In this document: piece by piece, positions 1-64,000 of the stretch
How positions within the stretch are numbered: position 1 is the stretch's first letter
Layout of the letters: each line of letters opens with the position of its first letter
NCBI GenBank assembly: GCA_030295235.1
Contig: AP026130.1
Location: forward strand, 434,001 to 498,000
Origin: Fistulifera solaris
Lineage: Eukaryota
Reading direction: 5' to 3'
DNA length: 64,000 bases
The notes under the pieces: generated by a model
What the model was told of the DNA's origin: nothing
Databases searched by the model: none
The model's input: the letters and a program-made list of their open reading frames with translations, nothing else
Made by a program: the position numbers and the translations under genes

Positions 1-1603
1 ATAAGCTCGTCGATCGACTGTCTATGCTTGTCCTCTTCGTTCCCTGACGATGCTTGAAGGGCTGTTCTTTCCAGCTCAACTATTTCGATTTCGCGCTGCT
101 TGACTTTTGCTTCATCCTTAGCGAGGACTTCTGTCTCATTCTGGTGTTCATCGACGGCAACCTTGTAAAGCGACCAAGCATACATTATTTCCGCATCCTT
201 CAGTTTCGATTCGAGCTTGTCAAGTTCTTCGTGTTCTTTGACCCTTTTCTTGGCTTCGTTAACAAGAAGTTCTTTTTTAGCTAGAGCATTGGTCATCTGT
301 TCAAGCGTCACCTTCAGCTCTTCAATTTCCTCGAGCGTGGCCGAATACTTTGCATTGATGCGAGACAAATCGTTTGCCTTCTGAAAGAACTCATACTTCT
401 CAGTATCACTTCCAAGAAGGAACTTTTTCGCTTTCTCCTGATCGAGCACGGCCACCGGATTATCGACCTGAATGTTTCTGTTCGATTAATGATCGAGCCA
501 TAGAATAATGAGAATGGGTCGCACGAAAACAAATGGCACGGAAAATAGGACTTACAGATGGTCTAGCATCCTGCAAAGATCTTTCTTTTCCTAGAAACCT
601 CACGACCTGCTTCGTCTAAAAGCTTGTAACCGTTGAAGCCTCCACTCCTGGTGATCGTACGCTCAACGGTGATCGTCTTACCATATTTATCAGCCTCGTA
701 AGCGTCTGAGCCTTCGTTTGTCAACGAAACGCGAACAATCGCTTCCGTCGGCTGATTTCTACCACCATCCGCGCGAATCAGATCTTTCAAGTTACCCGCA
801 CGATGAGTCGTCCGAGCCCCGGATCCCAAACAAATTTGGATCGCCGCCAAGATGGCTGACTTTCCGGAACCATTTTGACCGGTAATAAAATTCACGTTGC
901 GGCAGAAGTCGATGGTAAACTTGCGATGACACATGAAGTTCTCCACGTAGACCCTCTTAATGATTCCAACATGAATGCTGGGAGCCATCGATGCGTAGTT
1001 TGCTCGCGGTCTTTCATCAGCCTCCTCACGCTCCGAACTGATGTCTTTTTGATTTTCTTCTTCAGCGTTGACCGCAAAAGCAGGTATGTGTCGATCAATC
1101 GCAACATTGCGCTCCGGACCACGCCGTGCCGGCATTTTTCGATCATCATCCGAGCCTTCGTCACTTTCGACACCGCGCTGGGGGGCGACAACACGTGCCG
1201 GCATCTTTTGATCTTCATATAAACTTTCGTCACTTTCAAAGGTCCGGCTTCCGGCTACTTGCTCGTCATCTTGCCCACCGCTGACATCCCACGACTTGTG
1301 TTTGTCGACGTACCCAGCCAAAGCAGGCATACCTCGATCGTCATCCCAGCGAATCTCGACTTCGCGCTCCTGATGATCCACTCGTGCCGGCATTTTACGA
1401 TCATCTTCCGAACCTTCGTCACTTTCGGAATATTGACGCTTGGCTGGTCGCTCACCCTCTTCTTCACTTGAAGGGCTGCCGCGCTTCCACGGATTTGTGT
1501 TCGGAGTGAAAGCGACAAACGCCGGCAAATCGTCATCATCCGACCACTCGTGCATCTCGAGGAACCGCTGTTCCTCTTCTTGTCGCTCGGAATCTCTTTC
1601 CAT
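1..1603 (-). CDS. SMC6: Structural maintenance of chromosomes protein 6 (5' part; runs off the window start)
   Basis: VENFMCH..., Walker A GQNGSGKS and AIQICLG after a long acidic repeat-rich N-terminus. Intron 555-478 (gtaagt...cag), after which the frame reads NIQVDNPVAVLDQEKAKKFL followed by coiled coil. One A is missing near 586 (expected SRKKKDLCRMLDHL). Confidence 0.9.
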
Positions 1604-2397
1604 GTTAATAGATAATTTAATACAACAAAATTCAATGTATTTTTATTGTTTCATGATGGTATCTGTAGAAGATTCCAGCGAGAGAGATCCTTTCTTCCGG
1701 AGACGAAAACGGATTTTTGGCTCGAAATTCGTTCGATATTCCCAAAACATTTCAAGAACTTTTCAAGTACCACCCGACGTACATACATATCTTTCACCCG
1801 ATAGATATGTACGTACATGATCATTTGGCAAATACAAGGAAGAATGCAAGGCAATTTGCCAAAGATTAGTAACGGTTTGGCATCCTTTGCCAAATGAATG
1901 TTTTGTTTCGAGCAAGGAGGTGTGGTTTCGAGTTTTTTTGCGTGCGATGTTGCGAGTGCCGTAGAAGGTACTACCTTGGGTACTACTGTACGTACGTACT
2001 ACGCAAGGACGTACTGTATAGAGGTTTATGAAAACCATAACTTTAATCGAGTTGTACAGGTTACACTCTTTGTTTTTATTGTACACGTACCATTCGTACC
2101 AAGATGATTCCTCGTATGTAGGCTGTAGATCTTACGTACCTCCGGTACCGAACGAGAACTCCGCCGCGGCCCGACCTCGTCGTCGTTCCGTGCGACGACC
2201 ATGACACAAGCGGAGGAGCGCATGACACACATCAACATCGTCGTCCGCCAAAGAGTGCGAACAGCATTATTGCCGCTTGTTCTATCATTGTTTTACACAA
2301 TCACAAGGATTTGCGATACACGCCCTCCGGTCGAGCGCGGTGAAGGACAATTTCTTAATCTTCGAAACGAAAAAACTCGTTTCGAAGGGACACAATC

Positions 2398-4191
2398 ATG
2401 GCCGACGATGCCGCCGCACGCATGGAAAATAACAATAATCTTATAGGACCCATTCCGCCCCAAATTTCACCACAACCGAGTCGACAATGTTTGACGTGGA
2501 ATCGCATCGAATCTTCGGGAGTGCCCCCTCCCCGTTCGGGGGCCGCCAGTATTGTCGTCAAGGGCAAATTGTACGTTTTTGGGGGATACGGCGGTGGGAC
2601 CGGACGATTGGATGATTTTTACAGTTATGATTTTGACAGCAATGAATGGCAAGGAGTCCAAGTATTGTCGGAATATCGACCGGGTTGTCGAGAAAACAAC
2701 GGAGTGGTGATTTCCGATAGTTCCAGTGAAATATACCTTTTTGGAGGGTACGTCGCTTTGAAGAGAGAGAGGTTTCGTGTGTCAATTCACTCATATTTGT
2801 TACGCTTTCTCTTCAGATACAACGGCAACAGCTGGCTGAATGATTTGTGGAAATTTGATATCGAAACGAAATGCTGGACTTGCATCCAAGAATCTTCGGA
2901 TCCATTCCCCGCCGACGATGATACCGACGCCGCGGTGGGAGATGTCATGATGGGACCGGTGCAGCCCCCGGTCAAGGGAAAGATTCCGTGTCGTCGCTTT
3001 GGGTATGTTTCGGTCGTGCATCGTGGAAAATTCATTCTCTTTGGTGGTTTTGATGGTTCGCGCTGGTTGTCCGATATGCACATTTTCGTCTTTGAGACCC
3101 GAACTTGGACCGAAGTGCAGCCCAAGGGAAACGCTCCCAGTGCCCGATCGTGTCCCGCGTGGGCCAAGGATGACACGCATTTATGGATCCATGGTGGCTA
3201 TGATGGTGTAGACCGGAAGGCTGACTTTTTCGCTTTTGACTTGACGACTTATACGTGGACCGAGATTCCCTGTTTGGGTCGTCCTCCTCCTCCACGTTAC
3301 TTCCATTCCTGCTGTCTGTACGGGAACAAGCTCTATGTATACGGTGGGTACTCCGGGAGTGAACGACTCGGTGATATGTACTGTTTTGATTATGACACGA
3401 ACCATTGGAGTCAGGTGGACTGCAATCATGGTGAAGTTCCGAGTGGACGATCTTCCCTCGTGGCTCAGGTCCACAACAACTATCTTTACATATTTGGCGG
3501 TTACAATGGCTCCAATGTACTCAACGACTTTTACAAATTCCGACTCAAGACGATCGGTGTTCCGCCTCCCGCCTTGGTGGCCGACTTTCGTCGACTTATG
3601 AACGATTCTACCTTGGCCGACGTTTGTTTTCTGGTCGAAAATCAAGAAGTGTACGCTCATCGAGCTATTTTAGCTATCCGTTCCGAGTATTTCCGCGTCA
3701 TGTTGTGCGGTGGCATGCGAGAAAGTAGTACCATCCCTGGAGCAACCTCCCGCCAACCCATTGAACTCCCGGATGTTTCTCACGCGGTGTTCCTCAAGGT
3801 TCTCGAGTTTTTGTACACAGATACTTGTGAAGGAGTGTCGTTGGAGACGGGTATACACCTTCTCGTGGCGAGTGAACTGTTCATGTTGGACCGACTGAAA
3901 GCTCTTTGCGAAGAAATCATTCGACGTGACATTAATGTGGAGAATGTTGTGGGGATTTTGGTGGCGAGCTATCGACACAATGCCGAAGCCTTGAAAGATA
4001 TTGCTCTGGAATTTATACTTCGCCATTTAACAGATCCCATCGTCATGGCAGGATTGAGTGATTTACGTGTGGAACCGGATTTGCTATTGGAGATTATTCG
4101 GCGGAGTACACAAAACAATGGACCGAATAATGGTCATCAAGAAGGAGCTTCACTGGTGGCCCGTTTCGGGTCATCGTCTCCACTGAGATAG
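2398..4191 (+). CDS. Kelch-repeat plus BTB/POZ-BACK protein (LZTR1-like Cullin3 adaptor)
   Basis: Six GG-containing kelch repeats (FGGY, FGGF, HGGY, YGGY) followed by a BTB domain (ADVCFLVENQEVYAHRAILAIRSEYFRVML). Probable in-frame 69-nt intron 2748-2816. Confidence 0.9.
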   Translation: MADDAAARMENNNNLIGPIPPQISPQPSRQCLTWNRIESSGVPPPRSGAASIVVKGKLYVFGGYGGGTGRLDDFYSYDFDSNEWQGVQVLSEYRPGCRENNGVVISDSSSEIYLFGGYVALKRERFRVSIHSYLLRFLFRYNGNSWLNDLWKFDIETKCWTCIQESSDPFPADDDTDAAVGDVMMGPVQPPVKGKIPCRRFGYVSVVHRGKFILFGGFDGSRWLSDMHIFVFETRTWTEVQPKGNAPSARSCPAWAKDDTHLWIHGGYDGVDRKADFFAFDLTTYTWTEIPCLGRPPPPRYFHSCCLYGNKLYVYGGYSGSERLGDMYCFDYDTNHWSQVDCNHGEVPSGRSSLVAQVHNNYLYIFGGYNGSNVLNDFYKFRLKTIGVPPPALVADFRRLMNDSTLADVCFLVENQEVYAHRAILAIRSEYFRVMLCGGMRESSTIPGATSRQPIELPDVSHAVFLKVLEFLYTDTCEGVSLETGIHLLVASELFMLDRLKALCEEIIRRDINVENVVGILVASYRHNAEALKDIALEFILRHLTDPIVMAGLSDLRVEPDLLLEIIRRSTQNNGPNNGHQEGASLVARFGSSSPLR

Positions 4192-4526
4192 ATGCGGCAA
4201 AAAAAGTATTTCAGTCGGTTGTTTTAATATATATATTCAATTAAGTTGTAGTAAAGAGTTATTACTCCGTATTCAATTTTTGTTCTATGTTACAAAAAGT
4301 TGCCTTAGTCGTCAATCATCCGGTACTAACTTAATCGCTCCGGTACTAGTTTAGTAACAATAGCTTGTGAAGTGTACGCAACGGATTTTTAGTTTCCCGC
4401 CATTTCGGACGAAAAATAAATGTTTTGGTTATATTGTTGCCGTCGCACTGAATATTCAAACATAACAAGCAACGATCGCTTCACAATCTCGCATCCGTCA
4501 ACGATTTAAATTTAATATACGGTATA

Positions 4527-5771
4527 ATGACATCCGCCGGAACTCCATGGGTCGAACTATACCGGCCGAAATCGCTACAAGATGTTTCTCATCAATCGGA
4601 AGTCGTTGCTACTTTACAGAATGCTGTAGAAACGGGTCGCATGCCTCATTTGTTGTTTTACGGGCCCCCGGGTAGTGGGAAGGTGTGTTATGTGTTAGCA
4701 GCTCTTATTTATGATTTGTTGTTCGAAGCACGCCCTCATTCTTCCTCGTTCCCTCAGACATCGGTAGCATTGGCACTCTGTCGACAATTGTGGCATCCCT
4801 CGGACTGGAAACGACGTGTTTTGGAATTAAATGCATCCGATGAACGAGGAATCTCTGTGGTTCGTGAGAAAATCAAAAACTTTGCAAGTCTCGCGGTAGG
4901 AAAACCACAAGAAGCATCCTTCTTTTCGAAAAAGAAGAAAAGACGAGGATAGCATGGATGTGGAAGAAAAGAAATATCCGAATCCTCCTTTCAAAATTAT
5001 CATCTTGGATGAAGCAGATACTGTGACACCTGATGCGCAAGCGGCACTGCGTCGAATCATTGTAAGTGAAGGGAGAAAACCGCCGCTAGCACACCTTCTC
5101 TGATATGTCACTCATTGCTACTTCCATTTACCCAAACACAGGAAGCGCATTCGAAAATCACTCGCTTCATCCTCATTTGCAACTACGTGACCCGCGTCAT
5201 TGAGCCTCTGGCATCCCGTTGTGCGAAATTCCGTTTCCAGGCATTGCCTCCGGCATCGATGCGAGATCGTCTTTTGACCATTGCTGCCGCCGAAGGTTGT
5301 TCGGAACAAGAAGTCTCACTCGTGGACGAAATATTGGAGCAAGCGGACGGTGACATGCGTCGTGCCGTCACGACATTGCAGTCGGTTCATTCGTTGGCGG
5401 TGGGATCCCAGCCATTGAGCAAGGATATCATTTCCGAGATTGCTGGTTTGCCTCCAGTTGCGGTGATGGATCAATTGTGGAAGACGTTGGGTGCCGATGG
5501 CACGGCCGCCACGTATGATAGTATGCAGAAAATGGTCGAGAGCATTTCGGCCGATGGCTATTCGGCAAAATTACTCTTATCCACTTTGTTGACGAGAGTG
5601 GTTGTCGATAACACCTTGTCGGAATTGGACAAGGCTGAACTAGCCATTCGCATTGCGGAGGCGGAAAAGTGTATGATGGATGGTGCCGATGAATATTTAC
5701 AGCTCCTGACCGTTTGCGGTCACGCACTCGGTTGTTTCTCCCGTTCTGCCCAAGGAAGCGCGAGGCAATAA
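4527..5771 (+). CDS. RFC4: Replication factor C small subunit (RFC4 / yeast RFC2 type)
   Basis: [42 protein letters not shown] motif and GDMRRA. Introns 4683-4757 and 5062-5141. One frameshift in the A-rich run near 4930-4942. Confidence 0.93.
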
Positions 5772-5881
5772 GCAGTAGATGGATGAATATGAGACAAAAG
5801 TAATCACAATATTTAAGATACTGTTCGCAACAGAAGCGATTTCACCGCCTACTCCTTAGCTGGAAGTTCTCGAAAGAGAGT

Positions 5882-5995
5882 CGCTTTTCTTAGCAACATC
5901 AATTGAAGATGACAATCCTTTATTTCTTTTACTAAGAACGCTTTTCTTAGCAACATCAATTGAAGATGACAATCCTTTATTTCTTTTACTAAGAA
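5882..5995 (+). repeat. Perfect 57-bp tandem duplication between convergent RFC4 and RPL17 3' ends
   Basis: cgcttttcttagcaacatcaattgaagatgacaatcctttatttcttttactaagaa occurs at 5882-5938 and 5939-5995. Confidence 0.95.
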
Positions 5996-5998
5996 AAT

Positions 5999-6756
5999 TT
6001 ATACCAACTCCAGAATAGCCATTTTGGCATTGTCACCTTGACGAGCTACAGTTCGCAAAACACGAGTGTATCCACCATTTTGTTCACCATATCGATCGGG
6101 AGCAGCTTCAAAGAGAGAATGGACCAAATTTTTGTCGTAGACCCAGGCCATGGCCTGACGACGAGCGTGCAAATCCCCTCGCTTACCGAGTTCAATCATG
6201 TGATCGACATGTTTGCGAACCGCCTTGGCACGTACTAGGGTAGTTTTAATACGACCGTGTCGAATGACTTCGGTCGTCAAAGCACGCAACAGTGCCTTTC
6301 GTTGATCGGCGGGCTTGCCGAGTGTCTTGAAACCCTTGCGATGACGCATCATGTTGAGTTCCGATCGTCCCGTGTGCACTGATGCGGAAGGAGAAATCAC
6401 CAAGGCTTGACCGACAAAGGCACTACCGCCGGTGACTGTTGCAAGATAAGAGGAGAAGAGGTAGAAGTAATGAGTCAACACGTCGCAAACGAGCAATAAT
6501 TCGGGAAAAATAGAAACATCACAATCAGTTTCGATATAACATCCGGTCAAAACTCCCTAAAAAGCTCTAAATTAACACCCCTTTCACAAAAGCAAAACTA
6601 AATCAAACCCAATCGCAGAAGTTCGTTGAATGACTACGAAATCAACACAAACATCGTGGAGGAAACGACGGTTTCACTGATTGCACTTTACACTCCGAAC
6701 ATACCGAACGCAGAAGCTCCCACAAGGAGAAGAGAAAGGAGAGCAAGAACTCTCAT
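5999..6756 (-). CDS. rpl17: Nucleus-encoded plastid 50S ribosomal protein L17
   Basis: [37 protein letters not shown]...GGYTRVLR is the bL17 signature. Exon 1 encodes [17 protein letters not shown]; intron 6704-6436. Confidence 0.93.
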
Positions 6757-7211
6757 TGTTGTAAATTCTATGGAATACAGCAGCCGGCCGTTGCTATGAT
6801 TGCCTCGAAGGGTTGATGGAGTTGAGAGCAGCGAACGACGAGGCTGATGTGTTCTTTGTTGCCATGGTCTATCACAACCGATGGACGGTCGATCGTTTGG
6901 ATGGAAGTGCGTCAGACATCAAGCTACGGTTCTCGTGGAAAACGCGCGGGAAAAGGTATTATTTGTGGATGGATTCCAGATTCTATTTCGATATGTAATA
7001 TATATTGTACGGTTCAATGCCGATCAGCATTCGAGTATGTCGTTCACGTTAACCTCTGTCCTTCGACCGTTATTATGCTGTCCGCTCGCGACAGGAACAT
7101 CACATTGCGCAACACATCAGCCTGCAATAAGACGACAAACGGTAAACAGAGAGAGTGTTGACGTTCCTCGTCTCTTGCAACACTATTATTGATTAAAGAA
7201 TAGACAACACC

Positions 7212-7792
7212 ATGAAGGTTGCCTTTGTTTGCTCTGCACTGCTTGCTAGTGCCTCTGCGTTCGGTACGTCGATTAGCAACGAAAAAGACGACGCAAGGAG
7301 ACTGCTTTTTGCACTAGGAAAGCGGTGCTGTTTTCCGTGTCGTTGAAAGCGCATCCCATTTCCGTGATAGGGTCTTCGAAGAGTCAATATTTTCTTTTGC
7401 ATTATTCTTTCTTGTCTTCTCACGCACATACTCTTGTTTCAGGCATTGCCCCCACCGCCCACCGAACAAGCACAACCCGCCTATCGGCACTTTTGCCCAA
7501 GGAAGAAATGGACACGGATCAACTCGAGATTCTTAAAATCACGGAACGATGGAATGAGGTACGATTGCTGTCGAAGGAGGAAGCCGCCAAATTGGAACCC
7601 GAATGGAAAGAAGCCTACGAACGATATTATGAAAAGTACGATCGCGACATGTCCATGATGGAAGAGATCGCCACCAAATTGCAGAGCATGATTGAGCCGC
7701 CCAATGTTAAGGCCAAGACCAAGGGACAAAGACGTCGTGATGCTTGGGCCAAGAAACAGGCAACGGCGGCGGCGCGTGCGCTTAAGAAGTAA
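7212..7792 (+). CDS. Plastid-targeted hypothetical protein, helical with a basic C-terminus
   Basis: Exon 1 encodes MKVAFVCSALLASASAF; intron 7264-7442 (gtacgt...ttcag). Exon 2 is open to TAA at 7792 and begins with an S/T/R-rich transit peptide. Confidence 0.8.
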
Positions 7793-8145
7793 AAGTGAAA
7801 ATGAATATGACGGACAGGATTCTAACTCTCTTACTCATCGAATTTTTTAGTTAGGCGTGTCTTGTACTCTGAATTGCGAAATTTGTAGTAAACGCAGCAA
7901 AGATACAAAGGATGCATATTGTGCTTCAAACTAGACTTTTATTAGTTGATTTTTAGTTCAAAATCCCTTTCATTTCTGTTCTTAGCAATGGAAGAGAGAC
8001 GCTTTCAGACTCGATAAAGCCAAATGAAGGAATCAATTTCGTTCGATTGTTATGATCTGAATACGCGTCTGATGATCAATAGTTTTTAACCTTCGACCCG
8101 TTTTCAGGAATTTCCGTCGCGTTGCTAGTCGATTGATAATGTCCT

Positions 8146-9057
8146 CTACTGGTCTTTTCGAGGTTCCTCAACCGACGGTTGTGGCAATGCACTGTAGATC
8201 AATTTCATACACTTCTGTTTGAGATCCTCCAAATTTTCCTTGCCGGTGACTTTCACCGACGGATGAACCGTTAAAGTAATTACGGGGGCAGACCCACCCC
8301 ACAGGACATTGAAGGGATACAACGAATTCCATATATCGTGAGGAATTTGTATTGACAAGGGAATTAAACGAGTTTGATTCGTTTGTGCCATGACAAAGGC
8401 CCCATTTTTGAAGGGTAATTGCTCCGCCATGCGGCGTGTGCCTTGCGGAAACAAAAACATGGGAATTCCCGCTTGTAAGGCTTGCTTGGATTTCTCAAAC
8501 AAGGTCGATACACTAGATTGATTTTTTCCGGTACGTCGATCAATCATAACATGTCCTCCCAACCACATGACTTGCCCGACGCCCGGCAAATAATAAACGG
8601 ATTGTTTGGCAATCCATTTGAACCGCTGATTCAAGTAGTACGCGGCTCCGACATCGAGTTGGCTGGCGTGATTCGCGATGAAAATAGGAGCCGGTACTTC
8701 CTTTTGTGTAGGTAAATGCTCTGTGCCTCTAATTTGGACCCGCCCTATTAATAATACAGTACAACACCGAGCCACCCAGTGCTCAACGAAATGATGACAA
8801 TCGTATTCGAGATCGGATCTTCCAAGCATAAGAATCCATTTCAATGTCACCAAAACAACACCACATAAACACATGAGCATCCAAAGTTGATTGTATACGA
8901 AGACTTTAATACAACCCCACAAAGAAAGAGAGGGAAGGGATGCAGGTTTCCAAATCTTTCGTTCTTGTAAAACAGCCACACCCGCCGCTACTGTTGTGAC
9001 GACAATGACATAACCACCGATTGCTCGAGCAGCGTAATGAACAAGAATACTGCTCAT
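8146..9057 (-). CDS. 1-acyl-sn-glycerol-3-phosphate acyltransferase (PlsC/LPAAT family)
   Basis: NHASQLD (HX4D), KWIAKQS, IDR and FPQGTR blocks; N-terminal hydrophobic helices; intronless. Confidence 0.88.
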   Translation of the reverse strand: MSSILVHYAARAIGGYVIVVTTVAAGVAVLQERKIWKPASLPSLSLWGCIKVFVYNQLWMLMCLCGVVLVTLKWILMLGRSDLEYDCHHFVEHWVARCCTVLLIGRVQIRGTEHLPTQKEVPAPIFIANHASQLDVGAAYYLNQRFKWIAKQSVYYLPGVGQVMWLGGHVMIDRRTGKNQSSVSTLFEKSKQALQAGIPMFLFPQGTRRMAEQLPFKNGAFVMAQTNQTRLIPLSIQIPHDIWNSLYPFNVLWGGSAPVITLTVHPSVKVTGKENLEDLKQKCMKLIYSALPQPSVEEPRKDQ

Positions 9058-9770
9058 TTCTTCAATTGCAAGCGTTATGACCACTTTTAGTCAAGACAAA
9101 TGATAAGACGATGCAAACAGAAACAGAAAGGAATGATTAAATCGAAGAAAGAAAAAATGAAAAATGAAAACGCGATGCAGCGAGAAAAACATTTTCTGCC
9201 TCTGTCGTCGTACCGGTAATAAAACGCTGTGGTCTTTTGTGACTCAAACTCGTGAATGCCTCTTTTGTACATCGATCGACCGATCCCGATCGACACGTCA
9301 TTTTTTTTTAATAGTATAAATAATATTATTCCTATTAATTGCCTAACCGTCAGGATGTAATCTTGTCATTCGACTGAATTTTTTTTTTTTTAAAACGAGT
9401 AGAATAAAATCCTAAATATTTATTCCTAATTTTCCTGAAATGCGGATGCTTTTTCGACATTTGACTGAATTTTCCACTGGTTTTTCTCTTTTGGCACAAA
9501 CAATTTATTTTTCATCTCAATTTTTCACATATATTTCAGTCCGACACTTCGTTGAGTAATCTTTGGTTCTAACTCTCTAGCCTTAGTGCGTCATTATTAT
9601 TTTCGCAATAGAACAATAAAAGTCTCGTCGACGCCGTCGTCGCTTCATTAACTCGTTCATTACATCCTTCAAGAAAGGATAAGAGCTGTTGTAATACTCA
9701 ATAAGACCGGCATCATTAAGCCTGCACACGATAGGGAGAGCGAAAGCAACGGACAGCTACCTTCCGAAAA

Positions 9771-10555
9771 ATGATACGACTACATTCAATTTTTCTTCTG
9801 GCACTTTTTTTGTTCTCCGTTTCTCATGGATTTCATACTATTCACCGACAACCAATCTCTTTTCAAAATGTTAAACAGCGATCTATTGGTTCATCATTGT
9901 ACATGGGTCCCGAAGAAGCTTGGGCAGCTTACAATACAGCACTACAGACGGATCCTTTGATCACAAAAAGTATTACAGCATCAGTAATTTTAGGAGCCGC
10001 GGACTTGACGGGTCAAGCGCTCGAAAATCGATCCAAAATCTCCTCCTCTATCGATTGGGCACGATCGGCTCGATTTGCCTTTTTCGGTCTTGTATTACAA
10101 GCGCCTTGGAATCATTTTTATTACTTGTTGTTGGATGGTGTCCTTCCTCCGACCGAAGATCCATTTACGGCCACGAATTTCCTCAAAGTCGTCATTGATC
10201 AAGGACTACAAGCTCCTTTATTTACAATTCTGATTTTTGTATTTTTGGGGGCTTTGGAAGGGAAACAATTGGAGGCTATTCAGCAACAATTGCAGAAGGA
10301 TTACAAAAACACGATGCTGGCCAATTGTAAGTCTTGCATGCATGCTTGGGTGTGATGGAAGAGTTTTCCTCCTTTTCTTACTTCTTGTATTGTTGTTTCT
10401 ATGTATCGATAGGGAAAGTATTCATTCCAGCCACGGCAATCAACATAGGCTTCGTTCCACCCATCTTTCGAGTGTTATTTCTAAATTTGGTGTTCTTTGG
10501 GTGGTCTATCTACCTTTCGCTATTGTTGAACAAGGACGAGAGTGAGCAATCATGA
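9771..10555 (+). CDS. Mpv17/PMP22 family membrane protein with a signal/plastid presequence
   Basis: PLITKSITAS...GAADLTGQ, DWARSARF, KVVIDQ, ANWKVFIPA. Intron 10327-10412. N-terminal signal peptide ending VSHG-F. Confidence 0.88.
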
Positions 10556-11032
10556 GAAAAGGAGTAATTTACGATACTTATATAGCGCGGCTTCTTTGGT
10601 CTGCGACAATGGGAACGTGGCGAAGCGGATATAGTCGGGTCAAGTATAGAACCCTTGTGATCTCTCACGCGGCCGCTATCAGAAAAGAATCATCTAAAAC
10701 ATTTTAGATTAAGAGAGTTTAGGTTTTACCATGAAGTTCTATTTGGTCACCCTCCAAATCAAACGTTTTGAAAATGTGTCGTTTACTTTCCGTTTCCGTG
10801 AATTCTGCGGTAATGATCGGACAAAGTAACACTGGAGTGATATGTACAAGAGACACCTTCGTGGGACTGAAAGAAGAAAAACGACGAAAGATCTAAGGAA
10901 CAAAAAAAAAGAAAAAAATAATAATAAGCGACCATGGCGTCAATGCTGCTGCAAGTGTTGTGATTGTGGTGACAAATCTAATTCAGTTTGTGTTGCTGAT
11001 ACTAACAGCGGACGCTTCGTACCGAGTCATGA

Positions 11033-11407
11033 CTGACACTCGGCGGTAACGACATCGGTTCGATCGACAAAAGAAGAATGATATTCAGAATCGACTGGAA
11101 ACGCCATGGTCCTTGGAAACGGAAGGAAACGGAAGATAACGACACGATTCAGTTTCATTTTGCAATGCATCAGGGCACCTTTTCTTCTCACAAATTCAAG
11201 AGCACGCGAGCAAGAATGTTCCCTTCCCTCTTCAAACGTGTTCGACTGTCCATGCCCATGTATCTCGCTCAAGGTGCACGTGTCGTTCCTGAAAATAACA
11301 TCCTGGAATACGAGTTGGAGGAGGTTCAAGTCGAGATGTCTTTGGACATCAATGTTGAAGAAATACTGAGTCGCCTCGTGCAGAGTTCATCTCGAGTCGA
11401 TCGGTGA
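11033..11407 (+). CDS. Possible hypothetical protein (5' structure unresolved)
   Basis: Frame open from 11033 to 11407 with protein-like composition; no motif recognised and no clean start or exon join found. Confidence 0.3.
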   Translation: MTLGGNDIGSIDKRRMIFRIDWKRHGPWKRKETEDNDTIQFHFAMHQGTFSSHKFKSTRARMFPSLFKRVRLSMPMYLAQGARVVPENNILEYELEEVQVEMSLDINVEEILSRLVQSSSRVDR

Positions 11408-11993
11408 AGCAAAACTGCATGTGCGCGTCCGTATCGTCTAGCAAAAGCCGATCTCTAGCGAAAATTATTGATCGCTGCAGAAAGTACACCTCGGAGTATA
11501 ACACATTCTACAACAGCGTTACTTCAATTGTCTTATTGTTGTGATTACGTACGCTTGAAGGTTTGCAAAGCTAATAGATATGCTTTGTTTGTCTTCAAGC
11601 TTCTAGCAAGAAACGTTCATAATAAGTACTTGCTGCTTCATTTTGTTACAAGGTAGCCTGATCGTGTTTACCATACTTTCAGTAAATTTCACGTTGCATT
11701 AGATTTTAAGCGCGGCGCTTTTCGCGGCGCCTTAGCTTTCAAAACGAACGCGTTACTTATCTGTCTACCGTCTGATTTAGACTGCTACTGTATAGATTTT
11801 GGCAAGCGGGACAGGCCAACAACGTGACTGAAGCGAGAGCTCGTTCAAAAACGACGCGCGTCATGCGCGAGTGAGTGACGACGCGAGAACGAAAAAGACG
11901 AAGAATGAAAAAATGATGCTGTCGTTTCTATTCGTCATTGTATGGAAGAGCACATAATAAGGAATACGAAGGAATCATCAAACGTTTCAAAAG

Positions 11994-12683
11994 ATGAGTT
12001 TTCCTCCAGATGATGCGGAAAATGAATGGGAATACATCAATGGCGAAACAAGGCCTCTTCTTAGAAACGATCGAAAAGTCGCCGTGGGAGGAGACGAATC
12101 TGATGCGGCTAGTGAAAACCGTGCTGCCAAAACAAGTCTCTGGGATCGTTACTGCGAATTACTAGAGACTCATCCGCTTTTTGTGAAGAGCGTTACCGCT
12201 CTTTTCATCGTTGGTAGCGGTGATCTTTGTGCGCAAGGAGTAGAGCATCTCCGGGGAACGAACCACAGTGCGAGCGTAGATTGGCTTCGGGTCGCTCGAT
12301 TTGGTGCAATTGGCTTCTTCGGAGCTCCGTGGAGTCATTATTACTTTTCCTTCCTGGACCATTACTTGCCCCCGACTGAAAAACCGTTTACACGAAGAAC
12401 TTTTGTCAAAGTTTTGATCGATCAATTCATTCAAGCTCCAATTCTCCTCTTGTTGATGATCAGCGGTCTTAGCTTACTGCAGCTAAATGGAATCGAGGGA
12501 GTAAAGAAATCAGTCCGAGATACATTTTGGACCAGCTTAGTTGCAAACTGGAAATTCTGGATCACGGCCTCCTTCATTAATTTGGCGTTTGTGAGGCCAG
12601 AGTTTCGCGTATTGTTTTTGAACTGTGGGTTCTTGATATGGATAATTATTTTATCCATCATTTTGAATAGTGAATCCACTTAG
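11994..12683 (+). CDS. Mpv17/PMP22 family membrane protein (second paralog, no signal peptide)
   Basis: HPLFVKSVTA...GDLCAQ, DWLRVARF, KVLIDQ and ANWKFW motifs; intronless. Confidence 0.9.
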   Translation: MSFPPDDAENEWEYINGETRPLLRNDRKVAVGGDESDAASENRAAKTSLWDRYCELLETHPLFVKSVTALFIVGSGDLCAQGVEHLRGTNHSASVDWLRVARFGAIGFFGAPWSHYYFSFLDHYLPPTEKPFTRRTFVKVLIDQFIQAPILLLLMISGLSLLQLNGIEGVKKSVRDTFWTSLVANWKFWITASFINLAFVRPEFRVLFLNCGFLIWIIILSIILNSEST

Positions 12684-13195
12684 ACTAGATGATTATCGAG
12701 AATCAGGGATCAATAATACGTAGTAAGTAATAATTGAATAGAACTGAGTAACCATTGTGCTTGCATGTACTGAACTGCGTGATTAGTTTGGAACAATTGA
12801 TGATCGGCGACACACAAGATCATAGCTCTCCGGTAATTACAATGATGTCCGAGCTTTTAGAGGCATCTCTGCTGGACCTGGACGGGCTCTATAGACCTAG
12901 CTTTTTAATCGCACAGCCTTTAGCCTTAGCTTTAAGTGGTGTTGAAAGAAGGGACGAGGAACGAGGCCCGAAATCTAAAGAGGCCAATTGCTCCATGTTC
13001 TTTTTAGGCCCTTCTTTTCCACCTAAATAGCCCCCGATCGAAATCCTGCAATAAATCTTGTTGACTCGAAAGTTCGAGTTCGTAGAAACATTGAGTCATC
13101 TCTATGGAAGTCTTCTCATGTTTCATGCATCCTTATTTATCTTCGTTTTGTCGGCGAGCTTACAAATTTCGAGCAGAAACAAACTAGCAGTCAAC

Positions 13196-14165
13196 ATGTC
13201 TTTCGAAACTATGATGGAACGCGCGAAAAGCGCCGATGGCTTTCTCGCTGCGCTCGATCAAAGCGGTGGAAGCACCCCGAAGGCCTTAAAGATCTACGGC
13301 GTCCCCGATGATGTAAGTTGCGACTCGTCTTATAATTCAAAATAGCGTGTGTCCTCAATATAGTATCTTTGTATCTTATCTATCAGGCGTATGTCAGTGG
13401 GGAGGAGTCGATGTACGAAATGGTGCACGCCATGCGTAGCCGTATCATCACGGCAAAACCCTTCACAGGAGAAAAGATCCTCGGGGCCATCCTGTTCGAG
13501 AACACAATGGATCGCGAGATCGAAGGATCCCCACCGGGCAATATCTCTGGGAGAAGAAAAACATCATTCCTTTCATCAAGATTGATAAGGGTCTAGCAGA
13601 TGAGGAAAACGGCGTGCAGTTGATGAAGCCCATTCCAGGTCTGGAAGACCTACTCAAACGCGCAAAGGCAAAAGGATTTTTCGGTACCAAGATGAGATCG
13701 GTAATCAACAGCGCCAATGAACAGGGAATCAAGGCTATTGTGGACCAACAGTTCGCTATCGGAAAGCAAATCATTTCCTTCGGTTTGGTGCCTATCATTG
13801 AGCCCGAAGTCAACATTAAGGCCGACGATAAAGAGCTCTGTGAAGACATCCTCAAAAGTCGTATCATGGAACAACTCGACCAGCTCGGAGATGACGAAAA
13901 GGTGATGCTCAAGCTCACGCTCCCGACAAAGGTGAATCACTACAGAGAATGCATTGACCATCCCAAAGTAGTTCGTGTTGTAGCCTTGAGCGGAGGGTAC
14001 AGTCGTGATGAAGCGAATGAGATCCTGGCAAAACAAAAAGGAATGATCGCTAGTTTTTCGCGTGCTCTAGCGGAGGGATTGGTGTACGGCTCGAGCGATG
14101 AAGAGTACGAAAGTGTACTGGCCAAATCAATTGATGCTATCTATGAAGCCTCCAAGTCCGGGTAG
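13196..14165 (+). CDS. FBA4: Class I fructose-bisphosphate aldolase, bacterial (Staphylococcus-like) type, no presequence (cytosolic FBA4-like)
   Basis: [45 protein letters not shown] (Schiff-base Lys), ALSGGY, ASFSRAL. Intron 13313-13386. One G missing near 13525 (expected [13 protein letters not shown]). Confidence 0.92.
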
Positions 14166-14210
14166 AAGGTAGAAGCACCCTTGCTACCAACATAAGTCAA
14201 CCTGATAGAC

Positions 14211-15413
14211 TTACTTAGCAATGGTTCCATTTATCTTTTTCCATTCTTCCAAATACTTGGCTACCAAATGTATTTGCAGGTCATCTTTGAAGGCCTCTTC
14301 ATTCAAATCTCGATACCCGGATATTTTCGCAGGTACACCGCTGACAATAGCAAGTGGTGGGACTGGCTTAGTAACAATCGACTTGGCCGTTACAACGGCA
14401 CCATCACCCACGGGGATGTTTCCTAGAATTGTGCCCCCGTCTTGAACAATTACTCCATTTCCAATTTTGGGGTGCCGATCTCCCCTCTCCTTCCCCGTTC
14501 CGCCTAACGTCACACCCTCTGCCAGCGACGTATCATTTCCCACCACAGCAGTTTCTCCAATCACAACCCCGGCGCCGGTACGTAGATAAATCGAGCTTCC
14601 CATGGTGCATGCGGGATGAATATCGGCGGAATAGATCCGACTCACCTTCGATTGCATGTAGTAGGCTAGGGCTGTGCGCCCGGCTCGCCACAGTCGAGAA
14701 CCGAGACGATAGCAAACCAATGCTTGAAAGCCATTGTGGAATAAGATTGCGAGCATAGCACTTTCTACCGAAGGACTTCGTGTAGCGACAGCTTCCAAAT
14801 CCAGCCGAATACAAGCCTCGTCCTCGGCAAATAAATTTTCCAAGAAAAGGTTTTTGATAGCCGGAGCGGGAATCAATTCGGTTTCGATACGATGCGATAT
14901 TATTGTGCAAATAGCTTCCAAAAGAGTCGTTTGTGATAATATTCCTTGATAGACTTGAGGTCCAGCTTCGGGTTCTACTTCCAAAACCGCCCTCGCTTCC
15001 ATTTTGACTTGCTCCCAAAATGGATCGTATTTCTCATTCTTTTCCAACTGCTTACGAGAATAATCTAAAAACTCCTGCCAGTCATGATCGGACGAGAAGA
15101 TGACTTGCGATCGATAGGGATTCAGCGTCCTACTATTGCGTAATGAAACATTCATGGTCACTGGAGATGTCGGCACTCTTTCGAAATCATCTGCTGTAGT
15201 TCCAATGCCTGCTTCGAAAGTAGGAATTGATGAATTGAGTGGTTTAGGAGAAGACCCAGAGATAGAGGATGAAAAGAGCTCCATTCGCTTCAGTTTCAGG
15301 TTCCGATGACATCGAGAAGCAGAAATCGGTTGTCGGAGTAGCAGGGAATCGGAACACCGCAATATTGTTAGCAACGCGATCGTAAGAATCGCTTTCCGTA
15401 AATGCGTTTTCAT
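14211..15413 (-). CDS. Serine O-acetyltransferase-like protein with signal/transit peptide; catalytic Asp-His replaced
   Basis: SATase N-terminal helical domain, DIHPA, VIGETAVVG, VTLGGTGK..GDRHPKIG, GVPAK. The canonical LDHxTG reads LRTGAG. Confidence 0.88.
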   Translation of the reverse strand: MKTHLRKAILTIALLTILRCSDSLLLRQPISASRCHRNLKLKRMELFSSSISGSSPKPLNSSIPTFEAGIGTTADDFERVPTSPVTMNVSLRNSRTLNPYRSQVIFSSDHDWQEFLDYSRKQLEKNEKYDPFWEQVKMEARAVLEVEPEAGPQVYQGILSQTTLLEAICTIISHRIETELIPAPAIKNLFLENLFAEDEACIRLDLEAVATRSPSVESAMLAILFHNGFQALVCYRLGSRLWRAGRTALAYYMQSKVSRIYSADIHPACTMGSSIYLRTGAGVVIGETAVVGNDTSLAEGVTLGGTGKERGDRHPKIGNGVIVQDGGTILGNIPVGDGAVVTAKSIVTKPVPPLAIVSGVPAKISGYRDLNEEAFKDDLQIHLVAKYLEEWKKINGTIAK

Positions 15414-15685
15414 GTTAGGCCTCTCACAAACAAAGAATTAATTAGACTTCTGCATTCCCTTGAACGAGTTGTTGTTATTATTGTTCATTTTCGAAAAACA
15501 AGGTGATGTTTGCTTGTCTCATTCGCAGCCGCAATTCAAGGCCGCAATTCGCTGCATGATATCCTCTGAAAAGTACTCGCTAGGGTTAGGCTATCTATAT
15601 AGCTCTAAACCCTTCATTTTTATCACTTTCGGCTGCAACTAAGACATAGCTATCTCGAAACTTCAACATTACTTCTCATTGTTAT

Positions 15686-16903
15686 TTACTGAGCGGCAGC
15701 ATAAGCGTCAATGACTTCCTGAACGTCGTTTTTGGATCCCATAATGACAGGAACGCGTTGGTGAACCACTTCGGGGGAGATTTCCATGACACGTTCTTTA
15801 CCCGTAGTTGAAAGTCCTCCCGCTTGCTCGACAATGAAGGACATGGGGGCACCTTCATACAATAAACGCAGCTTTCCGTTGGGATTCTTCTTGTCGCCAG
15901 GATATCCAAAGACACCACCGTAAAGAAGGGTTCGGTGAACATCACCGACCATGGATCCAATGTAACGGCTGGAGAATTTCTTTCCGGATTTTCCTTTTCC
16001 AGCTTTCCACTTAGCTACCGTCTCTTGGAGAGGCTTGTCCCAGTTGGGTGTGTTGGCCTCATTAAAAGAAATGATCGATGATTCTTCGGGGATCTTAATA
16101 TCCGGATGACTCAACACAAATTCACCTAGATTCTCATCCAACGTGAATCCATAAGTTCCCGATCCCAGCGTCAAGACCAAGAAAGTCGACGAGGAGTACA
16201 GACAGTAAGCCGCCGCTACTAAGTTGGTACCGGGCTGGAGAGTGTTCGCCAAGCACTGGGCTTCCTGCTCGGTGCAGTCTTCACCGACGCAGTCGGGGTC
16301 GATGGCACAGTTTTCGTCGTGTTCGTAGATTCCAATAATGGTTCCGGTAGGGATACCGGCATCCACGTTCGAAGATCCATCCAAAGGATCAAAAACCGCC
16401 ACATATCGTTCGCCTTCATCAATCAGCACACCTTTGTTGGCACCACTCAGATCGACAGGAACGTCCTCTTCTTCCGAAGCCAAAACACCAAGACGACCCG
16501 TGAAACGAAGAGCCCGCTTCAAAAGATCGTTTGTGATAACATCCAACTTCTTCTGATCCTCTCCTTGCACATTCACTTCACCCTGATAGCCCAGAGTCTC
16601 ACTGGAAGGAAGTTGCGATCGCTTGACGAGATTCGAAATGGCTTTGCAGGCCGTCTCGATCGCCCCGAACAAGACCGTCAATTCCGTGATATCTGGGTTG
16701 AGCATGGCAACTTCGGACATGAATCGCTTCAACGTGACTCCGGTCGTTTCACAGACTTCATCAAAGACGGGCGCCTTGGTCTTTTGCGGAGCCGACGCGA
16801 CGTGCAGGGCGGTCGACGATGCACGGAACGGGCGGCTGACCGAGAAAGCCGACAACGTCGAAGTCGTGCTCACCAGGAGAACTGTAAAGAGATTCAATTT
16901 CAT
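15686..16903 (-). CDS. FBP: Plastid fructose-1,6-bisphosphatase (paralog A, intronless)
   Basis: LSA-F presequence; GEDQKKLDV, ASEE, FDPLDGSSN, RYIGSMVGDVHRTLLYGG, GKLRLLYE; Cys-rich redox loop. Confidence 0.96.
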   Translation of the reverse strand: MKLNLFTVLLVSTTSTLSAFSVSRPFRASSTALHVASAPQKTKAPVFDEVCETTGVTLKRFMSEVAMLNPDITELTVLFGAIETACKAISNLVKRSQLPSSETLGYQGEVNVQGEDQKKLDVITNDLLKRALRFTGRLGVLASEEEDVPVDLSGANKGVLIDEGERYVAVFDPLDGSSNVDAGIPTGTIIGIYEHDENCAIDPDCVGEDCTEQEAQCLANTLQPGTNLVAAAYCLYSSSTFLVLTLGSGTYGFTLDENLGEFVLSHPDIKIPEESSIISFNEANTPNWDKPLQETVAKWKAGKGKSGKKFSSRYIGSMVGDVHRTLLYGGVFGYPGDKKNPNGKLRLLYEGAPMSFIVEQAGGLSTTGKERVMEISPEVVHQRVPVIMGSKNDVQEVIDAYAAAQ

Positions 16904-17331
16904 ATTGATGAACACAGCAACAAAGGTTGGGTGATTATCAAATCCAGCAGAGATCTGCTTTCTCACGTTCCTTCGTCGAAATGGCGGACGTATTTGCCAA
17001 AAACATTGTGACGGACGTAAGTCAAAATAATGGCATCTGTTTTTTCTATCGTTCAATGTGTACAAAAAATGAAAGAAACGGATGAAGGACAGACGTTATT
17101 TAATTCTTTACTTTCTATTTAACAGTCAATGGCATCCGGTAATGGTTCGAGCAAAAGGACGAGAAAAGGATAGCGCAAGTATGTGGCGAGTGTACTTGTA
17201 TGTCGTCGACAGCTTTCTCGAGTCGCGACGACCTTTTATGATAATGAATAACAATTGCTGTTGTTGTTTGTCTCTCAACAAGTTGCTATAGAGAAGCCTC
17301 ATCTCGTTTCCTTTCTATTATCGCTATCAAC

Positions 17332-18643
17332 ATGAAGTTCAACTTGGTGGTATCGCTTCTCGTATGCACGGCATCTCATGCCTTTGTTTCTCAATCGTCA
17401 CCCCGACCCTTCGTTCGGGCGTCTTCGCCAGTCTTTGCCACCGTCGAAGCCCCAGTGGCTCGAAAGACCAAGGCACCCGTCTTTGATGAAGTCTGCGAGA
17501 CTACGGGTGTTACTTTATCGCGCTTCATGAATGAAGTTGCTATGTTGAATCCGGAATTGAAAGAACTCGCCATTTTGTTCGGAGCCATTGATACTGCGTG
17601 CAAGGCCATTACCAACCTCGTCAAGCGATCGCAATTGCCTTCCAGTGAGACTCTGGGTTATCAGGGTGAAGTGAATGTGCAAGGAGAGGATCAGAAGAAG
17701 TTGGATGTTATCACAAACGATCTTTTGAAGCGGGCTCTTCGTTTCACGGGTCGTCTAGGTGTTTTGGCTTCGGAAGAAGAGGACGTTCCTGTCGATCTGA
17801 TCGGAAATGATAAGAGCGATAGTCGAGATATTTTGATCGAAGAAGGCGAACGATATGTTGCCGTCTTTGATCCCTTGGATGGATCATCCAACGTGGATGC
17901 CGGTATCCCCACAGGAACCATTATCGGAATCTACGAGCACGACGAAAACTGCGTCGTCGATCCGGATGTGAGTGATTGGGAGAACTACCAAGCTTAAGTG
18001 TCTTTTGCTTCTCTAACCTTTAGCTGCTTACTTTTGACAGTGCCTTGGAGATGATTGCTCGGAACAGGAAGCCCAGTGCCTGGCGAACACGCTTCAGCCC
18101 GGAACGAACTTGGTCGCTGCTGCTTACTGTCTGTACTCCTCGTCGACCATCCTAGCCTTGACTTTAGGAAACGGTGTTTACATGTTTACTTTGGATGAAA
18201 CCATCGGAGAGTTTGTCCTTTCCAAGCCCAATGTCAAGATCCCCGATGACGCTACGATCTACTCGTTCAACGAGGCCAACTTGGAAATGTGGGACGCTCC
18301 GATGCGAAAATGCGTAGAATCGTGGCGCATGGGAACGGGTAAATCCGGTAAGACTTTCTCGAGCCGTTACATTGGATCCATGGTGGGTGATGTGCACCGC
18401 ACATTGTTGTACGGAGGCGTCTTTGGATACCCGGGGGACACCAAGAACCCCAACGGAAAGCTGCGCCTGTTGTACGAAGGTGCTCCCATGTCTTTCATCA
18501 TGGAACAGGCGGGAGGCATTTCTACGACGGGAAGAAAGCGCGTGATGGAGATTACCCCCGAAGTGGTTCACCAACGTGTCCCTGTCATCATGGGCTCCAA
18601 GAACGTGGTTCAGGAAGTGATTGACGCCTACGCGGCCGAGTAA
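17332..18643 (+). CDS. FBP: Plastid fructose-1,6-bisphosphatase (paralog B)
   Basis: SHA-F presequence; same FBPase motifs as paralog A. Intron 17968-18040 lies inside the Cys loop. Confidence 0.96.
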
Positions 18644-19121
18644 GATACTTACTTTTAGTAATAATGCATTTCATTACAGGCAGGTTATGTCATTAGCCAG
18701 GAACTTGAATACTAATATTTGTTAGCTTACCAGAGGCTATTTTAAAGATGAAGATAGAGAGAGATCGGACCGTCCTCCTAGTTTGTGTGTTTGTGTTTCG
18801 TGTTTCGTTGCTGCGAAAATCTGCAGCCAGAAAGGCTTACGTCATTGACCTGCTGTTGTGTGTCGTTTTGTACTGTCGACGATGAGATCCAAAAGACACG
18901 ACGGTGCGTTGCACGCAAACGTTGTCTACGTATCTTTTGTACTTATGGCGTCTGTCTTTTGCCAGGTTGATGGCAAAAGGACTGACGTCTTGAGAATGCG
19001 CGGAGGAGCCTACGTGTTCGTCAGTTTGGTGAAAAATGTCGTCCGTCGGACAAATAAAAAGCAAGAAAGTTTGTTTCGCAGACGCCATTCCTTTGCGACG
19101 CACTTTCACACCCCCACCAAG

Positions 19122-20332
19122 ATGAAGTTCGTTGCCGCTCTCTTTCTCTTTGTGAACTCGGCTACTGCTTTCAGCCTGAGTTCTCCTGCTTTCGCTGCAC
19201 CCAAGACCTCTTCAACGCAACTCATGGGTGAATTCGGTGCTTCCTCCACTTCGTTCTACACCACCACGGAGAAAAAAGATTCTTACGAGAGTTTGGACGA
19301 TGTTTTGAGCACCAAGTGCAGTGATCCCAAAGTTCGTCATGTCATCAAGGACATGCTCAACGTATGCGCCGAAATCACGGAGGCTTTGCGAACTGCCCTT
19401 GTGACTGTGGAAGGTAGCATGAACGATTTCGGAGACGCGCAGCTCAGTGTTGACGTAAGTACTGCAACGCGCTCCGACGTGACAGTTTGGCAGAATACAG
19501 TCCCTCACACGCCATATCTTCACTCCTTTTTTACTTATCATAGGTAATTGCCGATAACTTGCTATGGGATGCTGTCAAGCGCTCTTCGGTGGTCCGTGAA
19601 GGAGCTTCGGAAGAAGACCCCATTGTTCGTGACGTTGACGAAGGCGGTGAGGGTGAATTCACTGTCTGCTGGGATCCCTTGGATGGTTCTTCGATTGTGG
19701 ATAACAACTGGGCTGTAGGAACCATGATCGGTATCTGGCCCAAGCGCACTGGACTGATCGGAGCGACGGGCCGTGATCAGGTCACTTCCTTGGTGGCCCT
19801 GTACGGTCCCCGAACGACAGTTTTGGTGGCCCTCGACGACGGAACGTATGAATTCAGCTACGGTTGCACACCCGAGGGGTGCCAGCTCCCGGATGGATCT
19901 TGGGAACCCTGGATCTGCTCTCGTCACAAAATTCAAATCAAGCCCGACTGCAAGATCTTTTCACCGGCCAACTTGCGTGCGGCACAAGATGTGGCAGGAT
20001 ACAAGAAACTCGTCGATCATTACATGGAAAACCGTTACACTCTTCGTTACTCGGGAGGTTTGGTGCCAGATGTTTACCAACAGTTTACCAAGGAACAGGG
20101 TGTCTTCTCCAACCCCACTTCGTCTAGCAGCCCTGCCAAGCTCCGTCTTGCTTTTGAAGCCGCTCCTTTCGGTCTTTTGGTTGAGAAATCCGGCGGAAAG
20201 ACCTCAGATGGTGTCACTGGTGGATCCATCTTGGATGTTCAGATCAACTCCGTGGACCAGCGTACTGCCCTCTGCATTGGATCGGCCAACGAGGTAAACC
20301 GATTCAACGAATTCCTCAGCCTTGGTAACTAA
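19122..20332 (+). CDS. SBP: Plastid sedoheptulose-1,7-bisphosphatase
   Basis: ATA-F presequence; FGDAQLSVDV, WDPLDGSSIVDNNWAVGT, YGPRTT, YTLRYSGGLVPDV, AKLRLAFEAAP (SBPase-type rather than FBPase-type signatures). Intron 19455-19543. Confidence 0.92.
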
Positions 20333-20489
20333 GATGCTGTATGAGTATGAGATATTAATGGATCTCTTTTATTTTACATAAAATTAAAGATTTCACTTTG
20401 TCGCTTTTAGCCGTTTGCTGCTCCACCGGTCGTTGCCTACAAAGCGGAATGGCTATTTCAAATAGCAAATTGAGTTTCTAACTGAGTAT

Positions 20490-22301
20490 TTAATCCGCAT
20501 GAGGGAATGGGAAGCTTCGTCCTGTGCCTCCATCGCCGGGCTCTCCATTCATTGTTCTCATTCGCATAATATCGCGCTCGCGACGGCCTCGGAAGATCCA
20601 TCGAATAGGGGTAGCTTCAAAGCCATCTAAACTTTCTCGGAATTTGCGATCCAAATACCGCCTGTAGTTATCATTCACGAGCTTAGGGTCGTTGCAAAAT
20701 ACTACGATTGTGGGAGGTCTCGTACTGACTTGGTTGCAATAGTAGATTCTCGCTTGGGAGCCGTTTCGACGAGCCGGCGGTGGCTGCCACAAAATGGCAT
20801 CTCTCAAGACCTCGTTCAAAATCGACGTACTTATTCTTTTCCTGTGCGCTGCAATTGCTTCATCGATAACACCGTAAATTTTACCTACACGTTGACCGGT
20901 AGCGGCTGAGATGAACAGAATCGGAGCCCATCGAATCTGCGGAAGTTCCTCGCGTACATATTTGACAGCCTTGTCGTACGTCAAGGAGTCCTTGTCCACA
21001 ACGGCGTCCCATTTGTTGCATATTATGGCACATGCTCTGCCATCATCTGATATTTTCTGTGCTAATATGCGATCTTGCTCGGTAACACCAGCAGTGGCAT
21101 CCAAGATAAGCAAGACCACATCCGCTCGCCGAATCGCTCGAAGCGCCCTGTTGACCATGAAAAACTCAGGCCCAAAATCGACTTTTCCCTTTCTTCGAAT
21201 GCCGGCGGTATCCACAAAACGGTACAAAGTAGGCTGCTCGTCCGAACCAGGTGGAGCAGGTCGTTCCATCACGGCATCGATGGAGTCCCTGGTGGTTCCG
21301 GCAAGATCTGAAACGATGGCCCGTGTGCCGCCAAAGATTGCATTCAATAGGCTCGATTTTCCTACATTGGGGCGTCCTATGATAGCGACATTGATCTCTT
21401 CTTGTTGTTCTAACTCATCAAACGCTGCTAGGGCATCCTCATACGCATCCAAAGCATTTTGAGCAGCATCTCCGATTCCATATTTTCGCATCTTGTAGGA
21501 GGTCTCATCCTCACCAGGAAGAGGACCTTTGTGCTTCATAATTGCTTTTGCCTCCTGTAACTTCTTCACTTTCGTACCGAATCCATCAATCGCTGTTTTC
21601 TTTTGCGCGATCTGCTCAAACATGGACTCTAGAAGATCCGCAGTCCCTACTCCGTGTAATGCGGAAACAGGAAAGGGTTCTCCAAGTCCCAACTGCCAGA
21701 ACTCGGACGCCGCCATAGCTCCCGTCTTTTCACTCTCACATTTGTTGACAGCCATCAGTACTGGAATATCTTTGACAACTTCCTTCCGCAAGAATTCAGC
21801 AATGGCCACATCCATCGGTGAGAGCCCCGCTTGCCCATCCGCTACCAAGATAACTGCCGCGCTTTCTTCAATCGCTATCATGGCCTGTTCACGAATCTCT
21901 TTCGCAAACAAAGTATTCTCATCGTCATCAAACACCAACCCTCCCGTATCCACTACAGAGAAATGCTCTCCCAGGAATTCGGCCGGTCGATACGTTCGAT
22001 CGCGCGTGATACCGGACTCGTCCGCCACAATGGCGCCGCCCGACTGACTCCCGGCAATGCGATTGACGAGTGCCGACTTTCCGACATTCGGGCGACCGAC
22101 AATAGCAATCAAAGGTACTTTTTTGTTCTTCCGAGCGCGTCGAATGGGTTGTTGCGTCGGATTGTCGGCTTCGATTTTGGTAGAATACAGTAACATGGAA
22201 ACTGGTTTTGCCGGTAACTTTGTCATGGAAGGACTCAGCCAGCTTTGAGCGGCTTCCATGAGAAACAGTAATGCAATGGTGCTTCTCAATAGAAATATCA
22301 T
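20490..22301 (-). CDS. der: Plastid ribosome-biogenesis GTPase Der/EngA
   Basis: Two tandem G domains (GRPNVGKS twice, DTGG/DTAG, NKCE/NKWD) and a KH-like C-terminus; signal peptide ending AQS-W. Confidence 0.95.
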   Translation of the reverse strand: MIFLLRSTIALLFLMEAAQSWLSPSMTKLPAKPVSMLLYSTKIEADNPTQQPIRRARKNKKVPLIAIVGRPNVGKSALVNRIAGSQSGGAIVADESGITRDRTYRPAEFLGEHFSVVDTGGLVFDDDENTLFAKEIREQAMIAIEESAAVILVADGQAGLSPMDVAIAEFLRKEVVKDIPVLMAVNKCESEKTGAMAASEFWQLGLGEPFPVSALHGVGTADLLESMFEQIAQKKTAIDGFGTKVKKLQEAKAIMKHKGPLPGEDETSYKMRKYGIGDAAQNALDAYEDALAAFDELEQQEEINVAIIGRPNVGKSSLLNAIFGGTRAIVSDLAGTTRDSIDAVMERPAPPGSDEQPTLYRFVDTAGIRRKGKVDFGPEFFMVNRALRAIRRADVVLLILDATAGVTEQDRILAQKISDDGRACAIICNKWDAVVDKDSLTYDKAVKYVREELPQIRWAPILFISAATGQRVGKIYGVIDEAIAAHRKRISTSILNEVLRDAILWQPPPARRNGSQARIYYCNQVSTRPPTIVVFCNDPKLVNDNYRRYLDRKFRESLDGFEATPIRWIFRGRRERDIMRMRTMNGEPGDGGTGRSFPFPHAD

Positions 22302-22698
22302 GATTAGTTTGTACTCCTTAATAATTTAAATTCTTTGAAACATTACGTTGCCACACATTCGCGGTGAGTTGTTCTGTATTTCCGTCAGAGCAGTTTTTCG
22401 TCGGTAAAAAAGGGTGATGATGGGCAAAAGGTTATGAGTCCGTTTATCGGTTGTCATGCGTGACAAATACGTAGTACTTAGATCCTTTGGCTACCGTTCC
22501 GACTTTTAAAGATACGAAACTATTAAGTGGAGATTTTCCTTGGGTGGTGCCGGCGCTACCTTCAAACGTCTTGTTCGAATCCCACAGCCCGCACACACGG
22601 CATTTTCTCGCATTGATTTTTTGACAACATCTGAACGAGCGTAGTGTTGCTGTTGTTGTTGTAAACATAATCACAAGTAGAAACATTTATCTTTAATC

Positions 22699-23235
22699 AT
22701 GGTAAGTCATACATTACTGAGAGGTATCCAACATGTGTTAGTATTGCGAATACCGCACCTGGTTTCTCCGTCAAATTGCGATAAAGAGCAGGACATGACG
22801 ACAAGAACTCTTCCGTTGCTCCTTTGCTCACAGCCATTCCTCTTTTTTTCGTAACAGGCTGAAACGGGATACGACCCAAAACGTTCCAAAGTGAACAAAG
22901 ACAAGCTCGATGAGTTTGTGCAGCGCGAAATTAAGGGAGACCTCGAAGAGGTTCCGGGGATCGGGCCGGCCGCCGTGAAAAAGCTGGCGGAACCGGATGC
23001 CCAGGGCAATCCCGGTATCACGACAACTTACCAGCTTATTGGAGCTTACTTGTCTTTGAAAAACAGTGAATGCGACCCGGTATCTCACAACGATTACTTC
23101 TGGTACTGGTTGAAAGAAAAGGGCATTTCGTCACACCGTTCGGGAATCGTGCAATGCATCGCCAAGAAATGCAACAGTTTCATGCCCGGATTGTATGATC
23201 CTTCCATGTACGAATCGGATGACGAAGAGGAATAG
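22699..23235 (+). CDS. Barrier-to-autointegration-factor (BAF/BANF1)-like helix-hairpin-helix protein, about 126 aa
   Basis: ATG-only first exon; intron 22702-22857 joins in frame to AETGYDPKR. VPGIGPAAVKKL, YQLIGAYLSLK, FWYWLKE and CIAKKCNSF align by eye with BAF. Confidence 0.72.
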
Positions 23236-23482
23236 ACTCAACAATGCATATCTCTTTTCGACTAGACGGTCTCCTGCGATTGATGCGCTCTCGCCTTTCC
23301 TTTGAGCAGCTTGTAGTACAATTTCACCCTTGTCTAATGTCACAAGTTGCGTTTGTATACGAGTCTCTTTCTCCATTATTAATTAATACTGCATACATAA
23401 TACGTAAGTAGCTATCGTAAGGCTTCTTGCTAGTGGTTCTCTTACAAGCGTGTATAGTGTCGCAATAAAAGGCCGCGAAGTT

Positions 23483-24103
23483 CTAGCCAAAGATTGTGCA
23501 AGTCAAAATGCCAATCACAAAGAAAACCCCCAAGCGAACTCCAGTGACGGCAACGGTACCCGCCGCGATTCGAGTCGGCTGCTCTCGAATATCCTCTAGA
23601 TAAAGGTCCAAATTTGGTCGCAAGAGAAAGAATTCTACCAATGCGTACGCAATAACAATCGTCGGAATCTGATCAACCACATTCAAAAAGCGAGCCGACC
23701 ATTCGACTTGCGCCGCAAACGCCTCTGGTGTTTCCGCCGGCAAGCCCATGACGTGTGTTGGTAAAATACCCCGTGTCGGTGAAAATCCTGGCAAAAGCGT
23801 CTGTGCGTGTATGGCAGCGCCATCCACATCGGCAATGCCCAAATCCGCCAATGCCTTGGCCGAGGGAGCAATGGACTTTCCTGCTGATAAGTAGGGATCG
23901 GGAGGGCCCCATAAGGGCTGCGTGTGTTCGGTAGCAGGCTTGAGTAGTGCTACATTGAAAGAAGATAATGGAGATGCCTGTAAAAAAGAATGCGATCTTT
24001 GATTTTGAAGATGAAGAAATGCGCTAGTTTCCGCCAATGTGAACCATAGCATCCACAGAGCTCTTAAAGTCGTGGGTTTTGTAAAGTAGTATTGCGTCGA
24101 CAT
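23483..24103 (-). CDS. Plastid-targeted hypothetical membrane protein
   Basis: 206-aa ORF with TSA-F presequence and two C-terminal hydrophobic segments. Confidence 0.75.
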   Translation of the reverse strand: MSTQYYFTKPTTLRALWMLWFTLAETSAFLHLQNQRSHSFLQASPLSSFNVALLKPATEHTQPLWGPPDPYLSAGKSIAPSAKALADLGIADVDGAAIHAQTLLPGFSPTRGILPTHVMGLPAETPEAFAAQVEWSARFLNVVDQIPTIVIAYALVEFFLLRPNLDLYLEDIREQPTRIAAGTVAVTGVRLGVFFVIGILTCTIFG

Positions 24104-24670
24104 GTTCCGTGGTGATAGGGAGTTGTTACCTTTCTAACATAAAGCGAACTGGAAAACGACAGATAATGCGCGCCCGTATGCGATGTCGAAGAAACTTTAG
24201 TCTTCGATTCAACGTTGCGAAGCGAGTCAATTCGAATAGTTAGAATCGATCAGTTTTTAGAAATCAATTATACGGAGTCCGGAGTAATAAACATCAACGT
24301 TGATCAATGAGGGCGAACCGACAAGCGACGCAATAAAGCAGTGTGTCAAAAGGATGAAAAAGTAAAACCCGCCCCGAAGCTACGGCCAGACGGTTCTATG
24401 TTCGTGCTTGAAGCGTCAATCATCACGAATAATCGCGGATCATCACCTTGCAACAAACTTAGGTTGCCTGGTATCTGGAACGTAAATCAAATGCTAAGTA
24501 CTGACTATTAGATGCAATGTCAAGCGTTGCAATATACCGTGCCCAGAGATATTTAGAGCGAGGGTGTCGCAAGGACCTAGTTTCGATGGTGTTGTTGCTG
24601 GTGTCTCGAAAAATCTTACACGAGAAAAAAAAAAATAGATCGGAAACGCATAAGGTTACCTCGTGTTTAT

Positions 24671-26147
24671 TTAGGCAAAATAGTCTAAGTTTCCCTTCTT
24701 CTTTGCTGCAACAACAGTAATTGCTTCAACGAAATCTTCGTGCATGATTTCAGTCCTCTCCTGTCTCAGTGCCAACATGCCCGCTTCCACGCAAATAGCT
24801 TTCAATTGTGCTCCGTTGAAATCTTCGCATGATCTCGCTAACTCCTCAAAAACAACGGTGCTGCTTACATTCATCTTTCGAGAATGAATCTTCATGATTT
24901 TACTGCGCGCTTCTTCGTTTGGATGCGGTAATTCAATTTTTCGGTCCAACCGTCCCGATCGTAAGAGGGCAGGATCCAAGACATCAGGTCGATTCGTGGC
25001 GGCAATAACTTTGATCATTTCGTTGCTACTGAAGCCATCCAACTGACTCAACAATTCAAGCATCGTTCGTTGTACTTCTCGGTCCCCGCTTTGATCTCCA
25101 CCGAATCGCTTTGTTCCGATTGCATCGATTTCATCAATGAACAAGATAGCCCCCGCCGATGTTCCTTGCTTGATCTTGGTTTTGGCTAGTTCAAAAGCGT
25201 CGCGGATAAGCTTGGCACCATCTCCAATGAACATTTGCACTAATTGTGGACCTGCCAGTTTCAAGAAGATGGCGTTGGTTTGATTGGCGCAGGCACGGGC
25301 TAAGAGCGTTTTTCCGGTTCCAGGAGGTCCATGCAGCAACACTCCTTTGGGTGGCTTAATACCGATCGTCTGAAACATATCGCGGTGCGTCATTGGTAAC
25401 ACAACTGCCTCAATCAATTCTTGAATTTGCTGATCCGCACCACCAATATCCGAGTATTCTTCCGTAGGACGTTCATCTACCTCCATTGCCTGCACACGCG
25501 AGTCAAATTCTTCCGGTAGCTTCTCCAAAATAAGGTACGAGTCTTTGTTCGTTCCCACAAGATCACTCGGCTTGAGCTCATCGGGATTGACAAGTCCAGG
25601 GAGAGGTAAGAAAATAGTTTGGCGAGTACTGGTACGGACTACAGCGGATCGCGTTTTACGATTAGCATCCACATCGGTAGCATCTCCTGCTTCCTTTTCT
25701 TCCTCATCAAGTCCTAAATTTTTTGGAATCAAAATCGAAAGTTGCAAAGAAAGAATAAAGGGTAAGACATAATGAAAAATCGTGGCCCTACCGAAGAAAC
25801 TGTAGAGTTATGACACAAACTCACCATCTTCCGCATCAGGCTCCAGTACTTCTACAACATTGGCTACCAAGTATGGCAATTGCTTGTTGAGTTTGACCTT
25901 TTCTTGGTTTTCTTTGATACGCTCCCGTTGTCCCCTACTTTCGTGATTAATGCGTTGCACATCCGATTTCATCACCCGAATGTCATTGTTGATTAAATGA
26001 ATGCGTTGACGCAGTTCCGATATAGACATGTGTCGCGTGTCATCGTCATCTAACGTATCCGGCTCCTCTTGCTTAACTTCTTCGTTCTGCGAGGGCGGCC
26101 GGCGCTTCGCCCCAAATATCTTCTCCTTCCAAATCGTCGGCGCTCAT
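24671..26147 (-). CDS. RPT5: 26S proteasome regulatory ATPase subunit 6A
   Basis: [65 protein letters not shown]-terminal YFA. Intron 25824-25714; frameshift near 26095. Confidence 0.96.
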
Positions 26148-26588
26148 TCGTCAAAAATGTTCCTTCAACCGCTTTCTCTCTTCACAACGATGTTAAAAAC
26201 GACGCAACCTGTGCTGGTATTGCTCAAGAATATTGTAAAAACACAAAAGGCGTGCTTTTGATTTTTGTCGATTGTCATCGTCGTCGCGACGACTTCGTCG
26301 AAACGCAACGATGGAGATCGAAACGCTGGAGTCCAGCATCCTCGTGACTGAAAAGAGTGATGCCAGGTGAGCGGAAGACGGACTGACTTACTTTTGTGTC
26401 GATACTACTCCAAACGGGGTGTCTCAAACGCGCGCCACCACGAAATTTTTTCTGTCCGGGCCACCATGATGTTCGGGACGTCCCATCAACAGGCGGGTTC
26501 CCAAGCAATAACTCACACTCAAATCATTTCATCTGAAACGTTTCTGTCGCTGTAGTGTGATTACGGGCTTGCTTCTGAAATCAATTTC

Positions 26589-27125
26589 ATGATGGTCACG
26601 TTATCTTCCGTCGTATCGACTCTACTGACCATCGGCATTTGCCGACATGCGGCCGGCTTCGGTGTACCATTGGCAGTTCGAACGAATGCAGCATCCTTTA
26701 CTACTTGGATGCGGTCGACACAAAACGATGAAGAAGAATTTGCATACAGTCGTCGTCGAAAACGGGGAAGAAGAACGGATGAAGTCGACGGTATGGAAGA
26801 AGATTCACTTTATAAAAGCAAAGAACAAGATGCCTATTTCGAAGACGATGAATTTGATCATTATGATACACAAGATGAATTCGACGATGAAGACGAGGAC
26901 GACGATGACGATCTTTGGGACGACGATGAGGAAGATTACGATTTACTGGGGAATGACATTATCCCGAATCCGATCCTAGATAACATGGATCCAGATGGTG
27001 CCGCTGAACGATTCCCTGAACTTGCTCGAGATCCCAGATTTTGGTTCGACATGCTATTGTTTGTTACGTTTCTTGACTTGCTATCGATTATTGGACCACG
27101 AGACCCTTCCATCCCTTGGGTGTAA
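26589..27125 (+). CDS. Plastid-targeted acidic hypothetical protein with a C-terminal hydrophobic helix
   Basis: 178-aa ORF with signal peptide ending AAG-F and a long D/E tract. Confidence 0.75.
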   Translation: MMVTLSSVVSTLLTIGICRHAAGFGVPLAVRTNAASFTTWMRSTQNDEEEFAYSRRRKRGRRTDEVDGMEEDSLYKSKEQDAYFEDDEFDHYDTQDEFDDEDEDDDDDLWDDDEEDYDLLGNDIIPNPILDNMDPDGAAERFPELARDPRFWFDMLLFVTFLDLLSIIGPRDPSIPWV

Positions 27126-27458
27126 ATGCCACTACGAAAGAAGGAAATCGTCGTTCCAACGAAGAACAATCGCACGCAGAGCGAGAAGAATGCCAACCAA
27201 TTCAAACAGAGGAAAAACATTGTTAGCTACAAGCTAACGGTGCAAACAATAATACGTTCTGACGTGGGTCTATCCATCCGAAGCTATCTTACACTACCGC
27301 GAGCTGATCGAAGTGCCACGTATATTACAATAATTTGTTGCTATAAGGGCTACCGTAAATACAACACGAACGAAAGCTGAAAGTAGCTCTAGTTTAAGGA
27401 AGCAAAACATAATTAAAAATTAGTATCTTTAGAATTATGAGAGTTTGCCGTCGCTAAA

Positions 27459-29631
27459 TCAGGCTTGAGGGGCAGACTGGTACGCGGTAAGCATACTGGT
27501 GACTTCATGAAGCGCCGACAGTGAAGGAGTGTAAAGGATATTATTGCCTTGTGCCAAAATCTGGGCGGCATCGCCGATAACCGCTCGCGCATCGAGGGGA
27601 TTGCACATTTCATGATACAAGCTTCCAACCATTAGAAGCGAACAAACAACCTGCTCAATGGTAGAAATGTGCTCGTTGCGATCGAACGCATCATCTTGAA
27701 CGTCGTCAGATAGCGTTAGACGAAGTGTTTCCACGCTTTTCTGAGCTGCATTCATTGCTGCCTCAATATCGCCAAGTATATGGTGCAATTCTGCAATGGT
27801 TCGAAGGGTGATACCGATGCTCTTCTTTCTCATGGGGCCATCATAATCGGGGGATTGCTCTTGAATAGTTTGAACTTCATGCATGATTTCTAATGAGGCA
27901 ATAATGTTCCCTTTCTCCTTCTGGGACATGGAAAGCTTCTCTAAGGTTGTGACGACGTGTCTGTCATTCAGCTGACCACTGGATCCTTTCCGTCGGACAC
28001 GAAGTGCCTCGCTGAAACACGCAGATGCTTCATCCAGCTGCTGTCGCTCCATGCGAAGGACTCCAATGTTGTACAACAAACATGCAATGTCCGGGTGATC
28101 CGCTCCCAGCATGGCACGGCGTAGTTCAAGAGACATCTCGAAGGCGAAAATTGCTTCTTCGTAGGCAGCAAGCTTATCTTGAATCAAACCAAGGTTGTAC
28201 CAAACTGTGCTGTACAAATTAGAGGGAAGACGAAGACGCGTTTGCTCGGCCGCGAGCAGTAATTTTTATCTTCTTCGCGGTCTTCGAACAAGTAGAAAGC
28301 CTGCCAATATCGCCATACTCAGATCTCAGCGACCGATGATAATAGGCGATGGCATCATGGTACTGTCCCATTTCTTGATAGATGCGGCCAATGTTATTAC
28401 ACGTAACGCTCGTGGAGATATTCTCGGCCCCGTCGGCTAAATCAATTTCCAGTCTGAGCTCTTCTTTGAAAAACAGTAAGGAATTCTGGTAGTCCTTCTG
28501 GTGAAAAAGCACCGTGCCAATATAATTTAAAGTCGAAGCAGCCTCTGAACTTTTCGGCCCGAACTCCTGGCGTTTTTCTTGCAACGAATTAAGACCACGA
28601 GCCAGCTCGATCGAACCTTTATCTTCTTTCTCGTCGTTTTGAATCAGCATGAGATATATCAAACCCGGAACCGGGTCAAGGTCATCATAGCCCGCTTTTG
28701 ATCTGGCACTGCAAATGTGTAGATACTTGAAAATGTGGTTGAGAGCGCTTGTGTTACATTGCCTGGCATACTCAGCCATTGCAAGATTGTAATGCGTAGC
28801 AGCAACATTGGGATGATCCCTGTTCAACAAGTTTGATCTTATTCGAAGAACTTCATTCAAGTTGTCGAATAGCAACTGATTTATCTTCCCTGACATCCAC
28901 GACACTCTACACACATTCGAAAGAACGTCCGCTAGTTCCAGATCGTACGCTGTTGACAAAGTGCATAGACTCCTGGCGAATAGAAGCGCTGACTGGAAAC
29001 TGGACAGAGCCATTTCTTCCTCGCCTTCGCAGTAGTTAATGAAGCCAATATTGTTTTCAGCGCGCATGCCCAGCTCCATCAACACTTCGGTATGTGGACC
29101 GATGGGCGATGCAAGCATCCCATGAACCCAAGACCTAACCAAATTGTAAGCGCTCTTTGCATCGGAGTATTTACATAGTTTGTGGTAAGTGGAAGCTTTA
29201 TTAAAAAGAATTGACGCCTCGACAGTGGGATAACTGAAACATTGCGAAGCGCAGGGCGTGACAAACTTCTTGAGTACTATTGGCCCGCTGTCGCATTCGT
29301 CTTCTAGATACAAGTCGGCATCATTATCATCCAAGCAATTTGAAGCAGGCTTCTTCAATGGAAAATCCGAGGAATTGTAATGGCCATAGCTTCGTTGAAG
29401 AAGTTTCAGAGCAACACTCCAAACCTCTGCAGTAGGAAATTTTGTCAACGAGTAGGCGGCGTCGAGTAAGTAGAGGGCCTCATCATTTAAATCGCTCTCA
29501 AAGTAAACGGCCGATAATCGTTGAAGCGATTCGATAAGTATCTCAACTGACGAAGCATAATCATAGATCGGATTGTTTGCTTTACCAATAGCCGCATACA
29601 TCGCGTTGTGTTGCCTCATTGCGCTCGCCAT
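27459..29631 (-). CDS. Tetratricopeptide-repeat protein (kinesin-light-chain-like TPRs)
   Basis: Repeated HPxxAxxxYNLA/NIG motifs in ORFs 28219-29631 and 27459-28217, joined by a frameshift near 28218. Confidence 0.85.
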
Positions 29632-29931
29632 GGTTGCTGTGATTTTGCTATACTTTCTCCGTATTTATTTGTTACTATGCAGAAGCATCGTATGGCATTG
29701 ATGTTGATTGTTGATCCGTGGCGGAGATCTATCGTGAACCACGGCAGCAAATAAATAATGAGAAACAGTTCGAATTTCGAAACAGGTGGCCGTCGTGGCA
29801 GCTGACCAGGTGGCAGAAGCGGAAGGCGAAAAAACGACAACGACGAATGAAAAAATTCAATATGTCTTTCGTAAATGCTTGGCGCTTCTGTTATACTGTA
29901 AACTGTATACTGGTATATGGTATGCGATTCT

Positions 29932-30671
29932 GCTTCCGCTTTCCGCTTCCGCTAAGCGCTAAACGCTAAACGCTAAACACTACTGTAAACAGCTGGTCAT
30001 TGGTCATTGGTCATTGGTCATTCACACACTTACTGTATACAGTACTTACTGTAAGTAGAACAGAACGAAGAATAAGTATAGGGATAAGGGATCAGATACT
30101 ACTAGTACGTATAGACGTATAGGTAAAAGGCATAAGTGCAATCTACGGTAGATTTTGTTCGTTGTTCCCTTGTTCTTTGTTCTTACTACGTACGACATCG
30201 GTTGTTTTTTGTTGTCCAAGTATCAACTCTATCTAGAGTTCAAGGTTCAAGCTGACTTCCTGTACACTCAATGCAATACAGACTTTCCCTCATTTACATC
30301 TGACGTCAGTGAACATGTGGCATTCGTTTTGAACTTTAGAGTAACCTTACTTTATTGCATCTTGCATCTTGCTGACGTGTTTGAGTTTCGAGTTCTGCGG
30401 CACTTACATCACATCACATCACATCTTGCCACGTGCACGTGCCATGCCACCTGCCACTGCCACGTCTACGAAAAAAACTGAGCTAAGGTTATTCCTAGTC
30501 CGGTCCCCGGGTTAAGCTAGTCTGATGGCTCCTCTTGGCCAGACTAAGAACTAAAATTTAGGACAAGCTTGAAAGACAATGTCGGCTGACTTTTTTTTGC
30601 TTAAATCTTTACGTGATCACCTCATTTCGCATTCGCACTTGACCCTCACACCTCACACCTCACACCTCACA
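29932..30671. repeat. Cluster of short tandem repeats in the 1.8 kb divergent intergenic region
   Basis: ttccgc-type repeats, (cgctaaa)3 at 29957-29977, (tggtcat)4 at 29994-30021, (acatc)4 near 30406-30425 and (cctcaca)4 at 30644-30671. Confidence 0.85.
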
Positions 30672-31414
30672 TCATTATCTATCTATGTAGAGTCCCTACC
30701 CTCTTTGCAATGTACAAATAGGAATACGTGACAAGTAGTCGTGGCATTCAAAAACTTTCTTAATTTTTAAAGAAGTTAGAAGATTTTGTCTTGACAATCG
30801 CGTAGGACATCAGGAGCCATCGTGACTTGTAGCGCACCTTACACTAGCGTCCTGCCTTCATTCATAAGCTAACCCACTCACGGATGCGAGAAACATTCGT
30901 CCTCAATCATTCAGAGTTGCACGGCGCAGCATTTTAACGGCGTTATGCGTTGCTTTTCATATTGGGGTGTAATTGTTAAACATAATGGAGTTCACTCCAC
31001 AGCTCCATGATTTACTTGTGATTGGGCATCTGTAAAAACGACATTATAGGTTGTGTTTACTTTCTCTTGTTTAGGTATAACGGAGAACGTTTTTGTTAGG
31101 CCCATCAAGATCAAGAGAGTTTCGGATAAGGCTCTAGCTAGAGAGGCTAGAGCTAGAGGGCTATCGTGTTAGTACAGTGTTGTCTTGCCCCACAACTTAC
31201 ACGTGTATATTCATTATTCGGTCACGAAACATCGTGTAGTACTTTGCATTTGATAGCGGAGTGATGATGAGACTTTTGTCAGTCACGCGTCACCCTCGGA
31301 AACCGTGATCGATTGAATGATGTTAGATGTTTTGTTGTTTCCATTTATTCTTGTCCATAAACTCAATCATTCAATTCGAATGCAAATTGTAATCTCTGCG
31401 TTGACTAATGAAAG

Positions 31415-32780
31415 ATGAAACAATATAGACTGGTTTGTTCAGAAATTTTGGTGGTCAGCGGCGCTTTTTCACTTCTCTTTGGGCCGCAAATTTATGCATT
31501 CCAATTGTCTCCTCGACTCTCATGCGCGTCGTCGGTGCGTCTACAAAGGAAATTGTTTTCTTCCATTGGTGGAAACGGTAAACCACCCGAAGGTCGAGAT
31601 GACAATCCATGGAGCGATTTTCTCGATCCGAACAAGGAGGAATCCGAGAATTTGAAGAAGGCCCGTGAATTTCTTAGCGAAAACAGTCTGCCGATTTCCT
31701 ACGACAAGATGGAGGACAATTCGATTTACAGCAAGGATGGTAGTAACAGCGACGCGGAGCCACCGCAACCTACTGATGACGAGGAGCTATCGGGTGGGCT
31801 TTCGCTTTTGCGCGGTCAAGGAGAACTCCTTCCTGGGACTCCGACGCAGAAACAATTAGAAAATAACCCCTACATGGCTGTGGTAACAAACCTGTCTCCG
31901 TCGGAGCTCATATCCAAATTCACCTCCACAACTCCTCCTCGAGTTCAAAATGCGGTCAAGTCGACAATTTTAGGGCTCATTGGAGGTCTTCCGAAAATGG
32001 CGTTTGATACGACGACCATCACGTCAGGGCAGCGGCTCGCTTCTCTCATGTTCCAGTTACAGGTATGTATTTCATATTTTTAAGTCAATTCGAATGTATT
32101 TGACCTGTTGCTCATCGTTTTTTCAGATGACTGGCTACATGTTCAAAAACGCGGAATACAAACTGAGTTTATCGCAAGCGATTGATGATGGCGATAAGGG
32201 TAAGTTTCTTTTGAACGGAGTCGAAAACGATAATGAAGAAGCGAATCCTCTGCAAGGCAAAGTTCGTGGAAAGTTGCGCGTGAAATACGTTAGGAAGGAG
32301 AATTCAGAAGCTAGTGTGGTAGATGATAGCACGGGAGGGATAGAAGTTGACGCCGAGGCCTATATGTCCGAGTTGCGATCGGAAGTGGAAAAGCTTCGAG
32401 ATGAGCTGACTGTCGCTCGAAAAACAAAAGAGGAGACGATTCGAAAAGATTTGCTTTTATACATTCGGACACTTCCGGAGAAAGAGCTTCGATCGCTAAC
32501 AAGCACGATGAGTGAAGATGTCCTCGTTGCGATGAAGGGGTTGGTGAATGCCGTTTTGTCCGGAATAGGCGATGGTCAAATTGGCCCGACGACAATCACT
32601 GAACAGTCCGGTGAAGCCATGGCGCAGCTGTGCTTGTGGCAGCTGGCGATTGGTTACAACCTTCGTTCCTTAGAAGTAAGAGAAGAAATGAAAAAGTCTT
32701 TGGCTGGGATACCAGTTAAGAAGGCCGATGATTTGGACGAAGAAGGTGGTATCATTGATGAACCTGGGTCATTACAGTAA
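31415..32780 (+). CDS. Plastid DUF760-family protein
   Basis: IYA-F presequence; two DUF760-like repeats (RLASLMFQLQMTGYMFKNAEYKLSL and AMAQLCLWQLAIGYNLRSLEVR). Intron 32063-32126. Confidence 0.82.
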
Positions 32781-33356
32781 AGTATAGACTTCATTTTTTT
32801 GCGAAATTGCTTGGAGTATTTCGACTTATAAAAAAAATAGCATCAACATGAACGCAGGTTTCGAGCCGTCACGACAGTGACGTCACATGCTTCGTAGGTG
32901 AGTGCCGGTAGGGCAGTTGGCTAGTGTGATCTTTTGTGTATTTGGTGCGAGCTTGTGGTTGCGAATGGAGATCATCGCAACAGCGCCGCTCGTCGTCGAG
33001 AAGGTAACAAAAGAGCTGTAGTTGTTGGCATTTGACCTGATCTTGAATAATAATCTAAATCTGTAAGTTTCTTTTGTCTAATCGCTGTCATCGGTATCTT
33101 GGTTCTTTCCGGCTTGAAGGTTGGTTAAGGAATCGAAATTTAAACTCACAAAAATCTTGTGATTCGTCCGTGCTGCTTTCTCCGCCGTTGTATGTTGTAT
33201 CCATTGTATCTTGATGCGGCGCTATTCACTGCAAAAGAACCCATTAAAGTGATAAACTATCGTACAGCTTTGGCTTGGCGGTGCTTAACTTGGGAAAAAA
33301 CGACTTGGATAATTTTCTTACACTTTCATAAATCTTCCGCTTCAGATTGCATCATC

Positions 33357-33804
33357 ATGTTTTCTTCAGTCCGCCTTGCTGCATCACGCCTCGCTCTTCG
33401 CGCAACAACAAAGACAGCTTTGTCGGGTCTTCGCGCACAACCTCAAGTATCCGTTTATGCTGTTCGACACTTTTCGGCTCCTCCGGTGAGTTCCAGAGAT
33501 TCTAATTGAATTTTGACTAATGCGTATCCTAACACTCCATGTTTTAAAGGCTTTTCTTGATGCTAAAGAAGTAACTGACCGCATTATCACGGTGGTGAAG
33601 AACTTTGATCAAGTTGATCCATCCAAAGTGACCCCAGATGTTTCTTTCGCAAAGGATCTAGGTCTTGACAGTCTCGATATTGTTGAGGTCGTTATGGCAA
33701 TTGAGGATGAATTCGCAATTGAAATTCCTGATCAAGAAGCGGATAAAATTACCACTATCGCCCAGGCCATTGATTACATTTCTTCGCATCCCATGGCCAA
33801 GTAA
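33357..33804 (+). CDS. ACP: Mitochondrial acyl carrier protein (NDUFAB1-like)
   Basis: Mitochondrial presequence [35 protein letters not shown]. Intron 33486-33549. Confidence 0.95.
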
Positions 33805-33913
33805 ATGATCATCCTCGTAGATAGGCAATGTGGCGAGCCGCGAGACTATCACATGTAAAAGATCAAAAGTACTCTCTAATTTACCATTGCGTCTTTACGT
33901 CTTTAATTGCTGT

Positions 33914-35376
33914 CTAGGACCACGTGCTGGATCGTTTTGACGGCCCGGCTGAGTACAATAAGTTGTCGGCCAATTTGAACATTGTGAATACACCGCCAAC
34001 CGTAGCCATCAGCCGAATAAGAAGATGCGTCAAGGGCACTTTGTTCTTTCTAATTTGTACCTCGAAAGGATAGATTTCGTAAATGAAAAAGACACCCGGT
34101 AAGACTGCATTGCGGACGTCATGATTGCTTGTTTTGGCCTTGTGAGCATGCCCCGCCTGAACTGCAACAATTCGTTTCCCATTTTCGTCAGTCTCGTCTT
34201 CATCCTCATAATCGTCCTCCGCAATATATTCTTTCATGAGCGGTCGAAAACGCTCAGTGAAGAAATAGCCGTTCGTCGCTATTCTCACTCCTGAGTCTGT
34301 GATGTAGGATGTAGGAACGACTTTTATGAAATACTGGAAAAGTCCCGTAGTACCATGTTGGCGGGTGACGATCTTGCTGACACCATTCAACGTTTTTTGC
34401 GGTTCCTCTCCGAAACCGACTTTTGTACCGCTAGCACCGAAACTCAAGTCATGGATGATATGAGATGCATTGAAATTGGGCGTATCTTCGGGGTTAAAGG
34501 TATGGATATGCTTGCCGTCTCTTTCGATGCCTTCTCCCATAGCAATGTGAAAGTTACCCGCAACGCGGTTGACTTCCAGATATCCTGACAGGTTACATCC
34601 CTCGCCTCGTTTCATCCTTTTCGGCTCTTTCTTATCTCGACCCTCACGCATACATTGCTCCGACGTGTATTGCACAATATCAGTTCTCCATTTCTTGGCA
34701 ATGTAGGCCTCCAGCAATTCGTCGCATGTATTGCAGCATTGGTTTTCATCATCATTGGCCCCGTAGCATGGGCCGCAATAGTTTTCGGGGAGCTTCTCTT
34801 TTAAAAGTCTCAGCTTCTCTTCTTGTCGCTGCTGATTAGCGTTGGCTTCGGCCTTGAGTACGTCATTGCCTATCGGTCTCCCCGATCGAGAGAGTCTCTT
34901 TTGACCAACGTATCAAAAATATCCAACTGCGAGTCACCCGCGACATCCATGACATCCACATGAAGGTCTTCGCAAGCGAGGTTGGGAAATGTTATGTTCA
35001 TATTCACTCTCATTTTTCGCCCCAAACTTGTGTCAACCGCAATTTGCTCGAGCGTTTGAGCATTTTGGTTCATCCAGCTGATTGTTTCTGCCAACGACAG
35101 GATAGCTATTAAAATGTAGGCAATCAGCGAAAAATATCCCCCGCCATCTGTCTTTACTGTGTATTCTTGATCAACTTTGGGGAACATAAAATCAAGTCGT
35201 TTGACGACGTTCGCCTTTGTAGAACGGTCACCCTCTCCAAACGTCATTCTTTTCTTTGGTGACGAAAACGAGTGTTCAGCTGTATTCAAATTTCGTCGTC
35301 GCAGATCCATTCCAGAGGTATCCGCCCCCGCATATCCTCCGTACTGCGATGTTGCGTAATTAGGAGCGTGCGACAT
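33914..35376 (-). CDS. ER-Golgi intermediate compartment protein (ERGIC3/Erv46 family)
   Basis: NITFPNLAC...VDVMDVAG, YCGPCYGA...CCNTC, EGCNLSGYLEVNRVAGNFH, FQYFIKVVPT, PGVFFIYEI; two TM helices. One A missing at 34899-34902. Confidence 0.92.
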
Positions 35377-35591
35377 GACCTTTTTCAAAACAGGCAACGG
35401 CTCAACGTTTTTGTGACGGTAAAATCCACGATCTTTTATCGCCCCACCTGATCGCTGCGAGATACAATATACTCCGTATCTCTTAGCTATGCCTTTTCAA
35501 TGAGAATATTCGGATCAAAAAGTTATTAATGAGGGTCATCAATTAGCTCAATAAGCTCTCGCAATACGACCACCAAAAAAAAGGCGACGAG

Positions 35592-35920
35592 TGAATCAAT
35601 CCAGATGTGTTAGGGACAGGGATGGATCGGTAGTGCCACGTCACCGTGCATTTATGCCTTAAGGTTACATCGGTTCCACCTTGACATTATCCCTTCTATT
35701 CGGTCACGGATGCATAAGCTATGCATAACACTTGCAAGTGAGTGACCTAATGGGTGATCTAGCGGTTAAGCTAGATCATGAAAGCGTGAACAGAGACGTC
35801 GAGCAGGAATTGGAGATGCAAGAGCATTCCATCATTTCGACTAGTTTAGAGCTCATAGTTTTGAGCCCGGTAAAATAGATGCTCATTACGGCTTGTAATC
35901 AGTACTTCTAGACTTATTCA
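35592..35920 (+). repeat. 5' LTR (329 bp)
   Basis: TGAAT...ATTCA termini; matches 41824-42153 except for one C indel. Confidence 0.96.
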
Positions 35921-35948
35921 GTTTATCAACGACCCAGCTTTAACCAAG

Positions 35949-38900
35949 ATGGATTCCTTTGGGAGATTGATGGAACGGCGATTGAACGGATTGCGGCAGG
36001 GCATCCTCCACCCTCGGATTGCGATTGGTCAGCCAAATCCCGAGGCAGATTCGCCCTCATATTCCAACCCAGTATCGCATTCCAGGCGGATTTCCAAATC
36101 CACCACCCGAGGCCCCGCTCAATGGAACCGCGGGCTTGAGATTGGTCTTAGCACAGTGTGGGTTAACTGATGCACAGACGACGTCTCTCATGGGAAATAA
36201 CATCACGTGTCTTGAAGATTTCGGCGAACTTGGCGAAGAAGAAGTCGAAGAGCACCTAAAGATACTTGCTCGTACTTCCGAAGAAAGAGGAGGTATGGTG
36301 CTTGGACTTGGAGTGGTGCCGAAAGTCAAGGCACTTTCTACACTTTTGCATGAACTTGCAAGATCGGGAGATGGCGTTCTCGATGCATACAAGGTGACAA
36401 TTCCGTATCTTCGGGAATGGCAAAGCAAATCGAAAGTGGTTGTCAAAGGTAATGACAAACTCGAAGTTTCGATGCCCGAGAAGTTTGATTATAAGGATTG
36501 GGTTTCGTTCAAGGATGGAATCGAGAACTACTTCCGTCAGACGAAAGGAACTCGGATGATCCCGTTATACTACATAATTCGCGAGTGATACACCTCCGAC
36601 TGGCATCATGAGTTTCGCAGAGGCTCGTTTGTGGAACGCGCGTCATGATGGTCCCGAGTACGAAGATGATAATGCACGCGTCTACCAGCAGTTGGTACAA
36701 GTCTTTCGTGGTACCGACGGATGGGCTTATGTGGCAATGGCAAAGCCCCAAGATGGACGTGCAGCATGGAAACGCTTGTGTCATCATTATGACGGTCCTC
36801 ACGCTGTGGAGAAGCTGTATTGCTTGGGCAAAGTCGGAGATAACCAACACGGTCTACGCATCCGAAGCACGTTTTCCGCTTGAACGCTACGTCACAAAGC
36901 TAACGGATTGTTTCCGTATCTTGGAACAAAACGGTGCTGCAAGAGTGAACGCGAAAGTCGATGCTTTCTACCGGCCTGAAAAGTACAAATGAAGATTTCA
37001 AGTCACTTGTTACTTTCATTTTCAACAACATTGAAGTGCGGAATAATTACCAAGCAACTGCCGATGCTCTACTGGAATCAAGTTATCGCATGGCGCCGAT
37101 CACTCAGAGAGAATCTACTAGTGCTCGAAAAGTGGCGAAGGCGAATGCCAAGCGCGACGGAAAATCTGGTAATGGCAATTCGAACAAGAAAAAGGCCAAA
37201 AGTAATGATGGTCAGAGCGGACCACCGACGGGAACTTATGTTCTTGATGAGAAGAACGGGAAGAAGCTTTGTAATGGGATTGACGTTACGAATCCAAAGC
37301 GAAACTTTACCAACGAAGAATGGGGAAAGATGGGCGATTACGTTTCTATCCTGAAGGCGGAACGTAAGATTGCGGCAGCCAACACGAACAATTCTTCCGG
37401 GAATGGCAGTCGTTTTGGAACTGGCGGTCAAGGCAGCTGAGGACGTGGCGGTAGGACTAGTGGTCAAGATAGGAAAGTATCTGTGCTTCGAGTAACACAG
37501 ATGCGTAAGCTAAGCTTATTACATCTACACCACATCCCACGACGCCAGATCATAGAGCAAACTGCGAACTCGACTCGCATGCCGATACAACATGTTTCGG
37601 TTCCAATTTCGCACCATTTGGATTCACCGACATGACATGTACCGTCTTTCCATATAGCGAAGACTACGATGCCAAGCAAGATGTTCCGATAGTACATGCC
37701 GCAACAGCCTACGATGATCCAGTAACGGGTCACACTACATTATTGTGTTTCTACCACGGACTATGGTTTGGGAATACATTGAATGGAAGTCTCATCAATC
37801 CAAATCAATGCCGTGCTTATGGTATCGATATATGTGATGATCCATGGGACAAATATCGTGGCCTACGACTTCGAATACCTGATGAAGGATTCGAGATACC
37901 TTTCTCTTATTCGGGTAACGTCGTTTCATTCGAGACAAGAGTCCCAACGCCAGAGGAGTTGAATGATTGTCCAAAATATGACATGACTTCAAAGGTTGCT
38001 TGGGATCCTGCAACAATTGGAGCACCACAGTTGTCGCAGGAAGAGGAGGCACGGAAGCGATTAATTGGTCAAGTTAAGATTGAATCAAATATTGTGGACA
38101 GGGAGTCCGCGCTACTCCGTCAAGGGGAGCCCGAATTTGATGTTTTATTGAATGATTGCAGTTCGGTGTTTTCAGAGAAAGTGTTTACACAGAAACTCAT
38201 TGCAGCGGTCAAGATTGCGAGTCCTTATGATCCACCATCGATAGAGGAGTTTCGTTCAGAGGAGCAATCGGATGCAAAGATCAACGCAATTGGGAGTGGC
38301 ACTCGACATTCAAGAGCAACACCAGAAGAAATTTCGAAGAAATTTGGTTGTGGGTTGGAAACAGCGGCAAAGACGCTGAAAGCTACAACGAATTATGGTG
38401 TAAGAACTGCAACAGGTCCATTAATTCGAAGGTATCGAACCGACATTATGCAATCGACACATCGGCGAATTCGTGCAACCGTTTTTAACGACACCATGTT
38501 TGCGAAGACGAAAAGTCTGCGAGGTAATAAGAGTGCAGAAGTTTTCACGGATGGACATTTCGTGACAGTCAAGCCAACTACAAACAAAACTGGTGAAACG
38601 GTAGCGAATGCATTGCGAATTGATCCAAGAGGTGGGGATACCTCAGAAGATCGTTACCGATGATGCTAAGGAGAAGCTCGGTCCGAATACGAAGTGGATG
38701 GAACACATTCGACATTTTAAAATGGATTGGGGCAACACGGAACCTTATTCGCATTGGCAGAATAGAGCCGAAGATGCGATTCGTGAAGTAAGACGAAGGT
38801 GGAAGCTTTTACAACATCGACGGCGATTCGAACAGACTTTGGGACTACGGATTGACGCATATAGCCGAGATAATGTCCAGAACAGTCAGAGTCGGATCAG

Positions 38901-41656
38901 ATCGTACACCATACGAGATACTAACTGGTGATACCCGACATTTCTGAGTACATCGACTTCGATTTCTACGATTGGGTATGGTTCTATAACAATCCGAACG
39001 ATAAAGAAGCTCCACCCGAAATCGGGAAGATGGCTTGGGGTCTCGCATCGCGTTGGCGCTTCTATGTGCTACTTCGTTTTGACTCAGAAAGGGGTCGTTT
39101 TGTCGAGATCGTCAGTACAACCAATTAATCTACAGGAGGAACTGTCCGATGAGGTACGATCACGGATGGAGAAGTTCGATGTAGAAATTAATGGGAGGTT
39201 GGCCGATGACAAGTTCATCAGTGACGATATTACGACAGGAATCATCTACCTTGAAGACGACGATCCAGTCGCTGAAGGAGAGGAAAAGAGTCCAATCCTG
39301 GAAGCCGATGACGTTTGGGATGTCAATGCATACGATCATTATCTCAATGCGGAAATATTACTCCCAGTTGGTGACGGCAGGATCGCCGGAACCGTCATTG
39401 AAAGGAAAACGAGACTCGGATGGCAAGCCGATTGGTGTGAGACATCAAGTGCCAATGATGGATACAAGGTTGTACAGAGTCAAACTTGCTGACGAACGGT
39501 TAGGGAACTTTTCGCCGAATAACATCGCCGAATGTATGTTCTCTGAAGTTGACAGTGAGGGACGCTCGTATCGACTACTGAAGGAAATATCAGACCATCG
39601 AAAGGATAAAACGGCGATCAATAAAGCGGATGGCATATTCGTTTTCAACAAACGAGAATACAAGAAGAAGACGACGCGTGGTTGGTACCTTCTAGTCGAA
39701 TGGATGGAAGGGTATTCCGACTGGGTTCCGTTGAAAGATTTGAAAGAAGCGTATCCAGTGCAAGTAGCAGAATATGCGAAAGCAAACAACATCCATGACG
39801 AACCGGCATTTGCATGGTGGGTAGGAGATGTTCTTCAGAAACGAAACACTATCCTAGCAAAAGTTAAGTCGAGATACTGGAAAACGACACACAAGTTTGG
39901 CATTCGAATTCCGAAAACTGTGCAGGAAGCTCTTCAAATTGACAAGGATACCGGAACTGATTTTTGGCGTCGGGCAATTGAAAAGGAAATGGGAAAAATC
40001 AGCGCTATGGGCACATTCGAAAGATGGAATGGCGGCTCGGCAGAAGATATTCGGAGCGGCAAAGTCAAACTACCGGGATTTCGAGAAATAAAGTGTCACA
40101 TGATATTTGACATCAAAATGGATGGCAAGTTTACACGAAAGGCAAGATTCGTGGCTGATGGTAACATGACTGGCGAATTGCCAGCTTACATGACATACTC
40201 GACAGTCGTCGAGAGAAAGTGTCCGCATTGCATTTCTGTACGCGCAGCTCAATGATTTGGATATCTTGGGTTGCGACGTAACAAATGCGTATCTCAACGC
40301 ACCATGTCAGGAGAAGATATGGGTTGCAGCAGGTCTCGAATTTGGAGATGATTTGAGAGGAGCTTGCATGATTATTCGAAAAGCGTTGTATGGTCTCAAG
40401 ACTTCAGGATCGAGTTGAAGCAAAACACTTTCCGAGACCTTAAATGACATGAAGTACGTTTCGACGATGGCGGACCCCGATGTCTACCGACTGAAGTATC
40501 AAGAAGAACGGTGATCACTACTACAAATTCGTTTTGACTTATGTCGACGATATTTTATGCGTGAGTGAAAACCGAAAGCTACGATGGATATACTCAGTAA
40601 GGTTTATGCACTGAGAGACGGCCGAGGAACCCGACAGGTATCTTGGCGCCAATGTAGCGAAAGCACAATTGAATGATGGACGCACCGCATGGTCTTTATC
40701 AAGTGATGATTATGTCAAGGGTGCGATCGATATTGTGAAAGGCATGCTCGCTAAGGACAAAAGTTACTTAAAGACAAGAGGTAACGAGCGGCCAATGCCA
40801 GAGAACTACCGTCCAGAGGAGGATACAACACGCGAATTGACGCCAGAACTAGCGACAAGATATCAACAACTTATCGGGATGTTGCGATGGGCATGTGAAC
40901 TTGGAAGAGTGGACATTTTGCTTGAAGTGTCGTTACTTTCACATCATTTGTGTTTGCCAAGAGAAGGACATCTCGAAGCAGTTTACAAGATCTTCGCTTA
41001 TTTGGACAACCACAACAAATCCAACAGGGTCTTTGATCCCAAAGTAATACATCTTGATGAGAGTGCATTTCCAAAGACAGATTGGAAAGACTCGATCTAC
41101 GGTGAGGTGACAGAGGAGCTACCCCCGAATGCACCCGAACCACTCGGTAAGCCTGTGTACATGACATGTTTTGTTGATGCTAATCATGCAGGAGAAACTA
41201 CAACACGACGTTCGCAAACAGGGTATTTAATTTATTTGAATAATGCTCCCATCGACTGGTTCTCCAAGAAGCAGAACACCGTGGAATCATCAACGTTTGG
41301 ATCTGAGTTTGTGGCCATGCGAATTGCAGTCGAGAAGATTCGAGCACTGCGATACAAGTTACGCATGTTTGGGATTCCAATTGAAGGTCCGACATCCGTC
41401 TTGGGCGACAATGAAAGCGTTGTTAATAGCGTTTCCAAAATGGAAGCTCGGCTTAACAAGAAGCACAATGCTATCTGCTTTCATGCAGTTCGGGAAGCAT
41501 GCTGCCGGTTGGATTCGAGTTGGAAAGGAGCCAACAGCAACGAATGTCGCTGACCTTTTCACAAAGATGTTGCCAACGGCAAAGCGGCGCGAGCATCTTG
41601 TCAAGATATTCATCAAGAAGGTCAAGATGATCTTCAGGAAGAATCAAAAGAGCTAA
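35949..41656 (+). pseudogene. gag-pol polyprotein, interrupted in this assembly by many frameshifts and stops
   Basis: Gag DGRAAWKRLCHHYDGP; protease ELDSHADT near 37566; integrase FNDTMF / VTDDAKE / QNRAE; RT FTRKARFVADG, CDVTNAYL, KALYGLK, YVDD; RNase H FVDANHAG, ESSTFGSEF, GDN, NVADLFTK. Confidence 0.9.
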
Positions 41657-41823
41657 TGAAGCTCTACCCCAGCGCGAGGTATCGAGTGATCCCTCCTGGA
41701 CATCCAAAATGGATGGGCTTAAATACAAGTCCAGGTAAAGGCAGGTCGTATTTGAGCCACAGAAGGATTGAGGAATAACTTGCGTATCAACGAAACTGAG
41801 GCACTTTGTTGACACGAGAGGAG

Positions 41824-42153
41824 TGAATCAATCCAGATGTGTTAGGGACAGGGATGGATCGGTAGTGCCACGTCACCGTGCATTTATGCCTTAAGGTTAC
41901 ATCGGTTCCACCTTGACATTATCCCTTCTATTCGGTCACGGATGCATAAGCTATGCATAACACTTGCAAGTGAGTGACCTAATGGGTGATCTAGCCGGTT
42001 AAGCTAGATCATGAAAGCGTGAACAGAGACGTCGAGCAGGAATTGGAGATGCAAGAGCATTCCATCATTTCGACTAGTTTAGAGCTCATAGTTTTGAGCC
42101 CGGTAAAATAGATGCTCATTACGGCTTGTAATCAGTACTTCTAGACTTATTCA
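41824..42153 (+). repeat. 3' LTR (330 bp)
   Basis: Direct repeat of 35592-35920. Confidence 0.96.
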
Positions 42154-42622
42154 CGAGTTCGCACGCGAGCGGCCTTTTTTCGAGAAAGGTCGAGCGACCG
42201 ATTTAAAAGCGTTAGAGATAAGGATCATTAGTAACGTGACTCGTGACTCGTGACCTATTTAGTGCGGAAATAGGGTTGCCTAAGATGTACACAATCAATG
42301 AGAGTACTCCTACGATGGCTGTTCATTATTTAGGAAAAGAAATACCGAATGTCACAAATAGCTTTTAACTTAAGAAATATATTTATTCAAATATACATGA
42401 TATACCGCGCCGGGCCAACCGACAGATACGGTAGGTGTGAGCTTGCTTGAGGCAAGAATGCGAAACCAACATCACAAATATCCGACAAACATAACAAACT
42501 CCAAAACATAGGGTATCACCGGATCATTGTCGTTCTTGTCATCTTTCTCCTAGCTAACAAGTAATTGACTCCCACGTGAAACGCTTCCCGACTCGCGATT
42601 CGCAACGCTTTGCAACACAACA

Positions 42623-43159
42623 ATGTTCCGCCCAAAAAAGACGCACGTGAGACGAAGGGTGGAAGACGTGGAATACTGGCGCAAACGCGCAGGTTGGTTT
42701 GATGATGATACCTCAATGCAAAGCTACAACAACGGGGTATACGATGCCTATTATCAAGCGGATGACGACGGATCCCACAAAAATAGGAACGCCCACAATG
42801 CGAAGAAGGCAGCAAAAGCTGCGAGAGCGGAGAAGATGAAGAAGGCTGTCAAAGTATTGACCGTTTTGATTTCGGTCGTGCTTATATTTTTCATGTTTAG
42901 GCTGATTTGCCGGCGCATGGCAGATGCAAAAAAAGACAAAAAGAAGAAATCTGACAGCAAATCCGTCGATGGAAGTAAGCCACGGAGCAGAAGTCGTTCG
43001 CGCTCGAGGAAAGGAGAGTATGATCTGTTGCAAGACGACAAAAGTGAGGCGCGAGGCAAGCGGAGCAGAAGCAAGAGTCGAACAAGAACTAAAAGCCGTA
43101 GTAGAACAAGGACGCGTTCGACTTCTCGCTCTCGTAAAGAGAAACCTATTGTAGTATGA
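42623..43159 (+). CDS. Hypothetical single-pass membrane protein with a K-rich and RS-repeat tail
   Basis: 178-aa ORF with TM segment VLTVLISVVLIFFMFRLIC and a tail reading RSRSRSRSR...RSRSKSRTRTKSRSRTRTRSTSRSR. Confidence 0.75.
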   Translation: MFRPKKTHVRRRVEDVEYWRKRAGWFDDDTSMQSYNNGVYDAYYQADDDGSHKNRNAHNAKKAAKAARAEKMKKAVKVLTVLISVVLIFFMFRLICRRMADAKKDKKKKSDSKSVDGSKPRSRSRSRSRKGEYDLLQDDKSEARGKRSRSKSRTRTKSRSRTRTRSTSRSRKEKPIVV

Positions 43160-43357
43160 TCAAACCAAAACTAAGCTTATTTCCTCAACAATTATCGGAT
43201 ATAAGCAACGACACAATGGTTGACTCTTTTCACATTCAAGATAAATGATTACTAAGGCCTATGTTGCTATTCAGCTATCGCTAAGCTGTGAATTTTTCGA
43301 GGTTAATGTTAAGTGGTAAAGAAATGTTCGTCTTAGACTTGAATAATTGATTATGGT

Positions 43358-44655
43358 TTACGCTTTAACTTGGTGATAAGCCCACTTGAGCCAAGGCATT
43401 AGTGCTTCCACATCTGCTTGCTCAACGGTAGAGCCGCACCAGATACGAATAGAAGGCGGCGCGTCACGGTAACCTCCGATGTCCAACGCCACTCCCTCTT
43501 TCTCGAGAAGTGAAACAAACGCTTTGATTTGTTCGGCGGTGAGATCAAGAGTGCAGCACACCGAAGTAGACGAGCGGATAGCGGGGTCCTTTGCTAGGAA
43601 ATCAATCCAGTCGTTTTCCGCAACAAATTTTTCAATCACGGCAAGATTGTTCAAACTAAGCTTCTTCAATCCAGGAACGCCACCGATAGAGTCAGCCCAC
43701 TGAAGGGCGTCGATGTAATCTTCAACAGCCAACATACTGGGGGTGTTGATAGTAGAACCCTTAAAAATGGAGGTGTCAACCTTTCCTTTCTTCGTCATAC
43801 GGAAAATTTTCGGAAGAGGACGGTTTTCGGGAACATATGTTTCCAAGCGTTCGACGGCGCGCGGGCTGAGAATGAGGACACCATGGCCACCTTCTCCACC
43901 AAGGACCTTTTGCCAAGAATACGTAGTGACATCGAGCTTCTCCCAGGGCATGTCCATCGCAAAGCAAGCTGAAGTTGCGTCACAGAAGGTCAAACCCTTA
44001 CGGTCGTCAGAAATAAAGTCACATCCGTCAGGAACTCGAACACCCGAAGTAGTTCCGTTGAAAGTGAAGCAAATATCATGGTCAGGGTTTGTCTTAGAAA
44101 GGTCAGGAAGCTGACCATAGTCAGCCGAAAACTCATTGACTTCTACCAAGTCTTTCAGTTTCAAGTGAGAGACGGCATCCCCGTACCATCCCTTGCCAAA
44201 AGATTCCCAGTAGCAAATATCCACATTTCGAGCTCCTAGCATGTTCCACATTGCCATTTCGTAAGCGCCAGTATCAGAGGCAGGCACGATTCCGAGCAGG
44301 TAGTCATCCGGGAGTCCCAAGATGCGCTTTGACTCGTCAATGGCCAGTGCGAGGCGTTCCTTTCCGATTTTTGAGCGATGACTTCGGCCCAAGATTCGCT
44401 TGTCGAGTGCATCGACGTTGTAACCTGGTCGTTTCTTGCACGGTCCCGACGAAAACTCAGGGTTGACAGGCTAAAGAGCAGGAGACAACCTGAATTAGAT
44501 TTCAAAGTAAAGGTCACAAGATCCGAACAAAATCGGCGAACACGCACCTTGGCGGCAGGAGGAGCCATGCTCATCATCCGAACCGACACTCGAGGGAGGA
44601 ATGTTGGCTGCTTGTGAGCGAAAGCCAAGAAACGTGAGGAAGTTAAGCGCAACAT
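43358..44655 (-). CDS. serC: Phosphoserine aminotransferase (Methanosarcina/alphaproteobacterial type), mitochondrion-targeted
   Basis: [42 protein letters not shown] (PLP lysine), TINTPS, YRDAPP. Arg/Ser-rich presequence; intron 44547-44471. Confidence 0.94.
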
Positions 44656-46240
44656 GGTGAGTTTTTCTGGGTTTTAGCTCAATTGAAGATAATTGTGACC
44701 AGTTGGGGCTGTGTGTCCGACGTTGTTGATGGGCGAAAGCGAAAAAGCGATGATGGAGTGACGAGCCGCGTTCATCGCGAAGGTTTCCAACCAACGTGCA
44801 AATTTATTCATTGTGAACGTGCGGGAGGGAAGAGGGAACGAACGTGCAGCCCACCATCCGACACTTTTGATTGGTCAGCCCGTCTGTAAGACGCTCGCTT
44901 CGTCGGATCTTAGCCAACCAACCAACCCTCGTTTCTCGTTCTTGTTCCTCGTCCCGCGTCCCGTTCTGCGGAGTATTTTTTATGCCTCTAGGTATGGGTA
45001 CCGCTAAGCGATTACGGTATCAAACACTTAAATGAGAAACGGCCATCGGACCGTTGGATGTCTAAGTATCACTCTTTGTTCAGTCAGTCGTGCGTATGAT
45101 CTTTTCTTTTCTGACCACAAACGCTTCTACTATAGTTTAAAGTGTAGGGCTATTTTGAGGCTCTGAACTTTGGTGCACTAAAGTGAAGGTTTCCGCGTTT
45201 CCGTATCTTTTCGCTTTTTGCGCGCCAAAAGCCACAGACCACGGACCACGGACCACGGATCCATGTTCCTTGAAAAGAAAAAAAATCTCAAACGATCGGA
45301 ATCCAACAGCACAGTCACAGGAAGTTCTTCCCTTCCAAATTGTCCTCGTATCTTATTACTGCAATAGCGTTGCTTCATTTAGAAAAGGTTAGTTTCACGT
45401 GCAGCTGTTGAAATGAAAACGAAGCATTCGCCAAAGCGTATACATCGTTTGTTTTTCCGATAAATATCGTACTTCCGAGGGTGTTGTAAGAATGTAAACG
45501 GGGCGGCTTTCACGTGTCGATCACATTTGTAGAAGTGAAATATAGTCAAGAGTGCTGAATAACTACATCCTCATCCAGACCTTTCATTGTCGTCGGTCTT
45601 CTAACATACCAATCACCAGTCGTTGATCGTGATGATCATTATTTTTCATCCTTCAACAAGGCTTTTGCGCTTTCAGATTTCCAGCATCTTCCAACTTCCG
45701 GTTGATGGAATTACGTCATCTGATCAGAATGCGCTGTCCGCAAATCGTCTCGCTTCTACTAAACAGTCCATAGTTCGAGTCCCGGTTTCGGATTTTCCAG
45801 CCTTGACTTCACCGCTTGCGTCAGCATGTGTACATGTTATCCGATAGCAAATTAGAAAGTTAATTGATCCCAACAAGACTTCTTTCGTTTTGTTTCTTCC
45901 AAGGTTTTAGATTTTAGATGTTCTGTTCTTTGCTCTTCGTTCATGCACGTCATTTGTTGGTGTCTGTCGTTCTTACTTTTTGACGGATAGTAATACTCAT
46001 CCCGAATCTGTTTCTACTGTTTTTCTCTGACTCCTGATGTCTCACATCTCAATCTTTGATCAGTCTGGCGCGACTGTATCCGCGGGCAATTCCGTCAAAA
46101 ACATCAAACGAAAGGATCGGAAATTCTTTTCAAAGCAAAAGTGATCTTTGGCAAAAGTCTTTGAAGACAAAAAAACATCCATCAAAGCTTCATAAAGTAA
46201 TTTGATCACCAATTACAATCGCAGGATAGAGAAGACAATC

Positions 46241-47723
46241 ATGCACGCTACCGTATCAAAGCGACGATCGAGCTTCAAGCCTAGCTCGATTCATCGCAAC
46301 GGAAACTCTCCGCTGGATCCGTCATGGACATTATCTTTTCGGGAAACTGTCTCGAAGGAGCTGGAGGTCAGAGAAAGCCTTGAATCGTCAGAAGTTCCCA
46401 TAGTGTCGGGAGCTGAAATGTTGTGTTTAGAGCGTGAAAAATTGAACGAAGCCTCGCAGGTTACATCTGTGGACGATACGAATTCACCTCTCCGAAAGCG
46501 CAAGAGGATTGCGAGTCCACATTTGAGTCTTTTCTCTCTTTCGCCGTCCTGAAAATACAGTTCGCTTGACGAAGTGCGATCTGTCGAGGAAGCTGGACGT
46601 CGAGTATGATTGCCAAGGAAAAGACTGCCGTGTCCTAGGACACGGAGCGTTTTCTACCGTAAGATCGGCTATCCGAAGACACGATGGAATGAAGGTGGCA
46701 ATCAAGAGTATTTCAAAGCATGATGCGCTGAAAGCTAGAAGACTTCGTATCAGTGGACGGACTTATGTAGAGGAGTGGGAGATATTGAAGCAGCTCAGTG
46801 AAAACCAACATGTCGTTTCGCTACTGGACATTTTCGAAACGAGTTATGAGATTCAGCTTGTTCTTGAATATTGTCCCGGCGGTGAACTATTTGACGCTAT
46901 CCAGAGGAAGCAAAGTACGACATTGACGAAACATCAATACAAAGAAGAAGACGCTTCTTTGATTACTCGACAACTTCTACACGCACTTCAGGATATCCAT
47001 AAGCGGGGGATCGCTCACAAAGATATCAAACCGGAAAACATTTTGCTATTCAGTACTGAAGAAAGTTGCTCAATTCATGTGAAACTCTGTGATTTTGGGA
47101 TGGCGCGAGTGATCTGTCAAGATAGTGATGACAATCTGTCCTGCGACGGAGATGCTTCTCCGGCCACTCCAAGTCGAACGCAGTCGTTTCAGTTGTTCGC
47201 ATCGGACTACTACACCGCTCCCGAGTTACAACTAGGCTGTGGCCTGTACGATACGGCTGTGGATATGTTTTCTCTTGGTGTTACAGTCTACATTCTGCTT
47301 TGTGGATTTCCACCTGTCTTTGAGGGTGATGATTCTGCCTGTGTGACCTTTCCTTTACTATACTGGAAGAATATTTCCGAGGAAGCCAAAGATTTCGTAC
47401 GAAGCTTGCTTGCGTTTGAACCAGCGTACCGCATCAGCGCGGAACGAGCTATGAAGCATCCTTGGATTCGGAAAGGCGATCGCTGTTCTCTTACTAAATC
47501 GGGGTTGACGACAGGTGATATGCGCATGGCATTGCTTAAGCGACGACTGTACCAATGCCTCAAGCACCCAAAGACTTCGTCAAGTCGCGACAAAGACAAA
47601 TATAGACAGTATCGAAAGCGGCCTCGAAGAGCTAGAGTCATACGAGTGAGTTTGGCCGAACTATGCGCAACAGGTGTGACAGCCGCGCCGTCAGTTGAAG
47701 CGATTGCTTCTCCGTCCCCGTAG
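46241..47723 (+). CDS. CAMK-like Ser/Thr protein kinase
   Basis: LGHGAFS, VAIK, GGELFD, HKDIKPEN, DFG, TAPE, DMFSLG, HPW. The N-terminal ORF is joined by a frameshift at 46527-46550. Confidence 0.9.
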
Positions 47724-47928
47724 AATGAGGGTTATGTATTAGTGATGATATTAGATGACTATTGATGATTCTTTTGATCTACTTTTAAAGTGGTGTCTAG
47801 AAGTTCCTATGTAGCAGTAAGGGTAAAGATTATAAAAATTGTCAGTTAGAAACGGGTAACGATACGACATTCCTTCAAGTGGTCATTGCGACGGTCACGA
47901 AAAAATGATTGCGAACGCGCGATGAACC

Positions 47929-49772
47929 ATGAAAAATCGCAATGCAGTTTTAACACTTGGCAGTATTAGTCACCATGGCCCCGAAAGTTGTCGATTCTAC
48001 GACAGGAATCACCACAGCTGTGGATAGCAGTGCCGTTGCCGGGACGCCGGTGCCTCCCGCGGAAGGGGGGAAATGGGAAAATTTTTGTATCGGTGGTCAG
48101 TTATCGAGGTACGAATCAATGAACAGGAAGTCCATAGATGCAGAACTAAAACCATTTTTTCTGACTTTTTTTATAATTCGTTAGACGGGGAACGGTGCGG
48201 GGAAACGTTAAAGTCAATATTCGAAAATGCCAAGGATCCGAACCGTGTTGTGATCGGTTTGATCGAACAAAATGAGGCTCAAGATAAGTTTTGCATGGAG
48301 GAATACTGCAAAGCATATGGTGCGTAATCGATGAGGAAAATGGCTTTTGCAACAAGCAATCTGATTCACTTTTCTCGTTTGTCTCTAGGTGTCACCACCA
48401 TAGATCGCAGGAATATACGGGAAGGGATGACGAAGGTTGTCGCGAATCCAGAAGAGCTCAAAAAGTGTCCGCATGCCAATCAAGTCAACTACGGTGCGAT
48501 TTTTCACATTAATGCAAAGGGACCGATCTTTGCTCGTAGTTTGACTCGCAAAATTCTCGGGAACGAAGAATTCTGTATGCAAGTCGATGCGCACACATCG
48601 TTTGCGAAGGATTGGGATGAAATGGTTGTAGAAGAGTGGCGCAACACAGAAAACGAGTTTGGTGTGATCACATCCGTACCACCGGCGAAGAGCGAGCAAG
48701 AAAGCTACACCGTCGGTGGTAGCAAAGGGAACAGGGTTCCTAGACAGTGCAAGATCGATTTTCGTGAGAATCATTTTCCTGTGAGTGATGCTAGTTGTGC
48801 TATCTCAGATTATTGCAAGTACGAGCTTTGCTGACAACATTTTAATTGCAACAGGATTTCGAATCTCCCGCGGATGGTTATGCAGAAGATCTGGTAAAGC
48901 CCCTACTGTCACATGGCTGGTCAGCGGCTTTTTCCCTTTGCCAAATGTCATCTGGAAGAAAGTGCTCCGTACGATCCGTTCCTTCATTATGCTCTGCCGA
49001 TTGAACAATTTTCTAGATATGTTCGCTTCTGGACGCGAGGGTAAGCCTTTTCCGCGTAGTAAAGTGTTTCTTGTTGTCCATTTCATGTGCTCACACGCTT
49101 TGCTCAAGTTATGATACCTATACGCCTACTCGTAATATTGTTTTTCACGATTATGGACCTCAGCCAAATGGTCACGGCAACAATGAATGGTTCAAACGAC
49201 AGCGAGATCGATTTCGCAAAGCTTCGATACAGCGAGTTCAAACAGCACTACAGATTGAAGGAGGTGAGACGGAAGAGAAGGCACAAGCCAATTTGGGCAT
49301 CTATGGACTTGGCAAGCGACGAACACTACAACAATTCCAAAAATTCGCCAATATGGACTTCAAAACATTGAAAGGAAATTCGGGGCCAAATCAACGATGC
49401 AGTGGAGCTCAATGGGTCCCCTATGATGCGAGTATTTCACCTGTCGACAATTTATTTGACAATCCGGACAATTTAGACCCGCAACCCGAATTTCCTCTAC
49501 GGTCTGAAATGGTGTTTTATGAACAGGTTGTTTTGAAATCGCCTCATGCGGCCTATAATCCTCCTCGAACAGAATACCATCCTGTTTCAGTTTCAGTTCC
49601 TGTCAACGATACGCAGTCCTCGCTGCCGTCGCTACCGGTGCTTTTCATTCTTTGGGTTTTGGGATTAGTTTTCTGGTGCCTGTTCTGCATGAAACCATCA
49701 AATAGAAAAACGCGGCCGAAGAAAAAGAAGTCATTGGATCTTGATGAGTCTGCTGCCTATAAAGACGTGTAA
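47929..49772 (+). CDS. GT60-family alpha-N-acetylglucosaminyltransferase (Gnt1/OGNT-like) with a C-terminal TM anchor
   Basis: IFVSVVSYRD, VIGLIEQN, GPIFAR, MQVDAH..F.KDWD, WSAAFSF, PYDP, RFWTRGYDTYTP, GLGKRRTL. Four introns (about 48109-48184, 48320-48388, 48781-48854, 49041-49108). Frameshifts near 48068 and 48935; start uncertain. Confidence 0.85.
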
Positions 49773-50115
49773 GAGACAAGGTAACTTAACTGTGGAATAC
49801 GTCGTGCTTAACAATATTGATTAGGATAGCCACTTTCAATGAATTTCAAGTTAAAAGTTATCATCAAGTGCTCATATTGATCTCAGCTTGTGTATGAAAA
49901 TTACCGCTGCAACACGTAGTCATCGACGACATATGGCTGGTATCAAAGTCTCATTCAAGAAAAAATTGCATTTTCCTTGAAGCTGAAAAGAATGTGTACA
50001 AGGCAATAAAGTCAAATCACTTGCACTCAGCCTTTCGGAGCAGCCTTGTAAATGACATCAGTAGACGTACAAGACAAAAAAATGATGTGAGATTGTAGTT
50101 TCGGGATTCGTCCGT

Positions 50116-50872
50116 TCAGGGCGTCTTTGATGATATAGTGGGTTCCGATTGCTTTTGCGGTCCTCCTCCTGATCTGCGATAGATGAAGCCTTGCGTGGTG
50201 TTTTTAATGGCTACACGATTGGCAGGGTTGTCCAGATACGTCAATATGGAGCTTTTAACAACATGATCCAGCCTTGGCTGCTGCGACGGAATCAACGACA
50301 GCACGGATGACAGAGCCAGCGGGAAAATCGGCCCCATGGGCAATCCGATGACCAGAGGCAAAACAGCTTTCTGCATCGTTTCTGACGGCAAGAAATCGAC
50401 CGCGAGCTTGGAAAACTGAACATGTCCCATGGCAGTGGGGTCGTACGGAATATCCGCAACCAAGATGTTTCGATGCCATATCGGTCGTTCTCGCTCTTTT
50501 TCGCGTTCTGATTTTCTCCAGTTGGCATACTCCGTTCCAACGAGATAGTTATCACGCTGCCATTGAATCGCTTTGTATGCAGATTGGAACAATTTCGTTT
50601 TTCGAATCATGTTCGGTTCTGTGGGTATGTGATCGTCAATGCGTATAGCTGCCATAACTTGGTCCGCATAGCCGCCTTCGTTCTCTTTTTTCGGGTTCCT
50701 TTACATCGACGTTCTCTTCTGTATTATCGACGGGAGCTATTCCGTAGAATATTGAGTTTAGTAGGCTTTTTACATGCTGAATAGCTGGATTGTCTTGCTG
50801 TTTGGAATGCTTCTGATTGCTGGAAGGTTCCTCATCGACCTGTGAGCGAGAGCTTTCTCCGCTTCGACCCAT
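50116..50872 (-). CDS. Hypothetical protein with a hydrophobic segment
   Basis: ORFs 50636-50872 and 50116-50655 join across an A-run near 50690 (EPEK-ENEGGYADQVMAAIR); start uncertain. Confidence 0.6.
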
Positions 50873-51251
50873 AACTCAGGCATCTAAATAAGCGGCGGAT
50901 GTTAAGACACTCGTCCGATATATGGCGGTATATCTGATGTGATGATAATATCTATGCTCTCATTGCTTCTCATCAACAAAAATATCGTCTTCGCCTTTTT
51001 CGTCGCAATTGCGGTATAGCAACTAAACTATTAGTCTAAGGAAGCGGTAGAACCGGTACTCGAAAATTATATCCTATTATTTCTGAAACGTCTACCTCGA
51101 AATTGATAGCGTCACATAATGAACTTTTCGCGCCATTTTCCCACGTTTTTTTAATCTGCCTTTGGTTATTATTCCGTGACATTCGCCGCATCCATCAAGG
51201 ATCGCGCATGACATCGGTGAAATCATTCTCGCTGTTGATGTCACATAGAGA

Positions 51252-51291
51252 AAGTTGAGAACAAATCCTAAGTTGAGAACAAATCCTAAGT
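51252..51291 (+). repeat. 18-bp tandem repeat (about 2.2 copies) in a divergent promoter
   Basis: aagttgagaacaaatcct twice, followed by aagt. Confidence 0.9.
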
Positions 51292-51337
51292 GCAACTATC
51301 TTGCTTTCCTATTTCTATAATCAAAGACGAGAGAAGA

Positions 51338-52530
51338 ATGCGAAAGATAAATCGGGCGTCGAGAATAGGATTCATCTCCGCTCTTACGCTGCTTTTTCGT
51401 TGCGATGGATTCACTGCACGCGTTTCACCTTGGAGTTCGTTGAAGAGAGGAAACACTTTGAGTCTTTTTCGACAAGCTACTGCTGATAACACTGTTGTGG
51501 TAAGTGAATCATTCTTGTTGGGGTGCTCCATTGAATTCTAAGTTTCACTCTTTATGCTTTCAAGGAATGGAATGTTTATGTGGATCAATCCAAAGCCTCC
51601 TTAGAGAAACGCGCCAACACGGCGCTCGATGCATTTCTAGCTTTAGCTCCCTCGTCGGTGGAGGTGACACCGGCTGTCTTCAAAAGTAAAGCCAAGGGAG
51701 GGATGATACGTTGCATTTCAAGTAAAAAGAACAAAACATTTGAAGTCAGTAACGTTGATTCGGTAGATAAGGTTTACCGGATACTGACCAAACACATGGA
51801 GTTGGTAGGTAATGCTAGTCACAAATCTCACTAGCGTGTAAATTGTGTAAGCTGACGCATGTTTTGGTTGCAGAAAGTCAGCACAAAAGTGTGCGATTGT
51901 CTCAAATGGAAATACAAAGGAAATGGTCACCTGGAAGCAGGTCAAATTGATCTCGCTATTGATGCGTACGACAAAGCAATCGAAACAGGAGTTACTCAGC
52001 AAGAAGGTATTGTTTTGTTAATGCGATCAACAGCTTATTTGCAAAGAGCCATCACGCATAGAACGACTTTGAAGGAGATTGTGAATGAGCTAATCGGGAT
52101 GGTTCCATCGGCTCTCCCTTTTGTTTTCGATGAGGCCATCCGTCATCCCAGTCTTGCCAATGCCATTTTTCGAAAGTTTGTCGAGCAAACAGAGCGACAA
52201 GACAAACATTTTCGAAAAACACAGTATCGACATGGGCTCTATCAGTACGCCTTACTCAAAGCAGCGCAAGATGCCATACGCGCCACACAATTACTGCCTT
52301 ACTATGAAGTAGCCTGGTTACGGGCCGGTGAGATTCTTTCGGAGCTTTGGCGGCTGAAAGAGAGCGCGCAGTATTACGAAAAAGCTATCGATCTCGATTC
52401 GTCATTGGAGCCCTCACTCCGACCTGTGATTGAACGGCTTCGTCTTCGACAAGAGCTGCTGGACACGGCTAGAGCGTACGGTTGGACCGAAGATATTCTC
52501 CGGTTAGCATTAGACTATCAGCGGGCCTAA
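51338..52530 (+). CDS. TPR-containing protein, probably plastid-targeted
   Basis: Signal ending CDG-F; introns 51500-51564 and 51805-51873; TPR helices (KGNGHLEAGQIDLAIDAYDKAI; AWLRAGEILSELWRLKESAQYYEKAIDLD). Confidence 0.8.
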
Positions 52531-52695
52531 TCCAGCTGTACTCTACAGTCAATCGACGTTAGATATCGTGGAGACGGCATGTGAAACAACGAATCCCATA
52601 CTACTGAACTCTTTTTTCGGCATTATACTTTGTGTAATATCGGTAGTATCTCGCATATAACGTTTGATTTATGATGGAAAAGGAGCAAAGATAGC

Positions 52696-53457
52696 TTACA
52701 CTTCTTTGGGGCAATATAAGTAAGTGGCTTTTAACCCATGCAAAGGATGGGACGGATTGTTTTCGATCTCCTGGAAATCTCTGCAAGTCCAATAATATTC
52801 ACTGTTGATGTTGCGACAATCATATATTTTGCAAAAGTTGTCATCCGCTGTAGCGAGGTTGCACTCAACGCCATTGATTTTTAAAACACTTAACTGAGTT
52901 TCGGCACCCCAAACGTAAAGACTTGGATAATCTTGGTCGATGCCTTCCACAGCGAAAATCATATCGAATGATTTCTCTTCCACGACATTCCAGGAGCCGC
53001 TGTCCGCCCCGCTGGACGTTACGTTAATAAAAGCCTGATTTATTTGGTAGTACCCAATCCCGTCTTCATCCTTGCTTGAAGGTAATGATAAGTAATAGGT
53101 AGTTATGCTGCTGTCAATGCAGGCGTCTTTACCTTCGAATGCACCGCACCCGCTGCAGCTTTCACAGGTAATGGTCAGGGAGCCAAAACACAAGTTACAC
53201 TCGCACGAGGATCCATCATAATAAGCAAGGGCGGAGGTGATTAGCTTGTGGTCCTCATTGCATAGATCATTTGAACCTCGACACGGGTCGGTTGGAGCAG
53301 CTGTGGGTGGTGGTGGAACGTCCTCTTCACTGTCACGATCATCATTTCGTCCCAACCAATCACATGCTTCGATCCAGCGTTCCGGTGACGACGATTCAGC
53401 TTGAACATTGTTTTCAAGCGAGATCAAGGCGACCCATCCCATCCAGAAGGTCTTCAT
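52696..53457 (-). CDS. Secreted cysteine-rich protein with a Pro/Thr linker
   Basis: N-terminal signal ending VQA, PPPPTAAPT linker, many Cys, no TM segment. Confidence 0.75.
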   Translation of the reverse strand: MKTFWMGWVALISLENNVQAESSSPERWIEACDWLGRNDDRDSEEDVPPPPTAAPTDPCRGSNDLCNEDHKLITSALAYYDGSSCECNLCFGSLTITCESCSGCGAFEGKDACIDSSITTYYLSLPSSKDEDGIGYYQINQAFINVTSSGADSGSWNVVEEKSFDMIFAVEGIDQDYPSLYVWGAETQLSVLKINGVECNLATADDNFCKIYDCRNINSEYYWTCRDFQEIENNPSHPLHGLKATYLYCPKEV

Positions 53458-54230
53458 GATGAAAGTGACCGGCTGTTTGTTTGTGGCTTTTATGATTTAT
53501 GATGATGCGAAAGCGGAAAGCGGTAAAGAGTGGGCGGTGGGCGACCAACCGTGACCGGGACTGAATGAATTACTACTTACTTACATTGAGGGCATCGGTA
53601 ATCGGTACTGGTAACCATTCTCTCCACACCTAATCGTAGATCGTATGATCGTAGGTAGTCACACCATTTTAACTTTACATAGTACTCAGTACTCCTTTTA
53701 ATGAAATGTGACCATTGATGACTGCGATTGTGACTATGACCTGTGACCCATGCAGAAAACACTTACTAACTACTAACAGAACTGCGTACTGCGCACTGCA
53801 CTCGCTCGCGCTTTTTCCGTTCAAATTTGATTAGTTACGCATACGTCATGAACGAACCTTATTTACAAGGTAAATTTCTAAGTAACTCAACGAAGACGTT
53901 TTTATGACGTTATGACGTAGCAACAGCCAATCAGGACGCGCTCAGGCAAAAACGGTACCCAACACCCAACTGACGGCGGCTCGGCGGCTCGGCTCTCTCT
54001 CTGGCTGGAGCTCTATAGAGAGACTCGAGAGGCCTCTCTCTAATAGAGAGTGAGTAGAGACAAGTAGATAGAGCTCATGTTGTTATTATTGTCCTCGTCG
54101 GGAAAAAAAGTGAACATGGCATTCGTCGTGGGCGAGGTCAAAAGTTGCAACCTCAGAGAAAGCAAATTATCGTAGATTGGTTTGATTCTTCGTGAAAGGA
54201 AAATTTTAAATTTACAGAGGAATCATCATC

Positions 54231-56616
54231 ATGGTAGAGCCCGCTCGAGAAATAATAACATTCGACGATGAAGATGATGACGCTGAACTTCAGAGAGCTC
54301 TAGCTTTGTCTCTCAAAGAGCACAGCCATGTTACATTTGGACAAGTGAATATAGCTGGTGAAGACGATGATGATCTCAAACAAGCTTTGGCCCTATCTCT
54401 TCGAGATGAGTTTTCTAAACAGAGGCAATCGGATTTACGCTCGGTTGAAGGCGTTAGTGCTGCTGTCGTTTCATCTGCCACCGATACAAATGTTTCGCTA
54501 CCGGAACAGCTACCGTCCTTGGTGTTAAACATGGAAGTCATTGACGCGTACTATAGCGAAACCGAGCCTTTCGATATAGAGTCGTTTCGCTCTATCATGT
54601 GGGATGAAAATTTAACGACTGAGAATGATAAGCGTCGGTGGATCGAGCAACCAATAACGATGCGCAGTGATGACATTGCAAATCAAGATTCGCCTGAGCC
54701 TGTCGGTGATGATGAAATAACGCGACTGGATCAACTGGCGAAATCGCATGTTCCTTGGGGATTAGTACAACAACACGGTGGGCCGTGTGGCGTTCTAGCA
54801 GCGGTGCAAGCAGAAATGTTACGATATTTGATATGGGGACCGCTGCCGTCTTCATCATTTCTATCGGCTGATGCTTTGTTAGAAGCCCTGGCTAGAGCCC
54901 TTGGAACCATACTTGCTCGTGTAGCCTTAGCGGACGCCGTGGAAATACCTTCCGATTGCGATGTGCAAGGCTGTGAGGGGACAGATAGCTGTTCGGGCAA
55001 AGAAAAGGAGATAGCTGTAAAGCTTGTTTTGCCGTGTCTAGACGGTAAAAACATTGACCGTCCACTGACATGGGAAGACTTCGAACCGTGGCAGGGTGCT
55101 GCTACAGTCAACGGTCCCGACAATACATCGAGCGCTTCCTCTGTCCCCTCGTCATTCATAACATATACTATTACGTCAACGTCGGCTTCTGCCGACTCCA
55201 GTCAGAACAAAAGTTGCAAAAGGCGGAAGACCGGCAGTTCTGAACCTGGAAACATCCTGGATAGCCAAGAGAAAGAAGAGCAGGAACTGTTGCTTCTTCA
55301 TGAGATCGATAGATTAGCACGGCACGTTTCCGCATTTTTACTTCAAGCACGAGATGGCGGAATTTCTCCGATAAATCGTTTTCGTCACGCAGGGGGAGTA
55401 CTTTTATTGGTGATGTCTTTAGTTGCATCTCGCGGTCATGCAAAGCTCCGAGCTGAGTTTGACGATCCTATCGGAACTCGTCTTACCGGTCAATTTGGCC
55501 ATTGCAGCCAGGAACTTATCAACGCTCTTCTCACCGGACAGGCTGTATCGAATGTATTCGATAACGTTCTAAAGCCATCGGGTGATATGATCTGCAGGGG
55601 AATATGCGCAAAACCTGTTGTCGGATATCTTACTCAACTCGAAGCTCTTCAGTATTGTTCGGTGGGGTCGTACTTCAAGTCCCCTCGTATCCCTGTTTGG
55701 ATCATTGCGTCGAGTAGTCACTTTTCAGTCTTATTTGGTTCCAAAAAAGCCATTCAGGAAAGTGCGAGCGACATGTTACTGGAGAAATGCCGTAGAGCTT
55801 TCAAAAGTGTAGAAGGGGGAGAAGAGAACGGATTTATTCCTACCGAGTCGCTCTCATTTGTGTTGTCTGCGCTTGATTACAGTTTGGATCCCCCCAAATT
55901 ATCTGCTTTAAGAGCTGCACTGGAAGTAACAGGCGCAGGTATAATACTGTGGGATGACTTTTGGAAGGCGATCAGTAGGCTAATGACAGGGGCAGCGATT
56001 GAGACAGTTCTCGGTGGTCAAGTCGCTTCTGACAATTCCCCCCGTATCACAAGCCGAAAGTCGTAAGACAGGGCAGTACCCCACGCCCCCCTTCATCCAC
56101 CAGAATCTCGTAGCTCAGGATGCGGTTCTCAGTGACGATGTAAACACGTCAAATTCGAACAGCTTGAAACCAGCATTTGAGACACGTGTCGACCAAGTAG
56201 AAACCGACGAGGAAATGGCGAGAAGATTAGCTGGTGAGTGGGGTAGTGAAGACGCAAATAGTGTCGGCGCTGTGAACGGTGGATCCCCCATTACTGTCCC
56301 TTTGCCGACCAGGAGGACGACGAAGTTGACACTGGCGACTCAAAACTTGCGGCCAAAGGATCTACAGGCGTCTTTGATTTTTGGAAACATATGGGCATAC
56401 ATTTTCCTTGTACCATTACAATGGACTTCGAGGGGTGTTCTTTCGCCTTTTCGAGTCACAAGATTAACCCCTGAAGAGGCTGTTGGCGCAAGTATTGCCC
56501 TTAGTCATGCTAATGGTGCATCGGCGCAAAGCACTGATTTAGAGGAAGTCATCAGAACGAAATGGCCTTCCTGTGCATTTAACTTTCTTGGGCAGCCACC
56601 CCCTTTGATTGACTAG
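54231..56616 (+). CDS. MINDY-3/4-like deubiquitinase with two N-terminal UIMs
   Basis: UIMs DDAELQRALALSL and DDDLKQALALSL; QQHGGPCGVLAAVQA (catalytic Cys); HCSQELINALLTG; SHFSVLF; alternative-frame FSLYHYNGL. Frameshifts near 56040 and 56300-56430. Confidence 0.9.
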
Positions 56617-56739
56617 ATTGCTTATAATCGTTTTCAAAAGAAACTCGGGCTTTGATCGTCTATGTACAGTTAAACGCTAAGTCTAGTCAGCCATTATTTT
56701 CAACTCAACTCCTCATGAGACGGTGGAGCTCTTATAGCC

Positions 56740-59700
56740 TTATAGCAGTATACGCTCGGGTATGCTCCAATTCTTAGCAAAACAAAGTTTGAGCACAAAT
56801 TTAAAAACAGTCCATTTGAATCAAAAACAACTATCCAACTTACCACAAACCCTCTGCAGTTTATCGACTGGCAATTGCAAGGAATTCTTTTTTCCAGGTC
56901 TTCCTCTGAAGACGAATCAACATGTAAAGCAAGAGATGGTTTGTAGTCGTAAGTAATCTCATCGTGAATTTGGATATCCTTTAGCGCAACAAAGAAAATT
57001 CTCTCTCGGCACTTTTTGCAAGGCGGTTTTACAAAGTTCATAGAGCAGTTGGGGAGACAGCTGTGGTTTAAAAAACGCGCCGGTCCGCCCTTCGTGGTAG
57101 CGTCTATGGCGAATTCATCGTTGATGCGAAGGATAAAACTCGGTTTACTCTTTTCAAAATACTCTTCTTCTCGACGGGCGACGGTCTCTTTCTCAATGTA
57201 CTCGCCAATATACTCGGCGACTATTTGGCCCTTTTTAAAATGTTGATCCGCAAACAGACCAAAACCGTGTATTCTGCTTGGTCGAACCGAGAGGCAAGAG
57301 GGAACATCTCCCGCAAGCTCTTCATCATTGATTTCACTCCAGTACAACGCTTCTTTACGGTTAGAAGTGCTTGCGAGTCCAGTCGTCGATTCGCATCGTG
57401 AAATGCTAATTTTGTGGTGTATATTATCCCCTCGCTTTCTTCTCTCGTCAAGCTGGACATGAATCTCTTTTATGGCATCAAATGGAAGGCAGCGAGAGCA
57501 AATGTTTTCTGGATGCGATTTTCGCTCAATCCTCCTCTTTTGCATCTTACGCAGTAAATTCAATATTAGCTCCTCCTTTTGACTCGGCGTCTGATGGAAG
57601 TCAATTAGTTGACCAGCCCTGGTAACCTCGTTGTCTACGAAGATTCGCAATTTCCTATCAAAGGTCGCGTCCCTCCCAACAACCAACGCGTGTTCACGTG
57701 TACTGTCAGGGTTGGGTGCAAGCGTGGCCGATGCAGCCACAGCGATTCTTTTCACGACTAGGGCTCCGTAGTAAGCTTGTTCGTTCTCGATCGTACGCAT
57801 AATACAGGCCTCGATTTGATTGCGAAGCGCTTCTTCGTCTTCTAACATTTCAACCGCCTCAGGCCACACTTCTCTGAGTTCCACAAATGGCTCCTTTTCA
57901 TAAAGTTGGTCATCTGACTGAAATGATTCTGCATCGCTGCTTGGGTCATGAGTCCCTGCGCACATCTGATATGCAGTTAGCACTGCGTTCATCCAATCTG
58001 CAGTTCGACTTGCTGCAATAGGAAGTGCGCTTTGTATGTCTTTCGCGTATCTGCACACTGAAGCTTGACATGGGTAGAACGAAATAATGGCCGTGCACAT
58101 TGATTCGATATCCTTTACAAGATCTCCTACACTTTCATAGGACTGATCAAGTACGTTGTCTTTAATCGTACCGATGTCTATGAAATCTCGAAACGCTGCT
58201 GTAAATCCTTGGTCCTTTACGGTCCGTGCGACAAGTCTCAGCGGGTCGCGACGAAGGGAAGCTAGCAAAATACCATAACAGGATATTGCCTTGCATCGGG
58301 ATTTGAATGCATCAATCCTTTCCCTTTTTCTCATCAGCTTCTGTCGGTCAGGATCGCTATAATCCTTGTTCGACGTGGATGATACAAGAAGTCTAGTGGG
58401 CGGCTGTCGATTTCTAATCCGGCATCTCCCCAGAGTGTTTTCTTCGTCAGGAGCTATGTCAATGGTAGCTTCCGGCACGAGTTCATCCTCACGTCCAATA
58501 CTCGCTGTTTCAGCGTATCGATCACGGTCGTCTACATCGTCTAAGCCAATAACTTTTTCGTCACCTTCATCTTCATCGCAATCAAAAGTCCTCGTTTTGG
58601 AAGGCGCAAGAAGTACCTGTGGAGGTAAAATCGTCAGAGGTGCCCATCTGCTCTTTAATATTCTATTTGACACCTGGTGCTCGCCCTTAGACCGGGTGTC
58701 ATCAAATCCATCTTTTCCTTGAATACGACCAAGCATGATAGTTTGAACTCTCAAATTATTTCCATCCGCTTCAGTCCTATCAGTAGAATCAAAACCAGCA
58801 GGCTGTTTCTTCGACAAATTACAAACCAACTGTGCTCTCCTACAACGAATACAACCAGCCTTATCTTCAGTATATGCCCCGCAGCGACCGCAAATGAAAA
58901 GAGATGCTCTGCTTGCTTTAGTATTTCCGTTGGACGCAAAATGATTGGAATTCATCGTCGTGACATCGTCGATGAAAACAGCAACATCATCGAAGCGATC
59001 TAAAGCCTCTCCAAGACTACTACTGGGTAGCAAGGGAAGACTTTGTAGTTTAATCCAGTCACTGGATGGAGTACAAGAAATCGGCTGAATGTGGTCCAAC
59101 TCAAAATCGACCAAGTCCTCGTCGACCATTTGACCGCGATCGACGCGAGGTCGCAGACCAAGTCCAACCCTAGTTGCTATGAGTGAGCTCATAGGGGTTG
59201 CAACTTCGCGCGAGGCTCAACAGCGGGTAGTTTTCTCCCTAAAACGTGACAGTAATGTTTCCAGCCTCTAGTACAGCCAAGGCATTCGTCACCAATGCTC
59301 GTCGAAAGCGGGCCGTGGACTTCAAAGTACGGAATCAGTGACTTCGCGTGATCATCCATAACTAGTGTGCTTTTATCACGACTGGCCTCAACCATTGGGA
59401 ATTTCCCGAATCGCAAATCATGGAGAAGCTCATACGCAATCTTATTCTGAGTGTCATCTAGTTCGTCAGCAACTGGTTTTGTTCCAACGCAGGCATCGTC
59501 TAAACGTTTGCGGCGGTTCAAGTCCTTACGATCTCCATTTCCGACCACAGTTTCAATTTCATCATCCGACGAGTTGCTTTCTTGCTCATCTATAGCTTTT
59601 AAGTCAACGATTTCCCGAAGACTCTTCTCTTCCTTCCATTCGACAGTACGGGCCTCGAAATCACGCATTGACATTGTCATATAGCGACGGTGGTCGACCG

Positions 59701-61280
59701 GACGTAATTTGACCCACCACATCGCTGCTTCTCTCGCAACAAGTTCGTTTCTCTCGTCGCCTTTCGGTAAACGGTTGAAAGTTCTGTGCTTTCGGGCCAA
59801 AACCCGCTCAATCTTCCATCGGTTCTCGGCTAGGTAGAAATAGAAAGCCGGTGTTGCTCTCACTAAGTCCGAGAAATGGCTTTCTTCTTGACAAAAAGAC
59901 TCTCGTTCGTCCTCGTTCCCGCAATGATTTAAATTGTTTATGGAAAAATTCTCTTGATCATTTGTGTCTCTGTTTTTCTTCAAACCTTTCTGCTTCTTCT
60001 TCGTTTTCACCTTTACTTCGTCTGCTTGCTTGTCAGAAACGACAGAATCAGCCCGCCGCCGCTTTCGCAAATTACGCTGTCCGCCATCAACCTCCTCCTT
60101 ACTTTCTTTTTCATCTTGCTCAATGTCGCAATCTTTACCTTTTTCAACATCACCATTGATGTTATCCCCAGGATAGCTCGCGCAGTGCCGTCGGCTTTTC
60201 CTGGTTGCCGTAGCGTTTTCTTCTTCCAGATTATTTTCTCCAACAGTTTCAACAGCGGCCTGGCAAGCACTGCATCTTCCATTTCCTAATTTTTCAAAAG
60301 TTTTAAATGCGAAGGACTCTTCAACCTTCTTTCCACAGTCCTCGCAAAAGGGCACGCACCATCGTCCGAGTCCTCGAGAGAAGCTTTAGATGGAGAAATG
60401 TCTGGGTCAGAAAATGTGGTGGGGACACTATCGTCAATACATTCTGGACAGTACCACGGGTCTTCATCTCGATCAAGCGATGTGCGAGCTGCGTTGTCGA
60501 GCGGAATGCACTCCTTGTGATAAACACGGGGGCATCCATCGCAACAAACAACATCCCCAAACTCATGACACACCTGGCACCAAAATTGGTTGCCATCGTT
60601 TCCCAGCTGGGGCATTTCAGGAACGTCTCCAGGGATGAGAGAAGTAAACGGAGAGCCTTCGAGAAATATCTTCACTGTTGTAGTTGTATTTCGCCCTTCT
60701 TCTGTAGCATAAAGGACGGAACCGCCCGGCGGAATAGAGTCGTTGCCCTGCTGTCTTTGCCCAGGAGAAGCCGATGCAACAGAACCTGAACTACGCTTCT
60801 TTTCCGGTGCGTCTTGATGAGAATCAATTTGGGTGTGTCTTCGAGTAGACCCTCGTTTGTTCACAATCTCCGGTTCGTTCATCTGTCCAGCTGTGCCCAT
60901 CGGTTCCGTATGCGCGTCGTGCTCCGGCGACGCTTGTAAAGACGTCTCAGCGGCGACAGCGTCCAAAACCAAATTGCGAGGAATATGTGATTGACCTTGT
61001 AAAGTATCGGCCTGATTTTGCTTTTCATGTTTGTTTACTAGAGAAGCTTCTTGCAATTTCGATGCATCAGTTTGAGTTCTGCGGGGGCGGTACTCCCACT
61101 TTGTGAGACCTTTGACCCCTTCATGACGCCCACTAATCAAGCTCAAAGATGATTTAATTGAGATTGAACAGCGTCCGTGAGAAACTGTATTACTTAGCTT
61201 AATAATAAGCAGCTCACAAGATGAACAGCAACTGGCAGATTTTTGTGAGGATAGACCCTGTCTTGCGGGTTGCCGCGCAT
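56740..61280 (-). CDS. Large chromatin protein: PHD finger, HMG box, degenerate bromodomain, SET and post-SET (trithorax-like)
   Basis: CQVC...VVCCDGCPRVYHKEC...WYCPEC; PAFYFY...W...Y; SRIHGFGLFA, EYIGE, RFLNHSCLPNC, EITYDY, CNCQSINCRG. Three ORFs joined by frameshifts near 60355 and 59190; last intron 56843-56773; 5' exon uncertain. Confidence 0.85.
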
Positions 61281-61624
61281 AAAACGCGGGGACACTACTT
61301 TTTGTCTCGGTTGAGGAGTGGGATGTTCAACACGATTACATAAAACAGTACTGTACTGCAAAGGTCCTGCGTTGAACAGACTGTAGAAAAATGAGAGCCC
61401 AGAGCGCAGTTCATAGTTCGACGAAAAGTCACAAACGTTTATGCCAAAACATGTCGCACGTGAACTCACACTAAACGCGAAATGTATAACTTCTTCAATA
61501 GAAGACTGTAGAAGTACTTTTCCTCTGATACGCCACTCTCGGCTAAATTTATCGAAATGACTATTGATATTTTCGCTTAGATGACACTATTATGTACACT
61601 ACATTTTACTGAAAAAGTGGAAAC

Positions 61625-61700
61625 GACGTTAAAATTTAAAATTCTGCCTCGCCGTAGGCTCTACGTAGAAACTTGTACTGGGAGGCAGAATTTTAACGTC
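61625..61700. repeat. 19-bp inverted repeat (hairpin or MITE-like remnant)
   Basis: gacgttaaaatt(taaaatt)ctgcctc ... 31 bp ... gaggcagaattttaacgtc. Confidence 0.8.
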
Positions 61701-62186
61701 CTTCCCTCTGAAAAAGCTTGATCGAGAAGAAGATTGGTCCGGATCCATGTGTACTACGTACCTGGTACCTGGTACCGTGTACAGTACCGTTACGATTTCT
61801 AAATTCTAAATACACTTTTGTGCTTTTGAGTTGTTGCGCGTTGCGCACTGCGAGTGTTGTGAATAAAACCACTTAGTGTACAGTGTACAGTAGCAAAATT
61901 CAAGCCCGATGAGACGCGAATGACGGATTTGGACTGGAAATACTTTCGAGCAGCAAGATGCAAATACAGTACAATAGGTATGAGTATAAGGATTAAAGTA
62001 CTGCTCGACAGTCGGAGTATCCGTTCGCGCCATTTGCTCAACGCCACGTTTCAACCAAGCTTCGCTTCTGATCGGTTTGTTGCAATAAAACAACAAGCGA
62101 GCAGTTTATAAAAAAGACCACATCCTGCTTTATCGACTGAAAGAAAATCCTTTGTTATCTAAAGTTTACCTAGAGTAAAAAAGGAC

Positions 62187-62920
62187 ATGATGCACGCCAA
62201 CAAAAGCCGAACCATGAAATTCGCAGATGAAAGCTGTAACGGAACTGAGTCATCGTCAATGGCTTCGTCCTTTGACGAATCGGATACGGATACTTCAAAC
62301 GAAGACCGCTGGCTTGTTTCATCTTCGAAGACAAACCCATTACTGTCAAATCATAGCGAATCATCACGATCAGGGAGTATGTCAGTAACGGCTGGGGAAA
62401 GGGCGACCCGTCATATCAGATCAAATGACTATTCAAGTGGGAATGCGATTCGGTCGCGCCTGTTAAACAAACTCGGATTCGAGCCAGCGGCCTCAAAAAG
62501 ACCAATAAGTACCACAATATCCCACACTCCAAGTTTTCACGAGAGCAACGTTTTTTTGTCGACTTGAAGGGCGACTACGGAGTCCCAGACAAGAGCTCGG
62601 TTTCCAAACATGATCGAAGTCTGAACTCGAAACGACGGATTGTATTTAATCCTGAAGTTAAAGTTCAGACAATTCCTTCCCACACTGATTTTTCTGATCG
62701 CATTCGTCGTGTTATGTGGACGGACGCCGTGGAGATGGACGAAAACGCTGCTCGAAATTGCCTCGAATACACTGCCGAAGGTTGGGATTGGCGGAATGTG
62801 CTCGATGACGAAGATATGATCGTAATAAATGGAGAAAAGATTCATCCAGTGCATTTTTCGGATGAAGAATGCAATTTGAATCGAGAGTTATCAGGTATCT
62901 TGTCATCGCATCTACAGTAG
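62187..62920 (+). CDS. Hypothetical protein with a Ser-rich N-terminus and an RVxF-like motif domain
   Basis: ORFs 62187-62567 and 62564-62920 join across the T-run near 62555; C-terminal RRIVFNPEVKVQTIP...W...RN..EY..EGWDWR. Confidence 0.7.
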
Positions 62921-63156
62921 ACGAAAGTCGTAAGGCAACCTTATGAGCCTAGACGGAAAATCTTTTTCTGTTTCAGGAGTCGACATGTTAATAATGATAG
63001 AACTAGATTACAGAGTTACGATTAGTCGAAGGATGAATGTAAATGAGAGTAATTTTCAAAGACTTCAGCTAAAACGATGGCACCCGGAAGGCTCAATCAT
63101 GCCCCGATTTAGAATAAGATGCCACTTGCCCCTTGATCGACTGTTTTAAAAAAATC

Positions 63157-63432
63157 TTACGCTCGTAATTTGACAATATATATGTGCGATACATCACGAG
63201 CGACAATGTATCGCGTGGCTTGAAAACTAACTGTCATCCGGCTCAAGGAATCGAGCTTTAGGCTTCCTGCTTCTACCAGCATTTGGTACAGCAAAGCACA
63301 ATCTTTCTCACTCAGTGGACCACGAAGCAGATTGCCTTGTAAATCTAGAACGGCACTAGCTTGCTGTCCTGGAACAGGAGAGGCCTCGAGATCAAGGGCA
63401 GCGAAGTTTTCGCTGTTATTCGATCGATCCAT
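63157..63432 (-). CDS. Roadblock-fold LAMTOR4-like (Ragulator) small protein, about 91 aa
   Basis: VPGQQASAVLDLQG...LYQML...LSRMTVSFQATRYIVARDVSHIYIVK resembles LAMTOR4 (IPDQLGYLVL...FKRLSVVF...VFVVK). Confidence 0.6.
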   Translation of the reverse strand: MDRSNNSENFAALDLEASPVPGQQASAVLDLQGNLLRGPLSEKDCALLYQMLVEAGSLKLDSLSRMTVSFQATRYIVARDVSHIYIVKLRA

Positions 63433-64000
63433 ACTTTGTAAAAGCTGGGTGTGTTGTTGACGTCCAGCGGCAAACTCCTGGACCACCTTCTCTTCTTCTT
63501 AAAGACTCTTTAAGACTCTTAGTCAGCTATTGTTGAATCAAACCTGTTGAGATGATAATTTATCTATAGTGCATTTTGTTTTTTGTTGTTGTTGTACAGT
63601 ACGGAGTACCCCGGAGTAATAAAAATGCAAAATGCACAAGCCAATTTTACGTAGTCCCTGACAGACGACACGACTTGCAGAATCAATCTTGGTTAGCAGG
63701 TCGCGCTATAGGGTTATACAGGAAACGCAAACCTTGGCGGCTAGCTAACGAAACATTGAATGCTGTTTGCTAGCAAGCCGATCACAGTCGTATTTGTTAC
63801 TTTGACCAATTACCAACGAATATACTCGTATCTCTTTCAAATGCAAACATCCTCGGTCAGGCGAGGGAGACAGGACTATTACTTCCATTTCATTCGAGAT
63901 TATAGCTAAGAAAATCCTCTTCTATATAATTTGCAAGAATGCTGCCGACTATCTTAAAGAAAAAGATTCATCCATTTTCTCCAAATCATAACGATACCCG

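Follow-up and report, generated by a model that had tools for sequence, protein, structure and literature searches.

Why do genes for an aldolase, two FBPases and an SBPase stand side by side in the diatom Fistulifera solaris? The window analysed here is a stretch of 64,000 nucleotides from contig AP026130.1 of assembly GCA_030295235.1. A sequence-only reading of it had proposed one co-regulated carbon-partitioning locus, linking a cytosolic aldolase with plastid phosphatases around a serine acetyltransferase (SAT)-like gene. The genes of the locus and the spacer between the FBPases are as follows.

13196..14165, + strand: bacterial-type class I fructose-bisphosphate aldolase (PF00274), counterpart of P. 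tricornutum FBA4
14211..15413, − strand: SAT-like protein (PF06426)
15686..16903, − strand: FBPase A, intronless, with a plastid-type presequence (PF00316 and PF18913)
16904..17331, no strand: divergent spacer of the FBPases, 428 bp by sequence from start codon to start codon
17332..18643, + strand: FBPase B, with a plastid-type presequence and an intron at 17968-18040 (PF00316 and PF18913, intron joint)
19122..20332, + strand: SBPase, with a bipartite-type presequence (ATA-F) and an intron at 19455-19543 (intron joint, sequence and fold matches)

The five genes were found at 13196-20332 in the order aldolase(+), SAT-like(−), FBPase A(−), FBPase B(+) and SBPase(+), consecutive and separated by 45, 272, 428 and 478 bp, in agreement with the spacers of about 45-480 bp first described. 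Four of the five adjacent genes are assigned to linked steps on FBP or SBP by domain, sequence and structure matches, and SBPase follows FBPase B in tandem, both on the + strand with 478 bp between them. The introns, including that of the aldolase at 13313-13386, were recovered as GT..AG joints in public F. solaris contigs, which came from 4 runs, 3 of them with spliced joints. The same block is present on the homoeologous contig C12 at 87-89% identity, and the remaining FBPase and aldolase matches of the genome are all on other contigs. The 428-bp divergent spacer aligns to its homoeologous copy and, by geometry, is a candidate bidirectional promoter. ACGT-core words occur in both spacers; nothing was concluded from them. 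Short spacers are unremarkable at this locus: EngA, which comes next, is separated by 157 bp. With 10,000 genes assumed per haploid set, the chance of SBPase adjoining any FBPase unit was 8e-4, a rough and uncorrected value for a pattern picked afterwards, and that of any of 5 aldolases lying within 2 genes was 2e-3, likewise rough and uncorrected.

We then determined what each gene encodes. Domain and structure matches agreed with the enzyme names given at first sight to all five genes, and the predicted plastid-type presequences of the phosphatases were present. The aldolase matched PDB 2iqt (E 3e-101) far better than chloroplast aldolase (1e-12), and the sequence of P. tricornutum J42447, labelled 'FBA4 I cyto', supports its assignment as the FBA4 counterpart. 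As had been noticed, it has no presequence, and by sequence it is of the cytosolic type. FBA4 of P. tricornutum was localised to cytosolic strands and did not respond to Fe (Allen et al. 2012, PMC3245544). The two proteins share family, length and the lack of a presequence, whereas localisation was demonstrated in P. tricornutum only. The words 'chromosome' and 'adjacent' gave 0 matches in the portion of Allen et al. 2012 available to us, which offered nothing on the genomic position of FBA4. The aldolase is frameshifted near 13524 in GCA_030295235.1 by one missing base. Because this base is present in 4/4 public runs and a full-length protein of 298 aa is on record (GAX10232), the frameshift is an assembly error; the missing base being present in all runs, a pseudogene was ruled out.

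FBPase A was best matched by the chloroplast FBPases 5iz1 and 1d9q. In an alignment to pea 1d9q, the Cys residues aligned to pea Cys153 and Cys173 are kept in both paralogues, within the loop insertion that distinguishes the redox-regulated chloroplast enzyme (residue roles from PMC3838966). The diatom FBPases thus resemble the thioredoxin-regulated FBPases of pea (1d9q) and moss (5iz1) at positions 153 and 173, and differ from them by two extra loop Cys and by the lack of Cys178. Launay 2020 describes diatom FBPase as subject to redox regulation and weakly induced by light. Thioredoxin may therefore switch both FBPases at the pair equivalent to Cys153/Cys173.

SBPase was a 100% match to F. 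solaris protein P0001. In both sequence and fold it resembled SBPases more than FBPases: E values were 2e-84 to 8e-74 against solved SBPases and 2e-26 against FBPases, the best sequence and fold matches were 4ir8, 5iz3 and 7b2o, and the top 14 fold matches were all SBPase chains. Although it shares the fold of plant and algal SBPases (5iz3, 7b2o), it differs from them in its cysteines. The plant N-terminal regulatory pair Cys52/Cys57 is absent here and in 95/95 homologues covering the loop, in agreement with Launay 2020, and a C-x4-C insertion is found at residues ~218-233 (pLDDT ~80-88 in the structure model) and in 116/120 homologues.

The SAT-like protein has an N-terminus that resembles a signal peptide. 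Aligned to E. coli CysE (1t3d), it carries Thr in place of catalytic His158 and Arg in place of Asp157. Both homoeologues, P. tricornutum EG01815 and the protein of diatom locus L064 keep Asp143 and have His158 replaced, and the His is absent from 41 of 42 matches at ≥50% identity. In contrast, the two other SAT pairs of the F. solaris genome retain DHG. His158 is catalytic in SAT and the C-terminal Ile serves the cysteine-synthase complex (PMC9547175). The SAT-like protein ends in ...TIAK and lacks this Ile, so that it has neither the His158/Asp143 pair nor the C-terminus of an active CysE. These comparisons suggest that it is likely a pseudoenzyme, one of a subfamily without the catalytic His158.

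The age of the three related phosphatase genes was examined. SBPase is only ~27% identical to FBPase. FBPase A falls in clade A, FBPase B and P. tricornutum EEC51482 fall in clade B, and the two clades separate across centric and pennate diatoms; clade A had support of 99/98 in the tree of the C-terminal FBPase part, and the N-terminal tree was poorly resolved. The A/B split is thus older than the centric/pennate divide, and the early argument against recent tandem duplication as the cause of the adjacency is upheld. Sequence identifies FBPase B as the orthologue of P. tricornutum FBPC2, which excludes FBPC2 as a second SBPase, a candidate raised by a shared 90% cluster. FBPase A would correspond to P. 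tricornutum FBPC3 (J9359), judged from position rather than sequence.

The two FBPases nevertheless share a stretch of near-identity, which lies in an inverted repeat.

16447..16588, − strand: left arm, inside FBPase A, with 98+43 identical bases around one mismatch
17659..17800, + strand: right arm, inside FBPase B, encoding the GEVNVQGEDQKKLDV...SEEED segment

The left arm is contained in a gene-conversion tract at 16447-16630 of FBPase A. Synonymous differences between A and B were found in 3/61 codons inside the tract and in 109/233 outside it (p 8e-11); on C12 the values were 1/61 and 112/232. Comparisons between homoeologues showed no such contrast, and 8 of the 12 chromosome-specific sites shared by A and B are within the tract. 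Exact A/B tracts of 31-101 bp were also present in L036 and L048, and none was present in L079/L082. The head-to-head FBPases therefore undergo recurrent partial gene conversion across the inverted arrangement; this applies to at least three lineages. An assembly artefact is unlikely, as C11 and C12 differ in the variants within the tracts and contigs in 4/4 runs fit two places. A recent duplication of A and B was ruled out by the tree, and the local near-identity represents conversion.

We next compared gene order in other diatoms. The Kroth et al. 2008 supplement (PMC2173943) places P. tricornutum SBP at chr_1 115359-116604, FBPC2 at 117111-118554, FBPC3 at 118907-120325 and Fba4 at 95522-97171; the article notes the FBPC2–SBP tandem and mentions a similar one in T. 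pseudonana. The same three genes (56467, 42456 and 31451) are consecutive there, FBPase B lying in the orientation of SBPase and ~0.5 kb upstream of it, and the second FBPase ~0.35-0.43 kb further on. The blocks differ at the aldolase and SAT-like genes, which abut the FBPase pair in F. solaris, whereas FBA4 of P. tricornutum is 18 kb off, beyond SBP. FBPase conversion is not mentioned for the P. tricornutum block in the available part of that article. Among 13 distinct testable metagenome loci, an FBPase was 0.5-0.8 kb upstream of SBPase in 4 and 2.9 kb upstream in 1 more, and an aldolase was near SBPase in 1, most contigs being short. The anticipated conservation of FBPase-SBPase linkage was thus observed, in the P. 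tricornutum trio and 5/13 loci. Functionally unrelated genes remain near SBPase no less often than the aldolase, namely a membrane protein (at 23486 in the window) in 4 loci, a BAF-like gene in 3 and a TPR gene in 2.

These comparisons raise the possibility that selection maintains only the trio, as a functionally coupled unit, with a shared divergent promoter, matched FBPase/SBPase dosage and possibly mixed A/B tetramers kept compatible by conversion, and with the aldolase and SAT-like genes as passengers. FBPase is indeed the commonest SBPase neighbour, Nitzschia retains the head-to-head pair (KAG7371935/6), and tight spacing is kept in L036 and L048 while their flanks turn over; the FBPases of these two loci group with Chaetoceros debilis FBPase and their flanking genes differ. 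However, the spacing of 0.5-0.8 kb, kept in several lineages, is broken in others: FBPase is absent upstream in 8/13 loci, 15-16 accession numbers separate SBPase from the FBPase pair in Nitzschia, and FBPase A is decayed in L065. In addition, the two P. tricornutum models showed a rho of only 0.34 and belong to different modules, and the P. tricornutum SBPase has no presequence. We consider selection on the trio unlikely, though a serious contender. A more elaborate proposal, which we judge quite unlikely, holds that the head-to-head FBPases and SBPase have been a unit under selection since before the centric/pennate split. Repeated conversion would keep the catalytic N-terminal FBPase segment identical, allowing mixed tetramers, while the C-terminal halves diverge; SBPase would use the C-x4-C insertion in place of the plant redox switch, and the His-less SAT pseudoenzyme and cytosolic aldolase would form a second linked, dusk-peaking pair.

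Co-regulation was assessed from the expression of P. tricornutum counterparts only. The four gene models belong to four PhaeoNet modules (cyan, darkgrey, grey and darkmagenta, in the part of that resource available to us) and also to four different modules in the Smith 2016 network; one of them, EG02409, is a fused FBPase+SBPase model in which two signals are mixed. The mean rho within the set was 0.48, compared with 0.45 against four unlinked dark-up genes, a hand-picked control rather than a random sample, and 0.89 among GAPC1/PGK/TKT. The set was anti-correlated with these light-up genes (ρ −0.39 to −0.86). Since the six correlations within the set ranged from 0.18 to 0.65, all positive, and the dark-up class includes three of the four genes, loose co-regulation is possible.

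A five-gene co-regulated cluster, joining the cytosolic aldolase to the plastid phosphatases perhaps under a dusk or night programme, would draw on these positive correlations and the common dark bias, on the low uncorrected chance of adjacency, and on the proximity of aldolase and trio in F. solaris, in Mayamaea (MPSEU_000809000 and 000809300, three locus tags apart) and in L064, where aldolase and SAT-like are convergent neighbours 7 kb from SBPase. Eukaryotic primary metabolism has such gene clusters, for example the fungal GAL and nitrate-assimilation clusters, in which genes for different enzymes of linked steps also adjoin one another and include a divergent pair. Unlike those clusters, this locus spans two compartments rather than one pathway and compartment, three of its four enzymes are of one family, and co-expression in P. 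tricornutum did not rise above background. Moreover, the correlation did not exceed that with unlinked dark-up genes, and no aldolase was found within 10 kb upstream or 8.8 kb downstream of the L036 SBPase. The 18-kb separation in P. tricornutum, the cytosolic, Fe-unresponsive FBA4 and a middle gene that probably encodes an inactive SAT and has no sugar-phosphate link also argue against this cluster, which we regard as improbable. Of the sequence-only reading, the identities, presequences, old duplication and FBPase-SBPase linkage stood; the single co-regulated locus including the aldolase was not supported, given, in P. tricornutum, the distance of FBA4, the different modules in two data sets, the trend opposite to light-up Calvin genes and expression largely uncorrelated relative to the background.

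The adjacency of FBPase B and SBPase could also serve a single transcript or fusion, with SBPase entering the plastid on FBPase. This piggy-back route was put forward by Kroth 2008 (PMC2173943), and the Phatr3 model EG02409 (~788 aa) is labelled FBP/SBP. The part of Kroth 2008 available to us reports no supporting transcript, an in-frame stop immediately precedes the SBP start in P. tricornutum, and none of 5 homologues examined (four long FBPase matches, one SBPase) was a fusion. SBPase of F. solaris also has its own presequence, as do 81/86 full-length homologues in a crude hydrophobicity-plus-motif test. We find this route extremely unlikely.

Taken together, these results favour, as the probable reading, a larger inherited diatom block in which an old FBPase–FBPase–SBPase trio likely provides the bisphosphatase steps of the plastid, with the aldolase and the probably inactive SAT-like gene likely placed alongside by rearrangement and not by shared regulation. 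Each of the three phosphatases would enter the plastid by means of its own presequence. If thioredoxin switches the FBPases at the Cys153/Cys173-equivalent pair, tight co-transcription with the Calvin cycle would therefore not be needed. The aldolase would act separately in the cytosol, and block inheritance rather than common regulation would account for it and the SAT-like gene beside the trio. The selected-trio proposal fits the anatomy of this reading and gives a different reason for the persistence of the trio. The aldolase near the trio in Mayamaea and L064, and within 18 kb in P. tricornutum, counts against the favoured reading.

The cluster idea itself adds little, as the core arrangement has been published for P. 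tricornutum since 2008 and co-regulation, which would have set it apart, was not seen. A search of the literature open without subscription listed no publication that describes the Fistulifera block, gene conversion between FBPases of diatoms or a diatom SAT lacking the catalytic His; nor was one found on the SBPase here having its own plastid-type presequence, unlike that of P. tricornutum. Three side results may be useful to diatom specialists. FBPase conversion should be considered when gene trees are built, reads mapped or knock-outs designed. The product of the gene annotated SAT2 is probably inactive as an enzyme, a point of relevance to metabolic models. Finally, Kroth 2008 (PMC2173943), in the part available, left the plastid SBPase step in diatoms open because the sole SBPase of P. 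tricornutum has no presequence. As SBPase carries a presequence-like N-terminus here and in 81/86 full-length homologues, P. tricornutum looks like the exception, and the presequence bears on that question.

The sequence-only reading had described five neighbouring genes, an aldolase, a serine-acetyltransferase-like (SAT-like) gene, two FBPases and an SBPase, and these were confirmed at that place in the window (G000:C11:434001-498000; the assembly has 51.7 Mb in 62 contigs, with both homoeologous sets present).

Genes of the block (window positions)
13196-14165, + strand: aldolase, class I, bacterial-type
14211-15413, - strand: SAT-like gene, SAT subfamily without His158
15686-16903, - strand: FBPase A, closest to chloroplast FBPases
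17332-18643, + strand: FBPase B, closest to chloroplast FBPases
19122-20332, + strand: SBPase, matching solved SBPases in sequence and fold

The spacers were, in this order, 45, 272, 428, and 478 bp, and all three introns of the block were seen as GT..AG joints in public contigs. The aldolase reading frame is broken near 13524 in the assembly; one extra base was present there in 4/4 sequencing runs, and the 298-aa product is in the public record. In public annotation, SBPase, FBPase B, FBPase A, and aldolase are numbered consecutively (GAX10229-10232 and GAX22363-22366; seven of eight entries). The same block was present on the homoeologous contig C12, where the aldolase and SAT-like copies (L014) carry their own single-base indels, so that frameshifts in this genome need checking against reads. 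Other contigs hold further FBPase families (C19/20, C45/46, C5/6), three class II aldolase pairs, and a second class I aldolase pair (C9/10). A 9.8-kb inverted duplicate of 99.4% identity at a contig start (L016/L017, G000:C45:1-9786 and about 108001-117824) contains a further FBPase paralogue, frameshifted in one copy, and is possibly an assembly artefact. The block invites comparison with fungal gene clusters, and the estimate of how often such adjacency would arise by chance assumed 10,000 genes per haploid set.

According to Kroth et al. 2008 (PMC2173943), the FBPase B orthologue of Phaeodactylum tricornutum, FBPC2, precedes SBP on the same strand at a distance of about 500 bases, with T. 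pseudonana similar; their table lists SBP, FBPC2, and FBPC3 (the presumed FBPase A counterpart, by position) consecutively on chr_1 at 115359-120325 and puts Fba4, the aldolase counterpart, at 95522-97171. In metagenomes, 59 SBPase loci were found; 44 with less than 1 kb upstream were left out, and the 15 kept represent 13 distinct loci. FBPase lay 0.5-0.8 kb upstream of SBPase in four (L036, L048, L079/82, and L066, which is P. tricornutum) and 2.9 kb upstream in one (L064/65); it was not seen upstream in the other eight, each with at least 1 kb of upstream sequence. The head-to-head FBPase pair was complete in L036, L048, and L079/82. By tree, the FBPases of L036 and L048 grouped with Chaetoceros debilis and those of L082 with Amphora; in the two Chaetoceros-like loci the neighbour of SBPase is A instead of B, and other genes flank the trio. 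Nitzschia inconspicua keeps the two FBPases side by side, with SBPase 15-16 accessions off.

Of the 13 loci, of which only some five had at least 7 kb on one side, L064 alone contained the aldolase, in convergent orientation to the SAT-like gene; in Mayamaea, the locus tags of aldolase and SBPase are three apart. Unrelated window neighbours also occurred near SBPase elsewhere, namely a BAF-like gene (three loci, L036 included), TPR (two), EngA (one), and a proteasome ATPase (one). Since these genes also travel with SBPase, the region is probably an old block of linked genes, of which the phosphatase trio (both FBPases and SBPase) is the most stable part; in these loci, linkage of aldolase to SBPase was no better than that of bystander genes. 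Selection acting on the trio alone is an unlikely, though not negligible, explanation. A protein at 23486-24133 (-), with a plastid-type presequence, a hydrophobic C-terminus and no Pfam match, was found near SBPase in four other loci (L059, L064, L069, L074), more commonly than aldolase. Two Mpv17/PMP22 genes lie upstream of aldolase (9735-10355 and 11997-12683, +), and genes of the Mpv17 family are beside SBPase in L059, L069, and L074 as well.

The block had also been read as a co-regulated carbon-partitioning locus joining a cytosolic aldolase to plastid phosphatases. Expression was compared in one species, P. tricornutum, from the supplementary data of two studies, PhaeoNet (PMC7596299) and Smith et al. 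2016 (PMC5156380), with 16 genes among about 1,190 rows, hand-picked or met by chance. In PhaeoNet, FBA4 was in the cyan module, SAT-like EG01815 in darkgrey, J9359 (FBPC3/FBPase A by position alone) in grey, and EG02409, a fused FBPase/SBPase model merging two genes, in darkmagenta; plastid PGK, GAPC1, and TKT were all blue (PMC7596299). The diel set placed the same four models in lightcyan, green, midnightblue, and yellow (PMC5156380). In 49 samples, the mean Spearman rho within this set was 0.48 (range 0.18-0.65); between the block genes and four unlinked dark-up genes it was 0.45, and within the group of GAPC1, PGK, and TKT, with which the block genes were negatively correlated (-0.39 to -0.86), it was 0.89. 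Co-regulation was thus not upheld in the P. tricornutum counterparts, which fell into separate modules in both data sets and correlated with each other hardly more than with unlinked dark-up genes, and a five-gene programme is improbable.

By its match to PDB 2iqt (E 3e-101), the aldolase is a class I enzyme of the bacterial type; as claimed, it has no presequence, and it matches P. tricornutum FBA4, which Allen et al. 2012 (PMC3245544) assigned to the cytosol. In the SAT-like protein, Asp143 is retained, Asp157 is replaced by Arg and the catalytic His158 by Thr. This His was absent in 41 of 42 SAT representatives at 50% identity or more, compared with 28 of 107 below 50% (149 of the 150 listed covered the site), and the two other SAT pairs of the genome retain it. 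By alignment, the gene falls in a subfamily that is widespread and lacks the catalytic His158, and its product is a candidate regulatory pseudoenzyme. The P. tricornutum counterpart is annotated SAT2; in these rows it correlated with FBA4 (rho 0.64), both being maximal at 10 PM.

The SBPase exon matched a database entry named Fistulifera solaris SBPase at 100% identity, and its best matches, by sequence and by fold of a predicted model, were solved SBPases. Its N-terminus has a signal-peptide-like stretch ending in ATA-F. Of the 120 homologues listed, 86 were full-length, and a crude test found a presequence-like N-terminus in 81 of these, P. tricornutum and Mayamaea being among the five without one. 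In P. tricornutum (L066:1470-2010), 540 bp separate the FBPC2 stop from the SBP start, with an in-frame stop directly ahead of the SBP ATG; the ~788-aa Phatr3 model EG02409 may have joined two genes wrongly. A piggy-back fusion is very improbable. The plant regulatory cysteines were found in none of the 95 SBPase homologues that cover the loop, in agreement with statements in Launay 2020 (PMC7378808), and a GC[T/M]PxxC insertion was present in 116 of the 120 listed. In the window it reads YGCTPEGC...W.C (residues about 218-238, about 19870-19925, +) and includes a C-x4-C motif. Given no plant redox pair, this insertion is a possible alternative disulfide switch.

Both FBPases had chloroplast FBPases as best matches and have Cys aligned to pea Cys153 and Cys173, described in the pea enzyme as the regulatory disulfide (passages of PMC3838966). 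Midpoint-rooted trees of 29 rows, none left out, split A from B over centric-like and pennate sequences (support 92/99, mature protein); clade A had 99/98 in the C-terminal tree, and the N-terminal tree resolved poorly. In CDS 274-457, A and B differed at 3/61 synonymous codons on C11 (109/233 outside) and 1/61 on C12 (112/232 outside), whereas homoeologues differed evenly (10/61 within, 43/287 outside). Eight of the 12 sites where C11-A equals C11-B against C12 lie inside this tract. Because same-chromosome copies are near-identical there while homoeologues are evenly different, and most such shared sites fall within it, the codon pattern indicates gene conversion later than subgenome divergence. 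Exact A/B tracts of 31-101 bp numbered nine each in L036 and L048, and none was found in L079/82; we infer that the reversed order of the pair in the Chaetoceros-like lineage arose by crossing-over within tracts of this kind. The B-type FBPases of the two Chaetoceros-like loci (L036:5745-7161 and L048:3200-4482, both -) have a shortened redox loop without the two extra cysteines. In L065, the head-to-head position (5167-5533, -) is occupied by what is left of a decayed FBPase A, broken by stops and frameshifts, its best-preserved part being the segment converted in F. solaris. Three database proteins (P0131, P0144, and P0220) consist of FBPase repeated in tandem and are either polyprotein-like or the result of misassembly.

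In the literature outside subscription journals, no paper was found on FBPase conversion, SBPase presequence distribution, or His-less SAT. The core arrangement is already in print, and this locus is a further member of it. We consider it probable that the trio products are plastid bisphosphatases, each imported through its own presequence, with post-translational control of the FBPases. The trio would have descended from an early diatom and been broken up in some lineages, and local rearrangement would have placed the aldolase and the probably inactive SAT beside it.

Follow-up and report, generated by a model that had tools for sequence, protein, structure and literature searches.

The active sites of serine acetyltransferase (SAT; CysE/SERAT), the start enzyme of cysteine synthesis, are formed between two neighboring subunits (PMC8786284, PMC9547175; accessible text). 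In the E. coli numbering used here, His158 is the general base, Asp143 is its partner, and His193 is a further catalytic residue (accessible text of PMC8786284, PMC9547175, and PMC13256707), and the numbering of the N. gonorrhoeae enzyme is that of E. coli plus 4 (PMC8786284). A figure legend in PMC9547175 divides the E. coli site residues between the chains in the same left/right way as is done below. In SATs that form the complex, though not in all SATs, the tail ends in a C-terminal Ile by which it is anchored in O-acetylserine(thiol)lyase. The CysE of Pseudomonas aeruginosa also lacks this Ile, and the accessible part of the report describes no effect of CysK on CysE, or of CysE on CysK (PMC13256707). 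Since the two proteins leave each other unaffected, the idea that SAT homologues without the terminal Ile form no cysteine synthase complex is supported. The P. aeruginosa protein differs from the one described here in that it keeps both catalytic histidines and is an active enzyme (PMC13256707).

Dead paralogues with a function of their own are found in enzyme families unrelated to SAT. In the deoxyhypusine synthase heteromer, a dead paralogue activates or completes the active partner. The AdoMetDC "prozyme" of trypanosomes is likewise a conserved dead paralogue, which functions only in a hetero-oligomer with interface sites (PMC5201418, accessible text); in such prozyme-type systems the hetero-oligomer has been shown, whereas for the SAT-like protein it is modeled. 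Closer in pathway is SoCSaseLP of spinach, which resembles O-acetylserine(thiol)lyase but is inactive and suppresses the synthesis of cysteine (PMC5889488, accessible text). It too is a non-catalytic paralogue and a proposed regulator of the same two-enzyme pathway, but it derives from the other enzyme of the pair and comes from a land plant. Outside subscription journals and bioRxiv supplements, literature searches returned, among the papers listed, no description of a SAT clade lacking the Asp-His pair.

The only SAT-like locus in the window, by which we mean the whole 64-kb stretch of Fistulifera solaris DNA that was analyzed, lies between a class-I aldolase gene and FBPase genes. As the initial annotation had it, the locus is an intact 400-aa ORF. 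It runs from ATG to TAA and has a SATase_N match, and E. coli CysE (1t3d) is its best phmmer match among PDB sequences (E 2.8e-58). Its overall layout is as follows.

14211..15413, minus strand: whole SAT-like CDS, a single exon with the stop codon TAA at 14211-14213 (ORF translation; end-to-end alignment, residues 1-400, with the 89%-identical homologue P0002).
15345..15413, minus strand: hydrophobic, signal-peptide-like N-terminal helix, residues 1-23, MKTHLRKAILTIALLTILRCSDS (AF2 helix 2-20; "SP" by a hydropathy rule).
15132..15344, minus strand: disordered, fast-evolving, transit-peptide-like presequence, residues 24-94 (pLDDT <50; low identity to homologues).
14718..15017, minus strand: SATase_N alpha-helical domain, residues 133-232 (Pfam PF06426, E 1.4e-17, 64.4 bits against a cut-off of 21; pLDDT >95).
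14313..14627, minus strand: left-handed beta-helix (hexapeptide) domain, residues 263-367 (phmmer alignment; AF2 model; Foldseek).

The protein has both domains in common with the canonical SATs (1t3d, 6wye, 7e3y, and 4n69 among others), to which it is ~40% identical. The top Foldseek matches of its model were all solved SATs, at an rmsd of 1.1-1.4 Å over ~240 columns and a target TM of 0.84-0.95; Pfam Hexapep scored 20 bits, under its cut-off of 27, and a look-up in the ESM Atlas gave generic eukaryotic SAT clusters only. What sets the protein apart from canonical SATs is the absence of Asp92, Asp157, His158, and the C-terminal Ile, a different conserved tail helix, and scores under the equivalog cut-offs. 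The residues concerned, lost and kept, are listed here.

14775..14777, minus strand: Ser213 (AGT), in the column of E. coli Asp92, the "left-subunit" holder of the serine amino group; lost (1t3d alignment, codons, clade columns).
14577..14582, minus strand: Arg278-Thr279 (CGT ACC), in the columns of E. coli Asp157-His158, of which His158 is the general base; both lost (1t3d alignment, codons, clade columns).
14622..14624, minus strand: Asp264, equivalent to E. coli Asp143, the "right-subunit" residue of the catalytic dyad; kept (alignment, codon; 263/263).
14553..14555, minus strand: retained Glu287, a site residue of the "right subunit" that corresponds to E. coli Glu166 (262/263; role from the accessible text of PMC8786284).
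14466..14504, minus strand: extended active-site loop GGTGKERGDRHPK, residues 304-316, with Arg313-His314 (E. coli Arg192-His193); kept (alignment, codons).

The initial annotation had read the Asp-His pair as replaced by Arg-Thr, so that the general base and a serine-binding Asp were missing. This was borne out by the 1t3d alignment, in which "siylrtgagvvigetav" of the query lies under "gimldhatgivvgetav" and "trsps" under "trdpa". The second of these stretches contains a third lost site residue, Asp92, replaced by Ser213, which the initial annotation did not mention. Its further statement that the changes are multi-base substitutions and not indel artefacts also stands: by our own comparison, the codons of Arg278 (14580-14582), Thr279 (14577-14579), and Ser213 (14775-14777) are each at least 2 bases away from GAY (Asp) or CAY (His), and an indel artefact is therefore ruled out at these positions.

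Nor is the change private to this assembly, a doubt that had been left to an alignment of orthologs: none of the 120 nearest homologues (0/120) carries Asp-His, and the loss defines a large conserved clade. Column counts were made over 263 Asp-His-less sequences and 195 canonical SAT sequences. The columns of Asp157 and His158 define the Asp-His-less class, so that Asp92 is the sole independent "left" loss. In the class, the Asp157 column holds S (79), R (66), N (57), A (24), and others, C and K among them, against D in 195/195 canonical sequences, and the His158 column holds S (64), V (56), T (44), A (30), C (29), and G (24), against His in 195/195. At Asp92, S is found in 145/263 and D in 97/263, compared with D in 193/195 canonical sequences. 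The Asp143 column, by contrast, is D in all 263 and the Glu166 column E in 262, whilst among ungapped members Arg192 is kept in 257/257 and His193 in 256/257, and the loop GGTGKxxGDRHPK is invariant or nearly so across the clade. The loss is thus one-sided at the level of sequence, with Asp92, Asp157, and His158 of the "left" half gone and Asp143, Glu166, Arg192, and His193 of the "right" half retained in at least 256/263. That the changes fall on one subunit's half of a shared site is likewise absent from the initial annotation. More widely, 67 columns reach a conservation of 90% or more in canonical SATs, and 32/67 of them do so in the clade as well. Gly203 and Ala204, which are at least 94% conserved in canonical SATs, fall to 18-19%, with Asp the commonest residue at 204; the Ala204 column borders the pantetheine arm.

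In a 416-leaf tree, 224 of the 225 Asp-His-less sequences fall into one clade (support 0.995), and the query sits inside it, in a 155-leaf subgroup (support 0.999) together with members from Amphora, Cylindrotheca, and Nitzschia. Source names are few, and the named members of the clade are pennate diatoms and one chrysophyte. Judged by these comparisons, the gene belongs to an old clade of SAT paralogues that is conserved among diatoms and further ochrophyte algae. The sister group of the clade consists of six other SAT-type sequences (support 0.977) and not of the plastid-type canonical diatom SATs, which form a separate clade of 120. The latter (named members: Stephanodiscus, Thalassiosira, Skeletonema, Odontella, and Cylindrotheca) has organisms, fold, and, by a home-made rule, a similar type of presequence in common with the Asp-His-less clade; it differs in that Asp-His and the terminal Ile are both present in 120/120, with Asp92 in 119 and one sequence gapped at that position. 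The query locus is ~35% identical to one of its members, P0329 of Cylindrotheca fusiformis, a species that by source names carries both types (P0329, canonical; P0090, Asp-His-less). A scan of metagenomes for relatives returned two loci, both of them canonical FDHATG SATs that share 37-40% identity with the query.

A private mutation or sequencing error is ruled out by the nearest homologues, and a DNA-like sequencing run (X1) with even cover matches 14091-14635 with 0 differing letters. X1 is possibly the assembly's own source, and because of this it does not count as independent support for the locus. The proposal that the gene is a decaying pseudogene or an assembly artefact is hardly credible. 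Among the sequencing runs listed for the locus, none is registered as RNA. Three small RNA-like runs (X2-X4) cover the neighboring aldolase and FBPase transcripts, where they show GT..AG joints, and have no contig over 14207-15613; this is no evidence either way. Against decay or artefact stand the intact frame of 400 codons, the same loss in hundreds of intact relatives, the X1 contigs, and the distribution of changes along the protein. Residues 100-400, the mature part, are 94% identical to the nearest homologue (P0002), 88% to P0003, and 68% to P0015, compared with 73%, 33%, and 18%, respectively, for residues 1-99. The pseudogene, in particular, is ruled out by the intact frame and the conservation of the mature part. 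A single supported clade with a conserved mature part and a drifting presequence suggests long-term selection. We conclude that the gene has been well kept as a copy of the start enzyme of cysteine synthesis, with the residues of the chemistry lost and the rest retained, and that its product probably serves as a helper or regulator and not as the annotated enzyme.

The annotated function would make the protein an ordinary SAT isoform that still produces O-acetylserine at a useful rate. Many clade members are indeed named "serine O-acetyltransferase" by their sources, and the diatom literature, in its accessible text, counts all SAT homologues as isoforms (PMC3901274, PMC3986220). However, the general base and both Asp residues that bind the amino group are missing, and the canonical diatom clade, with Asp-His in 120/120, indicates that diatoms do not generally dispense with this pair. 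The query also misses the cysE equivalog cut-offs, scoring 172.1 on TIGR01172 (cut-off 210.65) and 226.6 on NF008349 (397), as well as 137.2 on EpsC (150). These NCBIfam models are bacterial, and the canonical diatom P0329 itself just missed TIGR01172, at 209.8, but passed EpsC, at 172.7. We regard an ordinary SAT as quite improbable.

A second catalytic possibility, which we consider unlikely, is an acyltransferase with an altered acceptor or mechanism. It could use His193 (here His314) as base, or its acceptor could be an amine or a thiol, a nucleophile for which no strong base is required, and the loss of two acidic residues would exclude the α-amino group of serine. In its favor, the fold, the beta-helix, and His193 are all kept. 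Some hexapeptide N-acetyltransferases function without a catalytic His, and a His154 mutant of the H. influenzae SAT reportedly retains a small residual rate. In the N. gonorrhoeae SAT, the hydroxyl of serine is bonded to His162 as well as to His197, and L-malate, a compound without an amino group, is bound by the enzyme too (PMC8786284, accessible text). What speaks against altered catalysis is that none of the lost positions has a conserved replacement residue and that the clade column table holds no new invariant, clade-specific His, Asp, Glu, or Cys. The collapse at Gly203/Ala204 weighs in the same direction, and the query is below every NCBIfam acyltransferase cut-off.

The C-terminus differs from that of canonical SATs in a further respect. 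That the protein ends in TIAK, without the C-terminal Ile, had been observed at the outset and proved correct (...NGTIAK, last residue Lys400). A terminal Ile is found in 39/263 Asp-His-less members, as compared with 153/195 canonical sequences and 120/120 canonical diatom SATs. The initial annotation did not record that a conserved helix motif has been gained in this region.

14241..14315, minus strand: clade-specific C-terminal motif YRxL..F.DDL..HL..KYL..W, residues 367-391, in place of the canonical tail that docks on O-acetylserine(thiol)lyase (clade alignment, motif counts).

In its short form, HLxx[KRE][YF]xxxW after the beta-helix, the motif occurs in 94/166 members without Asp92 and in 0/195 canonical sequences. 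The query reads DDLQIHLVAKYLEEW here, which matches it, and the AF2 model places a helix at 381-399 (pLDDT ~95).

Such a tail would suit a stand-alone, non-catalytic homo-oligomer that acts as a metabolite sensor or scaffold. Its ligands would be a carboxylate (serine, cysteine, O-acetylserine, or N-acetylserine) and/or acetyl-CoA/CoA, still held by the retained Arg192/His193 loop and by the CoA groove, and the C-terminal helix would signal to another partner. In keeping with a sensor, the loop is near-invariant despite the loss of the chemistry residues, the left-side replacements are small or basic and may leave a larger, less acidic pocket, the helix motif is clade-specific and confidently modeled, and the closest canonical relatives of the clade are not the plastid-type diatom SATs. 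On the other hand, the left columns (S, R, N, A, C, K at Asp157; S, V, T, A, C, G at His158) are highly variable, which speaks against a newly specified pocket, and Asp143 is kept in 263/263 although it would have no His partner in a homotrimer. We hold a sensor or scaffold to be rather unlikely.

The explanation that we favor, although we give it somewhat less than an even chance, is that the protein has no catalysis of its own and is probably targeted to the plastid, where it would join canonical SAT as a subunit and contribute an intact half-site. The initial annotation had listed a regulatory subunit among several options; this part of it is also our preferred reading, and its remaining options are kept as the rivals set out above. 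A link to plastid carbon status, which it had also raised, is not supported, its sole basis being the position of the gene between the class-I aldolase and FBPase genes. An intact gene, a SAT fold, the residue pattern, the clade, and, for one named species, the presence of a canonical SAT alongside the Asp-His-less type are established, and from these the proposal goes on as follows. Proteins of the clade would no longer be able to acetylate serine on their own. The SAT-like protein would enter the plastid and assemble there together with the plastid's canonical SAT to give mixed trimers or hexamers, in which its intact right half would complete the active site of the canonical neighbor, whilst its own left half would be dead. 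Mixed particles would then have fewer active sites and, because the SAT-like protein lacks the C-terminal Ile, fewer tails on which O-acetylserine(thiol)lyase could dock, so that O-acetylserine output and cysteine synthase complex assembly might both be tuned.

As to location, the plastid presequence rule, which is home-made, looks for a hydrophobic stretch followed by [ASGCT][FWY]. It was positive in 114/193 assessable members of the Asp-His-less clade, in 65/111 assessable canonical diatom SATs, and in 3/36 other SATs. By this rule the SAT-like protein is probably plastid-targeted, and the clade and the canonical diatom SATs are likely to share a compartment. Counting against the heteromer, the query itself has Leu, rather than Phe, Trp, or Tyr, after the hydrophobic stretch, and 62/193 assessable members score "none".

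As to assembly, SAT-like proteins retain the fold and the trimer-forming beta-helix. A model of a heterotrimer of two P0329 chains and one P0090 chain scored 0.90 (best control 0.00), a pass that expresses likeness to solved SAT trimers; in calibration the mark was reached by 51/78 solved complexes and 2/108 mismatched pairs, and close cousins of a true partner usually pass. Three runs agreed in at least 74% of contacts, with a partner pLDDT of at least 77, and the confident contacts in the model run from P0090 229, 251-252, 269-276, and 278 (right half) to P0329 329-334 and 397-400 (left half). A pass of this kind does not discriminate hetero- from homo-oligomers, which counts against the heteromer reading. 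So does the tree, in which the plastid-type canonical diatom SATs are not the sister group of the Asp-His-less clade; the query is only 35% identical to P0329. The conservation of the right half could be structural instead; that all four right-half residues (4/4) fall within the still-conserved set of columns has, by our own arithmetic, a chance of ~0.05. Asp92, the one independent left loss, is still present in 97/263 members, and the conservation of the new C-terminal helix suggests a separate role or partner.

A stronger form of the heteromer proposal, which we find doubtful, is that an obligate mixed SAT particle runs the cysteine synthesis of diatom plastids and perhaps also that of ochrophytes at large. 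The dead paralogue would give only "right" half-sites and no docking tails, and would thereby set both how many sites are live and what valency the cysteine synthase complex has. In a bolder variant, the half-site and the enlarged pocket would form a receptor for O-acetylserine or N-acetylserine that is read out via the new C-terminal helix.

O-acetylserine synthesis is the step that couples carbon/nitrogen skeletons to reduced sulfur, and in work on diatoms, from genome annotation through metabolic reconstruction to expression analysis, each SAT homologue is treated as a SAT isoform (accessible text of PMC3901274, PMC3986220, and PMC5859163). If a whole conserved clade is unable to make O-acetylserine, isoform counts and flux models of diatom sulfur assimilation are wrong, and the clade would be a further clear example of pseudoenzymes that arose from hexapeptide acyltransferases. 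The one-sided loss at an inter-subunit site leads to a concrete hypothesis, that of mixed oligomers with half-dead sites, which, if true, could uncover a form of control over cysteine synthesis that has no described counterpart in plants or bacteria. A mixed SAT particle would then amount to a "prozyme"-like regulatory layer in organisms that account for a large share of marine primary production.

The serine acetyltransferase (SAT)-like gene occupies 14211-15413 on the reverse strand as a single unbroken frame of 400 codons, from ATG to TAA, with a GC content of 0.467 against 0.457 for the window. Pfam placed SATase_N at residues 133-232 (E 1.4e-17); the hexapeptide match scored under the Pfam cut-off, and the protein scored under the NCBIfam equivalog cut-offs for SAT. 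The best 15 matches in a PDB sequence search were all full-length SATs, headed by E. coli CysE (1t3d, E 2.8e-58). An AlphaFold2 model, made with 128 aligned relatives as input, had a mean pLDDT of 85.2 (>95 for residues 100-400, <50 for residues 24-94) and predicted helices at residues 2-20 and 381-399, and Foldseek matched it to solved SATs at an rmsd of 1.1-1.4 Å over ~240 columns. No second SAT-like locus was found within the 64-kb window by tblastn.

The initial annotation had described a SAT homologue that lacks the catalytic Asp-His pair and the terminal Ile, and both losses were borne out. In the alignment with 1t3d, whose chain index is the E. coli numbering plus 16, "siylrtgag" of the query lies opposite "gimldhatg", and "trsps" opposite "trdpa". 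Based on this alignment and offset, Asp157-His158 of the E. coli enzyme are replaced by Arg278-Thr279 and, as a further loss that had not been noted before, Asp92 is replaced by Ser213. The codons are:

14577-14582, reverse strand, CGT ACC: Arg278-Thr279, in the columns of E. coli Asp157-His158
14775-14777, reverse strand, AGT: Ser213, in the column of E. coli Asp92

Each is at least two bases away from any Asp or His codon, and the protein closes with NGTIAK. A public DNA-like sequencing run (X1), which may be the assembly's own source, agreed with the window at 14091-14635 with zero differences. The same run has a variant contig inside the gene (T>A at 14824, A>G at 14830), which is probably a second allele.

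The gene sits among Calvin-cycle or gluconeogenic genes, a neighbourhood that we gave no weight in the functional reading. These and other neighbours are:

8146-9057, reverse strand, PF01553 acyltransferase
11994-12683, forward strand, Mpv17/PMP22-family protein
13058-14165, forward strand, class-I fructose-bisphosphate aldolase, upstream (PDB 2iqt, E 2e-56)
15686-16903, reverse strand, FBPase gene, downstream, head-to-head with the next
17332 to about 18800, forward strand, FBPase gene, with a GT..AG intron (17968-18040) in RNA-like contigs
19724-20332, forward strand, third FBPase C-terminal domain
20490-22301, reverse strand, EngA/Der-type double GTPase

The two head-to-head FBPase genes are near-identical in their N-terminal mature regions. 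In the window, the aldolase reading frame is broken in two. An extra G behind 13524 is present in each of the four compared runs (X1 and the RNA-like X2-X4), and an intron at 13313-13386 (GT..AG) is removed in RNA-like contigs. The interruption is probably a 1-bp error of the assembly, the gene itself appearing intact and expressed.

The loss of the pair is not private to this assembly, a possibility that had been raised. A word-indexed search (8,000 candidates scored) gave 6,595 proteins at E ≤1e-10. The best 120 of these share 53-89% identity with the query, and in a MAFFT alignment the Asp-His pair is absent from the two columns in every one. An exhaustive representative search gave 16,073 matches at E ≤0.001, and searches were added with the seeds P0213 (a canonical SAT with a diatom-type presequence) and P0149 (a more distant Asp-His-less sequence). 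The combined set comprised 470 proteins; among the 462 of 230-800 aa, 263 lacked the pair, 195 had it, and 4 were gapped there. A FastTree phylogeny (LG+gamma, query columns 127-372, 416 sequences with >90% column coverage) took a short bacterial-type SAT as its root. It grouped 224 of the 225 Asp-His-less sequences into a single clade (support 0.995), from which every Asp-His sequence was excluded. The exception, P0175, reads Asp-Glu and was placed among canonical sequences, and so lost the general base independently; it is otherwise a canonical-type homologue, with RDPS and the tail GVGI. The sister of the clade (support 0.977) is not the plastid-type diatom SAT clade; it consists of six sequences, P0175 and five canonical-type ones of unnamed origin. 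The clade divides in two: the query falls in a 155-leaf group (support 0.999) together with named members from Amphora, Cylindrotheca and Nitzschia, and Ochromonas danica falls in one of 69 leaves (support 0.89), the taxonomic spread being that of source-named members alone. Members from Mayamaea and Mallomonas also lack the pair and fall outside the tree owing to the coverage filter. In three clade members (P0078, P0110, P0118), the Asp157 column holds a His (L-H-T-G), directly before the place of the lost catalytic His, where it might restore a base.

Over residues 100-400, the query is 94%, 88% and 68% identical to its homologues P0002, P0003 and P0015; over residues 1-99, the values are 73%, 33% and 18%. 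By sequence, such a conserved body with a divergent N-terminus is typical of functional proteins that carry a targeting signal, and a pseudogene or an artefact is barely credible.

Canonical diatom SATs make up a separate clade (121 leaves, support 0.934). All 120 sequences found with P0213 have Asp-His and the terminal Ile, and 119 have Asp92 (one is gapped); their source names are Stephanodiscus, Thalassiosira, Skeletonema, Odontella, Leptocylindrus, Minutocellus and Cylindrotheca. Since Cylindrotheca fusiformis has both a canonical protein (P0329) and an Asp-His-less one (P0090), and given the canonical clade, diatoms have not given up the catalytic residues; a normal SAT is present, with the variant beside it.

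According to the active-site passages of PMC8786284, the N. gonorrhoeae site (numbering E. coli + 4) sits between two monomers, with Asp96, Asp161 and His162 on the left, Asp147, Glu170, Arg196 and His197 on the right, and a dyad of His162 and Asp147. The same division between chains is given for the E. coli 1T3D residues in a figure legend of PMC9547175. Counts for the 263 Asp-His-less sequences follow in E. coli numbering, with the caution that the Asp157 and His158 columns themselves define the class:

Asp143, right subunit: D 263/263
Glu166, right subunit: E 262/263
Arg192, right subunit: R 257/257 ungapped
His193, right subunit: H 256/257 ungapped
Gly184, no subunit given: G 259/263
Asp92, left subunit: S 145, D 97 of 263
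Asp157, left subunit: S 79, R 66, N 57, A 24, C 13, others
His158, left subunit: S 64, V 56, T 44, A 30, C 29, G 24

Sixty-seven columns are ≥90% conserved in canonical SATs; in the clade, 32 stay ≥90%, 21 lie at 50-90%, and 14, including Asp92, Ala94, Lys106, Ala148, Asp157, His158, Thr160, Gly203 and Ala204, drop below 50%. The probability that all four right-half residues fall among the 32 kept columns is ~0.05. The diversity at the lost columns looks, as far as an alignment can tell, like relaxed constraint rather than new fixed chemistry, and an altered acyltransferase seems to us unlikely.

A terminal Ile closes 39/263 Asp-His-less versus 153/195 canonical sequences. According to PMC9547175, this residue anchors the SAT tail in O-acetylserine(thiol)lyase, and PMC13256707 reports no mutual effect with CysK for a bacterial CysE without it. 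Among clade members in the tree, 33/224 end in Ile, part of them in three small subclades (e.g., P0051/52/54/62, P0098/103/115, P0385/387/388), with endings like ...SPSEI and ...YSDGI; docking on O-acetylserine(thiol)lyase may have been retained there. Where the canonical docking tail would be, a diatom subgroup has a conserved YRxL..F.DDL..HL..KYL..W, modelled by AlphaFold2 as a helix in the window protein (pLDDT ~95). The strict pattern occurs in 94/166 Asp92-less members, 5/97 Asp92-keeping members and 0/195 canonical SATs.

Diatom plastid presequences have a hydrophobic stretch followed by [ASGCT][FWY]. By a home-made rule, which is not a validated predictor (hydrophobic 10-mer, then [ASGCT][FWY]), 114 of 193 assessable clade members were positive, 17 had the hydrophobic stretch only, and 62 had neither; 65/111 assessable canonical diatom SATs were positive versus 3/36 other SATs. 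The window protein has Leu where the rule expects an aromatic residue.

The roles of the general base and of the residues holding the serine amino group are described in passages of PMC8786284, PMC9547175 and PMC13256707. Because the base and both amino-group residues are gone, a homo-oligomer should not be a useful SAT, and an ordinary SAT is improbable. It is highly probable, in our view, both that the window protein is no conventional SAT and that its clade is genuine and under selection. The strictly conserved half-site and the presence in diatoms of a canonical SAT with a similar presequence type suggest that the variant joins the canonical enzyme. We tentatively propose that it does so in mixed trimers or hexamers, in which its right half would complete the live left half of a canonical neighbour, and fewer live sites and docking tails would result from its own left half and Ile-less tail. 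A heterotrimer of Cylindrotheca fusiformis proteins, modelled with two canonical subunits and one variant subunit, scored 0.90 (best control, 0.00), with contact agreement of at least 74% over three runs and partner pLDDT of at least 77; in the tool's calibration, this mark was attained by 51/78 solved complexes and 2/108 mismatched pairs. Confident contacts joined Asp229, Glu252, loop 269-276 and Arg278 of the variant to canonical residues 329-334 and 397-400, which is, in the model, the expected composite-site geometry. Given the solved SAT trimers, and a calibration in which near relatives of true partners usually passed as well, the model speaks for compatibility, not binding. A stand-alone ligand sensor or scaffold we regard as rather unlikely.

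In the passages retrieved from the open full-text literature, we found no account, for diatoms or other algae, of SAT homologues that lack the catalytic residues. Those on SAT in PMC3901274 (three genes in Thalassiosira pseudonana, one in Phaeodactylum), PMC3986220 (Thalassiosira pseudonana SAT1-3 measured) and PMC5859163 (a plastid-targeted SAT) do not mention active-site residues. The finding is of a conserved, half-dead clade within a textbook enzyme family.
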